Source: an uncultured Bacteroidota bacterium (lineage in GTDB: Bacteria > Bacteroidota > Bacteroidia > Bacteroidales > UBA10428). Taken from it: DNA of 64,000 nt. Position numbers and translations under genes: made by a program. The stretch covers positions 1,926,775 through 1,990,774 of the forward strand of contig CAVTDR010000006.1 of NCBI GenBank assembly GCA_963733535.1. Reading direction: 5' to 3'. The first letter of the stretch is position 1, and each line of letters starts with the position of its first letter. The notes beneath the pieces are model-generated. The model had not been told where the DNA came from. It was given only the letters and a program-made list of their open reading frames with translations, and made no database searches. Below are positions 1 to 64,000 of the stretch, in pieces.

Positions 1-691
1 TGCCGCCAGTGGCATACTGAAGCTTGGGTTTCCAGGTTTTAAAGCGGGAATCCTCATTGGGGCCCCATCCGGAAAAGAAATTGCGAGCACCATGAAGGCG
101 GAACGCACTATTTCTAATATGTGTAGAAGCAAACAAATCAAAATTCCAGGTATATCCTGGTTCTGAATAGCCGCTGGCACTGGCCTTAAATGGGTCCTCA
201 GCTTTTGAATCCGTAATAATATTGATGGCTCCTGCCAGTGCATTACTGCCATAAACTACCGACATGGGTCCCTCAATAATTTCTATATGGTCAATACTCA
301 GTAAGGGAAGCTGGCCTAGATCAAGTCGGTCCCAAAGTCGTCCGACCACCGGAATTCCATCAACCAGAATTTTAATATGCTCTCCTGTCATCCCTCTGAT
401 GCGCATAAAATCGCCCAGGATGCCTCCTGAGCGCATCTGAAATCCGGGCTCTGTTCGTAACAGTTCTCCCAGGTTCTGTGCAGCCTTTAACCGAATCTGT
501 CGATCATCGATGACTTTAATTTCATAAATCGATTGATCTATCGGTTGGGCACGGAACTGCCCGGTAACAACAACTGCATGAATGGTATCAACCTGAACCC
601 TGTTTGCAGTATCCACCGGTTTGTATTGTCCCGGCTGCGCGCAGAGGTTCAGGCTAATTATGATGCAGTAAATGAAAGTTGTAATTCGCAT
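1..691 (-). CDS. TonB-dependent outer-membrane receptor, N-terminal part (3' end runs off the window)
   Basis: Absent from the ORF track because it is open at the window edge. Minus-strand translation from the ATG at 689-691 gives the signal peptide MRITTFIYCIIISLNLCAQ. Plug-domain sequence follows: IRGMTGEHIKILVDGIPVV ... IEIIEGPMSVVYGSNALAGAINII. Confidence 0.8.
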   Translation of the reverse strand, partial: MRITTFIYCIIISLNLCAQPGQYKPVDTANRVQVDTIHAVVVTGQFRAQPIDQSIYEIKVIDDRQIRLKAAQNLGELLRTEPGFQMRSGGILGDFMRIRGMTGEHIKILVDGIPVVGRLWDRLDLGQLPLLSIDHIEIIEGPMSVVYGSNALAGAINIITDSKAEDPFKASASGYSEPGYTWNFDLFASTHIRNSAFRLHGARNFFSGWGPNEDSRFKTWKPKLQYATGG

Positions 692-725
692 TCGTTTACC
701 TGATCGCATGATAAATATGGCCGTT

Positions 726-1727
726 TTATTCGACCCGGTTAATCTTAAATGTAAGAGATCCTTCAGCCAGACTGGAATATCCTGTAAAATAAATCTGATA
801 CTTGGAACCGTTCTCTTTCCGTATAAAATAGCTTGCGCTGTCGACAATCGATATGGCATGCGTTACCGGGTCAGAAGCTTTCCAGTCGCTTCCAATAACA
901 TCTGCACGATCTTCATATCCATTTGTACTATTGGCATCGGTAGCGTCATCTGCATGCACATCTGTTACTTTTGCTATTTCAAGCCCCGGATAACTAAGTA
1001 CACCTGTTACAGGATAATTCATATAAGTTGACGGACCTGTGGGAACTTTTATGATATAGCGGGTAAATAAAAGATCCCAATCATCGGGTTCCACTTCTTT
1101 AAGTGCATTTTCAACCAGCGAATAGTGAATGAAATTTTTAGTTTGAAAATAAGGTGTAGTGGAAAAGGATGCGATATGTTCCTGGGTTCCGTCCAGATTT
1201 GCCCATTTTACAATATTTACTGAATTAACACCCATTTTCGCCCGAATTATGAGTTTCTTGTAGGTACCATCGGTAAGTTTGATAACATAAAGCGAATCAC
1301 CTCCAACATTATGATCCGGAGTACCTCCATGGTAAGTGCCCCATCCGTAGTTTGGAAAACCGGTGGCAAACTGATTAAAAGCACCTGTATTCCAGTCGGA
1401 TTTATCGTTAAAACGAAGATTTTTAGTGGATAGTGCATCGCCAGGAACAGTTGCCCACTTGCTGGTGTCGCCCACACAGTATAATTCAACTCCTGCACCT
1501 TCATTAATTAAAATTGTAGCAGTTTGCAGGGGTACTGAAAAGGCAATATCCCAGTCGGCACGGTTTTCCGAACTGATTATGCCCGTTTCCAAACTATAAT
1601 AAACATCTTCAACACTGTTGGTTCCCATGGAAATGGTTTCGGTTCTGAATTGCGGATCGGAATCATTGTTTTTTTCACATGCAACAAACACTGCTGCTAT
1701 GCATATAATTACAGATAAAATTTTCAT
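726..1727 (-). CDS. HmuY-like surface lipoprotein (putative heme/porphyrin-binding partner of the downstream TonB receptor)
   Basis: Lipoprotein signal MKILSVIICIAAVFVAC. It has an ADWDIAF motif and sits immediately upstream of a TonB-dependent receptor, as in hmuY-hmuR loci. The family assignment is from memory only. Confidence 0.5.
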   Translation of the reverse strand: MKILSVIICIAAVFVACEKNNDSDPQFRTETISMGTNSVEDVYYSLETGIISSENRADWDIAFSVPLQTATILINEGAGVELYCVGDTSKWATVPGDALSTKNLRFNDKSDWNTGAFNQFATGFPNYGWGTYHGGTPDHNVGGDSLYVIKLTDGTYKKLIIRAKMGVNSVNIVKWANLDGTQEHIASFSTTPYFQTKNFIHYSLVENALKEVEPDDWDLLFTRYIIKVPTGPSTYMNYPVTGVLSYPGLEIAKVTDVHADDATDANSTNGYEDRADVIGSDWKASDPVTHAISIVDSASYFIRKENGSKYQIYFTGYSSLAEGSLTFKINRVE

Positions 1728-1827
1728 TCCTGATAAGGTTAAAATCGTTAAAACTATTTGGGTTTGGGGAATAGCTGTATTACTGAGCCGCGCTCCGGAT
1801 CAGTAAATGAAAGGAATTTTAAGATGC

Positions 1828-2178
1828 TTAGCAGAGATAAATGGGAGGACCCCGCTGGAAGATTGGAATTTTAGTTACCCAAATAAATCCACCTTCCATC
1901 CCTGGCATATGATTCATACCATATGGAACCAGGAAGCGCGGTGGATCAGAATCGGGAATGATAGCCATCCAGTTGAATACAATGGTTCGCTCACTTGAAA
2001 TGGGGTGAGCTTTTTCTGTCCCGGGTTGGTAAACACTAATTTGATGGTCGGGATTGACCTGTTCTGCATTCCGGAAGAATGACAAACCTCCGCTCATCCC
2101 AATAAGCATAAAAGCCCATACTACCGAGAGGTAAACAATATAGGGGATTGCAGAGTTAAAACTTCCGAGGAAAAACAT
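1828..2178 (-). CDS. hypothetical small membrane protein
   Basis: 116-aa ORF with one N-terminal hydrophobic helix, upstream of and co-directional with the HmuY-like gene. An ORF on the opposite strand overlaps it, so whether it is coding is uncertain. Confidence 0.3.
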   Translation of the reverse strand: MFFLGSFNSAIPYIVYLSVVWAFMLIGMSGGLSFFRNAEQVNPDHQISVYQPGTEKAHPISSERTIVFNWMAIIPDSDPPRFLVPYGMNHMPGMEGGFIWVTKIPIFQRGPPIYLC

Positions 2179-2231
2179 GTCTGGAATTTGTTAACAAACA
2201 AAAATAGTTAAAAAAAGTTCCTTGGGTTATA

Positions 2232-3383
2232 TTAATATTTAACAGGGATTTCAATCATAAATGTTGTCCCGGTATCGGGATTGGAAGTGAAACTGACCTT
2301 CCCTTTAAGATAGGTTTCTCCAAACAATTTCATGCTATACGTCCCAAGACCTCTTCCCTGACCTTTTGTAGTAAACGAACGTTGAAAAATCTGGTGTTGA
2401 ATCTCCATAGGGATAACGCCGGGATTGTTTACTAAAAAAGTACACGTTTTCTTTTTCCTAAATACGGAAAGTAAAATTCTTCCATGGTCGGATGTGGCTT
2501 CAGCAGCATTTTTAGCCATATTTAACAAAATTCTTTTCAGGAGTGCACCATCTGTTTGCAGGGAAAAATCGGCTGAATCAAAATGTACATCAATTTTTAA
2601 ATTGCGGGCAACAGGGTGAAACATAATCTGACGTCGAACGGATTCAACCATTTCACTGGCTTTGTTTTCCCTGATATTCACTAAAAGATTGTCTGTTTCT
2701 GCTGATTTAAGGTATTGTTGATTTTGAATATCTTCCACCACAATATCTCCAAGTGTTTCAAGAATATTCAAATATTCTTCAAGTTCGGGTTGTTTGTTTC
2801 CGTTTTTAATAAGTCTTATAATTCCGGAAAGTCCCCCAAGGCGGTTCAGTACATCATGAAAGAAAACGTTTTCAAGAACCGCTTTTCTTTTCTCATGGCT
2901 GATGTCTTCAAGATGCATCAATGTAAATATGCGGTTATTCAAAAGCAGGGGGGAACAGGTTATTTTGAAATCGTGATATTCAAGCTTCTTGTTCCTGTGA
3001 AGGGATATACGGCATTCACCGGTTACAGTGGCATTCAGTTGTTGCGACTTTTTTATAGTATTCTGAATTCCGCAATAATTGCACTTTTCACCCTTACCGC
3101 ATTCGGTATAAACTTCATTGTTATTACAGGAAAGGATTTTCCCAGGCCTTTTGCCTATTATTTCTTCAATCGCAGAGGCTGTAGAATAACTATGGAGTTT
3201 GCTGTTAGAGAGAATAATCTGCAGACGGTCATTAATAATTGCGCTGATAAAGGGACTACTATTAAGGATATCCTGAATAACCGGAACGTGTTCAGAAGTG
3301 TAGAAATCATCATAAATATCAGAATCTATTGAATCCCGGCTCAATATATATTTATTCTGTGAAGCATTCTCCAGGGTACCCAT
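2232..3383 (-). CDS. sensor histidine kinase (orphan) with a Cys-rich sensory domain
   Basis: H-box FFHDVLNRLGGLSG. HATPase N/G boxes LLNMAKNAAEAT and GRGLGTYSMK. C-x8-C-x5-C-x2-C motif (CNNNEVYTECGKGEKCNYC) in the N-terminal half. No transmembrane segment. Confidence 0.85.
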   Translation of the reverse strand: MGTLENASQNKYILSRDSIDSDIYDDFYTSEHVPVIQDILNSSPFISAIINDRLQIILSNSKLHSYSTASAIEEIIGKRPGKILSCNNNEVYTECGKGEKCNYCGIQNTIKKSQQLNATVTGECRISLHRNKKLEYHDFKITCSPLLLNNRIFTLMHLEDISHEKRKAVLENVFFHDVLNRLGGLSGIIRLIKNGNKQPELEEYLNILETLGDIVVEDIQNQQYLKSAETDNLLVNIRENKASEMVESVRRQIMFHPVARNLKIDVHFDSADFSLQTDGALLKRILLNMAKNAAEATSDHGRILLSVFRKKKTCTFLVNNPGVIPMEIQHQIFQRSFTTKGQGRGLGTYSMKLFGETYLKGKVSFTSNPDTGTTFMIEIPVKY

Positions 3384-3524
3384 CGACTATGAAAATGAGA
3401 TATATGGATGCAAATATACGAATAAATTACCAATAGCTTGCAGCATATGCTATAGATAAACTTTTTTTCATAAAAAAGCCAGGTTATGTTTTAACCTGGC
3501 TGTAAGCGAACTATTAAAAGAAGG

Positions 3525-3686
3525 TTATACCACGGGGTCTCCGCCACCGCGTATAAGTCGCAGCAAAATAGCGATTATTGCTAATACAAGAAGGATGTGA
3601 ATAACTGCTCCTGCATTATAGGCAAAGAGTCCAATAGCCCAACCTATTACAAGGATAATGGCTATTATATACAGTAGGTTTCTCAT
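3525..3686 (-). CDS. lmo0937-family small membrane protein (53 aa, below the ORF-track cutoff)
   Basis: Own translation: MRNLLYIIAIILVIGWAIGLFAYNAGAVIHILLVLAIIAILLRLIRGGGDPVV. It has two hydrophobic helices and the characteristic GxxIHILLVxAxI...LxRLI pattern of this family. Confidence 0.75.
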   Translation of the reverse strand: MRNLLYIIAIILVIGWAIGLFAYNAGAVIHILLVLAIIAILLRLIRGGGDPVV

Positions 3687-3720
3687 AATGTTGATTTTTG
3701 TGATTGTTTAGTGCTTCATT

Positions 3721-4362
3721 TTAAAACATGATTCCCAATGTGGCCTGAATCCAAACATTTTTGAACCTTGGATCGGTAGAAGTGCCGTCTCCATTATTGT
3801 TTTGCATATCCCAACCTACTCTCCCGGATATAACAACAGGTGCAAGATTAAAATCCAGACCGCCAGTCAATCCAAAAATATTTTTACGGATGTTGTTGTT
3901 TTTGATGTCTGTTTGCTGTTCCGCAGTCAGATTCCCCGATTTAAAATCAATCCCCTTGTGAAGGAGGAATGAAAAATAAGGGCCTCCCAAAATGGTTAAA
4001 ATAGGACTGGGTTTAATCTGGAGTAATATGGGAATGTCCAGAAAATCATAATTTCGGGTGTATTCATAATCGATCAGCGATATATTTCCACTTCCTTTAT
4101 ACCCCTTCTGAGAATAAATCACTTCCGGTTGAATACCCAGATACGTGCCCAGGGGTATTCCAAAGAATACGCCACCAGCAAAACCGATTTTGGATTCACT
4201 GCTGAAATCGTCCCCTTGCGTATCATAAAGATTGGCTATGTTAATACCCGCTTTTATACCAAATGCCGGGTCTGCTCTCTGATCCAAAGGTTGTGCATAA
4301 AGATTTCCTGCAACAATTGTCATCAGACACAACATCATTACATTTCTGATTCTTGTCTTCAT
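3721..4362 (-). CDS. outer-membrane beta-barrel protein (porin-family / OMP_b-brl_2-like)
   Basis: Signal peptide ending AQ, alternating beta-strand pattern and C-terminal aromatic residue (LGIMF). Confidence 0.75.
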   Translation of the reverse strand: MKTRIRNVMMLCLMTIVAGNLYAQPLDQRADPAFGIKAGINIANLYDTQGDDFSSESKIGFAGGVFFGIPLGTYLGIQPEVIYSQKGYKGSGNISLIDYEYTRNYDFLDIPILLQIKPSPILTILGGPYFSFLLHKGIDFKSGNLTAEQQTDIKNNNIRKNIFGLTGGLDFNLAPVVISGRVGWDMQNNNGDGTSTDPRFKNVWIQATLGIMF

Positions 4363-4418
4363 TACTTTTTAATTTAGTTGTTCATGACTCATTTTTACGC
4401 TTCCTTAAACGGTGGGAA

Positions 4419-4455
4419 TAAAAAAGCCATTCTGAAAAATTTCAGAAGGCTTTTT
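4419..4455 (-). terminator. rho-independent terminator (usable in both directions)
   Basis: Stem gcc(a)ttctgaaa / tttcagaaggc, flanked by an A-run upstream and a T-run downstream, directly after the stop of the 4468-4899 gene. Confidence 0.7.
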
Positions 4456-4467
4456 AAAATGCATTGG

Positions 4468-4899
4468 TTACCGCTTATCATCATTGGTTTTTAATCCCCA
4501 TAATTCGACATGGGCTTCGCGATCGCTTCGATTATTGATTGTTTTATACACGAGAACTATCTTTTTCAGATCGCGTTCACCACCGTCAAGTTCAATGATT
4601 CTACTTTCCCCTTTGGGTTTTATTGGGAAATTTACATTGATATCCTGTTTGCCACCATCATCAAAAAACACCTGCAGATCCATCAGATGAACCGGCACGT
4701 CCATTACTTTAAATTTAATAGCAGCAAATTTATCGGCACCCATTACATTGATTTCATCCCGATCGGTTTCAAAATTTACCGTTGTCTCACCAATCCGAAT
4801 CCAGTCTGTCCTATCACTTAGGATCACAGATGTTTCCTGAGCATTTATACTGAATATGCTTAGAACAGCAAGCATAGTAATCATTAATCCTTTTTTCAT
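4468..4899 (-). CDS. hypothetical secreted protein
   Basis: The track ORF runs to 5040, but that extension overlaps the CsbD gene. The internal start MKKGLMITMLAVLSIFSINAQ (ATG at 4897-4899) gives a clean signal peptide. Confidence 0.6.
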   Translation of the reverse strand: MKKGLMITMLAVLSIFSINAQETSVILSDRTDWIRIGETTVNFETDRDEINVMGADKFAAIKFKVMDVPVHLMDLQVFFDDGGKQDINVNFPIKPKGESRIIELDGGERDLKKIVLVYKTINNRSDREAHVELWGLKTNDDKR

Positions 4900-4930
4900 G
4901 TCCTGACAATTTGGTTTATGAATTAGAATG

Positions 4931-5113
4931 CTATATTCTTTCCAGGATATCACGGATTTCGCGATTCGATTTACCCAGTTTTTTTTGAAGGCGGCCAAGA
5001 AGTTCGTCTTCTTTTCCTTCAACAAAAAGCAGATCATCATCGGTTAAATCTGCATATTTTTGTTTGAGTTTACCTTTTAACTCATTCCAATTGCCTTTAA
5101 TAAGTGTTTCCAT
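4931..5113 (-). CDS. CsbD-family general stress protein
   Basis: 60 aa: [23 protein letters not shown]...[17 protein letters not shown], the canonical CsbD pattern. Confidence 0.85.
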
Positions 5114-5148
5114 TTTAGTTGATTTTAGTGAATATTAGCGGAAACCAA

Positions 5149-5673
5149 CTATTTGGTTTCCGTACTGGCTTCATAATTAATGTCGTTTTCAGCTATTTCA
5201 GTCAGCATCCGGTCGGCTTCCTTTTCTTCCTGTAGGGTAATTGCCAGTGTTTCGGCTATATCATCATAGCCTAATGTACGGGCCAATTGTGCCAGACTGC
5301 CATAAGCGGCAATTTCGTAATGCTCAATTTTTTGAGCCGACATAATAATACCGACATCTCTGGTTGCTGAACCTTCTTCGGTTTCATCAATGATATCTTC
5401 ACCTTCATCAATCAGGCCCTTCATGCCTTCGCATTTTTTGCCGGCTGCTTTTCTCCCAAGTTTTTCAAAGCACTGATCCAGTCGCTGAATCTGATCTTTT
5501 GTGATTTCAAGATGCTCACCCAATGCTCTCTCCAGTTGAATGGTGGTTGATTCCTTCTGCATTTTTGGCAAGGCTTTTAAAAGCTTGTTCTCTGCCCAAT
5601 AAATATCTTTTAAACCATCAACTAACAGTTCTTGTAGTAATGAATCTTTTGTTATAACAGGTTGTGTTTCCAT
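5149..5673 (-). CDS. ferritin-like YciE/YciF family (DUF892) stress protein
   Basis: LKDIYWAENKLLKALPKM ... HYEIAAYGSLAQLA ... LQEEKEADRML are typical DUF892 motifs. Confidence 0.85.
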   Translation of the reverse strand: METQPVITKDSLLQELLVDGLKDIYWAENKLLKALPKMQKESTTIQLERALGEHLEITKDQIQRLDQCFEKLGRKAAGKKCEGMKGLIDEGEDIIDETEEGSATRDVGIIMSAQKIEHYEIAAYGSLAQLARTLGYDDIAETLAITLQEEKEADRMLTEIAENDINYEASTETK

Positions 5674-6062
5674 AGTATTATTATTTTAGTTTTCAATGAA
5701 GCTATGGATTACAAAACTGTACCATTTTTATAATAATCAGATACATAATGTATTAACGAACTATTTATCCATTTTTCATTGCGAAAAATCCACAAAGAGG
5801 GGAAGTTTATACTCAAACAAAGGTGCCTGTATCTTCTGTGTTACCCGGAACCTGCATTTTCATGGCAATCTTGATTTCCTAATGATCACAGCGTATATTT
5901 AATGAAAGAGATAATTTTCTTATATGCCAATATTTTATGGAGCAGGCTTGTGTATATTAATCCTCAGGAATGTTCATTCTGTGGTGCAAATTACCCATTG
6001 CAATCTTAGGTATAGATCGATTTACAGCTTTGAATTTCCGGAGAATGCCTTCACTTTCCGGA

Positions 6063-7481
6063 TTAAAGCATGGATTTTTCGTAGTTTTTTATTTTATTAT
6101 AGAGGGTTTTTCGGTCGATATTCAAAATTTCCGCTGCCTTGCTCTTATTGAAATTTACTTCTTTGAGTACATTCATAATGGTTTCAAATTCTGCCTTGCA
6201 GGAGACATCTTTCAGGTCCTTTTTTGAATTGGGAACCATAAGATTTTGTTGCAATACATCGGCTGGTTTGAAATATCCGGGATTGATGATTTCGACCGGT
6301 AATACCTGTAGTGGTATTTTTGGAGTATTGGTGAGTAAAACTGCACGCCTGACGATATTCCTGCATTCGCGAAGATTGCCCGGCCAAGCATAATGGACAA
6401 ATTTTTCAATCACTTCATCTTCAAATCCTTCCACATTTTTGCCGAGCTCACGGTTACTTTCCTCACGAAAAAAATTTGCAAAGAGGGGTATATCTTCTCT
6501 TCGGTTGCGCAATGCGGGAATGTTGATGGTAAATTCATTAAAACGGTGGTATAAGTCTTCTCTGAATTTACCATTTTGATATGCTTCCTGTAAACTATCG
6601 TTAGAAGCTACAATGATTCGGATATCGAGATTGTATTCTTTGGTGCCTCCAACTTTTTCAAATCTACGCTCCTGAATTACCCGTAATAAGGCTGCCTGTG
6701 TTTCATAGGATAAATTGGTGATCTCATCCAGGAAAATGGTTCCGTTGTTGGCCATCTCAAAATATCCGTCTTTATCGAAGAGAGCTCCTGTAAAAGCTCC
6801 TTTCACATGGCCAAACAGGGCACTTCCAGCCAACTCGTTGGATATGGTTCCGCAATCAATGGCGACGAAAGGTTGTTTGCTGCGTTTGCTCTTTTCATGA
6901 ATGGTGCGGGCAATGACTTCTTTTCCGGTTCCTGTTTCTCCATAGAGAATTACACTGTAATCAGTAGGAGAAACAATATCAATCTGATGGTATATTTCAC
7001 GAATTACCTTGGATTGACCGATGATATATTTATTGTTATTAACTGTGGAAATCTTGGCTTTTGAAGAGAGCTGCGAAGAATTTGTTGCTTTTTTTGTTTC
7101 AGAATCTTTAGATTGAATCGCATTGGACAACACATTTAATACTTCGTCAGTAATGAGTGGCTTAGTAATATAGTCATATGCGCCGGCCTTAATGATTTCT
7201 ACGGCTGTTTTTATATGCGAGTATCCAGTAATGATAATAACAATAGTATCTGCTTTTATACTTTTAATTTCCTGAAGAACTTCCTTTCCGCTTTTATCTC
7301 CCAGACGATAATCGCAAATGACGATATCAAAGTTTTTTTCCCTGAATTTCGAAAGGCCCCCCGTTGCATTAAACGCTGTTTCGGTTTCATAGCCATTCTT
7401 GTTCAAAAACCTGCTTAATAAAAGGCAGATATCCCTATCATCATCTATTATAAGCACGCTCCTGATCATATTCATATACAT
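6063..7481 (-). CDS. sigma-54-dependent response regulator (NtrC family: REC + AAA+ + Fis-type HTH)
   Basis: REC domain (LIIDDD...CDYRLGD), Walker A GETGTGKE, GAFTGA motif (HVKGAFTGA) and C-terminal HTH (KSKAAEILNIDRKTLYNKI). Confidence 0.9.
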   Translation of the reverse strand: MYMNMIRSVLIIDDDRDICLLLSRFLNKNGYETETAFNATGGLSKFREKNFDIVICDYRLGDKSGKEVLQEIKSIKADTIVIIITGYSHIKTAVEIIKAGAYDYITKPLITDEVLNVLSNAIQSKDSETKKATNSSQLSSKAKISTVNNNKYIIGQSKVIREIYHQIDIVSPTDYSVILYGETGTGKEVIARTIHEKSKRSKQPFVAIDCGTISNELAGSALFGHVKGAFTGALFDKDGYFEMANNGTIFLDEITNLSYETQAALLRVIQERRFEKVGGTKEYNLDIRIIVASNDSLQEAYQNGKFREDLYHRFNEFTINIPALRNRREDIPLFANFFREESNRELGKNVEGFEDEVIEKFVHYAWPGNLRECRNIVRRAVLLTNTPKIPLQVLPVEIINPGYFKPADVLQQNLMVPNSKKDLKDVSCKAEFETIMNVLKEVNFNKSKAAEILNIDRKTLYNKIKNYEKSML

Positions 7482-7545
7482 GATTGATTCTACGCTATGG
7501 GAACAACTGAAAGTGATTAAAAGTTCGATCAGGCAACAATTAAAG

Positions 7546-7947
7546 TCAGATCATACGGGCCAAAGCGTGATAAATCTCTTCTTGAGTGAAGGGCTTGCTG
7601 ACAAAATCAATGGCCCCTTTAGAAACAGCGGTTTCCTTATCGTTTTGAAGGTCATGTCCTGTTATAATTGTGACCTTTGTATTTGGGTAATGGTCTCTGA
7701 TGTAATCCAGAAATTCAATACCTAAACCATCAGGCAGGTGATTATCCAAAAAAATGATGGCAGGTTGCGTGTGCCGCAAAAATTTCTCAGCTTCCGTAAG
7801 TGAATATACATAGCTGGTTTTTATTCCCTGGTTTCGCAATATGTTTGTCAGCAAATAGCAGATTTCAATTTCATCGTCTATGATTAAAGCATTCATAAGA
7901 AACGATTTTTTCAATTGTACCGCAATTTTTGATCCATTCTGTTTCAT
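7546..7947 (-). CDS. stand-alone response-regulator receiver protein
   Basis: 133-aa single REC domain (ALIIDDE...FLDNHLPDG...SKP). Its start overlaps the stop of the upstream kinase by 4 nt. Confidence 0.85.
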   Translation of the reverse strand: MKQNGSKIAVQLKKSFLMNALIIDDEIEICYLLTNILRNQGIKTSYVYSLTEAEKFLRHTQPAIIFLDNHLPDGLGIEFLDYIRDHYPNTKVTIITGHDLQNDKETAVSKGAIDFVSKPFTQEEIYHALARMI

Positions 7948-9344
7948 GGCGTTGCAACAACCGGTTCAGTAACTGCTAAAGTTATGGTAAAGACAGTTCC
8001 TTGTCCAGGAGAACTTTCTACGGTTATATTTCCACTGTGATTTAAGATGATGTTTTGCGTGAGGGTGAGTCCGAGACCACTGCCATTTTCCTTCTGGGTG
8101 AAGTAGGGGTCAAATATCCGGGCGATCGATTTTTCATCCATGCCCATACCATTATCTTTTATCATGATCATGCATTCTTCCTGAACCCGTTGTGTGGAAA
8201 TCTCCAGAACTCCCTTTCCGGGTTCCATTGCTTCAATAGCATTAATAATAAGATTCAGTAATGCGATTCTCAGTTTTTCCTGATCCGCCTTGATCACACA
8301 TGGATGTTCAGACAACTTACTGATTAATTGGATTTCATTAAGTTCAATCCGGTCCTTTGCCAGCTCAATAGCTTGTTCAACAATCGTATTTACCGAAATA
8401 TGATCGAGGATTAATTGGGAGAATTTGGTAGAATTCAGTAATTCCAGAATCAAATCGTGAATACGATTCACATTGCGTGTGATAATGGATAGTAACAGGG
8501 AAGTGTCTTCAGTCTCAGGCACCGATGATCCCAGTTGTTCGGCAGCAAGTGAGATACTGGTTAACGGATTTCTCACTTCATGTGCAATTGCCCGGGCAAT
8601 GCGACCGCTGGTAGCGAACTTTTCAATACTCCGGAGTTTCACAAGATCATTATTTGCAGCCAGCAGTTTTTCAATTCCCTCTTTCATCTGCTCGCGGTAC
8701 TGCTTTTTAGCCACACTCACCTTGTTAAATAACATCATAGAGTAAACTACAAGAATAACAGCAAGAAGCAATGTAAAAATGTGAATGATCCTCATACGGT
8801 GCGACAGGTTTTCAATTGTCCGGGTTCTGGTCTGCAGAATATAGCTTTCCCGGGATTTTATTTTCTCCGATATAGCATTGAAGTGCAATCGGGTTTCAGA
8901 ACCATAATCAATCCTTTTTTGAATGAGGCTGTCATAATTCAGATGACGCACCCGGATCGTATCCAGGAGTTCATTATTATATCTTATTCTGGCGGAAACA
9001 AGCATTTGGAGAGAATCAAAATTCTCCTTTTGCAGGGGATCTATGTCTTTATACTGGCTCATGAGCATTAAGGATGACTGGGCACAGAGTACATTTTTTC
9101 CGTATGATTCGAGATCAGCAGCGTCATGGGTAACAAGATAATTGATAAAATCAATTTCTGAATCCTTGATACAAAGCAGCAATGCACTCAGATCGTTAAT
9201 GGTTTTGCCGGCTGTATTCACTACAACAGCACGCCTTTCCATTTGCCGGGTCATAAAGAAAACAAGCAGATAAGAGATCATGAGTAACGCAAAGGCAGTA
9301 AGATAGCCATTTCGCACTTTTCTTTCCCTGTTAAAAAACTTCAT
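7944..9344 (-). CDS. sensor histidine kinase (membrane-anchored)
   Basis: Two transmembrane segments, H-box AHEVRNPLTSISL, and HATPase boxes NLIINAIEAM, DNGMGM and GSGLGLTL. Confidence 0.85.
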   Translation of the reverse strand: MKFFNRERKVRNGYLTAFALLMISYLLVFFMTRQMERRAVVVNTAGKTINDLSALLLCIKDSEIDFINYLVTHDAADLESYGKNVLCAQSSLMLMSQYKDIDPLQKENFDSLQMLVSARIRYNNELLDTIRVRHLNYDSLIQKRIDYGSETRLHFNAISEKIKSRESYILQTRTRTIENLSHRMRIIHIFTLLLAVILVVYSMMLFNKVSVAKKQYREQMKEGIEKLLAANNDLVKLRSIEKFATSGRIARAIAHEVRNPLTSISLAAEQLGSSVPETEDTSLLLSIITRNVNRIHDLILELLNSTKFSQLILDHISVNTIVEQAIELAKDRIELNEIQLISKLSEHPCVIKADQEKLRIALLNLIINAIEAMEPGKGVLEISTQRVQEECMIMIKDNGMGMDEKSIARIFDPYFTQKENGSGLGLTLTQNIILNHSGNITVESSPGQGTVFTITLAVTEPVVATP

Positions 9345-9432
9345 CAGTGTATGTAAAAAAATACGTTAAAGGGCAGCGCATTCGGTGTCTGATAAAAAGA
9401 ATGGGATATTTGTAAAGCAGTAAGGGATGAAA

Positions 9433-10047
9433 TTAAAAAACAAATATTGGATTTCTGGATGATTCTTTAACCATTGCCTCATTATATCGTTTGGTAATAA
9501 TTTGCCAGTTAACGAGATTTAAAAAAGCTTCAACATACGCTTTTTTATCGGAGCCGAAATCTTCCTGATAAGCATGTTCCCAGACGTCGCATACCAACAA
9601 AGGACGAAGTGTCCGATGAAGCAGATGACCCGTATTCTGGTTTTTGACAATTTCCATCAATCCATCCTTATTGATAACAAGCCATATCCATCCCGATTGG
9701 ATGGACATGGCATATTTTATAAACGTGTCCTTAAAGGATTGCAGTGAACCAAAGCATCCGTTGATGGTACCTATAAAATCACAATCCTCTGGCTTTGTCG
9801 CTCCAGGCATCAAAGCTTCGAAATAATACTCATGATTCTGGATTTGAATGGCATTATACAGAATTGGACCTTTAGCCACCTTCACGAGAGTCGGAATATC
9901 TGCATTTTCAAAAATAGTTTTGGAAATCAGAATATTCAGATTCTTAACATAGGCCAAAAAGTACTTGCTATAATGCTCTTCAACCATACTTCTGGAGAAA
10001 TAGGGTTCAAGAGCATGATGTTTATAAGGAAGCGGTTTGGTTTTCAT
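9433..10047 (-). CDS. Fe/Mn superoxide dismutase family protein (divergent)
   Basis: LPYKHHALEPY, NH (QIQNHEYY), QSGWIWLV and DVWEHAY are all present, so all four metal ligands align by eye to E. coli SodB. The KHH motif is replaced by KYF. Confidence 0.8.
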   Translation of the reverse strand: MKTKPLPYKHHALEPYFSRSMVEEHYSKYFLAYVKNLNILISKTIFENADIPTLVKVAKGPILYNAIQIQNHEYYFEALMPGATKPEDCDFIGTINGCFGSLQSFKDTFIKYAMSIQSGWIWLVINKDGLMEIVKNQNTGHLLHRTLRPLLVCDVWEHAYQEDFGSDKKAYVEAFLNLVNWQIITKRYNEAMVKESSRNPIFVF

Positions 10048-10061
10048 CGCAGAAAAGCGGG

Positions 10062-10565
10062 CTATGAATAATCCACAAGTGATTCCATCAATTTCTTGCG
10101 GGTAAAAAAGATCCGGCTCTTTACCGTTCCGATTTTCAAATTCAGATTATCGGCAATCTCCTGGTATTTATATCCCTCATTGTGCATTTGGAAAGGAATC
10201 TTGAATTCATTATCCAGATTATTGATCACGTGACTGATTTCATTATATGCATATTCTGAATCAGGCATGGAATACTTTGACTCTTTGGTATTGTTCAGCA
10301 GAAATAAATCCTTGGTATTATCTACAATAGTGCTAACTCTTACCGATTTCCTGTAATTGTTAATGAATATATTCTTCATAATGGTAAACACCCAAGCTTT
10401 CAGATTGGTGAATTCCACAAATTTATCCTTGTATGTTAGCGCTTTTAAGAATGTTTCCTGTAACAGATCTTTGGCTTCCTCTTTATTATATGTTAATGAC
10501 AACGCAAATCGCTCCATATGGTCCTTCATGCTGATAAGCTTGCTGTTAAATTCCTGGGTAGTCAT
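10062..10565 (-). CDS. ECF-type RNA polymerase sigma-70 family factor
   Basis: Region 2 (LLQETFLKAL...WVFTIMKNIFINNYRK) and region 4 HTH (YQEIADNLNLKIGTVKSRIFFTRKKL). Confidence 0.85.
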   Translation of the reverse strand: MTTQEFNSKLISMKDHMERFALSLTYNKEEAKDLLQETFLKALTYKDKFVEFTNLKAWVFTIMKNIFINNYRKSVRVSTIVDNTKDLFLLNNTKESKYSMPDSEYAYNEISHVINNLDNEFKIPFQMHNEGYKYQEIADNLNLKIGTVKSRIFFTRKKLMESLVDYS

Positions 10566-10745
10566 TGCAGATAGTTTTAAAGTTAGTAATAGCGTACTTC
10601 AAAACTATTGTATATAATCCATGTGGGCTTTAAGACCGCATTAAGGTTGCATTAAGAACTGATTAAGATTGAGTAATGCCGGCACACTGCGTCTGTAGGC
10701 AGATAGCTGATATGTAACTGATATTCAGTATAATATTCTAAAACG

Positions 10746-11435
10746 TTAGACGTTAGGCGATTCCTCTTCCTGGAGCAGATATCCAAAGCCTACTTTGGTG
10801 TGAATGAGCTTTTGTTTGAAATCCTTATCGATTTTTTTCCGGAGTGAGTTGATATGAACATCGATAACATTGGTGCCCGTATTGAACGAAAAACCCCATA
10901 TTTTTTCAGCGATATCTATCCGGTCAAATACTTTTCCCTTATTATTAAGCAGAAGTTCGAGAATTTTATATTCTGTGGGTGTGAGCTTGATGTGTTTTTT
11001 ATTTCTTTTCACTGTTCGGGCAATAGAATCGAGTTCCAGGTCAAGCGCCCGGATTAGAGGATTTACAAAAGAGTCTTTGTTTCTCCGGTTTAAGGCATTA
11101 ATCCGCGCCAACAGTTCGCGAAAGCTAAAGGGTTTAATCACGTAATCATCAGCTCCGCATTCAAATCCGGTTAATTTGTCTTCAACTGAGTCGAGCGATG
11201 TAAGCATGATGATGGGAGTAAGAATGTTTGAGCCTCTGATTTTTTTACACAAATCGAAACCCGACATTCCCGGTATTACTACATCCAGAATAATAATGTC
11301 ATAGGTTTTAGAGATTGCAAATTTTTCACCCCGAGGGCCGTCATATGCGATATCAACCAGGTAATTATTGCTTTCAAGGCCAATTTTCACAAACGATGCA
11401 ATTTTGGGATCGTCTTCAACAAGCAATATCTTCAT
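10746..11435 (-). CDS. OmpR-family response regulator (REC + winged-helix)
   Basis: MKILLVEDDP...ILDVVIPGMSGF...IKP. C-terminal Trans_reg_C pattern LTPTEYKILELLLNNKGKVF...VDVHINSLRKKI. Confidence 0.9.
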   Translation of the reverse strand: MKILLVEDDPKIASFVKIGLESNNYLVDIAYDGPRGEKFAISKTYDIIILDVVIPGMSGFDLCKKIRGSNILTPIIMLTSLDSVEDKLTGFECGADDYVIKPFSFRELLARINALNRRNKDSFVNPLIRALDLELDSIARTVKRNKKHIKLTPTEYKILELLLNNKGKVFDRIDIAEKIWGFSFNTGTNVIDVHINSLRKKIDKDFKQKLIHTKVGFGYLLQEEESPNV

Positions 11436-11640
11436 AATTCTTATTCTTTAACACGAATGAAAAAATTATTTCAATGTTTAAATGAATAATTATTGCGCAA
11501 AGGTATTTATTTTTTATTAAACTCTTTTGCTTTTCAATTGTCACTATTGGGTATTCATTTTATTTGAACCTAAATTGCTCTACATTTGAATAGCAATTCA
11601 ATCTACTGAAATTTAAATTCATATGTAAAATTTCATTCTC

Positions 11641-14600
11641 ATGCCACCCTCGTTCCTTTTTCAGAAAAATGCCAAACGCAGTAACGCATTATATCAATTT
11701 GCTATCCATGCCTGCCTAAGCATTGTTTTATTGGTTGCATCGATAGAGCTTCTGCGTTCCAATGGCTTACTGTTTGGTTCTGATTTAGAACGAATACCAC
11801 TAATGAGTCGCATTGCTGCTGTTTGTTTCATAATAAGTGCTATCGCTTTTTTTCAGTTAAAGACAGATTCCGGATATTTTAAACAATTTCAGCGATATCG
11901 CCTCTTAGCCTCAATATTTTTGGGATTCATAGGGCTTACTACCATCCTGTTTTATCTCTACAATAATTATTTTCATACCTCCGGGTTCCTAAGACCCCTC
12001 GATTTTTTTGAAAGTCTGTTTCAACGGCATTCCATGAATGTATTTACTGCACTGAATTTCATTGGAGTCAGTGTGGTAATATTTTTATTGGACCGAAAGG
12101 GGAGAAAAGCGGAAATGGCACACATTATCATACTACCAGTGGCAGCCATCAGCCTTTTCTTTATACTGGGTTCCATATTTGAAGTATACTCTATTGCTCA
12201 TATAGCATTTGTTCCTTTTCCTCCGGCCACCGGGATATCTTTTCTATTTATTTGTACGGCAATTCTGTTTATACTGCCAAAATCATGGTTGATGGGCATT
12301 TTTACCGCTCCTGAAATCGGAGGAATAATTGCCCGAAGGATAATCCTGCCTACTCTTATACTCCCTTTAATTTTTGGTTGGTTTCGTATTCAAGGAGAAA
12401 GAACCGGGATTATTAAGTCTGAAGAAGGTATTATTCTGGTTGCCCTCAGTTATATGATGGCTTCCCTGTTTTTGATCTGGTTTATTGCACAATATGGTAA
12501 TAAAATCGACAGACTTCGAAGAATTTCGGATCGGGCATTGATGAAATCCAATCAACGGCTGGCATTATTGTCAGATATTGCAGGCAAGCTGTTGGCGACT
12601 GATCAACCACAAAATATTGTGGATGAATTATGCAGTAAGGTTATGAAACATCTGGACTGCCAGGTGTTTTTCAATTTTTTAATGGATGAGTCATCCGGCA
12701 AGATTTATTTGAATGCGTGTGCAGGAATTTCAGATTTCGAAAAAGAAGGAGTCAAATGGCTGGACTGTAGTTCGAGTGTCTGTGGTTGTGTAGCCGTCAA
12801 AGGCGAACGGATTATTGCAGAAGATATACAAAACCAACCTGACCCTCAAACCGATCTGGTACGGTCATATGGAATTAAAGCGTATGCTTGTCATCCGCTG
12901 ATGTCTAATAATAAAATTATTGGAACGCTTTCATTTGGTACCCGCAACAGGGAGCATTTTCATACCGATGAGATTTCCCTGATGAAGGTCGTTGCTGATC
13001 AGGTTGCCATTGCTATGGCACGTATTAAACATGAAAATGAATTAAAGGAAAGCGAAAACCGGTTCCGCATCATTGCACAATCATTACCGGTTTTGGTGGC
13101 CATTTCCCGAAAAAGTGATGCCACCGTGGTTTTTGTAAACGAAATGTATGAGCGATCCTTTGGTTATGCACCCGGAACAATAGTCGGCTTAAAGGCGCTC
13201 GATCTATATTATGATCCTAAAGAGCGGGATGGATTGGTTCGCATTCTCGAACAGAAACACTCAATAGAGAACCGTGAAGTTCGGGTAAAGCGGATGGATG
13301 GATCCGATTTTTGGGTTTTAACATCGGTACGCACAATCATGTATGATGGAAGTCCTGCATTTTTAAGTGCCATGTTGGATATCACAGACCGGAAAAAAGC
13401 ACAGGACGAACTGTTACATTTGAACCGCACCCTGGATGCGCTTAGAAAAAGCGGCCAGATTATGATGCATTCATCAGATGAAGAACAATATCTGAATGAA
13501 GTCTGTAAAATCATCATTGAAAGTGGGCACATGATGGTGTGGATCGGCTATGCTATGGACGATGAAGAAAAAAGTGTAAAACCCGTAGCGTTCTCAGGAT
13601 TTGATGAAGGATATATTGATCATATGAAAATTTCATGGGCAGATAATGAAAGAGGACGCGGACCCACAGGAACTGCCATTCGGACCGGAAAGCCTTCTAT
13701 ATGTCAGGATATGCTGAATGATCCCAATTTTGTACCCTGGCGGGCAGAAGCAGCCAAAAGGGGCTACGCATCTTCTGTTGTTTTGCCCCTGCTTACCAAT
13801 GGCAAACCATTTGGTTCCATTTCAATCTATTCTAAGATGCCGGGTGCATTTGCGCCTGCTGAAGTTGATCTCCTCAAGGATCTGGCGGATGATCTTTCTT
13901 TTGGAATCATGAATATCCGTCTGGCCGAACAGGAAAAAAAAGCTGCCCGGCTCATACGGGAAAGCGAAACCAAATACCGTCAGCTGTTCGAAGGCATGGT
14001 AGAAGGATTTATGTTGGCCCAAATTATTATCAATGCAGAAGGTCACCCTGAAGATTATAAAATTATCAGTGTAAATCCTGCTTACGAAAAACAAAGTGGA
14101 TTAAAAGCAAATGACATTCTGGGCAGAAATATAAAAGACATTTTGCCTGCCTTGGAAGATTATTGGGTTGAAATATTTGGAAAAGTGGCGCTGACAGGTG
14201 AAACTGTTGAAGTTGAGAATTACTCCCATGATCTCAACCGATATTTTAAGGGCAGTGCTTTTTGTCCCGAATATGGATATTTCGCCGTTATTTTTGAAAA
14301 TGTAACCGAACAGATAATGGCCCGGCAGGAACTGAACAGAACAAAGAACTACCTCGAGAATTTAATCAATTATGCAAATGCACCCATCATTGTGTGGAAT
14401 AACCAGCTTGAAATTCAGCTGTTCAATCATGCATTTGAACGGTTAACTGGTTACACCGCGGCTGAAACAGAAGGAAAAAGCCTGGAAATACTTTTTCCAG
14501 GTGAAAGCCGTTCTGAATCGTACGACAAAATCCGGACCGCTTATACAGCAAATCTGGAAACCATCGAAATACCAATTATTACCAAAAACAAGGAAGTAAG

Positions 14601-15786
14601 AACGGTTCTTTGGAATTCAGCTAATATTTATGATCCGGATAACCATACTGTTATTTCTACGATTGCGCAGGGAAATGATATTACCGAACGTATTCGTGCC
14701 GAACAGGCTGTAATTGACGCAATGGAAAAACTCGATCTCGCGTTGGAAAATGCGAATATTGGAATCTGGGAGTGGGATGTAGAATCTGATATGATCCGGC
14801 TTGATGAAAAAACGATCCGGATGACTGGCATCCATGAAGAAACGGAACTTAAAATAGATGCTTTTGAGCGGTTCATACATGAAGATGATATTCCCCATTT
14901 TAAAAGAGCTATTCGAAATGCTGTTCTGAATGATACGCCCTTTGATACCATTTTCAGGGTGGGACAAGGGGGTAATTATAAGTATATTAACGCAAAGGCA
15001 CGCGCAGGTAAGAATATCGCAGGATCTCCTGTTCGTATGGCAGGTGTCTTTATTGATATTACTGAAATGAAACAGCACACCGATCAAACCCTGTTTACCC
15101 TGAACGAGGATTTGATGCGATCCAATAAAGAACTTGAACAATTTGCCTATGTGGCTTCACATGATTTACAGGAACCTTTACGGATGATTTCCAGCTTTAC
15201 CCAACTTCTGGAGCGGAAATACACAAATCAACTGGATGCAGAAGCACATGAATTTATAAAGTTTGCTGTTGACGGGGCATTTAGAATGCAAACCCTGATC
15301 AATGATTTGTTGGAATTCTCCAGGATAAAAACAAGGGGAAAAACTCCGGTTGATGTAGATATGCAAGAGGTACTGGCTCAAACCATACACAACCTGAGTA
15401 TGAGAATACGTGAAAAAAATGCACTGATTAATGCAGATCCGTTGCCTGTTATTCAGGCTGATCCGGGGCAAATGGTACAATTATTACAAAATCTGATTGA
15501 TAATGCCCTCAAGTTTTGCGGCGAACTGCCCATGATTCATATTTCCTCGTATGAAGAACCCCATCAATATGTTTTTATTGTAAAAGATAATGGAATAGGT
15601 ATTGATACACAATACTATGATCGGATTTTCCAGATATTCCAGCGATTGCACCTAAAAAGCGATTATGAGGGTACCGGAATCGGACTGGCCATTTGCCGAA
15701 GAATTGTTGAGCGACATGGCGGAAAAATATGGGTAGAACCCAATACAGAAAAAGGAACTATATTTAAATTTACCATTAAAAAATAA
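11641..15786 (+). CDS. very large sensor histidine kinase (polytopic membrane N-terminus, multiple GAF/PAS modules, HisKA + HATPase)
   Basis: 1381 aa. About 300 aa of repeated hydrophobic helices, then repeated PAS/GAF-like blocks separated by coiled linkers. H-box ASHDLQEPLRMISSF. G-boxes DNGIGI and GTGIGLAICRRIVE. Confidence 0.9.
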   Translation: MPPSFLFQKNAKRSNALYQFAIHACLSIVLLVASIELLRSNGLLFGSDLERIPLMSRIAAVCFIISAIAFFQLKTDSGYFKQFQRYRLLASIFLGFIGLTTILFYLYNNYFHTSGFLRPLDFFESLFQRHSMNVFTALNFIGVSVVIFLLDRKGRKAEMAHIIILPVAAISLFFILGSIFEVYSIAHIAFVPFPPATGISFLFICTAILFILPKSWLMGIFTAPEIGGIIARRIILPTLILPLIFGWFRIQGERTGIIKSEEGIILVALSYMMASLFLIWFIAQYGNKIDRLRRISDRALMKSNQRLALLSDIAGKLLATDQPQNIVDELCSKVMKHLDCQVFFNFLMDESSGKIYLNACAGISDFEKEGVKWLDCSSSVCGCVAVKGERIIAEDIQNQPDPQTDLVRSYGIKAYACHPLMSNNKIIGTLSFGTRNREHFHTDEISLMKVVADQVAIAMARIKHENELKESENRFRIIAQSLPVLVAISRKSDATVVFVNEMYERSFGYAPGTIVGLKALDLYYDPKERDGLVRILEQKHSIENREVRVKRMDGSDFWVLTSVRTIMYDGSPAFLSAMLDITDRKKAQDELLHLNRTLDALRKSGQIMMHSSDEEQYLNEVCKIIIESGHMMVWIGYAMDDEEKSVKPVAFSGFDEGYIDHMKISWADNERGRGPTGTAIRTGKPSICQDMLNDPNFVPWRAEAAKRGYASSVVLPLLTNGKPFGSISIYSKMPGAFAPAEVDLLKDLADDLSFGIMNIRLAEQEKKAARLIRESETKYRQLFEGMVEGFMLAQIIINAEGHPEDYKIISVNPAYEKQSGLKANDILGRNIKDILPALEDYWVEIFGKVALTGETVEVENYSHDLNRYFKGSAFCPEYGYFAVIFENVTEQIMARQELNRTKNYLENLINYANAPIIVWNNQLEIQLFNHAFERLTGYTAAETEGKSLEILFPGESRSESYDKIRTAYTANLETIEIPIITKNKEVRTVLWNSANIYDPDNHTVISTIAQGNDITERIRAEQAVIDAMEKLDLALENANIGIWEWDVESDMIRLDEKTIRMTGIHEETELKIDAFERFIHEDDIPHFKRAIRNAVLNDTPFDTIFRVGQGGNYKYINAKARAGKNIAGSPVRMAGVFIDITEMKQHTDQTLFTLNEDLMRSNKELEQFAYVASHDLQEPLRMISSFTQLLERKYTNQLDAEAHEFIKFAVDGAFRMQTLINDLLEFSRIKTRGKTPVDVDMQEVLAQTIHNLSMRIREKNALINADPLPVIQADPGQMVQLLQNLIDNALKFCGELPMIHISSYEEPHQYVFIVKDNGIGIDTQYYDRIFQIFQRLHLKSDYEGTGIGLAICRRIVERHGGKIWVEPNTEKGTIFKFTIKK

Positions 15787-15797
15787 CAATTTTAAAC

Positions 15798-16244
15798 ATG
15801 GAAAAATCCAATTTAAATTCAATTGATATACTTATCGTTGAAGATAACGACGGAGATGCCCGGTTAATTCGTGAGGTTTTTAATGAGAATAAATTATTTA
15901 ATTCATTGCACTTTGTCAGGGACGGTGAGGAAGCTATGGATTTTCTTTTCAGAAGGGGCAAATATGATGATGCGGTTCGGCCTGATTTGATTATCCTTGA
16001 TCTTAATCTTCCACGTAAAGATGGAAGAGAGGTGCTGGCGGAAATCAAAAGCGATCCTTTACTCAAGCAGATTCCGGTTGTAATTATGACCATCTCTCAG
16101 GCTGAAGAAGATATTTTAAAATCATATAATCTTCATGCTAATTGTTATGTAACCAAACCCATCGACCTGAACCAATTCAGTAAAGTGATCAGGTCGATTG
16201 AAAATTTCTGGTTTTCAATTGTAAAGCTTCCTCCTAAGGAGTAA
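15798..16244 (+). CDS. single-domain response regulator (Rcp1/CheY-like)
   Basis: ILIVEDNDGDARLI...ILDLNLPRKDG...TKP. It starts 11 nt after the kinase stop. Confidence 0.9.
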   Translation: MEKSNLNSIDILIVEDNDGDARLIREVFNENKLFNSLHFVRDGEEAMDFLFRRGKYDDAVRPDLIILDLNLPRKDGREVLAEIKSDPLLKQIPVVIMTISQAEEDILKSYNLHANCYVTKPIDLNQFSKVIRSIENFWFSIVKLPPKE

Positions 16245-16288
16245 TGTTCTGGAAAGCCGGCTTAATTAACTAAAATCATACCTTTCCC

Positions 16289-18118
16289 ATGCTAAGTATC
16301 CTATTAATTGAAGATAATCCTGGTGATGTTGTTCTGGTAAGGGAAATGCTTAAATCTGCCGGTCTCAGCTTCCAGTTTAAACATGTATCTACTTTACAGG
16401 ATAGTTTAAAATTATGCGTTGAACATTATTATGATATTATTTTGCTTGATTTAGGACTCCCCGACAGCGGGGGCATTGAAACACTTAAAAAAATACACGC
16501 ATTTAATGTGAACTCACCGCTCATTGTAATGACCGGTCTGGATGATGAAGATATTGCCCTGGCGTCATTGAGGGAAGGGGCTCAGGATTATCTTGTGAAG
16601 AGTCGTCTAACATCGGATATCATTTTGAGAAGTATAAAATACAGTATTGAGCGGAAAAAAATTCAGGACTTACAGAAATTATATGCACAGCGATTTTCAA
16701 TACTTTCGGAGTGTACCGGAGCCTTAAACGAATATGAGGATATACCCACTGTTTTCAGGATTATATGTAAAAATATAAGAATATTAGTTCATAATGCCCA
16801 GGCACTTGCATTTGATTTTCCTGCGCAAAACAACCTGCGCATTTCCGGAATCGATTGGATGTCCCACTGGTTTGAACAGATACAGATTCTTACCGGCTAT
16901 GATATGAGTAATCCGGTTTTCAGGCTTACACAACATGGAAAAAGTAAACTTTTATCGGTCTGCGGAAATCATATAAAAAAAATTGATGATGCCATCTATG
17001 AAGTTTGTGAAGGAGTTATGGATCACAACGCACGTGTTCGGTTCGAAAACATGCTTAATATTCATCATGTGTACTCCATTGGATTTCATCGTCAAAGTTC
17101 GTTTTACGGAGGAATGATCATATTCTGTCAGAGACCCATCCTGGATGAAGACATCAAAATAATTGAGGCCATTAGCAGTCAGACATCTTTAAATATCCAG
17201 CGCCGTTTTATTGAATTCGAATTAAGAAACAGTGAAGACCGTTATCGCATGCTGGCGAAAGATCTTGAAGTGAAAATCCATGAAAGAACAAAAGATATAG
17301 AGCAAGTGAATGAACAGCTGAATAAGGAACTGTTCGAGCGTATTCAGGCCGAAAAGGCACTCAGAATGAGTGAGCAACAACTGAAGGAACTGAATGCCAC
17401 AAAGGATAAATTCTTTAATATTGTTGCCCACGACTTGAAAAACCCGTTTACCAGTCTTCTGGGGTCTTCGGAACTGCTGTTTCAAAATATCGACCATTTG
17501 GATCTCGACCATATTAAAAAGCTCGCCATCATTCTGAATGATTCTGCCAAAAGCGGATACGCTATTTTACAAAACCTGCTGGATTGGTCAAGGTCTCAAA
17601 CCGGCACGCTAAAATACAACCCCGAAAATGTAAATTTGAAGAAACTGATCGATGAAAATATTGTAAATCTGGAACTTTTCTGTATCAATAAAGAAATTAC
17701 AATTGATGCTCTGGTGGACGATGAACTGATTGTTTATGCTGATAAAAATATGCTAAATACAGTGATTCGCAATCTGGTAAGTAATGCTCTTAAATTCTCT
17801 TACAGGTCCAGTAAAGTATTGATAAAAGCCATCGCAAAACCCAATGAAATACTGGTGTCTGTTAAAGATTACGGAACGGGTATACCGGATGACTGTACTG
17901 ACAAAATTTTCAGAATAGATTCGAAATATACCGTTCCGGGTACTGAAAATGAACAGGGAACAGGTTTGGGCCTTAAGCTAAGTAAGGAATTTGTGGAAAG
18001 ACTCGGTGGTAAAATATGGGTAGAATCCACTGAAAATAAAGGCAGTGAATTTATTTTTACCATTGCTGTAAGAAAGCCTGAAATCAGGCATAAATCTGTG
18101 TTGACAAAGACAACCTGA
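16289..18118 (+). CDS. hybrid response regulator-histidine kinase (REC + uncharacterised middle domain + HisKA + HATPase)
   Basis: N-terminal REC (LLIEDNPGD...LLDLGLPDSGG), coiled coil, H-box AHDLKNPFTSLLG, and GTGLGLKLSKEFVE. Confidence 0.9.
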   Translation: MLSILLIEDNPGDVVLVREMLKSAGLSFQFKHVSTLQDSLKLCVEHYYDIILLDLGLPDSGGIETLKKIHAFNVNSPLIVMTGLDDEDIALASLREGAQDYLVKSRLTSDIILRSIKYSIERKKIQDLQKLYAQRFSILSECTGALNEYEDIPTVFRIICKNIRILVHNAQALAFDFPAQNNLRISGIDWMSHWFEQIQILTGYDMSNPVFRLTQHGKSKLLSVCGNHIKKIDDAIYEVCEGVMDHNARVRFENMLNIHHVYSIGFHRQSSFYGGMIIFCQRPILDEDIKIIEAISSQTSLNIQRRFIEFELRNSEDRYRMLAKDLEVKIHERTKDIEQVNEQLNKELFERIQAEKALRMSEQQLKELNATKDKFFNIVAHDLKNPFTSLLGSSELLFQNIDHLDLDHIKKLAIILNDSAKSGYAILQNLLDWSRSQTGTLKYNPENVNLKKLIDENIVNLELFCINKEITIDALVDDELIVYADKNMLNTVIRNLVSNALKFSYRSSKVLIKAIAKPNEILVSVKDYGTGIPDDCTDKIFRIDSKYTVPGTENEQGTGLGLKLSKEFVERLGGKIWVESTENKGSEFIFTIAVRKPEIRHKSVLTKTT

Positions 18119-18153
18119 CGAAGTATTTGGGCTCTGCTTTATTCCCACCTATA

Positions 18154-19440
18154 TTATACTCCTTCCCTGATTTTCGGCTTAATGATCAAACGTAAACTCT
18201 GGTCGTAAGTAAAATAGTGATAAGCCCAGTTGATGAATATCAACAGCCTGTTTTTCACACCTACAATTGACATCAGGTGAATGAACATCCAGAACAGCCA
18301 TGCCACCCATCCCTGAAAACGAAAGTAGGGAAGATCCACCACTGCCTTGTTCCTGCCAATCGTTGCAAGTGTTCCCAAATCACGATATCTAAATGGTTTC
18401 AGTGGTTTTTTCTTCAAATACCGGGATAGGTTTTTTGCCAGGTTTTTTGCCTGTTGAATGGCTCCCTGCGCCACCTGCGGATGTCCTTTTGGATATTGCT
18501 CACTCGGCATGAGCGCAATATCGCCAATGGCGAAAATGTTTTCATATCCTTCTACCCGGTTAAAAGTATCTACCTTTATCCGGTTGCTTGCAGAAATGAC
18601 CTCTTTGTTTAAACCGTCCACCACATTTCCTTTAATACCGGCAGCCCATATCAGTGTATATGCCTGAAGTTGTGTTTGGTCGCTCAAAAAAACCGTTTTC
18701 CCATCATAATTCGTTACAGTTCTGCCTAAAAACAGGTCAACGCCCATAGATTCCAGATAATCCAGTGCCTTTTGCTGAGATTTTTCAGACATGGCACCCA
18801 GCACCTTGCTTCCTCCTTCTATCAGATATATTTTCATCCGGTTGAAGTCCAGTTCCGGATAATCATTCGGCAAAACATACCTTTTCATTTCTGAAAGCGC
18901 TCCCGACAATTCAACACCTGTGGGACCACCTCCCACAATGGCCAAATTCATTAATGCCGTTTGTTCTTTAATATCGTCCGTATTCAGTGCTTTCTCGAAA
19001 TTATTTAACAGGGTATTGCGTAAACCCAGCGATTCACCTATGCTTTTCATCGGAAGTGCAAATTGTGTGATTGCTTCATTTCCGAAAAAGTTATTTCCTG
19101 CGCCTATGGCAATTACCAGAAAGTCATAGTGCAATGTGCCAATATGGGTTTCTACCAGTTGATCCACTGTATTAATCCTGTTTACTCTTGCTATTCTGAC
19201 ATGTACATTGGGAAAACGCTGAAACGCTTTACGTAGCGGAAATGCAATTGCACTGGGCTCGATACCCGCAGTAGAAACCTGATAAAACAGGGGTTGAAAA
19301 GAATGATAATTGTTCTTATCCAGTAAAACAATCTGGAAATTTTTCTTAGCCAATTGCCTTGCAAGCTTTAGTCCTCCGAATCCGGCTCCGGCAATGACGA
19401 CCCTTTTTTGCGGGGTATCGGGGATGTTCGTTAAATTCAT
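18154..19440 (-). CDS. ndh: type II NADH dehydrogenase (NDH-2), FAD/NAD(P)-binding oxidoreductase
   Basis: N-terminal GxGxxG (VVIAGAGFGGLKLA), second dinucleotide fold (IVGGGPTGVELSG) and a C-terminal membrane-anchoring helix. Confidence 0.85.
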   Translation of the reverse strand: MNLTNIPDTPQKRVVIAGAGFGGLKLARQLAKKNFQIVLLDKNNYHSFQPLFYQVSTAGIEPSAIAFPLRKAFQRFPNVHVRIARVNRINTVDQLVETHIGTLHYDFLVIAIGAGNNFFGNEAITQFALPMKSIGESLGLRNTLLNNFEKALNTDDIKEQTALMNLAIVGGGPTGVELSGALSEMKRYVLPNDYPELDFNRMKIYLIEGGSKVLGAMSEKSQQKALDYLESMGVDLFLGRTVTNYDGKTVFLSDQTQLQAYTLIWAAGIKGNVVDGLNKEVISASNRIKVDTFNRVEGYENIFAIGDIALMPSEQYPKGHPQVAQGAIQQAKNLAKNLSRYLKKKPLKPFRYRDLGTLATIGRNKAVVDLPYFRFQGWVAWLFWMFIHLMSIVGVKNRLLIFINWAYHYFTYDQSLRLIIKPKIREGV

Positions 19441-19506
19441 AGGCTTATAATGATGCTAAATTATGATATTTTCAGCATTACCCGGAGTGCCCTAATGGTT
19501 TTTTAT

Positions 19507-19514
19507 TATATTTG
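19507..19514 (+). promoter_or_regulatory. candidate Bacteroidota -7 promoter box (TAnnTTTG) for the nuo operon
   Basis: TATATTTG lies 33 nt upstream of the nuoA ATG. The -33 TTTG element is not convincing. Confidence 0.35.
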
Positions 19515-19546
19515 CGCCCGATTTCAACGGCTAAGACCTTTCAGCT

Positions 19547-19897
19547 ATGAGTAGTGAAACGCTCGTTCTTTTTTTCTTAATTGGAGTCATTCTGGTTGGA
19601 GGCGCTATCCTCTTTGCGCATTTCCTGGCTCCTTCATCGGTGAATCCTGCCAAATCTGAACCCTATGAATGTGGCATACCGGTGCAAAGTCCCGCCTGGA
19701 TTCAATTTAATGTGGGTTATTATCTTTTTGCTATTGTCTATCTTGTTTTTGATGTGGAAACTGTTTTTATTTTTCCATGGGCCGTGGTAATGCGTGATAT
19801 AGGAATGCGGGCCTTTATTGAAGTTTTGATATTTTTTGCTATCCTGGGACTGGGCCTTTTGTATGCCTGGCGTAAAGATGCATTGAAATGGGTATAA
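19547..19897 (+). CDS. nuoA: NADH-quinone oxidoreductase subunit A
   Basis: 116 aa with three transmembrane segments, YECG motif (EPYECGIP) and FDVE motif. Confidence 0.9.
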
Positions 19898-20460
19898 AAA
19901 TAAAATCAATGAAATATGAGGATTTCAAGGATAATGAAACTCTTGAAAGCCTCAACAAAACAGGTGGTAATGTAATTCTCAGTACCATTGATGATATCAT
20001 CAACTGGGGCCGGTCAAATTCGGTTTGGCCACTCACCTTTGCCACCAGTTGCTGTGGTATTGAAATGATGGCTGCAGGCGCACCACATAACGACTTTGCC
20101 CGGTTCGGGGTTGAAGTATACCGCGCCAGTCCTCGTCAGGCCGATGTTATTGTTGTTGCCGGAACCATAGTTCATAAAATGGCACCGGTATTAAAACGGT
20201 TATACGATCAGATGGCTGATCCTAAATATGTAATTGCCATGGGCTCGTGTGCAATCAGTGGCGGGCCTTTTTATTATAACTCCTACTCCGTGGTTCGGGG
20301 CGTAGATCAGATTATCCCAGTGGATGTTTTTATTCCGGGTTGTCCGCCCAGGCCAGAAGCTCTTTTGTATGGGATTATGCAGCTACAAAGAAAAATTAAA
20401 ACTGAAAGAAATTTTTCCATAAGCAAGAAAAATCCTCCTGCTGAACCGCTTACAACTTAA
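19888..20460 (+). CDS. nuoB: NADH-quinone oxidoreductase subunit B
   Basis: [18 protein letters not shown] and CPPRPEAL are the N2 cluster motifs. The start could instead be the MKYEDF Met at 19909. Confidence 0.9.
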
Positions 20461-20463
20461 AGT

Positions 20464-20919
20464 ATGGATTCAAATCTCCTGAAACAAAAATTGCAGCTTC
20501 TGTTGCCGGATTTAACATTCGCAGAAAATTCGCAATATCCTGAATTACTAATACCTTCAGATCAGTTGCATGAATTCTGTTCCATGATTAAAACCGCTGT
20601 CGATTTAAAATTGGATTACCTCATGAGTGAAACAGCAGTTGACTGGAATACACATTTCATGATGGTTTACCATATTACATCCACAGAATACCGGCATGTT
20701 CTTGTGGTAAAATCACGCATAGACGACAGGCAGAATCCTCTTATTGATACTGTTTCAGACCTTTGGAAAACGGCTGAATTTCATGAACGGGAGGTTTTTG
20801 ATCTTTTTGGAATTGTCTTCAGGAACCATCCGGATTTAACACGTTTGTTTCTGGAAGATGGATATGGGTTTCCCTTACGAAAGGACTTTACGGATGAATC
20901 ACGAATGATTGTGAAATAA
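20464..20919 (+). CDS. nuoC: NADH-quinone oxidoreductase subunit C
   Basis: WKTAEFHEREVFDLFGIVFRNHPDLTRLFL is the typical 30-kDa subunit motif. Confidence 0.85.
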   Translation: MDSNLLKQKLQLLLPDLTFAENSQYPELLIPSDQLHEFCSMIKTAVDLKLDYLMSETAVDWNTHFMMVYHITSTEYRHVLVVKSRIDDRQNPLIDTVSDLWKTAEFHEREVFDLFGIVFRNHPDLTRLFLEDGYGFPLRKDFTDESRMIVK

Positions 20920-20922
20920 GCC

Positions 20923-22050
20923 ATGCAGGAAGAAACGGTTAAAAATATTATTCTGGGTGAACAGGAAGACTACATCATAAATGTGGGTCCTCAGCATCCT
21001 TCTACTCATGGTGTATTGCGTTTTGAAGTCTCGCTGCAGGGTGAAATCATTCGGAAAATAGTTCCGCATTGCGGCTACATTCACCGGGGTATCGAAAAAA
21101 TGTGCGAAAGGGATACCTATCCACAGATTGTGCATCTTACCGACCGGATGGACTACCTTTCAGCACATATGAATAACGAAGCCTTTTGCCTTTGTGTTGA
21201 AAAGGCACTGAATGTGGAGGTTTCCAATCGCGTTCAGGTGATACGGGCCATGATGGACGAACTGAGCCGTATTGCCTCACACCAACTTTGGTGGAGTGCA
21301 ATGGGAATGGACATGGGTGCACTTACCACTTTTTTTTACGGCCTCCGGGATCGCGAAAAAATTCTTGATATTTTCGAGGAATCCTTTGGTACACGGCTAA
21401 TACAAAGTGTAAATATTCCGGGAGGACTCATGGTTGACATTCACCCGGGATTTCAAAAAAGAGTAAAGGAGTTTATTGCATACTTTCGAAAAAAGCTTCC
21501 TGAATACGACCAGCTATTGACACGGAATGTTATTTTCCGTGAACGTACACAAGATATTGCTGTTATGTCGCGTGAAGATGCCATTGACTACGGTGTTACA
21601 GGTCCTGCCGCCAGGGCTTCCAATTATTCATGCGATATCCGCAAAATCGATCCCTATGGTATTTACTCCTCTATTCAATTCCGCGAAGTGCTCCGTTCCG
21701 AAGGGGATACGCTGGCCCGGTATAAAGTAAGGATTGAAGAAATGGCAGAATCCATGAATATTCTGGAACAGCTGGTAGACCAGATACCGGAAGGTGAATC
21801 TGCAGAAAAAATGAAAGCGGTGATAAAACTACCTGCCGGAGAGTACTACCAAAGAGTGGAAACGGCAAGGGGAGAATTGGGCGTATATATTGTCAGTGAT
21901 GGCAATAAAACCCCTTACCGGGTGAAATTCAGGACACCCAATTTTTCGAACCTCTTTATCATTGGAAAACTGGCTGAAGGATATAAAATCGCAGATCTGA
22001 TCGCCATCAGTGGATCTCTCGATCTGGTAATACCGGATATTGACCGCTGA
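20923..22050 (+). CDS. nuoD: NADH-quinone oxidoreductase subunit D
   Basis: [14 protein letters not shown] ... [10 protein letters not shown] ... C-terminal DLVIPDIDR. Confidence 0.9.
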
Positions 22051-23170
22051 AACAACTCTAAACATGGGACGATTTCAAATGAACATATCAACGCTTTACG
22101 ACTTTTCAGAACTGACACGCTCCATTGATTCATGGCTGCGGGCTTCCATGTCTGCAGGTTGGGCACAGTTAACTGAACTTTTGCTAATAGGCCTGGCATT
22201 TTTAATTTTTTATGCGCTGCTGGGATTATTTTTGGTGTATGCCGAAAGAAAAGTATGCGCATTTATGCAGAACCGTTTGGGCCCCAATAGGGTAGGTCCA
22301 CTGGGTATTTTTCAAACAATAGCCGACCTCATCAAGCTTTTGATGAAGGAGCTTATCCCTATCAAAAATGCAGATTCTCTCTTGTTTAATATTGCCCCCT
22401 TTATTGTCATCATTGCCTCTTTTATGGCCATTGCAGCCATTCCTTTTTCAAAGGGTCTGCATGCTGTCGATTTTAATATCGGCGTTTTTTATGTGATTGC
22501 GGTTTCTTCCCTGGGCGTTGTTGGTATACTACTTGCAGGTTGGTCCAGCAACAGCAAATATTCGCTCATTGGAGCCATGCGAAGTGGAGCTCAGGTAATC
22601 AGTTATGAATTATCTGTTGGGTTATCCCTGCTTACCATTGTTGTTTTTTCAGGGACCATGCAGTTGTCCGGCATTATTGAGAGTCAGGCCAACGGATGGT
22701 GGATTTTTAAAGGACATATACCGGCTGTTATTGCATTCGTGGTATTTCTTATAGCCAGTACTGCCGAAACCAATCGTGGACCTTTTGATTTAGCCGAAGC
22801 CGAATCGGAACTTACGGCCGGATTCCACACCGAGTATTCAGGGATTAAGTTTGCCTTCTTTTTTCTGGCAGAATATATGAATATGTTTATTGTAGCATCT
22901 ATTGCTGTCACCGTATTTCTGGGTGGATGGATGCCCCTCCATTTTGGAACGGATACGGCCTTTAACCACGTAATGGACTTCATTCCCCCCATTATTTGGT
23001 TTTTTGCCAAAACATTTACGGTGATATTTATTATGATGCTATTTAAATGGACTTTCCCCCGCCTGCGAATTGACCAGTTACTTACGCTCGAATGGAAATA
23101 CCTGCTCCCCATTAATCTGGTAAATCTTGTTTTGGTGGCTTTTTTAACCCTTAAGGAATGGCATTTTTAA
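22040..23170 (+). CDS. nuoH: NADH-quinone oxidoreductase subunit H
   Basis: [21 protein letters not shown] ... [15 protein letters not shown]. The start is uncertain, with alternative Met codons at 22064 and 22079. Confidence 0.9.
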
Positions 23171-23174
23171 AACT

Positions 23175-23657
23175 ATGAAAGCCATATTCAATTATATAAG
23201 GGAGATCATTTCAGGTCTCTGCACTTTATGGGCCGGAATGCGGATTACCGCAGGATATTTTTTCCGCCCAAAGGAGATTGTTACCCGTAAATATCCGGAG
23301 AACCGCGATCAGCTGAAAATGTTCGACCGTTATAAGGGTGAGATCATAATGCCCCATGATGCCGGAAATCAGCACAAGTGCATAGCATGCGGAATTTGTC
23401 AGCTGAACTGCCCCAATGGTACTATTGAAGTAATAACCCGTAAGGAGATGAATGCAGAGGGGAAAGAAGTAAAGGTTCTCGACCGCCATATATATCGTTT
23501 AGGAATGTGTACTTTTTGCGGATTATGTGTCAAAACATGCCCGTCTGATGCACTGGCTTTCGGAAAAGACTTTGAAAATGCTGTTTTCGATAAATCCAAA
23601 CTAACCAAGACATTAAATCAACCGGGATCTTCCCTTAAAAAAGAAGTCAAGCAATGA
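23175..23657 (+). CDS. nuoI: NADH-quinone oxidoreductase subunit I (2x[4Fe-4S])
   Basis: CIACGICQLNCP and CTFCGLCVKTCP ferredoxin motifs. Confidence 0.9.
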   Translation: MKAIFNYIREIISGLCTLWAGMRITAGYFFRPKEIVTRKYPENRDQLKMFDRYKGEIIMPHDAGNQHKCIACGICQLNCPNGTIEVITRKEMNAEGKEVKVLDRHIYRLGMCTFCGLCVKTCPSDALAFGKDFENAVFDKSKLTKTLNQPGSSLKKEVKQ

Positions 23658-24166
23658 GTGCCAATATTTTCATGTTCTACCTGTTTTCGGCAACACTGCT
23701 GGTTTTTGCATTGCTTGCAGTAACCAGTCGCAGAATCCTGAGAGCAGCAGCCTTTCTTCTTTTCGCTCTGGTAGCCACCTCTGGACTCTATTTCTTACTG
23801 CAGTATCAGTTTCTTGCCGGTGTTCAACTGGCATTATATGCCGGAGGCATAGTAGTACTGATTATTTTTTCAATTCTCCTTACCCATCATATCAGTCACC
23901 GGTTCGAACGTCCTCCATTGGTGAAAGTTGCTGTCGGGCTAATTACTGCAGCCCTGGGTGCTGCTGTAACCATTATGGCTTTTCTGAATTATCCGTTCAG
24001 GATTCATGAGGCACCGCTTTCCGATCCGGACATGCACGAAATAGGCACAAGGCTTCTGGATACCGGAAAAGATGGCTATGCTTTGCCCTTTGAGGTAATC
24101 AGCATTCTCCTGCTGGCTGCTATGATCGGTTCTATTGTGATTGCTAAAAAAGACAGGAAAGTATGA
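23654..24166 (+). CDS. nuoJ: NADH-quinone oxidoreductase subunit J
   Basis: 170-aa polytopic membrane protein in conserved operon position. Its start overlaps the nuoI stop. Confidence 0.85.
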   Translation: MSANIFMFYLFSATLLVFALLAVTSRRILRAAAFLLFALVATSGLYFLLQYQFLAGVQLALYAGGIVVLIIFSILLTHHISHRFERPPLVKVAVGLITAALGAAVTIMAFLNYPFRIHEAPLSDPDMHEIGTRLLDTGKDGYALPFEVISILLLAAMIGSIVIAKKDRKV

Positions 24167-24480
24167 TACACGGCATTCCCATTACCCATTTCCTCATTGT
24201 AAGTACCCTGGTATTTTTTATTGGTGTATATGGATTTCTGACACGCAGGAATCTGATTACAATGCTTATGTCTATTGAGCTGATTCTGAATTCAGTGAAT
24301 ATTAATTTTGTGATCTTCAACCGGTATTTATATCCGGATCGTTTACAAGGACATTTTTTTGTATTGTTTATCGTTGCCATTGCCGCTGCAGAGGCTTCAG
24401 TTGCCATTGCACTGATTATTAATATATACAGAAGATATACTTCCATCGAATCCGATGATGTAAACAGAATGAAGTATTGA
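24163..24480 (+). CDS. nuoK: NADH-quinone oxidoreductase subunit K
   Basis: 105 aa with three transmembrane segments and LMSIELILNSVN / AAAEASVAIALI motifs. Confidence 0.9.
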   Translation: MIHGIPITHFLIVSTLVFFIGVYGFLTRRNLITMLMSIELILNSVNINFVIFNRYLYPDRLQGHFFVLFIVAIAAAEASVAIALIINIYRRYTSIESDDVNRMKY

Positions 24481-24496
24481 ACCTTTTTCAATTGAA

Positions 24497-26413
24497 ATGA
24501 TGAGTTTATCTTATACCCTATTCATTCCGCTGATTCCCCTGGCAGTATTTTTATTTACCGGGTTGGCTGGACACCGCCTAAAACCGGTTTTCTCAGGGAT
24601 AATTGGTACAACCGGACTTTTTATTGCCTTTATCCTTTCATTGCTTACGGCGTGGAATTATTTTTTTGTGATTCCTGCAAACGAAGGTTACACCACCATC
24701 ATTGCTGTTAAAACAACCTGGCTACAGCTCACCGAAAATCTCCAGATTGATATGGGCATAATGCTTGACCCTATTTCAGTGATGATGCTTGTAGTTATAA
24801 CAACCGTTTCGCTGATGGTGCATATATATAGCATGGGTTATATGAAAGGTGAACGGGGATTTGCCCGTTTCTATGCTTTCCTGTCTTTGTTTACCTTTTC
24901 TATGCTGGGACTGGTTATCGCCACCAACATTTTTCAGATGTATATTTTCTGGGAACTGGTAGGCGTTTCTTCCTATCTTCTTATTGGCTTTTACTATGAG
25001 CGGCCCTCTGCTGTTGCTGCATCCAAAAAAGCTTTCATCGTAACCCGTTTTGCCGACCTCGGATTTTTAATTGGCATTCTTTTACTTTCATACTATACGA
25101 ATACATTTGATTTCCAGGAGTTGACCAATCCTCAGAATCCAGCATTCACAAGTATTGCATCTGCCAGTTTTATGGGTTTTTCCGTCATTACATGGGCGAT
25201 GCTGTTAATTTTCATGGGCGGTGCCGGAAAATCGGCCATGTTTCCCCTGCATATCTGGCTGCCCGATGCAATGGAAGGCCCAACACCTGTCTCAGCGCTC
25301 ATTCATGCTGCCACCATGGTAGTGGCTGGTGTTTTCCTTGTAGCACGTATGTTTCCTATTTATCATTTTTATACGCCTGATGCACTCTCAGTTATTGCAT
25401 GGGTAGGAGGTTTTACTTCCCTTTTTGCAGCTGTGATTGCATGTACCCAGTTTGATATCAAACGGGTATTGGCCTATTCCACCTTATCCCAGATAGGGTA
25501 TATGATGCTGGCGCTGGGTGTATCCGGATTTAAAGGGGAAGAAGGACTGGGTTATATGGCATCCATGTTTCATTTATTTACACATGCCATGTTTAAGGCC
25601 TTATTGTTTTTAGGTGCAGGTTCTGTAATCCATGCGGTTCATACCAATCTGATGCATGAAATGGGTGGATTGAGAAAATATTTACCCATTACGCATCTTA
25701 CCTTTCTGGTTGCCTGCCTGGCTATTGCCGGCATTCCACCTTTTGCCGGTTTTTTCAGTAAGGATGAAATCCTGGTGGCTGCGTGGGAATATAACAGATG
25801 GTTGTTTGCTATTGAATATGCTGTTGCCGGATTAACCGCTTTTTACATGTTCCGGTTGTATTTCGGGATTTTTTGGAATAAAACACCTCATTATCATCAT
25901 ACGCCGCATGAATCGCCGATGACAATGACGTTCCCCCTTGTATTCCTTGCATTGGGTTCCATTTTTACCGGCTTTATACCCTTTGGCAAACTCGTATCAG
26001 CAGACCGGATGCCTTTTGAAACCCATATGCATTATAATATTGCCATACCCTCTATATTGATTGCTGTTTTAGGAATTATCACCGCTTTCATTTTTTATAA
26101 AAAGGAGAATGCTTTATCTGACAAATTAGCGTTGAACCTGGGGTCGTTTTATAAGACCATCTTCAATAAATTCTATATCGACGAACTGTATCTTTTTATT
26201 ACCAAGCGCATCCTGTTCAATTGTGTTTCACGGCCGGTAGCATGGTTCGACCGGCATGTCGTGGATGCTTCTATGAATGGAATCGCTGCCATAGTATCCC
26301 GCTCTTCAGAAAACATTAAAGGTTTGCAATCGGGTCAGCTTCAACATTATGCGCTGGGTTTTATATCAGGCGCCATCATTCTCGTTCTTATTGTTCTGTA
26401 TCATTTGACTTAA
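24497..26413 (+). CDS. nuoL: NADH-quinone oxidoreductase subunit L
   Basis: 638-aa antiporter-like subunit: WELVGVSSYLLIGF and KSAMFPLHIWLPDAMEGPTPVSALIHAATMV. Confidence 0.9.
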   Translation: MMSLSYTLFIPLIPLAVFLFTGLAGHRLKPVFSGIIGTTGLFIAFILSLLTAWNYFFVIPANEGYTTIIAVKTTWLQLTENLQIDMGIMLDPISVMMLVVITTVSLMVHIYSMGYMKGERGFARFYAFLSLFTFSMLGLVIATNIFQMYIFWELVGVSSYLLIGFYYERPSAVAASKKAFIVTRFADLGFLIGILLLSYYTNTFDFQELTNPQNPAFTSIASASFMGFSVITWAMLLIFMGGAGKSAMFPLHIWLPDAMEGPTPVSALIHAATMVVAGVFLVARMFPIYHFYTPDALSVIAWVGGFTSLFAAVIACTQFDIKRVLAYSTLSQIGYMMLALGVSGFKGEEGLGYMASMFHLFTHAMFKALLFLGAGSVIHAVHTNLMHEMGGLRKYLPITHLTFLVACLAIAGIPPFAGFFSKDEILVAAWEYNRWLFAIEYAVAGLTAFYMFRLYFGIFWNKTPHYHHTPHESPMTMTFPLVFLALGSIFTGFIPFGKLVSADRMPFETHMHYNIAIPSILIAVLGIITAFIFYKKENALSDKLALNLGSFYKTIFNKFYIDELYLFITKRILFNCVSRPVAWFDRHVVDASMNGIAAIVSRSSENIKGLQSGQLQHYALGFISGAIILVLIVLYHLT

Positions 26414-26425
26414 TGCATTTTTGTT

Positions 26426-27940
26426 ATGAGCATTTTGTGGCTTTTTATCATCATTCCGGTTCTTACCATCTCTGGGATACTGTTTACCAAAGATGGCAAA
26501 TCAGCACGCATTGTAGCTGCTGCTGGTATGTTTTTGCAACTCATCCTGTCAGTAGTTTTGCTCTTTTTATATTACCATGAACGCAATGCCGGAAACACCG
26601 CTGAAATGTTGTTTGTGGCTGATTATACGTGGTTCCCTTCCCTGAATTTTCATTTTACTACAGGCGTTGATGGAATTGCGGTCTCCATGATTCTGCTTAC
26701 TTCTACAGTTGTCTTTGCCGGGATTTTTGCTTCCTGGGAAATGCAGGATTTAGCCAGGGAGTTTTTTATCTCATTGATTGTTTTGGCAACAGGTGTTTTT
26801 GGTTTTTTTATTTCCATAGACCTGTTCACCATGTTTATGTTTTATGAACTGGCAGTTATTCCAATGTATCTTCTCATTGGTATATGGGGAAGTGGTCCCA
26901 AAGAATATTCTGCTATGAAACTTACCCTGATGCTTATGGGTGGTTCGGCCTTATTGATGGTGGGACTCTTTGGAATATATTATAATGCTACGCTGGCCAA
27001 CGGCCAACATACCTTTAATATTCTGGAAATTGCCCAATTACATATGCCGCTGGCTGCACAGCGCTTTTTCTTTCCTTTTACATTTATTGGGTTTGGGGTA
27101 TTGGGAGCACTGTTTCCTTTACACACTTGGTCGCCCGATGGTCATGCTTCTGCACCAACTGCAGTTTCCATGCTTCATGCAGGTGTTCTGATGAAATTAG
27201 GTGGATACGGCTGTCTGAGAGTAGCTATGTATCTTATGCCATCTGCAGCCCATGAAATGGCATGGATTTTCATTATTCTAACTACCATTAGTGTGGTTTA
27301 TGGTGCTTTTGGAGCCATTTGGCAGAAAGATCTTAAGTATATCAATGCCTATTCTTCTGTGAGTCATTGCGGACTGGTAATCTTCGCACTGCTCATGATG
27401 AATCATACTTCAATGAACGGTGCGGTTCTGCAAATGATTTCCCACGGACTAATGACAGCACTTTTCTTTGCATTAATTGGCATGATCTATGGCAGAACAC
27501 ATACCCGGATCATAAACGAAATGGGGGGATTGATGCGTGTGATTCCATTTATATCTGTTGTATATGTCATTGCGGGTCTCGCTTCATTAGGACTTCCGGG
27601 TTTGTCAGGCTTTGTTGCTGAAATGACCGTTTTTACCGGGGCTTTTCAACATGCGGATACTTTTCACCGGGTTGCCACCATACTGGTGACAACATCTATT
27701 GTAGTTACGGCAGTGTATATTTTGCGTGTGGTGGGTATTTTATTATTGGGCCCTTTGAAAAACGACCATTTTAGTCATCTTAATGATGCGCGCTGGTACG
27801 AACGGCTTAGTGCCGGAACGCTGGTAGTTGCCATTGCCGGTATTGGCATAGCTCCCTTATGGCTTTCAAATCTGATAAGCGGAGGATTGTTACCCTATAT
27901 TTCCAGGCTTACAGCAGCAGTAACCGGTATTAATTTATAA
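26426..27940 (+). CDS. nuoM: NADH-quinone oxidoreductase subunit M
   Basis: 504-aa antiporter-like subunit: FPLHTWSPDGHASAPTAVSMLHAGVLMKLGGYG. Confidence 0.9.
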   Translation: MSILWLFIIIPVLTISGILFTKDGKSARIVAAAGMFLQLILSVVLLFLYYHERNAGNTAEMLFVADYTWFPSLNFHFTTGVDGIAVSMILLTSTVVFAGIFASWEMQDLAREFFISLIVLATGVFGFFISIDLFTMFMFYELAVIPMYLLIGIWGSGPKEYSAMKLTLMLMGGSALLMVGLFGIYYNATLANGQHTFNILEIAQLHMPLAAQRFFFPFTFIGFGVLGALFPLHTWSPDGHASAPTAVSMLHAGVLMKLGGYGCLRVAMYLMPSAAHEMAWIFIILTTISVVYGAFGAIWQKDLKYINAYSSVSHCGLVIFALLMMNHTSMNGAVLQMISHGLMTALFFALIGMIYGRTHTRIINEMGGLMRVIPFISVVYVIAGLASLGLPGLSGFVAEMTVFTGAFQHADTFHRVATILVTTSIVVTAVYILRVVGILLLGPLKNDHFSHLNDARWYERLSAGTLVVAIAGIGIAPLWLSNLISGGLLPYISRLTAAVTGINL

Positions 27941-27953
27941 AGGAGAGTAAAAT

Positions 27954-29375
27954 ATGGATCTTTCAAATTTTATGATCATGCGTCAGGAAGTCTTGCTGGT
28001 TCTGCTGGCTTTACTCATTTTAATCCTGGATCTGTTTTCTACTAATTCCGGGAAGCAACGCATCATCCATATCACTTTGATTTTGTTTACAGCTATTACA
28101 ATTTCCGGCTTTTTCTGTGTGGGAGAAGGTGAATTGTTTGGAGGTATGTATCGGAATAATGCACTGACCATTCAAATGAAGAATATTCTCAATATCGCGA
28201 TGCTGATTATTTTTCTGCAATCGGTTCAATGGCTTAAAAAAGAGGAGATGCAATCCCGTGCTTCTGAATATTTGATCATCCTGCTGTCTACTTTAATTGG
28301 CATGGGCTTTATGATCTCTTCAGGAGATTTTCTGATGTTTTATATTGGTCTGGAATTGGCCAGTATTCCTGCTACCATTCTTGCTGCGTTTGATAAATCA
28401 AGCCAGACCGGACCCGAAGCAGGGATAAAATATATATTCTCATCGGCACTTTCTTCAGGTTTTTTATTACTAGGCATATCATTCATTTACGGAACTACTG
28501 GTTCTATCTATTTTACCGAGGTATTTTCAAATATGGGGACTACCAGTCTGCATTTGCTTGGATTTATTTTCTTTCTGGCAGGCATGGGATTTAAAATATC
28601 GCTGGTGCCATTTCATTTTTGGACTGCAGATGTCTATGAAGGGGCACCTGTTACTATTACCGCTTATCTGTCGGTTATTTCAAAAGGGGCCGCAGTATTT
28701 ATTCTTACCATATTGCTTTACAAGGTTTTTCCGGTGATTGAAACTCATTGGCAAACATTGCTGTATATCCTTGCCGTTGCTACCATGACATTAGGAAATT
28801 TGTTTGCCATACGCCAGAATAATCTCAAACGGTTTATGGCTTTTTCATCTATTGCCCAGGCTGGTTTTATTTTGCTGGGTATATTGGGCGGGGGTCAAAT
28901 TGGAATGACGACTGTTGTTTACTTTGTATTGATCTATGTTTTTACAAACCTGGCGGCATTTGGGGTAATTTCCTCAATATACCAGGAAACCGGTAAGGAC
29001 ACGATCGATTCTTATAATGGACTATATCGCACCAATCCTCTTTTAAGTCTTACCCTGATGCTGGCTTTATTCTCTCTGGCCGGCATTCCTCCGGTTGCCG
29101 GATTTTTCGGTAAGTTTTTCCTTTTCACCGCTGCAGCAGGAAAAGGATATTATATACTGGTGCTGATTGCTGTACTCAATGCCACCATTTCGCTGTATTA
29201 TTATCTTAAGGTAATTAAAGCGATGTTTATTGATCACAATGATCAGCCCATAGCTTTCTTCAAAAGTGATATTTATTGCAGAATCAGTCTGTTGGTTTGC
29301 ATCCTGGGCGTATTCTTCACTGGTTTTTTCGGTGGGGTGTATGAGTTTATTTTCCGTATCACAAAAGTGCTGTAA
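27954..29375 (+). CDS. nuoN: NADH-quinone oxidoreductase subunit N
   Basis: 473-aa antiporter-like subunit: VPFHFWTADVYEGAPVTITAYLSVISKGA. It is the last gene of the operon. Confidence 0.9.
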   Translation: MDLSNFMIMRQEVLLVLLALLILILDLFSTNSGKQRIIHITLILFTAITISGFFCVGEGELFGGMYRNNALTIQMKNILNIAMLIIFLQSVQWLKKEEMQSRASEYLIILLSTLIGMGFMISSGDFLMFYIGLELASIPATILAAFDKSSQTGPEAGIKYIFSSALSSGFLLLGISFIYGTTGSIYFTEVFSNMGTTSLHLLGFIFFLAGMGFKISLVPFHFWTADVYEGAPVTITAYLSVISKGAAVFILTILLYKVFPVIETHWQTLLYILAVATMTLGNLFAIRQNNLKRFMAFSSIAQAGFILLGILGGGQIGMTTVVYFVLIYVFTNLAAFGVISSIYQETGKDTIDSYNGLYRTNPLLSLTLMLALFSLAGIPPVAGFFGKFFLFTAAAGKGYYILVLIAVLNATISLYYYLKVIKAMFIDHNDQPIAFFKSDIYCRISLLVCILGVFFTGFFGGVYEFIFRITKVL

Positions 29376-29534
29376 TCCGTATTTGAAAACATACATACCG
29401 GTTTTTCACATTAATTGGAGAAATTCTGCATGTTTTGTTTAATTTTTGGATATTTTTCAAGAACAAATATTTCATGAAAATGTTTTACTTGAGAACCATT
29501 CCGGAATTATTTCAAACCTATTTTCAAAACAACT

Positions 29535-30350
29535 ATGAATTTAACTTCACTCCTGGATGTTAACCCTGTAATACTCGCACTTTTAGCTACTTTGTTTACA
29601 TGGTTTCTAACAGCTATGGGATCTGCCATGGTATTCTTTTTTCGAACCATCAATAAAAAAATTCTGAATTCCATGTTGGGATTTGCTGCAGGTGTGATGA
29701 TTGCAGCAAGCTTTTGGTCGTTGCTAAAACCAGCCATTGAAATGGCTGAAGAAAGAGGAGACATCCCCTGGGTGCCTGCGTTGATTGGTTTTCTTTTAGG
29801 AGGCGCCTTTTTGTACCTGATAGACAGAATATTACCCCACTTGCATATGGGTCTTAGCAAAGACAAGGCAGAAGGTATTAAAACCAGCTGGCGAAAAAGT
29901 GTGCTTTTGGTATTGGCCATTACGCTCCATAATATTCCCGAGGGACTTGCAGTTGGGATATCCTTTGGAGCTTTGGCACATAATCCCGATGTCGGATTGC
30001 TCACAGGAAGCATTGCTCTGGCTATAGGTATCGGGTTGCAGAATTTTCCTGAAGGAGCTGCTGTTTCTATACCTCTTAGACGAGAAGGATTTTCGCGTTT
30101 GAAAGCTTTTAATTACGGACAACTTTCCGGGATTGTCGAGCCCATTAGCGGTGTAATAGGGGCCTATATGGTTCTTACCATAACACCCATATTACCTTAT
30201 GCCTTGTCATTTGCAGCCGGAGCCATGATATTTGTGGTAGTGGAGGAATTAATTCCTGAATCCCAAACGGGACATGAAACCGATTTATCCACCATAGGCG
30301 CTATGATTGGATTTGCAACCATGATGTTTCTGGATGTTTCATTGGGTTAA
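29535..30350 (+). CDS. ZIP-family divalent metal transporter (ZupT-like)
   Basis: Polytopic membrane protein with [10 protein letters not shown] and [10 protein letters not shown] signature helices. Confidence 0.85.
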
Positions 30351-30773
30351 AGGAAAAATCTACGATCCGGAACGACCGGATAACTTCAAAAAATATTTTT
30401 CATTTTATTGAAATAAAAAGAGGCGTACTAAGAAATTCATCTAGAATTTATTAGCAGCCTCTCTGGTATTGATTTCGCCGTTTTTCTTACGCCAGTCCTA
30501 ACTGGTTCAAGTTAAAGGGATATTATCTCAGTTTTCAAAAAACACTCCCAAACAGTGATCATCAATTCCGCATTAGGTAATTCAAGTATTATGCCTATTA
30601 TAATTGTCAGATTTTCAGAAGTGTTTGTTTTTTGGGGTGCGGAGAAAATTTCACATTTGTAGAAATTATTCGACAGACCATATTTTGTATAACTCTTATT
30701 CCGATGAATCGTATTTACAATAATGTTATAAAAAAACAGGTAAATTTAAGCACATAAATCTGATTCTTTTCTC

Positions 30774-31769
30774 ATGATTATTGAAACCAGGGCTTATGCA
30801 CGGGCCGGATTGCTCGGAAATCCATCTGACGGATACTATGGTAAAACCATATCCATTATCGTGAAAAATTTCGGAGCGTCTATTTCTTTGTATGAATCGC
30901 CCGAATTAAAGATTGAGGAAGCCGATGTCGATCTGAATACTTTTCGGAATGTCCATCATTTGATCGATTCTTTGCGGCTTACCGGGTATTACGGAGGCAG
31001 CCGTCTGATTAAGGCTGCTGTAAAGAAATTTGTTGAGTATTGCGATTCGAACAATTTCACGTTAAGACAGAAAAACTTTACCATTCGATACCGGTCGTCC
31101 ATTCCAAGGCAGGTTGGATTGGCAGGTTCAAGTGCAATTGTTACTGCTACTATACAGGCATTAATGCAGTTTTATGAGGTGGATATTCCCATACATATAT
31201 TACCCACGCTAATTCTGAAGGCTGAAACGGAAGAACTCGGTATTAATGCCGGTCTGCAGGATCGGGTTATTCAGGTTTACGAAGGATGCGTATTTATGGA
31301 TTTTAATAAAGATCATCTGACACAAAACGGATTTGGAAAATATGAAGCCATAAATCCGGCTTTGTTACCTAAATTGTATCTGGCCTACAAAGTTGAACTT
31401 GGAAAGGTCTCAGGCACTGTATTAAATAATATTCGTGAGAAGTACGAAAAGGGCGATGCACTTGTGCTAAAAACGTTAGAGGAACTTGGCGATTTGGCCG
31501 AACAGGGAAAGGCAGCCATCAATAATAAAGAATACGAAACCCTCAATGCTTTAATGAATAGAAATTTTGATTTGCGGTGCAAGATTATGAATATTTCGGA
31601 TAGCAATATGGAACTGGTTCAAACGGCAAGAGCCTGTGGTGCTTCTGCGAAGTTTTCAGGTTCGGGCGGGGCAATTATTGGAATGTATCAGGACGATGAA
31701 ATGTTACAGCGCCTCGTTGTCAGATTGCAAAAGATAAATGCACGTGTCATTAAGCCTATAATCACCTAA
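30774..31769 (+). CDS. GHMP-family sugar kinase (glucuronokinase-like)
   Basis: GHMP motif II PRQVGLAGSSAIVTA and C-terminal GSGGAIIG motif. Substrate is not determinable from the sequence. Confidence 0.7.
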   Translation: MIIETRAYARAGLLGNPSDGYYGKTISIIVKNFGASISLYESPELKIEEADVDLNTFRNVHHLIDSLRLTGYYGGSRLIKAAVKKFVEYCDSNNFTLRQKNFTIRYRSSIPRQVGLAGSSAIVTATIQALMQFYEVDIPIHILPTLILKAETEELGINAGLQDRVIQVYEGCVFMDFNKDHLTQNGFGKYEAINPALLPKLYLAYKVELGKVSGTVLNNIREKYEKGDALVLKTLEELGDLAEQGKAAINNKEYETLNALMNRNFDLRCKIMNISDSNMELVQTARACGASAKFSGSGGAIIGMYQDDEMLQRLVVRLQKINARVIKPIIT

Positions 31770-31784
31770 TAATAGAAAATATAC

Positions 31785-32669
31785 ATGATAAAGAAAGCAG
31801 TAATTCCCGCAGCCGGCTTTGGAACCCGGTTTCTTCCCGCAACTAAGGCTCAGCCTAAAGAAATGCTTCCCATAATTGATACACCTACGATTCAATATGT
31901 TGTGCAGGAATGTGTGGATGCAGGTATTGAGGATATCCTGATTATTTCAGGAAAAGGAAAGCGTTCTATTGAAGATCACTTCGACAGAAATTTTGAACTC
32001 GAATCCCGTATTATGGAGCAGGAGGATGAGGCACTGTATACACAACTGAAGCATATAGAATCCATGGCCAATATCCATTTCATCCGGCAAAAAGAGTTAA
32101 ATGGACTTGGTGATGCCATTTATCATGCACGGTTTCATTGTGCCCACGAGCCTTTTGCTGTTCTTTTGGGAGATACCGTAATAGATTCTGTAATTCCGGT
32201 AACCCAACAAATGATTGATTCATACGAACAATTTGGCCAAACGGTGATTGCGGTTGAAACCGTTCCTTTAGAAAAGGTTTCAAGATATGGCATTGTGGGT
32301 GGAAATTATTTAAGTGCAAAGGTATTGCAATTAAATCAGCTGATAGAAAAGCCTGAGCCTGCCCAGGCTCCTTCTAATCTGGCTATAGCCGGTCGTTATA
32401 TTCTGACACCCGAGATATTCAGGGCATTAGAAAAAACTCCCCGTGGTAAAGGAAACGAAATTCAGTTAACCGATGCACTGCGAATTTTGCTGAAAGAAGA
32501 AGGCATTATTGCCACTATTATCGAAGGCAAACGGTATGATATTGGAAGTAAAATGGATTTTTTGAAAACTACAGTCGAGTTTGCCCTCAAACGCAAAGAA
32601 TTTGCCAAAGGATTTGAGGAATTTTTAAGAGAAACCGTGAAGCGCCTGGATGAAAAGGGGAAGATGTAG
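31785..32669 (+). CDS. galU: UTP--glucose-1-phosphate uridylyltransferase
   Basis: KAVIPAAGFGTRFLPATKAQPKEMLPI ... GLGDAI ... RYDIG. Confidence 0.9.
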   Translation: MIKKAVIPAAGFGTRFLPATKAQPKEMLPIIDTPTIQYVVQECVDAGIEDILIISGKGKRSIEDHFDRNFELESRIMEQEDEALYTQLKHIESMANIHFIRQKELNGLGDAIYHARFHCAHEPFAVLLGDTVIDSVIPVTQQMIDSYEQFGQTVIAVETVPLEKVSRYGIVGGNYLSAKVLQLNQLIEKPEPAQAPSNLAIAGRYILTPEIFRALEKTPRGKGNEIQLTDALRILLKEEGIIATIIEGKRYDIGSKMDFLKTTVEFALKRKEFAKGFEEFLRETVKRLDEKGKM

Positions 32670-32690
32670 TGAGCCGTATAAGGAATGATT

Positions 32691-32733
32691 ATACTGGATA
32701 TTGGATACTGGATACTGGATGTGTGGATGTGAG
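32691..32733. repeat. tandem 7-bp repeat array (CTGGATA-type), left arm of an inverted repeat bracketing tRNA-Ser
   Basis: ctggata ttggata ctggata ctggatg tgtg. Its reverse complement matches 33239-33263 apart from one extra heptad. Confidence 0.85.
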
Positions 32734-32878
32734 AATTAGAGTCTGGGTGTGATTGTACACACACGTTCCACCTCACCCACACAGCAAGTATCCAGAATCT
32801 AGCATCTAGCATCTAGTATCTTATCGATTACCGATTCTTACTGCTCATCACTACCCTTGGTATTTATATTTGAAATAG

Positions 32879-32886
32879 TATATTTG
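32879..32886 (+). promoter_or_regulatory. candidate -7 promoter box (TATATTTG) for tRNA-Ser
   Basis: TAnnTTTG consensus 13 nt upstream of the tRNA 5' end. A second TATATTTG lies 14 nt further upstream. Confidence 0.4.
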
Positions 32887-32898
32887 CATTCCAAATTA

Positions 32899-32985
32899 GG
32901 AGAGGTGCCAGAGTGGTCGATCGGGGCAGTCTCGAAAACTGTTGAACCCTTCGGGGTTCCGGGGGTTCGAATCCCCCCCTCTCCG
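32899..32985 (+). tRNA. tRNA-Ser (anticodon CGA)
   Basis: Hand-folded. Acceptor GGAGAGG/CCTCTCC, anticodon stem GCAGT/ACTGT with loop CTCGAAA, long variable arm TGAACCCTTCGGGGTTCC, and T-arm GGGGG-TTCGAAT-CCCCC. CCA is not encoded. Confidence 0.9.
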
Positions 32986-33052
32986 CAAAAGAATGAATAT
33001 CCCGGGCGAAGCCACCAGCGCGAAGCGATGGTCGGGATATTCATTCTTTTGC
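32985..33052. repeat. perfect 20-bp inverted repeat (long hairpin) abutting the tRNA 3' end
   Basis: gcaaaagaatgaatatcccg (32985-33004) pairs with cgggatattcattcttttgc (33033-33052). The loop contains the GCGAAGC mini-hairpin. No T-run follows, so it is not a canonical terminator. Confidence 0.8.
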
Positions 33053-33238
33053 TGGGACCTCCCCTTCAGGGATCACGCAGTAATCCTAAACCCGAACTCA
33101 AGCTTGCTTGAAAGTTCGGGTTTAAATTTAAAATACCACCAGCGCAAAGCGTGTGGTGGTTAAAATAGCAGGGGTTTTTGGGACAATTGGGACAGATACT
33201 TGATGTGTGTGTCAGTATGGACCGCCACACTCAACACT

Positions 33239-33263
33239 CACACATCCAGTATCCAATATCCAG
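33239..33263. repeat. heptad array (TATCCAG-type), right arm of the inverted repeat and left flank of the IS110-type insertion
   Basis: cacacatccagtatccaatatccag. The array continues on the far side of the IS at 34929-34956. Confidence 0.85.
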
Positions 33264-33334
33264 CTTACTATATTGCAGAATAAAAAAAGACTGCTAAGTT
33301 TGATTTGACTTAAGAATCTAAAATAGCAGTCTTT

Positions 33335-34591
33335 ATGAAAAATAAACAGTACAAATTTATAAAAGTAAACGGAAAAACTTTGATAGTTGGAATCGACATC
33401 GGTAAAAGCAATCATTACGGCTTTTTCTTAACATTGAGTTATGAATCAGCAAAGAGCTTTCAGTTCTCCAACACAAGAGAAGGATTTAATTTGTTAATAG
33501 GTAAAATAAACAGATTTACAAAGGTTAACGATATTGAAAATGTAGTAATCGCAGTAGAGTCAACAGGAAATTACTGGCTCCCATTGGCATATTACATTCA
33601 TAACAATACAAATTACTCCCTCGTGCAGGTTAATGGAAAGCATACTAAACGATTCAAAGATGTAACAGACAATACCCCTAATAAAACAGATCATAAAGAT
33701 CCCAAAGTAATCGCTCAAGTAGTTCTTATTGGAAGCAGCCTAAGGGTAAATCTGCCTCAAGGGGTAAAGGCGAATGTGAGAGAGTTAACACGTTCCAGAA
33801 AAGCTTTGCAGGCTGACCGTAAAAGGGTTGTGAACCGTATACATGCTATTTTGTCTTTATACTTTCCAGAATATTTAGATTTGTTTAAAGACATTAGTTG
33901 CAAAACCAGTACATTTTTACTAAAAAACCATCCAAGTCCAGGGAGTATTATAAAGCTAGGTCTGGAGCCATTGATAAAAGAACTCCAAAAAATAAGCAGG
34001 GGAAGATGTAATATAAAAAAAGCTGAAGAGCTTATTACAGCTGCTTTTAATACTATTGGAGTTAGAGATGGGCTTGAATCCTATCAGAGCATGGTTTTAG
34101 CATATATTGTTCAAATAGAGTTGTTTGACACACAAATGTCAGCTGTTGAGAATCAGATCAAAGCATCATTGGCTTCCCTGGAAGAATATTATATTCTCAG
34201 AACCATAAAAGGGATAGGTGATATTACCATAGCAACAATTATTTCTGAGATCGGAGAATTTAGCCAATTCAAGACAAACAAAGAACTACTTAAGTTTGGA
34301 GGACTAAATTTGATTGAAAACAGTTCAGGTAACCATAGAGGTAACAGAAGAATATCAAAAGTAGGCAATGAGCATTTACGTACCAGTTTATATTTTCTTG
34401 CCTTGCGAATGGTTAAGAAGGGGGGTATTTACCATGAACAATACACAATGTATGTGAATAAAGGAATGGAAAAGAAAAAGGCAATTATTGCTATATCACG
34501 CAAATTGTTACGAACGATCCATTCCTTAATTAAGAACAATCAAGCATTTGATTACGAGCATAAAATACAATACATAAAAACTGCAGCATGA
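33335..34591 (+). CDS. IS110-family transposase (DEDD RuvC-like N-domain + Transposase_20 C-domain)
   Basis: VGIDIGKSNH, VAVESTGNYW and IKGIGDITIATIISEIGEFSQF...LIENSSGNHRGNRRISKVGNEHLR. Confidence 0.9.
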   Translation: MKNKQYKFIKVNGKTLIVGIDIGKSNHYGFFLTLSYESAKSFQFSNTREGFNLLIGKINRFTKVNDIENVVIAVESTGNYWLPLAYYIHNNTNYSLVQVNGKHTKRFKDVTDNTPNKTDHKDPKVIAQVVLIGSSLRVNLPQGVKANVRELTRSRKALQADRKRVVNRIHAILSLYFPEYLDLFKDISCKTSTFLLKNHPSPGSIIKLGLEPLIKELQKISRGRCNIKKAEELITAAFNTIGVRDGLESYQSMVLAYIVQIELFDTQMSAVENQIKASLASLEEYYILRTIKGIGDITIATIISEIGEFSQFKTNKELLKFGGLNLIENSSGNHRGNRRISKVGNEHLRTSLYFLALRMVKKGGIYHEQYTMYVNKGMEKKKAIIAISRKLLRTIHSLIKNNQAFDYEHKIQYIKTAA

Positions 34592-34600
34592 TTTTGGTAC

Positions 34601-34676
34601 GGCAAAGGGAAGCATCTCTGGATACTTTAAGGCTTTTTTAAAGACCTTCTGCCCCAGCTTTAAGGCTCCCTTTGTC
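34601..34676 (+). ncRNA. candidate bridge/seek-RNA target-binding stem-loop of the IS110-type element
   Basis: A 10-bp stem (ggcaaaggga / tccctttgtc, one G-U pair) starts 10 nt after the stop codon. The loop contains ctggatact (34618-34626), the reverse complement of the right junction agtatccag. It also contains ccagctt (34654-34660), identical to the left junction at 33260-33266. Confidence 0.4.
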
Positions 34677-34928
34677 GGCCTTGATATAGTCTCGATTAAG
34701 TAAGAATATGGCCAATCAGGACCATCAAAATATTAGTATTAGACGATCTTGGCTTCCATTAAAAGCTGTTGTTTTAAACAAAAATTAGTCTTATGAACAA
34801 AAGAAAAAAGTAGCAAAAAAGAAAAGTGTTAATACCCAGAATAACTCTCCGTAAACTACGAGTTATTTCCAGGTATTAACACTATTACATCAAAATATAT
34901 TCAATTAAACTTGTCTAAGTTAAATTAG

Positions 34929-34956
34929 TATCCAGTATCCAGTATCCAGTATCCAT
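34929..34956. repeat. tandem heptad array TATCCAG x3 + TATCCAT (right flank of the IS)
   Basis: Read directly: tatccag tatccag tatccag tatccat. Confidence 0.9.
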
Positions 34957-34970
34957 TATTCCTCATAGTT

Positions 34971-35360
34971 TCACTGCCGATCGTCCTCATTTTCTTCAAG
35001 GGAGTTGTGGTTGTCTCCACCAATACTGTAATGGTTGTTCTCTTCATCCTCGCTGCCTATGACTTCCTGGTCATCATCGAGTTCGGCCCCGGGGATATCG
35101 AGATCTCCTCCAGAACGTATAATATCTTTATCAAGATCCATGGCTACATCATCAAGCGTATCGAACTCTTTCACAGTTTTAGGATCTTCAGGATTCAATT
35201 CCTTTTCTTCATGGAATTGCCGGTAAATATCTTCAGTGGGAGGATATTCGGGATATCCTTCATTTATATCATCGGGTTGCCGGTTCTTTCTCCATGCATG
35301 TCTGATTTTACGGTTTTCTATCACTCTCCTTAACTGCTGTGAATTTCCGGTTCTTTTCAT
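34971..35360 (-). CDS. hypothetical highly acidic protein
   Basis: 129-aa ORF with a basic N-terminus and a D/E-rich remainder. No recognisable domain. Confidence 0.5.
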   Translation of the reverse strand: MKRTGNSQQLRRVIENRKIRHAWRKNRQPDDINEGYPEYPPTEDIYRQFHEEKELNPEDPKTVKEFDTLDDVAMDLDKDIIRSGGDLDIPGAELDDDQEVIGSEDEENNHYSIGGDNHNSLEENEDDRQ

Positions 35361-35634
35361 GACTTAAGAATTTTGTTACTAATTGAAATTTTCACATAAA
35401 GGGATTATGAATGCATTTTTTACGCTTTATTACTCCCTGTATATATAACAATTTACTCCCGGGATTAATTGCAGTATTAGCCAATTTATTTTTAAAGCAG
35501 GTCGATTCTAAAGTCCCCGTCTTTATTCACTTCTCTCATATAATCATTTATTTAGTAGCATAATTCCCGAAAATTTAATTTATTTGCCATTCAAATCCCA
35601 AGTAAAACACGGTATAGCCTAACTACATTAAACC

Positions 35635-36102
35635 ATGGAAAAAGCGATTATTAACAATTATGATGAATTTGCTGCATATCAGGGGAAAACAATCGGAATA
35701 TCTGATTATATACAAATTACCCAGGATCAGATTAATTTATTTGCCGATGCCACCCTCGATCACCAATGGATTCATGTGGATGTGGAAAGGGCTAAACGCG
35801 AAAGCCCCTTTAAATCAACAATTGCCCATGGTTATCTGAGCTTATCTCTACTTCCTCATCTCTGGTTCCAGATTACCCAGGTGAATAACATCAAACTTCT
35901 GGTGAATTATGGGATTGAAAAACTGAAATTCAATCAGGCTGTTCTGGTGAATAACGAAGTGAGACTGGTGGCAAAACTAGCCCGAATTGTTAATTTAAGA
36001 GGTATTACCAAGGCTGAAATTGATGTGGTACTTGAAATTAAGGATAACGCCAAGCCAGCCTTTGAAGGTACCATGATATTCCTGTATCACTTTATTTCCT
36101 GA
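35635..36102 (+). CDS. MaoC-like (R)-hydratase / hot-dog fold dehydratase
   Basis: QINLFADATLDHQWIHVDVERAKRESPFKSTIAHGYLSLSLL is the typical MaoC dehydratase motif. Confidence 0.8.
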   Translation: MEKAIINNYDEFAAYQGKTIGISDYIQITQDQINLFADATLDHQWIHVDVERAKRESPFKSTIAHGYLSLSLLPHLWFQITQVNNIKLLVNYGIEKLKFNQAVLVNNEVRLVAKLARIVNLRGITKAEIDVVLEIKDNAKPAFEGTMIFLYHFIS

Positions 36103-36172
36103 TTTGTTTGAAATAATTGTCGTAATTTTGTTGAAATAGTACAACCATTGTGTTGTTTATCAATGAAATGTT

Positions 36173-37366
36173 ATGGCAGATTTCCACATCAATAAGGTTC
36201 CCACATTTTCATTGTTGCAGCATGAAAGCTGTGTCGATATGGAGGCTAAAATACTCCAGGCATGTGGACGTGTTCCTGTTGGTGTACTCATTCCCGCCTT
36301 ATTCAGCGATCTTTCCAGCGAAGCAATGCGGAATATTATTCAGGTGCTTTCAGATACCCAATATATCCGCAAGGTATATATTTCTCTGGATAAAGCCAAC
36401 CTTGAAGAATATGAAAGAGCCAGGGAAATTGTTGCTCCCTTAGGAGCAAAAGCTTCACTGGTATGGAACGATAAACCCGAAGTTCTTGAAGTCATCGACC
36501 GCATTGAAAAACAGTTGCCTTTGGGTAGCAGAGGCAAGGGGAGGGCTGTATGGACCTGTCTGGGATATGTGATTGGCAAAGCAGAGGTATCAGCAATTGC
36601 GTTTCATGATGCGGATATCGTTACCTATGAAAGGGATTTTTTAACCCGCCTGTTATTTCCCCTCATGTATATGCGCTTTCAATTTGTAAAGGGCTATTAT
36701 GTGCGCTACGATAAAAAACTTTATGGAAGAGTATCCCGACTTTTCTATTTTCCGTTGGTCAGGACACTGAAAGATATGTTCGGAAGCACAGAGTTTCTGG
36801 ATTATATGGGCGATTTTCGATATCCACTTTCAGGAGAATTTGCCACCTATACAAGTCAGGCCCGGATGATACAGTTCCCTTCCGACTGGGGAATTGAAGT
36901 GGGCTTATTGGGCGAGATTTACCGGTTGGTGCGTGAATCCCGAATCTGTCAGATTGAATTAACAAGTCGTTACGATCATAAACATCAGTCAGTTGGATCT
37001 GAAAGGGAAAAAGGACTGTACAAAATGGCCTCCGATATTGCACGTACTTTTTTTACCCATTTGGCCAGTAATGGAGTATCGCTGAATACTGAAATTTTCA
37101 GATCTATCCGGCTTACATACCTGAAACATGCCCGTGAAATGGTGGGTATTTATGAATCACTTGCAGAAATGTACGAACGACGTATTTCTTTTGATTTTCA
37201 TGAAGAGCTGAAAACAGTTGAGACTTTTGCCAGTGCAATTGATTCAGGGGTTCTGGATTTTTGCGACCAGCATTTTGGTTCGCCATTGATACCCGACTGG
37301 AAAAGAGTAGAATCGGCCATCGATGGTATTCTGGGCGATCTGGTAACCGCTGTTGAGTTAACCTGA
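36173..37366 (+). CDS. GT-A fold glycosyltransferase (glucosyl/mannosyl-3-phosphoglycerate synthase-like)
   Basis: VGVLIPA... and a DxD-type motif (AFHDADIV), about 390 aa. The family call is tentative. The start may be the internal MEAKIL Met. Confidence 0.6.
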   Translation: MADFHINKVPTFSLLQHESCVDMEAKILQACGRVPVGVLIPALFSDLSSEAMRNIIQVLSDTQYIRKVYISLDKANLEEYERAREIVAPLGAKASLVWNDKPEVLEVIDRIEKQLPLGSRGKGRAVWTCLGYVIGKAEVSAIAFHDADIVTYERDFLTRLLFPLMYMRFQFVKGYYVRYDKKLYGRVSRLFYFPLVRTLKDMFGSTEFLDYMGDFRYPLSGEFATYTSQARMIQFPSDWGIEVGLLGEIYRLVRESRICQIELTSRYDHKHQSVGSEREKGLYKMASDIARTFFTHLASNGVSLNTEIFRSIRLTYLKHAREMVGIYESLAEMYERRISFDFHEELKTVETFASAIDSGVLDFCDQHFGSPLIPDWKRVESAIDGILGDLVTAVELT

Positions 37367-37374
37367 TTCATTGT

Positions 37375-37695
37375 ATGAGCTGGATATATCTGTTGATAGC
37401 CGGAATTTTCGAGATTGGTTGGCCATTGGGCTTTAAACTCTCCCAAACAACTTCCAACCGCTTTTTTTGGATTGCTTTTGCTGTAGTTTCAATGGCTCTC
37501 AGTGGATTATTCCTTTGGATGGCTCAAAAAACCATTCCAATAGGTACGGCATATGCTGTGTGGACAGGCATTGGAGCCACAGGCACTTTGCTGATAGGAA
37601 TAATCTTCTTTCAAGATCCGGCAAACCTTGGCCGGCTGTTTTTTGCTTCTCTAATTATTATCGGCATCATAGGAATCAAATTCCAATCTGCTTAA
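37375..37695 (+). CDS. sugE: SMR-family small multidrug/guanidinium exporter (SugE/Gdx-like)
   Basis: 106 aa with four transmembrane segments: MSWIYLLIAGIFEIGWP...GTAYAVWTGIGA. The conserved membrane Glu is in helix 1. Confidence 0.85.
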   Translation: MSWIYLLIAGIFEIGWPLGFKLSQTTSNRFFWIAFAVVSMALSGLFLWMAQKTIPIGTAYAVWTGIGATGTLLIGIIFFQDPANLGRLFFASLIIIGIIGIKFQSA

Positions 37696-37816
37696 ATCCA
37701 TATCGGGACATCAATCCTCTATTTCATATGTTCAAAGCCCATAATGATCACTTTGAAATGAGTTTACATTGTCTTTTTTTACTACTTTTGAAACCTGAGT
37801 TTTAAAAACAACAAAG

Positions 37817-39778
37817 TTGAAGAAATTCGTCCTTTCCATTACCTGGATACAGTTGATCCTACTGTTTTCCGTTCCTGTATCGGCACAATTCCAACCTACA
37901 GAAGTAGTCCGTTCCCAGGAAAAGACATTGGTAGATGGCAAAATCTACTATATTCATACGGTTATAAAAGGCCAGACTGCCTATTCTATCAGTAAGGCAT
38001 ATGAAGTTACCCTTGATGAACTTAAAGCAGCCAATCCCGGTATTGATATACTGCACCTGGCTGAAGGTCTTGCTTTGCGAATACCAGATAACCGCTCGAA
38101 ACAAGCAGTTGCATATCCACAGAATAAAGAGGACTTTATTGCCCATGTAGTCCGTAAAAAGGATACTGTATATTCTCTTGCAAAAAAATACAAAATCGAT
38201 GAAGAGGTTATCTACCACTATAATCCATGGGCCCGGGAAGGAATCAAACAGGATCAGACTCTTTGGATACCTAAAAACAAAGAGATTTCGGTTTTTCAGG
38301 AACCGGCTGTAGCAAACGATCAGTTTTTTCTCTATACGGTAAAAGAAAAGGATACTCTTTATTCCATTGCCCGTTCATTTGGTGTGGATATAGCCGAAAT
38401 TTTCAATACCAATCCGGAATTGAGAAACGGACTCAAACCAGGTCAGGTATTGCGAATTAAAAAACCAACCACTGTAGATCCGCTTTATCCATCCGATTCT
38501 GTTCTGGTAGCTGAAATGCCCTGTACTTCGCCTTTGTATCCTGAAACGTATCATGTAGCCCTTTTACTTCCGTTATATGCCAGCTTTAATATTGATGATA
38601 TGGCTGCTCCGGATAGTTTAGCAGAAGAAGGTACTGTAATTCCCATGCAACGGCAAATGGGATTAAGAGGAAGAAATTTCGCAGAGTTTTACGAAGGATT
38701 TATGCTGGCACTCGATTCCCTGAAAGGAACCGGATTATCCGTTAATCTTCAGGTTTTTGATACTGAACGCGATACAAACCGGATAAAGAAATATATGCGG
38801 GAACTCGCACCCCTGAATCCAGATCTTATCATCGGTCCTGTATTTTCAAATGATGTGAATATCGCCGGTCGCATGGCCCGCAATAAAGATTTTTTTGTAG
38901 TATCTCCATTATCGGCACGTCCGGTTTTGGTGAACAATAATCCGAATATTATTCAAATTATTCCACCCCGGCAAGCTGAGAGCTATGCATTGGCCAATTA
39001 TCTCAGAACCTTCAAACAGGGGAAAATCATTCTCATCAGAGATATGGACAGTGTTTCCACCAATAACAGTTTACGATTTAAGAATTATATAACCTCTCAT
39101 ATGCCTGTTAATGAGAGTGGACTGCCCCTTCACTTCGTTTCTGTGCGGTTAAACGACAGCCTTTATCAGAATCTTTCAAAAATTCTTTCCAAAGAAGAAG
39201 ATAATCTGGTTGTGGTATTTTCTGATAATGAAGCCATGGTGAATATATTGGTATCACGTTTAATTCAACGGTCATCCATGTATACCATCCAGCTTTTTGG
39301 TATGCCTTCATGGCAAACATGGACCAATATCGATCTTTCCTTTTTCCACTCGCTCCAGCTTCATGTGATCACACCTTTTTATACCGATTATAGCAATCCG
39401 GCAGTAAAAAAATTCCTCGCTAAATCGCGTGCGGTTTATGGGTATGAACCTTTTGAAATTGGCCCGTTGGGATACAATTTCAGTATGCTGGGATATGATA
39501 TCGGAAGTTATTTTTTATCCGCGCTTCAGCAATATGGTAAAAACTTCCGCAGTTGTATCAATGAAGTAAGCGCCAATCAGTTGCTCACTCATTTTCATTT
39601 TAGAAAGACGCTGCAAGGCGGTTTTGTAAACAATAGCTTTAGCGTGGTTCTGTATAAAAGCGATTTTTCAGTAGAACGCGTTGCTATTGTGAAGGGAGAA
39701 TCAGAATTTCCTCCTGTAGTACCTGTGATTTCTCCCACGCCTGGAGATATTGTTCCACTGCCCTTGCCTTTACCCTGA
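37817..39778 (+). CDS. LysM-repeat protein fused to a type-1 periplasmic-binding-protein-like domain
   Basis: TTG start followed by a signal peptide. Three LysM motifs (YIHTVIKGQTAYSISKAY..., HVVRKKDTVYSLAKKY..., YTVKEKDTLYSIARSF...), then a PBP1-like region of about 400 aa. Confidence 0.8.
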   Translation: MKKFVLSITWIQLILLFSVPVSAQFQPTEVVRSQEKTLVDGKIYYIHTVIKGQTAYSISKAYEVTLDELKAANPGIDILHLAEGLALRIPDNRSKQAVAYPQNKEDFIAHVVRKKDTVYSLAKKYKIDEEVIYHYNPWAREGIKQDQTLWIPKNKEISVFQEPAVANDQFFLYTVKEKDTLYSIARSFGVDIAEIFNTNPELRNGLKPGQVLRIKKPTTVDPLYPSDSVLVAEMPCTSPLYPETYHVALLLPLYASFNIDDMAAPDSLAEEGTVIPMQRQMGLRGRNFAEFYEGFMLALDSLKGTGLSVNLQVFDTERDTNRIKKYMRELAPLNPDLIIGPVFSNDVNIAGRMARNKDFFVVSPLSARPVLVNNNPNIIQIIPPRQAESYALANYLRTFKQGKIILIRDMDSVSTNNSLRFKNYITSHMPVNESGLPLHFVSVRLNDSLYQNLSKILSKEEDNLVVVFSDNEAMVNILVSRLIQRSSMYTIQLFGMPSWQTWTNIDLSFFHSLQLHVITPFYTDYSNPAVKKFLAKSRAVYGYEPFEIGPLGYNFSMLGYDIGSYFLSALQQYGKNFRSCINEVSANQLLTHFHFRKTLQGGFVNNSFSVVLYKSDFSVERVAIVKGESEFPPVVPVISPTPGDIVPLPLPLP

Positions 39779-39786
39779 TCTGAAGT

Positions 39787-41133
39787 TTATTTATTAGAGG
39801 CAATACCGGCAATATACCGGTCGACATCAAATTTTCTTTCACAACCGGAGCGGTTCATATAACGGATTTTACCATATATTTCCCTTTCAGGCCAGGGACG
39901 ATCATGAATGCCACCAATCGACCATGCGCAGCCAGTATATCCATTAGGATCGCGTCCATCGAGCTGAAATTTATCATTAAGAAAAAGGGCTATTTTTAAC
40001 GCTTCTTCAGGACTCTCCGACCACTCCAGAATTTTTTTTGCCCAGTACATCCGCATGTACCCATGCAGACTACCGAGAACAACCATATTGGTTTGAGCAG
40101 CGTTCCACAATTCGTCATGGGTAACTGCACTTTCAAACTGATCTGCTGAATAAACAAACTCCCGAACGTCGCCCCGATGCCTGTCTAACGATTCCCTTGC
40201 CCACGATTTAAAACCTGCAACCGAATCATACGCCGGGTTATAATAACAGAAATTGTCTGCCAGTTCCTTGCGAACGATCAGTTCATCAAGGAACGATTCG
40301 GTGTTGTCATCCATCTGCAACCGGGAGAAGATTTCCAGTGCAATCCGCTGCGCGGAAATATGCCCGAAATGCAGAAACGGAGATAAGCCCGAAACAGCTT
40401 CTTCATTTGGATTGTTTCTGAGCGCTGCGTAAGACACCATCCGCTCGTTCAGAAATTTTTCCAAAGCAATTGCAGCGGTTGCTTCCCCGGGAATAATCCA
40501 GTTCACAGGTTTTACCAAGCGATTAATTTTCAGGGTAATTTCAATGGTTGCCCAGTTAATCCGATGGATGGAAGGTTTTCCTTGTTGTTTGAGAATAGGT
40601 GGAAATTCATCGAGAAATTCAGGCATTAATTTTTTGATTTTTAAACGGAAATGCGCTGCTGAATATTCTTCTTTATCCGATGCAAGAAAACAAGGGACGA
40701 TGTTATGGGTGTCAACTACATCAAAAGGAATTTCAATGAGGGCACCTACCTTATCCTGCCATTCCCGCTTCATGCGCAGGGGATCAAAATCGGTAATAAG
40801 ATGGCTGATTTGATTCTGCCTGATAAAATTGGGCAGATTATCTTCGGGAGAACCGATAAGTATGGTAAAAGGAATATTGAGTTCTTTAAGCCGTATTTCG
40901 ACACGCTTGAGGCCGTTGATCATAAAATCATACTGACGCCATGTTGCACCTAAATAATTATCGGTAATATTAAACAATACCATAATATTATTTTGGGTGC
41001 TTTCGGCCAGCTCAATAGCGTAAGACAGCGCCCAATTATCACTAACGCGCTGATCACGGCTCATCCAGTACAATACCGGACCAATACCCGAAGGCCCGGT
41101 TCTGAGATGTTTTATTCTCTTAATATTAACCAT
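39787..41133 (-). CDS. phr: class II CPD deoxyribodipyrimidine photolyase
   Basis: PVLYWMSRDQRVSDNWAL ... GYMRMYWAKKILEW ... NGYTGCAWSIGGIHDRPW. Confidence 0.85.
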   Translation of the reverse strand: MVNIKRIKHLRTGPSGIGPVLYWMSRDQRVSDNWALSYAIELAESTQNNIMVLFNITDNYLGATWRQYDFMINGLKRVEIRLKELNIPFTILIGSPEDNLPNFIRQNQISHLITDFDPLRMKREWQDKVGALIEIPFDVVDTHNIVPCFLASDKEEYSAAHFRLKIKKLMPEFLDEFPPILKQQGKPSIHRINWATIEITLKINRLVKPVNWIIPGEATAAIALEKFLNERMVSYAALRNNPNEEAVSGLSPFLHFGHISAQRIALEIFSRLQMDDNTESFLDELIVRKELADNFCYYNPAYDSVAGFKSWARESLDRHRGDVREFVYSADQFESAVTHDELWNAAQTNMVVLGSLHGYMRMYWAKKILEWSESPEEALKIALFLNDKFQLDGRDPNGYTGCAWSIGGIHDRPWPEREIYGKIRYMNRSGCERKFDVDRYIAGIASNK

Positions 41134-41238
41134 ACGTTATTAATGTTGAATTTCGTACAGTTGTTCTGTAAAACTTATTAAAATCATTTTAAATTTACCA
41201 AAAAAAAGGATTGGCTGCCTTTCAAAATAAGTAACGAT

Positions 41239-42633
41239 TTGGGAAAGTATCTATTTATCACGATTTTAATATTGTTTACCTGGTTTATGCCTATAGCTGG
41301 CCAGGATTATTCTTCCGATAACCCTGCCTCTGAAGATGGATCTGCAGAATTACTTTTTCAGGCAGCCGATGAAGGGGATACATCTAAGATTCTTGTGCTA
41401 CTTCAAATGGGCGTAAGCGCTAATGTTGCTACATGGCAAGGTTTTACACCCATGATGTTTGCAGCACAAAACGGCTTTTCAGATGCCATTTCCATACTTT
41501 TAAGATATGGTGCAAATGTGAATGCCCGGTCGGAAAAAGGATATACAGCCTTGATTATTGCCATTGTCAATGGCTATATTGAAACCGCGGAGATGCTGAT
41601 CCGAAATGGGGCTGATGTGAACCTCACAGATATATACAAGATAACACCCCTGATGCATACCATTACGGTAGATACTTTTTATATGCCGGACCTGCTGTTA
41701 TATTATGACGCACAGGTAAATGCAAGCGACCATAAAGGGAGGACAGCGTTAATGCTGGCTGCGCAAAATGGTTTGTATGAAATCTCCATACGGATTCTTG
41801 AAATGGGTGCTCAGATTAATGCTGTTGATGATGTAAATAATACACCCCTACATTATGCAGTCGCTGCCGGGAAAAACAGTATTGCTGAACTTTTATTACT
41901 CAATGGGGCCGATATTGAGGCGAAAAATTCTGCAGGCTACACTCCACTCGCAGCGGCCGTCGCCAGAAATAATTATAAAACTTCAAAGTTGTTGATTGGT
42001 TACGGAGCGGATGTAAATGCGCGTATTGGCCTGGAGTTGAATCCGCTGTCTCTGGCCTTGAATAATAAAAACGATTCCATTAGGACCCTGCTGCTGAATA
42101 ACAATGCAGAAATGCTTCGAAAGCCGAATTTCAATTATTATACCCTGGGGGCCACCTATCGTTTTAATGATGATGATTCCCATGCCGGCATGTCATTCGG
42201 AGTTTCCGACAACCGCTATCATCTAATGGCTGATGTTGAATACGCCATCAGATTGAAAGCGGTGCAGGTACTTGATAAGCAGGATGCACATACCTATTAT
42301 CAGTTCTGGGAACGCAGGCATTTTGTTACTCTTAGTATTGGCAAGGGTTTTCTGAATCAGAATTTCGGAAAATCTGTTTCAGCAAGGGCATATGCAAGTA
42401 TCAGCCAAACGCTTACTTTTGGAGGATATATAGGATCTGAAAAAAATCCCGGCATTAAAACGGCTTTCAATCCCCGTATCGGGTGCATGTTCGACCTGGC
42501 ACGTTTCAGGGTAAAATTCGGATATGAATGGATGAATCTGAATGTTAAAAACTATAACGAGAATTGGTTTGGTGTTTCTATCGAATACCTTATAAACAGG
42601 AAAAGAGGACTGAACCGGATTCCGGCACCATAA
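41239..42633 (+). CDS. secreted ankyrin-repeat protein with a C-terminal beta-barrel-like domain
   Basis: TTG start and signal peptide. About 8 ANK repeats (for example TPLHYAVAAGKNSIAELLLLNGADIEAKN). The last 170 aa or so show an alternating beta-strand pattern. Confidence 0.8.
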   Translation: MGKYLFITILILFTWFMPIAGQDYSSDNPASEDGSAELLFQAADEGDTSKILVLLQMGVSANVATWQGFTPMMFAAQNGFSDAISILLRYGANVNARSEKGYTALIIAIVNGYIETAEMLIRNGADVNLTDIYKITPLMHTITVDTFYMPDLLLYYDAQVNASDHKGRTALMLAAQNGLYEISIRILEMGAQINAVDDVNNTPLHYAVAAGKNSIAELLLLNGADIEAKNSAGYTPLAAAVARNNYKTSKLLIGYGADVNARIGLELNPLSLALNNKNDSIRTLLLNNNAEMLRKPNFNYYTLGATYRFNDDDSHAGMSFGVSDNRYHLMADVEYAIRLKAVQVLDKQDAHTYYQFWERRHFVTLSIGKGFLNQNFGKSVSARAYASISQTLTFGGYIGSEKNPGIKTAFNPRIGCMFDLARFRVKFGYEWMNLNVKNYNENWFGVSIEYLINRKRGLNRIPAP

Positions 42634-43068
42634 ATGCGTAATATGAAAAATTTAATTCTGGGATTTTTCTTGATTCTGGTTCTGCCATCCTGTGATGAAA
42701 AGATATTTACTGCAGATGTGGACTGCGATGAATGTTACAGGGATGAACCAGAAAAGGCCGACCTGATTATCGACCTGACGCTGAATTATAAATACCGTTC
42801 GGTTCCCTTTACCGTATATGAAGGGAATATCGAAGACAATAAGATTATTTTAAGTGATACTGTAGACTTTTCTCCCGTTTATGTTTGGGTAAAGGTGAGA
42901 CGCAACTATTCTGTGAAGGCAGAATATAAAGATGGAGATCATGTTCTATATGTGGTTGATGGCACCCACTTGACAGTTAAATCGGTTGCCGATGCCTGTG
43001 AAGATGGAAGATGTTTTATTATTGAGCATGAACATATGGATGCCTCTGTCCGTAGGGGTTATCCTTAA
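42634..43068 (+). CDS. hypothetical lipoprotein
   Basis: Lipobox LVLPSC. The start abuts the stop of the ankyrin gene (taaATG). Confidence 0.5.
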   Translation: MRNMKNLILGFFLILVLPSCDEKIFTADVDCDECYRDEPEKADLIIDLTLNYKYRSVPFTVYEGNIEDNKIILSDTVDFSPVYVWVKVRRNYSVKAEYKDGDHVLYVVDGTHLTVKSVADACEDGRCFIIEHEHMDASVRRGYP

Positions 43069-43071
43069 TCA

Positions 43072-43470
43072 TTATTGAAGCATCACGATATCCACAACGG
43101 AATTCCCCGGCTTATTGTCCTTATATTTGATCAGGATGTCGTAAAATGCGGTTTTGTTGCACACAAATCCGATGGTTTCAAAGTATTTCTCTCCCATGGA
43201 ATTGGTCAGTACGAGGTTATCAGCATCTAAAAGCTGTATTACCGCCTTGCCGGCAAAGTTATCCCTGTGGTTGGTGATTTTGAACTTATAAGAAGTACCC
43301 TTATTCAGTTTAATCGTCATAAAATATTCATTTTCATAAGCCTGAGCACTCACATGTTCCAGCTTGAATTCAAGCTGCTTAATAAAAATCTCTTTCTGTT
43401 GTGCGCTGGACTTCAGAAAGCCGAATGAGAGCAAGGCGATCATCACAATTATTTGCCTCATAATCTGCAT
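43072..43470 (-). CDS. hypothetical secreted protein
   Basis: 132-aa ORF with signal peptide ...LKSSAQ. No recognisable domain. Confidence 0.5.
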   Translation of the reverse strand: MQIMRQIIVMIALLSFGFLKSSAQQKEIFIKQLEFKLEHVSAQAYENEYFMTIKLNKGTSYKFKITNHRDNFAGKAVIQLLDADNLVLTNSMGEKYFETIGFVCNKTAFYDILIKYKDNKPGNSVVDIVMLQ

Positions 43471-43522
43471 TTTTTTCCAAAATTAGAGAAACTGTAATTC
43501 TGTAAAAATATATTTGTCAACA

Positions 43523-44305
43523 CTAACGAACGGGTTTTAATGTAAGCCAGGTGAAATCACTATCCAGCATGATGAGCTTGGCATTCTCAGACACGCGATC
43601 CGTTTTCGATTTGGTAAGTTTTTCCACAATAGCTGCCATTTTTGTCTTATAATACTTTTGCGTAAGACCATTGCATAGCGATGTGCCATTTCTGAGGTAA
43701 AAAAGTGCTTTCACCTGACTAATTTCTTCAGAACCTGAAAGCGCCTGCTGGAGCGCACCTAAACGTGTCCATTGCTTCGAAACTCCCGGCCACCAGGCTT
43801 TGGCCTTTTCAATACTCAAGGTACGAATCAGCATCCTTTTTTCTTCTTCTGTCATGTAACTGATTTTTTGCTGATTACCGGGTTCCTGACAATAATCCAA
43901 AAAAGTTCTTTGAATAAAAGCCTCCAGTTCATTTTCCGGTAATTGAACCCCCGAAAAACCAAAGTTACGGAAAGTGAGATCTTCCAAAAGCCATCCGGCC
44001 CTCACACAAATTACATCAATATCATATTCAATCATTTGTCCGTGTCCGTATATTTTTTCCGCACCCGGATAAATCAGATCTCCTGTATGCTTTAATTTCC
44101 GGGTATTACAATTCCCTAAAAGATTTATAATTTCCGGAATAGCAGCAGAACCAAGACTTTCCAATTGTATTTTTGCTGAATTTACGGTGGGCCATTCAGC
44201 AGATACAAAATCGTTAATCAGAACCTTCACCGGGTCGGTGCCAGCATGGGAGAAAAGAGGCAGGGACCAGCAAATCAGCGATACATACAACAGGGTTCTT
44301 TTCAT
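43523..44305 (-). CDS. hypothetical secreted protein
   Basis: 260-aa ORF with signal peptide MKRTLLYVSLICWSLPLFSHA. No recognisable domain. Confidence 0.55.
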   Translation of the reverse strand: MKRTLLYVSLICWSLPLFSHAGTDPVKVLINDFVSAEWPTVNSAKIQLESLGSAAIPEIINLLGNCNTRKLKHTGDLIYPGAEKIYGHGQMIEYDIDVICVRAGWLLEDLTFRNFGFSGVQLPENELEAFIQRTFLDYCQEPGNQQKISYMTEEEKRMLIRTLSIEKAKAWWPGVSKQWTRLGALQQALSGSEEISQVKALFYLRNGTSLCNGLTQKYYKTKMAAIVEKLTKSKTDRVSENAKLIMLDSDFTWLTLKPVR

Positions 44306-44410
44306 AAATATTGATTATGTTAAATGATACGAAAAACCAATAAAAGGGTTATATATTCAGTGTGTAACCTTATTGGGTTTTAACTATATTCGCACGAATA
44401 ACAATATACC

Positions 44411-45397
44411 ATGGTTCAGATAAATTGGGGTATCATTGGCTGCGGAAATGTCGCAGAAATGAAAAGTGGTCCGGCATTTAACAAGGTGGCTGGTTCAAAA
44501 ATTCTGGCTGTGATGCGTCGTGATGGAAACAAAGCCAGAGATTATGCCATGAGGCACAATGTGCCCTTTTGGTATACCAATGCCATGGAGATTATAAATC
44601 ACCCCGATATCAATTGCATTTATGTTGCTACACCTCCTTCATCTCATCCGGATTATGCCATCCAGGCTTTGCGGAAAGGGAAGTCCGTTTATGTGGAAAA
44701 ACCTATGGCGGCTCGTTATACCGATTGCCTGAGCATGCACGAAACAGCGCGGACAACTGGACAGCCTCTTTATATTGCCTATTACCGCAGATATCTTCCC
44801 TATTTTTTGAAAGTGAAGGAAATTCTTGACAGCGGCATTCTGGGAACCATTGTTTATGCCGACATGGTAATACATAATGCGCCCCGTCCGGAAGAATTCC
44901 AAAAAGAGACGCTGTCCTGGAGAGTTATTCCTGACATTGCAGGCGGTGGACATTTTTATGATCTGGCTTGTCATCAGATCGATCTGATGCAATGGTTTTT
45001 TGGAGATGTAGAAATGGCATCTGGAAAAACCTATCACAAGAAAAATTTATATCCTGCAGAAGATACGGTGATCGCACGCATCGATTTTAAATCGGGGGTT
45101 TCAGTAAATGGCCGTTGGTGTTTTGTAGGTTCCGAAAAAGAACATATTGATTTAATTACTATATTCGGCACCCAAGGGTCGGTTGTTTTTTCTACATTTG
45201 ATTTCAACCCAATCCGCTTGCATAGTGGAAAGGGAGAGGAAATCTTCCTTCCTGAGAATCCGGAAAATATCCAGTATGGGTTCATCAGGAATATGGTGGA
45301 AGAACTGCAGGGGCTTAGACCTGTCAACACAAACAGTGAAAGCGCCACGCGCACCAATTGGGCTCTTGACGTAATATTGGGAAAAATAAAACCATGA
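44411..45397 (+). CDS. Gfo/Idh/MocA-family NAD(P)-dependent oxidoreductase
   Basis: N-terminal Rossmann fold WGIIGCGNVA and the EKP motif (VYVEKPMA). Confidence 0.85.
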   Translation: MVQINWGIIGCGNVAEMKSGPAFNKVAGSKILAVMRRDGNKARDYAMRHNVPFWYTNAMEIINHPDINCIYVATPPSSHPDYAIQALRKGKSVYVEKPMAARYTDCLSMHETARTTGQPLYIAYYRRYLPYFLKVKEILDSGILGTIVYADMVIHNAPRPEEFQKETLSWRVIPDIAGGGHFYDLACHQIDLMQWFFGDVEMASGKTYHKKNLYPAEDTVIARIDFKSGVSVNGRWCFVGSEKEHIDLITIFGTQGSVVFSTFDFNPIRLHSGKGEEIFLPENPENIQYGFIRNMVEELQGLRPVNTNSESATRTNWALDVILGKIKP

Positions 45398-46521
45398 AAA
45401 TTATTGCAGATGATAAAATCCCCTTTCTCAGGGGCGTTCTTGAACCTTATGCAGATGTCGTGTACGTACCCGGAAAAAAAATTGACCGGAATATCGTACG
45501 AAATGCCGATGCCCTGCTGGTTCGGACACGGACTTGCTGCAATGAGGAATTACTAAAAAACTCCACTGTTCGCTTTGTGGGTACCGCAACCATTGGATAT
45601 GACCATATTGATACACACTGGTGTGAAACCCATGGGATTACCTGGAAAAATGCGCCCGGTTGCAACGCCCGTTCGGTGAATCAGTACATTGCTTCTGTGC
45701 TGTTACATCTGGCGCGAACTTTGGGATTTTCTCTGAAAGATCGTACACTGGGTGTTATCGGAGTCGGCAATGTAGGAAGTAAAATTGTCCATACAGCCGA
45801 ATTGCTGGGCATGAAAGTGTATTTATGCGATCCCCCCAGGGTGCGCAATGAAGGAACATGCGGTTTTATCTCAATGGATGGCATACTCCGCGAATGTGAT
45901 ATACTGACATTTCATGTACCCCTGCTTACTGGGAGTTCTGATACTACCTTTCATATGATCAATTCAGAATTGCTTTCCAAAGTAAATCCCGGAACCATCA
46001 TCATCAATTCATCGCGCGGAGAAGTGGCCAATACGCAGTCTCTTAAAACCGCTTTATCCAACAAGACAATTGATGCCCTCGTACTGGATGTATGGGAAAA
46101 TGAGCCTGATATCGACTTGGAACTGCTGAAGGTATGTTCCATTGCAACACCTCATATCGCCGGGTATTCCACCGATGGTAAGGCGAATGGCACTGCCATG
46201 GTAGTACGCGAACTCAGTAAGATATTTTGCCTTGGACTGGAGGATTGGACACCTGAACAAATACCGCAACCTGAAAATGCTGAAATACATATCGACTGTT
46301 CCGGAATGTCTGCTGAGGCCATTATTGAAAAGGCTGTAATGCACACATACGATGTGAAGCAGGATGATATCCGTCTGAGGCAACATACAGCGGATTTTGA
46401 AAAATTACGGGGGGATTATCCTTTGCGCAGAGAGTTTACTGCTTATAGCGTAATTCTTGAAAATTCAAAGGATCCAGCCGTCGCTAAAACCTTACGAAAA
46501 ATGGGATTTTCGATTTTATAA
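45394..46521 (+). CDS. pdxB: 4-phosphoerythronate dehydrogenase
   Basis: It aligns by eye to E. coli PdxB: MKIIADDKIPF...VGTATIGYDHID...APGCNARSV, GVIGVGNVG, and a C-terminal dimerisation domain. Confidence 0.8.
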   Translation: MKIIADDKIPFLRGVLEPYADVVYVPGKKIDRNIVRNADALLVRTRTCCNEELLKNSTVRFVGTATIGYDHIDTHWCETHGITWKNAPGCNARSVNQYIASVLLHLARTLGFSLKDRTLGVIGVGNVGSKIVHTAELLGMKVYLCDPPRVRNEGTCGFISMDGILRECDILTFHVPLLTGSSDTTFHMINSELLSKVNPGTIIINSSRGEVANTQSLKTALSNKTIDALVLDVWENEPDIDLELLKVCSIATPHIAGYSTDGKANGTAMVVRELSKIFCLGLEDWTPEQIPQPENAEIHIDCSGMSAEAIIEKAVMHTYDVKQDDIRLRQHTADFEKLRGDYPLRREFTAYSVILENSKDPAVAKTLRKMGFSIL

Positions 46522-46548
46522 CGAACATAATTTAAATTTTTTTTTCAT

Positions 46549-48003
46549 ATGAATGCAAAAGCAGATATTGGATTGATTGGTCTCGCCGTGATGGGGGAAA
46601 ACCTGGTGCTGAACATGGAAAGTAAAGGATATACCGTGGCAGTATATAACCGCTCAGTGGAGAAAGTCGACAAGTTTATTCAGGGCCGCGGAAAAAATAA
46701 AAATTTCATAGGCGCTCATAATATCAGCGATTTTGTCCAGTCGATTCAGCGTCCCCGTAAGGTGATGATGCTGGTTAAAGCCGGTCAGCCTGTAGATGAG
46801 TTTATTGAACAGCTTCTACCCCTTCTTGAACCTGGAGATATTATTATTGATGGCGGTAATTCTCATTTTCCTGATACCATACGCCGTACACAATATGTGG
46901 AAAGCAAAGGTTTATTGTATATCGGAACGGGAGTTTCGGGTGGTGAAGAAGGAGCTTTGAAAGGCCCTTCAATTATGCCGGGCGGATCTGTTAAAGCTTG
47001 GGAACATGTGAAACCCATTTTTCAGGCCGTTTCTGCAAAAGTTGAAAACGGAACACCTTGCTGTGACTGGGTAGGGGAGAACGGCGCCGGACATTTTGTG
47101 AAGATGGTCCATAATGGCATTGAATATGGCGATATGCAGCTGATTAATGAAGCATACCATCTCATGAAAGATGTTTGTGGCTTATCATGCGATGAAATGC
47201 ACCGGATTTTTACGGAATGGAATAAAGGCGAACTCGACAGCTATCTGATTGAGATTACCCGTGATATTTTGGGCTTTAAAGATGAAGACGGCCAGCCTCT
47301 GGTTGAAAAGATTCTCGATACTGCCGGACAAAAAGGTACCGGAAAATGGACAGGCATTGAAGCCCTCAATCTGGGTATTCCACTGACATTGATAGTGGAA
47401 GCTGTTTTTGCACGTTCCTTGTCTTCCTTTAAGGACGAACGTGTAAAGGCTTCAAAAATCCTGAAACGTTCAGTTCCTGAATTCAAAGGAGATAAAAAGG
47501 CAATGATCAGTGATATTCGGGATGCATTATATGCAGCTAAAGTTGTTTCTTATGCCCAGGGTTATTCTTTGATGAAGGGCGCAGCAACCGATTATAAATG
47601 GAATTTAAACTACGGTGGTATTGCTTTGATGTGGAGAGGTGGTTGTATCATTCGTTCCGCTTTTTTGGGAAAAATAAAAGAAGCATTTGACAAAAATCCC
47701 AACTTGGACAACCTGTTGCTGGATCCCTATTTTACCCATTCCGTGCTAAAGGCACAGGAAGGTTGGCGCAGGGTTATTGCTGCTGCGGTGGAGCAGGGCA
47801 TACCTGTTCCTGCCATGTCGTCAGCATTGGCATATTTCGATGGATACCGTGCGGAGCGACTTCCGGCGAATCTTTTACAGGCGCAGCGGGATTATTTCGG
47901 AGCGCATACCTATGAGCGTACCGATAAACCGCGTGGGGAATTCTTCCATACCAACTGGACCGGCCGTGGTGGAGATACGGCATCCACTACTTATAATGCC
48001 TGA
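46549..48003 (+). CDS. gnd: 6-phosphogluconate dehydrogenase (decarboxylating)
   Basis: IGLIGLAVMGENL, GGNSHF, GAGHFVKMVHNGIEYGDMQLI and RDYFGAHTYER. Confidence 0.9.
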   Translation: MNAKADIGLIGLAVMGENLVLNMESKGYTVAVYNRSVEKVDKFIQGRGKNKNFIGAHNISDFVQSIQRPRKVMMLVKAGQPVDEFIEQLLPLLEPGDIIIDGGNSHFPDTIRRTQYVESKGLLYIGTGVSGGEEGALKGPSIMPGGSVKAWEHVKPIFQAVSAKVENGTPCCDWVGENGAGHFVKMVHNGIEYGDMQLINEAYHLMKDVCGLSCDEMHRIFTEWNKGELDSYLIEITRDILGFKDEDGQPLVEKILDTAGQKGTGKWTGIEALNLGIPLTLIVEAVFARSLSSFKDERVKASKILKRSVPEFKGDKKAMISDIRDALYAAKVVSYAQGYSLMKGAATDYKWNLNYGGIALMWRGGCIIRSAFLGKIKEAFDKNPNLDNLLLDPYFTHSVLKAQEGWRRVIAAAVEQGIPVPAMSSALAYFDGYRAERLPANLLQAQRDYFGAHTYERTDKPRGEFFHTNWTGRGGDTASTTYNA

Positions 48004-48111
48004 AAAGGAAGTTGTGTAGAAAAGAAGTATATATCTAATTTATTTTATCCTGCTCATTGACGGTAACGTTATAGTTTAGTTGTTCAACGTTTGAACTCTA
48101 ATCTGCCTTAC

Positions 48112-48345
48112 TAAAAGCACCGTGGGCTGGCCTTGACAAAACGTGATGTCGGCGAGGCGGTGAATGCCGGAAGGCTTGGAATTTCAATAAAGGGCCTTGG
48201 CTTTAGCAGAACCGGACAAGACATTTTATTTATTCGTTTTGATTTACGCTGGGTGTCCGGTGCTGCGATTACTTTATTTGAAATTCCTGCCTTCCGGCAG
48301 AGCGGGGCGGGATCGTTTTGTCTAGATTTTTCTTGCTTCGTTCTT
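48112..48345. repeat. interspersed structured repeat, family A, copy 1 (5' part, truncated by the IS insertion)
   Basis: It aligns by eye to 55432-55665, apart from a 39-nt block (48219-48257) that is unrelated in sequence but equal in length. Confidence 0.8.
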
Positions 48346-48579
48346 CTATGTTGCAAACCAAGTTTTATTGAAGTTTTTTTCATTTTTTTTCAATTAATTT
48401 TACAATTGTGAAGTTGAAGAGGAAACAGGCTCTGCTGAGGAGCAACCTGTCAGCAATAGACTTCATGGATGTACTGCATTTTGGGAAGGGATAAAAACTC
48501 CCTTCCCAAAATAAATGCAGGTATCCTATATGGCTAAAAAAACCTAGCCAGTAAAGTGGTTAACTATTCAAAGAATAAA

Positions 48580-48733
48580 ATCTACAAAAACAACCTTCTA
48601 TCAACAGACCCTGTATGAGGGCTGCATTACCTCGCTTTAGTTTTTATAGAATGTGAGCTGTTGCCTTTGCATAACAGATTCTCTAAGAACTGTAAGAACG
48701 AATAACAGGCTCACAAGAGTTGTTTTTGTAGAT
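48580..48733 (-). ncRNA. candidate bridge/seek RNA domain of the IS1111-like element
   Basis: A perfect 15-bp closing stem (48580-48594 / 48719-48733) lies 7 nt past the transposase stop. An inner stem (48653-48662 / 48704-48714) encloses a 41-nt loop. The loop is bounded by gcctttgca (identical to the right junction 49901-49909) and aagaacgaa (reverse complement of the left flank 48337-48345). Confidence 0.5.
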
Positions 48734-48740
48734 ACTATAT

Positions 48741-49820
48741 TTATTTAGCCCATGAAGACACATATGGTTGTTTATTTTTCAATACAAATTTTATTCTGCT
48801 CAGTAGCTTTTTCGCTATTCTTACTATTGATTTATTTGCATCCATTCGTTTGCAATAGGCAAGATGACTATTTAATAACACTGGATCAAGGCGTACGGCG
48901 GTCCATGCACTTTCAATGATCGCAATGCGTAATACGCTATGACCTCTTGGGGTAACATCTCCGATTTTTTCCTTCTCTCCCGAGCTTTTCGTTGATGGCA
49001 CAAAGCCTATATAACAACATAACTTGTCGAAATTGTCAAACCTGAGTATACTTTCCAATTCAGTCAGAATGACCATGGCTGTTAATAACCCAATACCTGG
49101 AATACTTCTTAATAAAATAACATTATTATGATAAGTATCAGTCTGACTTAGTTTGTGAATCTGTTTAGTTAAATCCAGAATAGCTTCTCTTAAGTTTTTA
49201 CTCTGTTGAATAAATGAACTTAGTGCAATTTTTCCACTTTCTTCCTTTAATTCAATGGATTCAAGCCAGGTCATAAACCTTTGCGACCAATGACTTTGAG
49301 ACTTGTTGAATGAATCGGGATAGTCAATACCATGAAAATAGAGAAACGACTTAATCCGGTTCTTAAACCGGACCATATCTTTCACCATGGTAGCACGAGC
49401 TCTTAAAAGACCACGGTCTTCGAGTGTTTTTAAACCCGGAACATAAATAGCTTTAAGTTCTCCATTTCGTAAGAATCGTGCAATTTTCCTGCTATCTCTT
49501 TGATCTTCTTTTTGCACTTTTTCCTTATTGGTTGTTGGAATATCCCCCGGATTAACAACAATAGAGTTTATTCCTAGTGATATCAGTTTATTATGTATCC
49601 AATATCCACAAAAACCTGCTTCATAGGCGGAATGATATATACCGCCAGGAAAATTCCGTACAAGATACTGATGCAAAAGTTCAGGATTTGGATCCTGTGA
49701 AAATGTCTTTATCGCCACCTTTTCCGTAAGAACAGTCACTTTCCAGCTTTTTAAATGCACATCAAAACCTACATAAATGTTTTGATTGCTGAAGTCTAAT
49801 TTGTTACTTTGTATATCCAT
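48741..49820 (-). CDS. IS110-family transposase
   Basis: YVGFDVHLKSW, the DEDD-type N-domain and IPGIGLLTAMVILTELESILRF...VPSTKSSGEKEKIGDVTPRGHSVLR. Confidence 0.9.
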   Translation of the reverse strand: MDIQSNKLDFSNQNIYVGFDVHLKSWKVTVLTEKVAIKTFSQDPNPELLHQYLVRNFPGGIYHSAYEAGFCGYWIHNKLISLGINSIVVNPGDIPTTNKEKVQKEDQRDSRKIARFLRNGELKAIYVPGLKTLEDRGLLRARATMVKDMVRFKNRIKSFLYFHGIDYPDSFNKSQSHWSQRFMTWLESIELKEESGKIALSSFIQQSKNLREAILDLTKQIHKLSQTDTYHNNVILLRSIPGIGLLTAMVILTELESILRFDNFDKLCCYIGFVPSTKSSGEKEKIGDVTPRGHSVLRIAIIESAWTAVRLDPVLLNSHLAYCKRMDANKSIVRIAKKLLSRIKFVLKNKQPYVSSWAK

Positions 49821-58951: not shown

Positions 58952-59079
58952 ATTACTATATTTATTGCCATCCATATTTTTTTTTGCAATCGAAATATAT
59001 CAAAAGCATTGTATTACTGAACAATCAGGTTTAATCATTGTTGTTTAAATGCCGCTCTCATATGAGTGACAAAAGTTAA

Positions 59080-59424
59080 ATGAAACAATTATACGTATTT
59101 CTCACTTTAATTCTGATTTTGTTTGCACTACCCGGACGCGTAGTAGCTCAGGAACCTGGTTCGCAGGAATCTGTTCAGGTACTGGACACCATTCAACATC
59201 AACGCAGTGTACAAAATCAGCAAACCATGGATGTTCTAAACCAGGTGAATGATGAGACATCCAGGACAGCTGCAGATGCAAAGGCAACTAAGAAAAGAGC
59301 AGACGCAGTAGCCAAGGAATCTGCCAAGGCTTTACACATGGAGAAAAAAGCTCAAAATAGCAGAAAGCGCGCAGATAAACAAGCACAAAAGGCTATGAAG
59401 GCTCAGGAAAATTATATAAAATAG
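59080..59424 (+). CDS. hypothetical secreted Lys/Ala/Gln-rich protein (intact paralog)
   Basis: Signal peptide MKQLYVFLTLILILFALPGRVVAQ, then a low-complexity helical KKAQ-rich region. A paralog lies at 61865-62205. Confidence 0.6.
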   Translation: MKQLYVFLTLILILFALPGRVVAQEPGSQESVQVLDTIQHQRSVQNQQTMDVLNQVNDETSRTAADAKATKKRADAVAKESAKALHMEKKAQNSRKRADKQAQKAMKAQENYIK

Positions 59425-60325
59425 CCTTACAATTTTCAAAAGCTATTATATGTCTGGAATTACCACCGGGTTATAAGGGGGTGAAACCCCTTATATTCAC
59501 GCTCCCCTTTCCCTTCATATTTAATCGAAGCTATATTTAGTAGTCCGGAGACTACGATTTAAAAGCAGCGTAGTTAGAAATCTGAAGAAAACTACGCCGC
59601 ACAACATTGATCTTTATCTACAATACATTATGCCTCCGGGCAAGGGAGCAAGTGATAAATGTAATTGTATGTCTCATAATTCAATGGTGTAGCTAAGCCG
59701 AAATTGGGTTTTCAAAATGTCAGCGACATTTTGCACTTTGCGCCTTTTTCTTCATCCAGTATGTCAAACATAACTTTTCCTTTGTGCCTTCGTGCCTTTG
59801 TTTGTGCCGTGAAGTTAGAGAATAGACTGAAGTTCTTTAACATGCTGTAATAAAGATGATACAATTGAGGAGGCTAACCTCAATGAAGTATCGGTAATGC
59901 TGTACAGGCAGGATTACCAAACCACTCTACGCTGCAAAGGTCGTAAGACTGCTGTGGTGAACGGATAGAGAAAAGGCTCTCAAGAGTCAGGTAAGTTATT
60001 AAGAGATGAATGCAAATGAATCGCTGATGAAGTAACGAAATCGCATAAGTTGTAGGGCAAAAACACATTGTGCAAAGGATGTAGTGATAAGCATGGCAGA
60101 CACCTGATTTACTGGCTGTGTGCCCACCGTTATACAGGCGACATGACTTAATAACAGGCTTTATTATAGAACACGGGATCTCCATCTTAAGGGACATCGG
60201 ATTAGAATCAGATGAAAGATGGAAGTCGGACAGTGTCATAGTAGTAATGACATCTGGTGAAAGCCAGAAAGAGCGAAGGACACTGGTCATTCAGTGGAAA
60301 TTTAAGTAACAACCTCAAAAGGGGG

Positions 60326-61573
60326 ATGATTATGTTAAACGTACACGTAGAGAAAACAGTACCAATTGAGTTCAGGCAGGTGGTAAAAGCCTACTGGAAA
60401 GTAAGAAAAGGAGGAAAGGCAGCAGGGATCGATCATGAGAGCTGGACGGAATTTGAAAAGAATACCGAAAAGAACTTGTACGTGATCTGGAACCGGCTGT
60501 CCTCTGGCAGTTACCATCCGCAGGCAGTCAGAGAGGTAGAAATACCAAAGAAAGACGGGAAAAAGAGAAAATTAGGCATTCCAACACTACGAGACAGGAT
60601 AGCACAGCAAGTAGTGAAGGAACACATGGAAAAGCAGGTAGATAAGCTTTTCCATGAAAACTCTTATGGTTATAGGCCATTAAAGAGCGCACATCAAGCG
60701 GTTGAACAGGTCAGGAAGAACAGTTACAAGTACGACTGGGTCATCGACATGGACATCCAAAAGTTCTTTGATGAAATTGATCATGAGTTAATGTTGAAAG
60801 CGGTGACGCATGTACTGGAAGAGAAGTGGGTCAAGATGTATGTGGAGCGATGGTTGAGTATGCCAATTATGAAGAAAGACGGTACCCTGGAACAGAGAAA
60901 CGGGAGAGGGACACCGCAAGGAGGCGTAATCAGTCCATTATTAGCAAATCTCTACTTGCATTTTACACTAGACGCTTGGCTAGAGAAGCATTATCCGGAA
61001 GTAAGTTTTGTTCGGTATGCAGATGATGTAGTAATACACTGTAAAACCAAAGAACAAGCAGAAACTGTACTTGAAGCAATAAAGATAAGGCTTAACGAAG
61101 TCAAGCTGGAAATCAAACAGGAGAAAACGCACATCGCATACTGTAAAGATTATAGACGCAAATTAAAGCATGGTACTGTCAAATTTGATTTCTTGGGATT
61201 TAGCTTTCAGCCAAGAGCCCGTAAGAGCAAAATTGATGGGAAATCGTTCACTGCCTTCACCGCAGAAATCAGTCAATCCAATCAGAAGAAAATCCGAGAC
61301 GAAATCAGAGAAGCGCCTGTGTGGAAGAATACGAGTGGGGAAATAGAGGGCATCGCTGACTACTTCAACAGTAAACTTCGTGGCTGGATAGGCTACTATG
61401 GTCCCTACAGTAAGAAATGCCTTAGAATTACGCTTCTTCACATAGATTATAGGATCGCAAAGTGGTTGCGTAAAAAGTACCGTCTTGGACTTAGAAAAGC
61501 TGTAAATAAACTCAACTTAATGAAATCGGAGAAACCCTTTTTGTTCTTTCATTGGGAATCTGGTATTTGTTGA
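60326..61573 (+). CDS. group II intron reverse transcriptase/maturase (no endonuclease domain evident)
   Basis: RT motifs incl. RKLGIPTLRDRIAQ, GTPQGGVISPLLANLYL and YADDVVI. Maturase X domain LRGWIGYYG. The start was moved to an ATG preceded by aaaaggggg. No HNH or Zn-finger tail. Confidence 0.9.
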   Translation: MIMLNVHVEKTVPIEFRQVVKAYWKVRKGGKAAGIDHESWTEFEKNTEKNLYVIWNRLSSGSYHPQAVREVEIPKKDGKKRKLGIPTLRDRIAQQVVKEHMEKQVDKLFHENSYGYRPLKSAHQAVEQVRKNSYKYDWVIDMDIQKFFDEIDHELMLKAVTHVLEEKWVKMYVERWLSMPIMKKDGTLEQRNGRGTPQGGVISPLLANLYLHFTLDAWLEKHYPEVSFVRYADDVVIHCKTKEQAETVLEAIKIRLNEVKLEIKQEKTHIAYCKDYRRKLKHGTVKFDFLGFSFQPRARKSKIDGKSFTAFTAEISQSNQKKIRDEIREAPVWKNTSGEIEGIADYFNSKLRGWIGYYGPYSKKCLRITLLHIDYRIAKWLRKKYRLGLRKAVNKLNLMKSEKPFLFFHWESGIC

Positions 61574-61591
61574 TATTCTAAAGAATGGCAC

Positions 61592-61625
61592 GAGCCGTAT
61601 GACGGGAGACTGTCACGTACGGTTC
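61592..61625 (+). ncRNA. group II intron domain V
   Basis: GAGCCGUAUGACGGGAGACUGUCACGUACGGUUC is a 34-nt hairpin with the AGC triad, a 2-nt AC bulge on the 3' arm and a GAGA (GNRA) tetraloop. Confidence 0.85.
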
Positions 61626-61864
61626 TGTGAGAGGCTTAGGGGTGTAACTCCCCTTTGCCTACTCGGCGGCTGTCAATTTATCGGTTCCGGTGCGTTGCAT
61701 CTTAATGGTTTTTGTGATCTGATTTTTTGCTGCAAATATTTAGGTGCACTGCACCTGATAAGCCATTTCGCACAAATAATATCTCGAAAGCATTGTTTTT
61801 ACTGAACAATCAGATATCCTCATTGTTGTCCATATGTCACTCTCTCATGAGTGACAACAGTTAT

Positions 61865-62205
61865 ATGAAACAAGTATGTGTATTTCTCACTTTTTTTCTG
61901 ATGTTGCTTGCACTACCCGGACGCATTGTGGCTCAGGAACGCGAAAATCCAAAGGAACCTGAACGGGTTCTCGACACCATTCAATATGATCGCAATGTGC
62001 AAAACCAACAAACAATGGAAGTTTTGCAACAGGTGAATGAGCAAACAGCCAAGAGGGCAGATGAAGCAGAAAAACCCAAAAAAGGGCAGATGCGGTGGCC
62101 GCAGAATCTCAAAAGGCTTTAAAAATGGAGAAAAAAGCTCAAAAAGCAAGAGAGCGGGCCGACAAGCAGGCAGAACGGGCAATTAAAGCCAGTGATAATT
62201 ATTAA
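61865..62205 (+). pseudogene. frameshifted paralog of the 59080-59424 secreted Lys/Ala-rich protein
   Basis: Same signal peptide and N-terminal region. The frame is lost at cccaaaaaaggg (around 62079-62090), one nt shorter than the intact copy. The -1-shifted frame continues as ADAVAAESQKALKMEKKAQKARERADKQAERAIKASDNY*. Confidence 0.6.
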
Positions 62206-62243
62206 AAAAAGCCCTTACAATTTGATTTGTAAGGGCTTTTTTT
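62205..62243. terminator. bidirectional rho-independent terminator
   Basis: Stem gcccttacaa / ttgtaagggc, flanked by A7 and T7 runs, between convergent genes. Confidence 0.75.
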
Positions 62244-62263
62244 AATGCCTTAAAAGGATATTC

Positions 62264-62893
62264 TTATTGAAGCCTGCTTCCCGGAAGATTGGATTTCAGT
62301 TTTTTGATTTCGTTAAAATGCTCCATATTGGTTTTCTCCCGTTCAAGTCGGGTTCTCTTTTTATATTCCTCGAATTCTGCATTCATATCGTCCAGATCTT
62401 TTTTGGTACGAACTGTCGTTGACCTGTTTTGCTTAAAGGTAAAGTAGCCTATGATGAGCAGCAATAACAGGATACCGGTGATCGACCACATAATGGAATT
62501 ATAGGTCGTCTTGTTCACATTAATACCTATAACACGGATGCTTTCCTTGTTGCGAACAGCCTCATCGAGATCTGTTTTTGCACTGGTAACCGTTTTGTTC
62601 AGCGAATCTATCCGTGCATTAAGCAAAAGTGTTTGACGGGTAAGATCATTTATTTTCTGATTGTATCTTTTAAACGTGTCTAAGGTATTTTTGCTGATGG
62701 CCCTGAACATATCTTCCCGGATTGCCCTGTAATTTTCATAAATCCGTGTCTTTTCATCCAGATAATTAAACTGTTCAGGAATCGAATTTTCTTTAAAAAC
62801 TGCGGGTAAACCGTTGTTCTGGCTCCGGACAGGAAGAAGTGCAGCGAAGAGTAGGACTGCAACAATGCATGATTTAAAAGACGAATAGCTCAT
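62264..62893 (-). CDS. hypothetical membrane-anchored coiled-coil protein
   Basis: Signal peptide, long coiled coil, one transmembrane helix (IMWSITGILLLLLIIGYF) and a charged C-tail. Confidence 0.6.
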   Translation of the reverse strand: MSYSSFKSCIVAVLLFAALLPVRSQNNGLPAVFKENSIPEQFNYLDEKTRIYENYRAIREDMFRAISKNTLDTFKRYNQKINDLTRQTLLLNARIDSLNKTVTSAKTDLDEAVRNKESIRVIGINVNKTTYNSIMWSITGILLLLLIIGYFTFKQNRSTTVRTKKDLDDMNAEFEEYKKRTRLEREKTNMEHFNEIKKLKSNLPGSRLQ

Positions 62894-63004
62894 GAACGGA
62901 TCATTTATTGGTTATAACTGTTATTCCAACTTTTAACGGCCAAATGGGAAAAATATTTTTCAGCCTTTTCTAAAAGTCCGGAAATAGTTGCGGCTTTTCA
63001 GCAA

Positions 63005-63673
63005 TTAAGCCCTTTTCAGAGCAGCAATAGTAGCCGCAGGATTTTCAGACTGGAACACGGTAGTTCCGGTAACAAGTATATCAACACCGGTTTTATAAAG
63101 CAAACCGGCGTTGCTGAAATCAACACCACCGTCAACTTCTATTAACGCTTTGGAACCGGTTTTGTCAATTAAACCACGCAATTTTTTGATTTTATCATAT
63201 GTGCCGGGCATAAATTCCTGTCCTCCAAAACCCGGATTTACAGACATCACTAAAACAAGATCCAGTGAAGCTATTATATTTTCGAGTGTTTCAACAGCTG
63301 TATCGGGTTTTAAAGAAATGCCGGCAGATATTCCCAGTCCATGTATCTTTTGAACCATATAAGCCGCATCTTTACAGGCTTCCATATGAAACGTGATATT
63401 GTCTGCACCAGCTCTGAAAAAAGGTTCGAGGAAAAATTCGGGGTTCGAGATCATTAAATGTACATCCAGGGGTTTGCGACTGTGTTTTTTTACCGCTTTT
63501 ACCACCGGGATTCCAAAAGAAAGGTTGGGTACAAAAACACCGTCCATAATGTCGCAATGCAGCCAATCCGCCTCGCTGTTATTGATCATTTCAATTTCAC
63601 GCCTCAATTCAGAAAAATCAGCGGCGAGCAGGGAAGGGGCAACTTGTCGACTCATGGATATATTTTGGTTCAC
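63005..63673 (-). CDS. rpe: ribulose-phosphate 3-epimerase
   Basis: APSLLAADF, HCDIMDG, DVHLM, MSVNPGFGGQ and VDGGV motifs. The start may be the internal MSRQ Met. Confidence 0.9.
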   Translation of the reverse strand: MNQNISMSRQVAPSLLAADFSELRREIEMINNSEADWLHCDIMDGVFVPNLSFGIPVVKAVKKHSRKPLDVHLMISNPEFFLEPFFRAGADNITFHMEACKDAAYMVQKIHGLGISAGISLKPDTAVETLENIIASLDLVLVMSVNPGFGGQEFMPGTYDKIKKLRGLIDKTGSKALIEVDGGVDFSNAGLLYKTGVDILVTGTTVFQSENPAATIAALKRA

Positions 63674-63733
63674 CGCAAAAGTAAAAACTTTCCAATGGGT
63701 TCACAAACTACCGCAAATATTTTATCTAAGTGG

Positions 63734-64000
63734 TCAGCCAAGATACGTTTTAAGCATTTTGCAACGCGCGGCATTTTTTAGTCGCTTTATGGCCTTTTCT
63801 TTAATCTGCCGCACCCTTTCACGGGTCAGGTTAAACTCCTGGCCAATTTCCTCCAGGGTATACTGATATTTGGTGCTTAAACCGAAGTACAACCGCAATA
63901 TGTTGGCCTCACGTTGTGTGAGAATGGAAAGTACTCTTTCTATTTCCCTTCGGAGCGACTCAGTAAGAAGGCCTTTATCGGGACTAACAGCATCCTTGCT
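63734..64000 (-). CDS. rpoD: RNA polymerase primary-type sigma-70 factor, C-terminal region 4 (5' end outside the window)
   Basis: Own translation: ...LTQREANILRLYFGLSTKYQYTLEEIGQEFNLTRERVRQIKEKAIKRLKNAARCKMLKTYLG*. Not in the ORF track because it is open at the window edge. Confidence 0.8.
   Translation of the reverse strand, partial: SKDAVSPDKGLLTESLRREIERVLSILTQREANILRLYFGLSTKYQYTLEEIGQEFNLTRERVRQIKEKAIKRLKNAARCKMLKTYLG

What the first reader, a model, noticed from the sequence alone, without database searches (positions are those of the whole stretch)
33264..34928. Second, unrelated IS110-family element inserted in a 7-bp tandem repeat array, with the same guide-like stem-loop just after its recombinase gene
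The TATCCAG heptad array is interrupted between ...ccaatatccag (ending 33263) and tatccagtatccagtatccag (from 34929). The 1665 bp between them encode a 418-aa IS110-family recombinase. This protein shows no obvious close similarity to the one at 48741-49820.

Ten nt after the stop codon, a 10-bp stem (34601-34610 / 34667-34676) encloses a loop. The loop contains ctggatact (34618-34626), the reverse complement of the right junction agtatccag at 34927-34935. Further 3' it contains ccagctt (34654-34660), identical to the left junction 33260-33266, which spans target CCAG plus the IS end CTT.

The order (antisense to the right flank, then sense to the left junction) and the position relative to the stop codon match the other element. 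The two observations therefore support each other. Because the target is a tandem repeat, this element may have many equivalent landing sites. The match significance is also somewhat inflated by that repetition.
Basis: partly seen in the sequence, partly recalled or inferred. Interest (0 to 1): 0.7.

Follow-up and report, generated by a model that had tools for sequence, protein, structure and literature searches.

The report
Bridge-RNA insertion sequence in heptad repeats
This is an intact, probably active IS110-family mobile element that carries its own two-loop guide ("bridge") RNA just after the recombinase gene and uses it to insert at one fixed phase of TATCCAG repeat arrays; the mechanism has been known since 2024, so this is a new example, not a new kind of system.

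Summary
A 1665-bp element (33264-34928) splits a TATCCAG heptad array. It encodes a 418-aa IS110-family recombinase. A stem-loop after the stop codon holds CTGGATACT (antisense to the right junction) and CCAGCTT (sense to the left junction).

Comparison with 85 related loci shows what it is. All of them carry a conserved ~175-nt RNA with four covarying helices that form two lobes.
- Lobe 1 is a target-binding loop. Its 5' strand covaries with the right flank and its 3' strand with the left flank (permutation p<=1e-4 each).
It covaries with the element's own left and right ends.

This is a bridge RNA (seekRNA). It lies in the right end and has IS1111-like strand order, but the recombinase is a long IS110-type protein and there are no subterminal inverted repeats.

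Seven insertions of this clade, at five loci in at least three assemblies, all sit at CCAG|IS|TATCCAG. Two of the loci hold tandem pairs. Sister lineages have retargeted loops and sit in matching, different sequences.

Verdict: real and well explained; a new member of a known kind; moderate interest.

The parts
33244..33263 (+). Left half of the interrupted TATCCAG heptad array (left target). The last two bases, AG (33262-33263), are one copy of the core dinucleotide.
   Evidence: The same phase is seen at 6 other insertions.
33264..34928 (+). The insertion sequence, 1665 bp. Because AG occurs at both junctions, the boundaries could equally be written 33262-34926.
   Evidence: The ends were defined by comparison with 100% identical copies at other loci and with 86%-identical copies.
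33264..33274 (+). Left end. CTTACT (33264-33269) is the donor half-site read by the donor-binding loop. TATATT (33269-33274) is the -10-like half of the promoter that would form at the circle junction.
   Evidence: The left-end sequence CTT(A/G)CTATATTG is conserved across the family. It covaries with the RNA.
33286..33334 (+). A 20-bp hairpin that ends at the base before the ATG. It may occlude translation initiation (inference).
   Evidence: I4: arms 33286-33305/33315-33334, 85% complementary. It is retained in L002. An analogous hairpin is visible in distant relatives (output).
33335..34591 (+). Recombinase gene: 418 aa, with an N-terminal DEDD/RuvC-like domain and a C-terminal Tnp domain.
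   Evidence: NF033542, 236 bits against a cutoff of 140. D21, E75, D119, D122, S331 and G332 are invariant in 30 homologues. Aligned to IS621.
34600..34677 (+). Bridge RNA lobe 1, the target-binding loop. It has an outer stem (34600-34610/34667-34677) and an inner hairpin (34629-34648).
34618..34626 (+). 5' guide CUGGAUA+CU. It pairs with the coding-strand sequence AG+TATCCAG, that is, core plus right target.
   Evidence: Family covariation with the right flank: mean longest pairing 5.93 nt for cognate pairs against 3.97 for mismatched pairs, p<=1e-4.
34654..34660 (+). 3' guide CC+AG+CUU. CC matches the last two bases of the left target, AG is the core, and CUU matches the first three bases of the left end (putative handshake guide).
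   Evidence: Family covariation of the six positions before AG with the left flank: 3.73 against 2.24, p<=1e-4. AGCUU is family-conserved.
34683..34748 (+). Bridge RNA lobe 2, the donor-binding loop. It has an outer stem (34683-34692/34741-34748) and an inner hairpin (34708-34725).
34699..34704 (+). Donor guide AGUAAG, antisense to the left end CTTACT.
   Evidence: Covariation in four states: AGUAAG/CTTACT, AGCAAG/CTTGCT, AGCUCG/CGAGCT and AGCACG/CGTGCT.
34732..34739 (+). Donor guide AUU+AG+UAU. It is identical to the right junction ATTAG|TAT (34924-34931): right end, then core, then a 3-nt handshake to the right target.
   Evidence: The right-end variants ATTAG, ATCAG, ACCAG and ACAAG are each mirrored in the RNA. 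The handshake covaries with the first right-flank base, p~5e-5.
34822..34886 (+). Long hairpin in the right end, preceded by an A-rich block (~34790-34821). Function unknown. Conserved in the closest clade only.
   Evidence: (I5).
34911..34928 (+). Right end. TTGTCT (34911-34916) is the -35-like half of the junction promoter: 17 nt lie between it and TATATT once the ends are joined. ATT+AG (34924-34928) is the donor left half-site plus core.
   Evidence: the family has TTGACn, then 12 nt to the end, then CTTGC, then TATATT.
34929..34959 (+). Right half of the heptad array (right target). It contains two further perfect, unoccupied 11-bp sites, at 34932-34942 and 34939-34949.
32691..32720 (-). 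A separate, unoccupied TATCCAG array in inverted orientation on the other side of tRNA-Ser. It has one perfect site (32708-32718).

Best explanation
The element is an autonomous IS110-family insertion sequence. Its right non-coding end encodes a bridge RNA (also called seekRNA) of about 160-175 nt (34600-34748), immediately 3' of the recombinase gene.

What the sequences show:
- The RNA has two lobes. Each is an outer stem, a large internal loop and an inner hairpin.
- In lobe 1, the 5' strand of the loop (CUGGAUACU) is complementary to the core AG plus the right target TATCCAG on the coding strand.
- The 3' strand of the same loop (CC-AG-CUU) has the sense of the last left-target bases, the core, and the first three bases of the element.
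- In lobe 2, AGUAAG is complementary to the left end CTTACT. AUU-AG-UAU has the sense of the right end, the core, and the first three right-flank bases.
- AG on the coding strand (CT on the other strand, as in IS621) is the only sequence shared by the joined ends and the target.

Inferred by analogy with IS621, ISEc11 and ISEc21:
- The element excises as a circle whose RE-LE junction (...TTAAATT-AG-CTTACT...) creates a TTGTCT-17 nt-TATATT promoter.
- Recombinase dimers loaded with the two lobes hold the donor junction and a CC-AG-TATCCAG target together.
- The serine/DEDD active sites exchange strands at the core. The 3-nt extensions after AG act as handshake guides that pair with the incoming strand.

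Because the 11-bp site recurs once per heptad, every unit of a TATCCAG array is a landing site. This explains the in-phase insertions and the tandem copies.
For: Protein:
- Both IS110-family Pfam domains are present. NF033542, 'IS110 family RNA-guided transposase', scores 236 bits.
- The DEDD residues and the Ser-Gly motif are invariant in 30 homologues.
- The C-terminal domain aligns to IS621.

RNA structure:
- In a 55-sequence alignment, 95.7% of cells are paired against 82.4% in shuffles. 27 of 31 pairs show double changes. 0 of 500 shuffles reach the observed values, and sliding the partners collapses pairing to 33-54%.
- The covariance model finds the RNA next to the gene in all 85 loci, including about 30 that were not in the seed. 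In the window it finds only this site.

Target loop:
- 5' guide against the right flank, and 3' guide against the left flank: both give permutation p<=1e-4 over 58 and 59 distinct pairs.
- Members whose left and right flanks are unrelated show which strand reads which flank. Examples from the table: L052 TCAGGAAA/TTTCCTGA, L056 AAATGTAG/AAATGTAG, L070 GTGGCAAT/ATTGCCAC.

Donor loop:
- Four left-end variants and four right-end variants are each mirrored in the RNA.
- The handshake position covaries with the first right-flank base (79% against 48%, p~5e-5).

Insertion sites:
- Seven insertions of this clade are all at CCAG|IS|TATCCAG: the window, L087, the L088/89 pair, the L002/3 pair, and L006.
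- Four copies are 100% identical in DNA, which points to recent activity.
- Sister lineage L007 (59% aa identity) has retargeted loops and sits in ACCGAAG/ACGGAAG heptads.

Literature:
- Bridge RNA and handshake guides: PMC11208160, PMC11208158.
- seekRNA downstream of tnp, with the top-strand match placed 5': PMC11187229.
Against: - There is no expression or biochemical evidence. All mechanistic steps beyond complementarity are by analogy.
- Folded alone, the window's RNA is not thermodynamically exceptional (z=-1.78). Its minimum-free-energy fold pairs CUGG with CCAG inside the loop.
- The left-target guide of this clade is very short (2-3 nt). The positions before it differ among close relatives (CUGCCCC, CCGCGCC, CCGCUCC), so they are probably not guiding.
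- The 'handshake' reading of CUU in lobe 1 cannot be shown by covariation. The left end is almost invariant, and where it differs (CGA/CGT in L014, L031, L041, L043) the RNA keeps CUU.
- The base opposite the core A is A rather than U in many relatives.
- In one subclade, 1-5 unexplained extra bases lie between the right end and the sequence matched by the guide.
- No Rfam family matches.
Confidence: 0.9

Rival explanations
1. The matches between the loop and the junctions are chance products of low-complexity, repeated sequence. The stem-loop is just a transcription terminator or an mRNA-stabilising hairpin for the recombinase gene.
For: - The 9-mer occurs 7 times in the window because of the arrays.
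- The RNA's folding energy alone is unremarkable (z=-1.78).
- Most of the 7-mer is a family-conserved motif.
Against: - No terminator-like site was found on the + strand here, and no U-tract follows the stem.
- The structure is conserved with compensatory changes in 85 loci.
- The loop strands change in step with the flanks in dozens of unrelated targets.
Confidence: 0.02
2. The RNA guides target choice only (a single-function seekRNA). The element's ends are recognised by the protein, as proposed for IS1111 elements with subterminal inverted repeats. On this view the second lobe is a scaffold, not a donor-binding loop.
For: - Siddiquee et al. described target matches only in short seekRNAs and suggested that end recognition may differ between families (PMC11187229).
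- The donor ends are so conserved in this family that few independent changes are available for a covariation test.
Against: - No significant subterminal inverted repeats exist here.
- Every available left-end variant (4 states) and right-end variant (4 states) is mirrored at the predicted loop positions.
- The 3 nt after AG in lobe 2 track the right flank, as expected for a handshake guide.
Confidence: 0.05
3. The two 'guide' strands of lobe 1 pair with each other (CUGG/CCAG) as an ordinary RNA helix. The flanking TATCCAG|TATCCAG is a 7-bp target-site duplication made on insertion, not a pre-existing array recognised by RNA.
For: - The minimum-free-energy fold pairs CUGG with CCAG.
- In 19 of 44 distinct family sites, the last 7 nt of the left flank recur in the right flank at a period of 7-10.
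Against: - RNAalifold predicts no conserved helix between the loop strands.
- Members with unrelated left and right flanks have non-complementary guides that still match their own flanks (table).
- The repeats are imperfect and at variable offsets (compare L065 with L067).
- Arrays of several units exist on both sides of the element and at unoccupied loci.
Confidence: 0.03

Closest known systems
IS621 and other IS110-group bridge recombinases (Durrant et al. 2024, PMC11208160; Hiraizumi et al. 2024, PMC11208158)
   Same: - DEDD/RuvC plus Tnp (Ser) recombinase.
- In each lobe one loop strand pairs with one DNA strand of the left half-site and the other with the opposite strand of the right half-site.
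- A dinucleotide core shared by donor and target: AG here, which is CT on the other strand.
- Short extensions after the core that match the partner DNA (handshake guides).
- A promoter split between the two ends.
   Different: - The RNA lies in the right end, 3' of the gene, not in the left end.
- Relative to the gene, the strand order of the guides is reversed.
- The recombinase is 418 aa against 326-341 aa. Only the C-terminal domain aligns significantly (E=1.6e-12).
- The apparent handshake is 3 nt rather than 2.
- The left-target guide is only 2-3 nt in this clade.
- No 5' stem-loop precedes lobe 1.
IS1111-family elements with a seekRNA (ISEc11, ISPa11, ISKpn4; Siddiquee et al. 2024, PMC11187229)
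   Same: - The long non-coding region lies downstream of the recombinase gene.
- The segment complementary to the top strand lies 5' of the one complementary to the bottom strand.
- Insertion is site-specific, in one orientation, and gives no duplication.
- A junction promoter forms in the circle.
   Different: - IS1111 transposases are 330-350 aa and their elements have 7-17-bp subterminal inverted repeats. Here the protein is 418 aa and no significant subterminal repeat exists.
- Durrant et al. note that many IS1111 RNAs hold the donor-binding bases in a multi-loop. Here both lobes are simple internal loops, as in IS621.
- Full-length plasmid-borne relatives are Bacillota and Streptomyces IS110-type genes at about 32% identity.
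ISPpu9 of Pseudomonas putida (PMC12288879)
   Same: An IS110-family element that inserts into a short repeated extragenic sequence present many times per genome, with a small RNA gene downstream of the transposase gene (abstract).
   Different: - Its target is a REP palindrome, not a tandem heptad array.
- Orphan copies of its RNA exist. None was found in this window.
- No sequence relationship was tested.

Membership tests
IS110 family (RNA-guided DEDD/serine recombinase insertion sequences) | N-terminal DEDD_Tnp_IS110 (RuvC-like) domain plus C-terminal Transposase_20 domain | tested here: met
   (E=3.5e-29 and 5.4e-23, both above the Pfam cutoffs). (NF033542, 236 bits against a cutoff of 140).
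IS110 family (RNA-guided DEDD/serine recombinase insertion sequences) | Catalytic D-E-D-D residues and the conserved Ser-Gly of the G..P....SG motif | tested here: met
   D21, E75, D119, D122, S331 and G332 are invariant in 30 homologues. SSG aligns with the ESG of IS621. The Pro of the motif is Leu here (GLNLIENSSG).
IS110 family (RNA-guided DEDD/serine recombinase insertion sequences) | No terminal inverted repeats, no target-site duplication, sequence-specific insertion in one orientation | tested here: met
   There are no end-to-end inverted repeats. Seven insertions are at the same site and phase. A duplication cannot be formally excluded inside a periodic array, but non-array sites of relatives show none.
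IS110 family (RNA-guided DEDD/serine recombinase insertion sequences) | A long non-coding end encoding a structured RNA with two internal loops | tested here: met
IS110 family (RNA-guided DEDD/serine recombinase insertion sequences) | Loop nucleotides covary with the target flanks and with the element's ends; a core dinucleotide is shared by both | tested here: met
   The AG core is present at both junctions in all loci whose ends were defined.
IS110 family (RNA-guided DEDD/serine recombinase insertion sequences) | Circular intermediate whose joined ends form a promoter | tested here: inconclusive
   The motif is present: TTGTCT-17 nt-TATATT across the inferred junction, conserved as TTGACn-17-TATATT in relatives. 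Circle formation and promoter activity cannot be tested here.
IS110 family (RNA-guided DEDD/serine recombinase insertion sequences) | The RNA binds the recombinase and is required for transposition | not testable with these tools
   Needs RNA-seq, RIP and transposition assays.
IS1111 group | Long non-coding region and RNA downstream of the recombinase gene, with the top-strand match 5' of the bottom-strand match | tested here: met
   The left end is 71 nt and the right end 337 nt. Guide order. Definition from PMC11187229.
IS1111 group | Subterminal inverted repeats of 7-17 bp | tested here: not met
   In the window the best inverted match between the 40-nt ends is 7 of 8 at non-equivalent positions, and 131 of 200 shuffles do as well. 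Most relatives are also at chance level. L042 has 8 of 9 (19 of 200 shuffles).
IS1111 group | Transposase of about 330-350 aa related over its full length to that of IS1111 | tested here: not met
   The length is 418 aa. The family is 413-445 aa. Direct comparison with an IS1111 protein was not possible. Indirectly, tblastn against plasmids returns Bacillota and Streptomyces genes and few enterobacterial records.
IS110 group (sensu Durrant / Siddiquee) | Bridge RNA encoded in the left end, upstream of the gene, with the bottom-strand match first | tested here: not met
   The RNA is in the right end and the order is reversed. Both papers mention a minority of IS110-type elements with a 3' non-coding region.
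IS110 group (sensu Durrant / Siddiquee) | Both guide regions in simple internal loops; a long (395-455 aa) transposase in the IS110 subgroup | tested here: met
   (two simple internal loops). (418 aa). Size ranges from PMC11187229.
Any curated Rfam family | A covariance-model match at or near the gathering score | tested here: not met
   No hit at gathering thresholds. Only chance-level hits at E<=10.

The most novel reading that the evidence does not exclude
The ~418-aa clade found here numbers more than 1700 proteins, almost all from uncultured Bacteroidota, Balneolales, Thermodesulfobacteriota and similar sources. It may be an undescribed lineage of bridge recombinases with a hybrid design:
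- an IS110-type long recombinase;
- no subterminal repeats;
- an IS621-like RNA with two internal loops, but encoded in the right end with swapped strand order;
- 3-nt handshakes;
- in some members, a left-target guide reduced to 2-3 nt.

The lineage may also have specialised in short tandem repeats. 19 of 44 sites lie between two copies of a 7-10-bp repeat. If so, microsatellite-like arrays would serve as multi-copy safe harbours and would yield in-phase tandem IS arrays.
Probability: 0.35. Interest if true: 0.5.

Novelty: new member of a known kind. Interest (0 to 1): 0.35.

Why it matters
- It shows that bridge-RNA logic can be read directly from raw sequence. Target loop, donor loop, core and handshake positions are all recoverable, and a set of 85 natural loci confirms them by covariation without any experiment.
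- The clade supplies compact, apparently active orthologues: four identical copies and a ~160-175-nt RNA. Their natural retargeting series (TATCCAG, ACCGAAG, GCGCAGAG-type and many unique sites) is a ready-made specificity data set for people engineering bridge recombinases.
- Biologically, targeting one phase of a heptad microsatellite gives the element many harmless intergenic landing sites. This explains the tandem IS copies one or three repeat units apart.
- None of this changes the known mechanism.

Tried and rejected
- The genome-contig scan with the single protein returned only one short contig.
- Rfam gave no match, at gathering thresholds or at E<=10.
- Single-sequence folding of the RNA alone was not significant.
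- The search for subterminal inverted repeats gave chance-level results, so I did not file the element under IS1111.
- I tried to show that CUU in lobe 1 is a handshake guide by covariation. This was not possible: the left end is nearly invariant, and the four loci with CGA/CGT ends keep CUU.
- I considered that the two guide strands form an RNA helix, and that TATCCAG|TATCCAG is a target duplication. I rejected both.
- A 33%-identical Geobacillus plasmid relative does not carry this RNA, so the RNA model does not extend to all long IS110-type genes.
- An exact-protein look-up for the other IS110 gene in the window found nothing, so its ends and guides were not analysed.
- Host identification was not pursued.
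Full report
**1. The observation**

The sequence is as described. The heptad array ...ACATCCAG TATCCAA TATCCAG stops at 33263. It resumes at 34929 as TATCCAG TATCCAG TATCCAG TATCCAT. The 1665 bp between these points have 34% G+C, against 40% for the window. They contain one long ORF, 33335-34591, of 418 aa. The ORF carries both IS110-family Pfam domains. It also scores 236 bits on NCBIfam NF033542, 'IS110 family RNA-guided transposase'.

The stem 34601-34610/34667-34676, the 9-mer CTGGATACT (34618-34626, the reverse complement of 34927-34935) and the 7-mer CCAGCTT (34654-34660, equal to 33260-33266) are all exact. The second IS110-type ORF in the window (48741-49820, minus strand) is a distant homologue: 28% identity over the C-terminal domain. 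It is distant, but it is not unrelated.

Taken alone, the window's evidence is weaker than it looks:
- The 9-mer is repeated 7 times because of the arrays.
- The RNA folded alone has z=-1.78.

The question therefore has to be settled by comparison with relatives.

**2. Relatives**

A protein search found 1731 homologues with E<=1e-10. Nearly all come from metagenomes and are 413-445 aa long. I collected:
- one genome locus;
- four places for an 86%-identical protein;
- 80 metagenome loci at 37-81% identity;
- three further places that encode exactly the window's protein.

**3. A conserved two-lobed RNA follows the gene**

The first ~175 nt after the stop codon align across the family. RNAalifold predicts four helices. 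For 31 pairs counted over 55 sequences:
- 95.7% of cells are standard pairs, against 82.4% after shuffling;
- 27 pairs show changes on both sides;
- 0 of 500 shuffles reach the observed values;
- sliding the partners by 1-3 columns drops pairing to 33-54%.

A covariance model built from this alignment finds the RNA next to the gene in all 85 family loci, including about 30 that were not in the seed. In the window it hits only 34593-34772, at 115.5 bits.

Each lobe is an outer stem, a large internal loop and an inner hairpin. In the window:
- Lobe 1 is 34600-34677, with its inner hairpin at 34629-34648.
- Lobe 2 is 34683-34748, with its inner hairpin at 34708-34725.

**4. Lobe 1 reads the target**

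Element ends were defined independently of the RNA in two ways. The first was pairs of near-identical copies in different contexts. The second was the conserved end motifs CTT(A/G)CTATATTG on the left and ...A(A/T)AAA(C/T)(C/T)AG on the right.

- Across 58 distinct pairs, the 5' loop strand pairs with the coding strand of its own right flank far better than with the flanks of other loci. Mean longest pairing is 5.93 nt against 3.97, and 67% against 14% reach 6 nt or more (permutation p<=1e-4).
- Across 59 pairs, the six positions before the conserved AG in the 3' loop strand match the left flank (3.73 against 2.24, p<=1e-4).

Loci whose two flanks are unrelated show which strand reads which flank. 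Examples from the table are L052 UCAGGAAA with TTTCCTGA, L056 AAAUGUAG with AAATGTAG, L070 GUGGCAAU with ATTGCCAC, and L075 UCCGGAAA with TTTCCGGA.

For the window, then:
- CUGGAUA-CU pairs with AG-TATCCAG, that is, core plus right target.
- CC-AG-CUU has the sense of left target, core, and the left end of the element.

AG is present at both junctions in every locus. It is therefore the core dinucleotide, and it reads CT on the other strand, as in IS621.

AGCUU is close to invariant in the family, so only CC is specific to this clade. The positions just before it differ among the closest relatives (CUGCCCC, CCGCGCC, CCGCUCC). The left-target guide is therefore only 2-3 nt here. Specificity rests mainly on the 9-nt 5' strand.

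**5. Lobe 2 reads the element's own ends**

The 5' loop strand contains AGUAAG (34699-34704), antisense to the left end CTTACT. Across the family this covaries in four states:
- AGUAAG with CTTACT (9 of 9 loci, in three separate clades);
- AGCAAG with CTTGCT (the majority);
- AGCUCG with CGAGCT (L014);
- AGCACG with CGTGCT (L031, L041, L043).

The last two were predicted from the RNA before the ends were inspected.

The 3' loop strand contains AUU-AG-UAU (34732-34739), identical to the right junction ATTAG|TAT (34924-34931). The right-end variants ATTAG, ATCAG, ACCAG and ACAAG are each mirrored in the RNA.

The three bases after AG in this strand track the first bases of the right flank. Position 1 is identical in 79% of cognate pairs against 48% of mismatched pairs (p~5e-5). 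This is the behaviour of the handshake guides described for IS621, which pair with the partner DNA after strand exchange (PMC11208158).

The corresponding CUU in lobe 1 matches the left end CTT. Its role could not be tested, because the left end hardly varies, and where it does vary the RNA does not follow.

**6. What it is**

These are the defining features of a bridge RNA (Durrant et al., PMC11208160) or seekRNA (Siddiquee et al., PMC11187229).
- The RNA's position 3' of the gene, and the order 'top-strand match first', are those reported for IS1111-type elements.
- The recombinase, however, is 418 aa, against 330-350 aa for IS1111 transposases.
- The ends carry no significant subterminal inverted repeats.
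- Both guide regions sit in simple internal loops, as in IS621. They do not sit in the multi-loop noted for many IS1111 RNAs.
- Full-length plasmid relatives are Bacillota and Streptomyces IS110-type genes at about 32% identity.

I therefore place the element in the IS110 family, among the minority of IS110-type elements with a 3' non-coding region that both 2024 papers mention. I do not place it in IS1111 in the strict sense.

The right end carries TTGTCT (TTGACn in relatives) 12 nt from the terminus. The left end carries TATATT 5 nt from its terminus. Joining the ends would give a -35/17-nt/-10 promoter. Such a promoter has been shown experimentally for IS621, ISEc11 and ISEc21. Here it is an inference.

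**7. Heptad targeting**

Seven insertions of this clade are available:
- the window copy;
- L087;
- the tandem pair L088/L089, separated by exactly one TATCCAG; these three copies are 100% identical in DNA to the window copy;
- the tandem pair in L002/L003, 86% aa identity, separated by three heptads, the two copies differing at 6 positions;
- L006.

All lie at CCAG|IS|TATCCAG, in the same orientation relative to the array, at five different loci in at least three assemblies.

The window still holds three perfect unoccupied 11-bp sites. Two are immediately to the right of the element, and one is in an inverted array across tRNA-Ser.

The sister lineage L007 (59% identity) has loops CUUCCGACU / CCGAAGCUA. 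It sits in an ACCGAAG/ACGGAAG heptad array. This is a natural retargeting to another microsatellite.

More widely, 19 of 44 distinct family sites lie between two copies of a 7-10-bp direct repeat, against 5.5% for mismatched flank pairs. This also explains why the two loop strands of lobe 1 are often complementary to each other, as with CUGG/CCAG in the window. The complementarity reflects a repeated target, not a conserved RNA helix.

**8. Rival explanations**

- Chance, or a terminator or stability hairpin. This is excluded by the covariation and by the lack of a terminator signature.
- An RNA for target choice only, with protein recognition of the ends. This is unlikely given the lobe 2 covariation and the absence of subterminal repeats.
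- A 7-bp target duplication. This is unlikely because arrays exist at unoccupied loci, and because the repeats at non-array sites are imperfect and variably spaced.

**9. Limits**

- There are no expression, binding or transposition data.
- The strand-exchange steps are inferred from IS621.
- The boundaries are ambiguous by the 2-nt core.
- Metagenome assemblies could collapse or duplicate identical tandem copies, although the L002 pair differs at 6 positions.
- The other IS110 element in the window was only glanced at. Its 3' region folds into two stem-loops inside a long closing stem (z=-4.4), but my model does not detect it.

**10. Verdict**

It is fully accounted for by the bridge-RNA/seekRNA mechanism published in 2024. 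What is new is a well-documented new clade with an unusual combination of features and a microsatellite target, not a new kind of system.

Noticed in passing
window 32691-32840 and 33200-33263: tRNA-Ser (32899-32986) is flanked by clusters of different heptad arrays next to CAC-rich stretches: ATACTGG x4 (TATCCAG inverted), ATCTAGC x3.6, and TACCGAT-like units. The same composite (CCGATTA heptads, a CAC-rich stretch, TATCCAG heptads) flanks the copies in L087 and L089. These genomes seem to carry intergenic heptanucleotide microsatellite clusters, reminiscent of cyanobacterial STRR repeats (the comparison is from memory).
   Followed up: partly
window 33286-33334: A 20-bp hairpin ends exactly at the base before the recombinase start codon. 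It is retained in the 86%-identical element, and an analogous hairpin (GGCTATAC...GCATAGCC-ATG) occurs in distant relatives. It may control translation.
   Followed up: no
window 34790-34886: An A-rich block (GAAAAAAGTAGCAAAAAAGAAAAG) is also seen in L007, L009, L010 and L016. It is followed by a long hairpin of about 28 bp (34822-34886) that shows compensatory changes in L007. Both lie in the right end, beyond the bridge RNA. Function unknown.
   Followed up: no
L058 2728-2903 and 3010-3185 (also L059): One element carries two tandem bridge RNA copies whose target guides differ (CUUCGCU against CGUCGCU). The second copy matches the actual right flank (AGCGACG) better. This looks like a partial duplication of the 3' end with divergent guides.
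   Followed up: partly
L032, L034, L046, L058, L081 and L067, right junctions: In one subclade, 1-5 extra bases (often starting with CG) lie between the conserved right end ...AAACCAG and the sequence that the RNA guide matches. Both the guide and the handshake predict a junction without these bases. Unexplained.
   Followed up: partly
family loci L001-L085: 19 of 44 distinct insertion sites lie between two copies of a 7-10-bp direct repeat. Examples are GCGCAGAG/GACGCGGAG arrays and CACGAAG...CACGAAG. This suggests a family-wide tendency to target short tandem repeats. L053 and L054 sit in palindromic sites instead.
   Followed up: partly
L044 1-61: The contig begins with the 3' part of another bridge RNA (model positions 116-176) upstream of a complete element. 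This is probably another tandem pair.
   Followed up: no
window 48570-49820 (minus strand): A second IS110-family gene (359 aa, NF033542 at 184 bits) lies upstream of the tmRNA gene (50155-50567). Its 3' non-coding region folds into two stem-loops enclosed by a long stem, UCUACAAAAACAAC/GUUGUUUUUGUAGA (z=-4.4). The model built here does not detect it. Its ends and guides were not analysed.
   Followed up: partly
window 59885-61667; 30467-30559: Rfam hits: group II intron domains (RF01999 at 59885-59992, RF00029 at 61590-61667) and a TPP riboswitch (30467-30559, minus strand).
   Followed up: no
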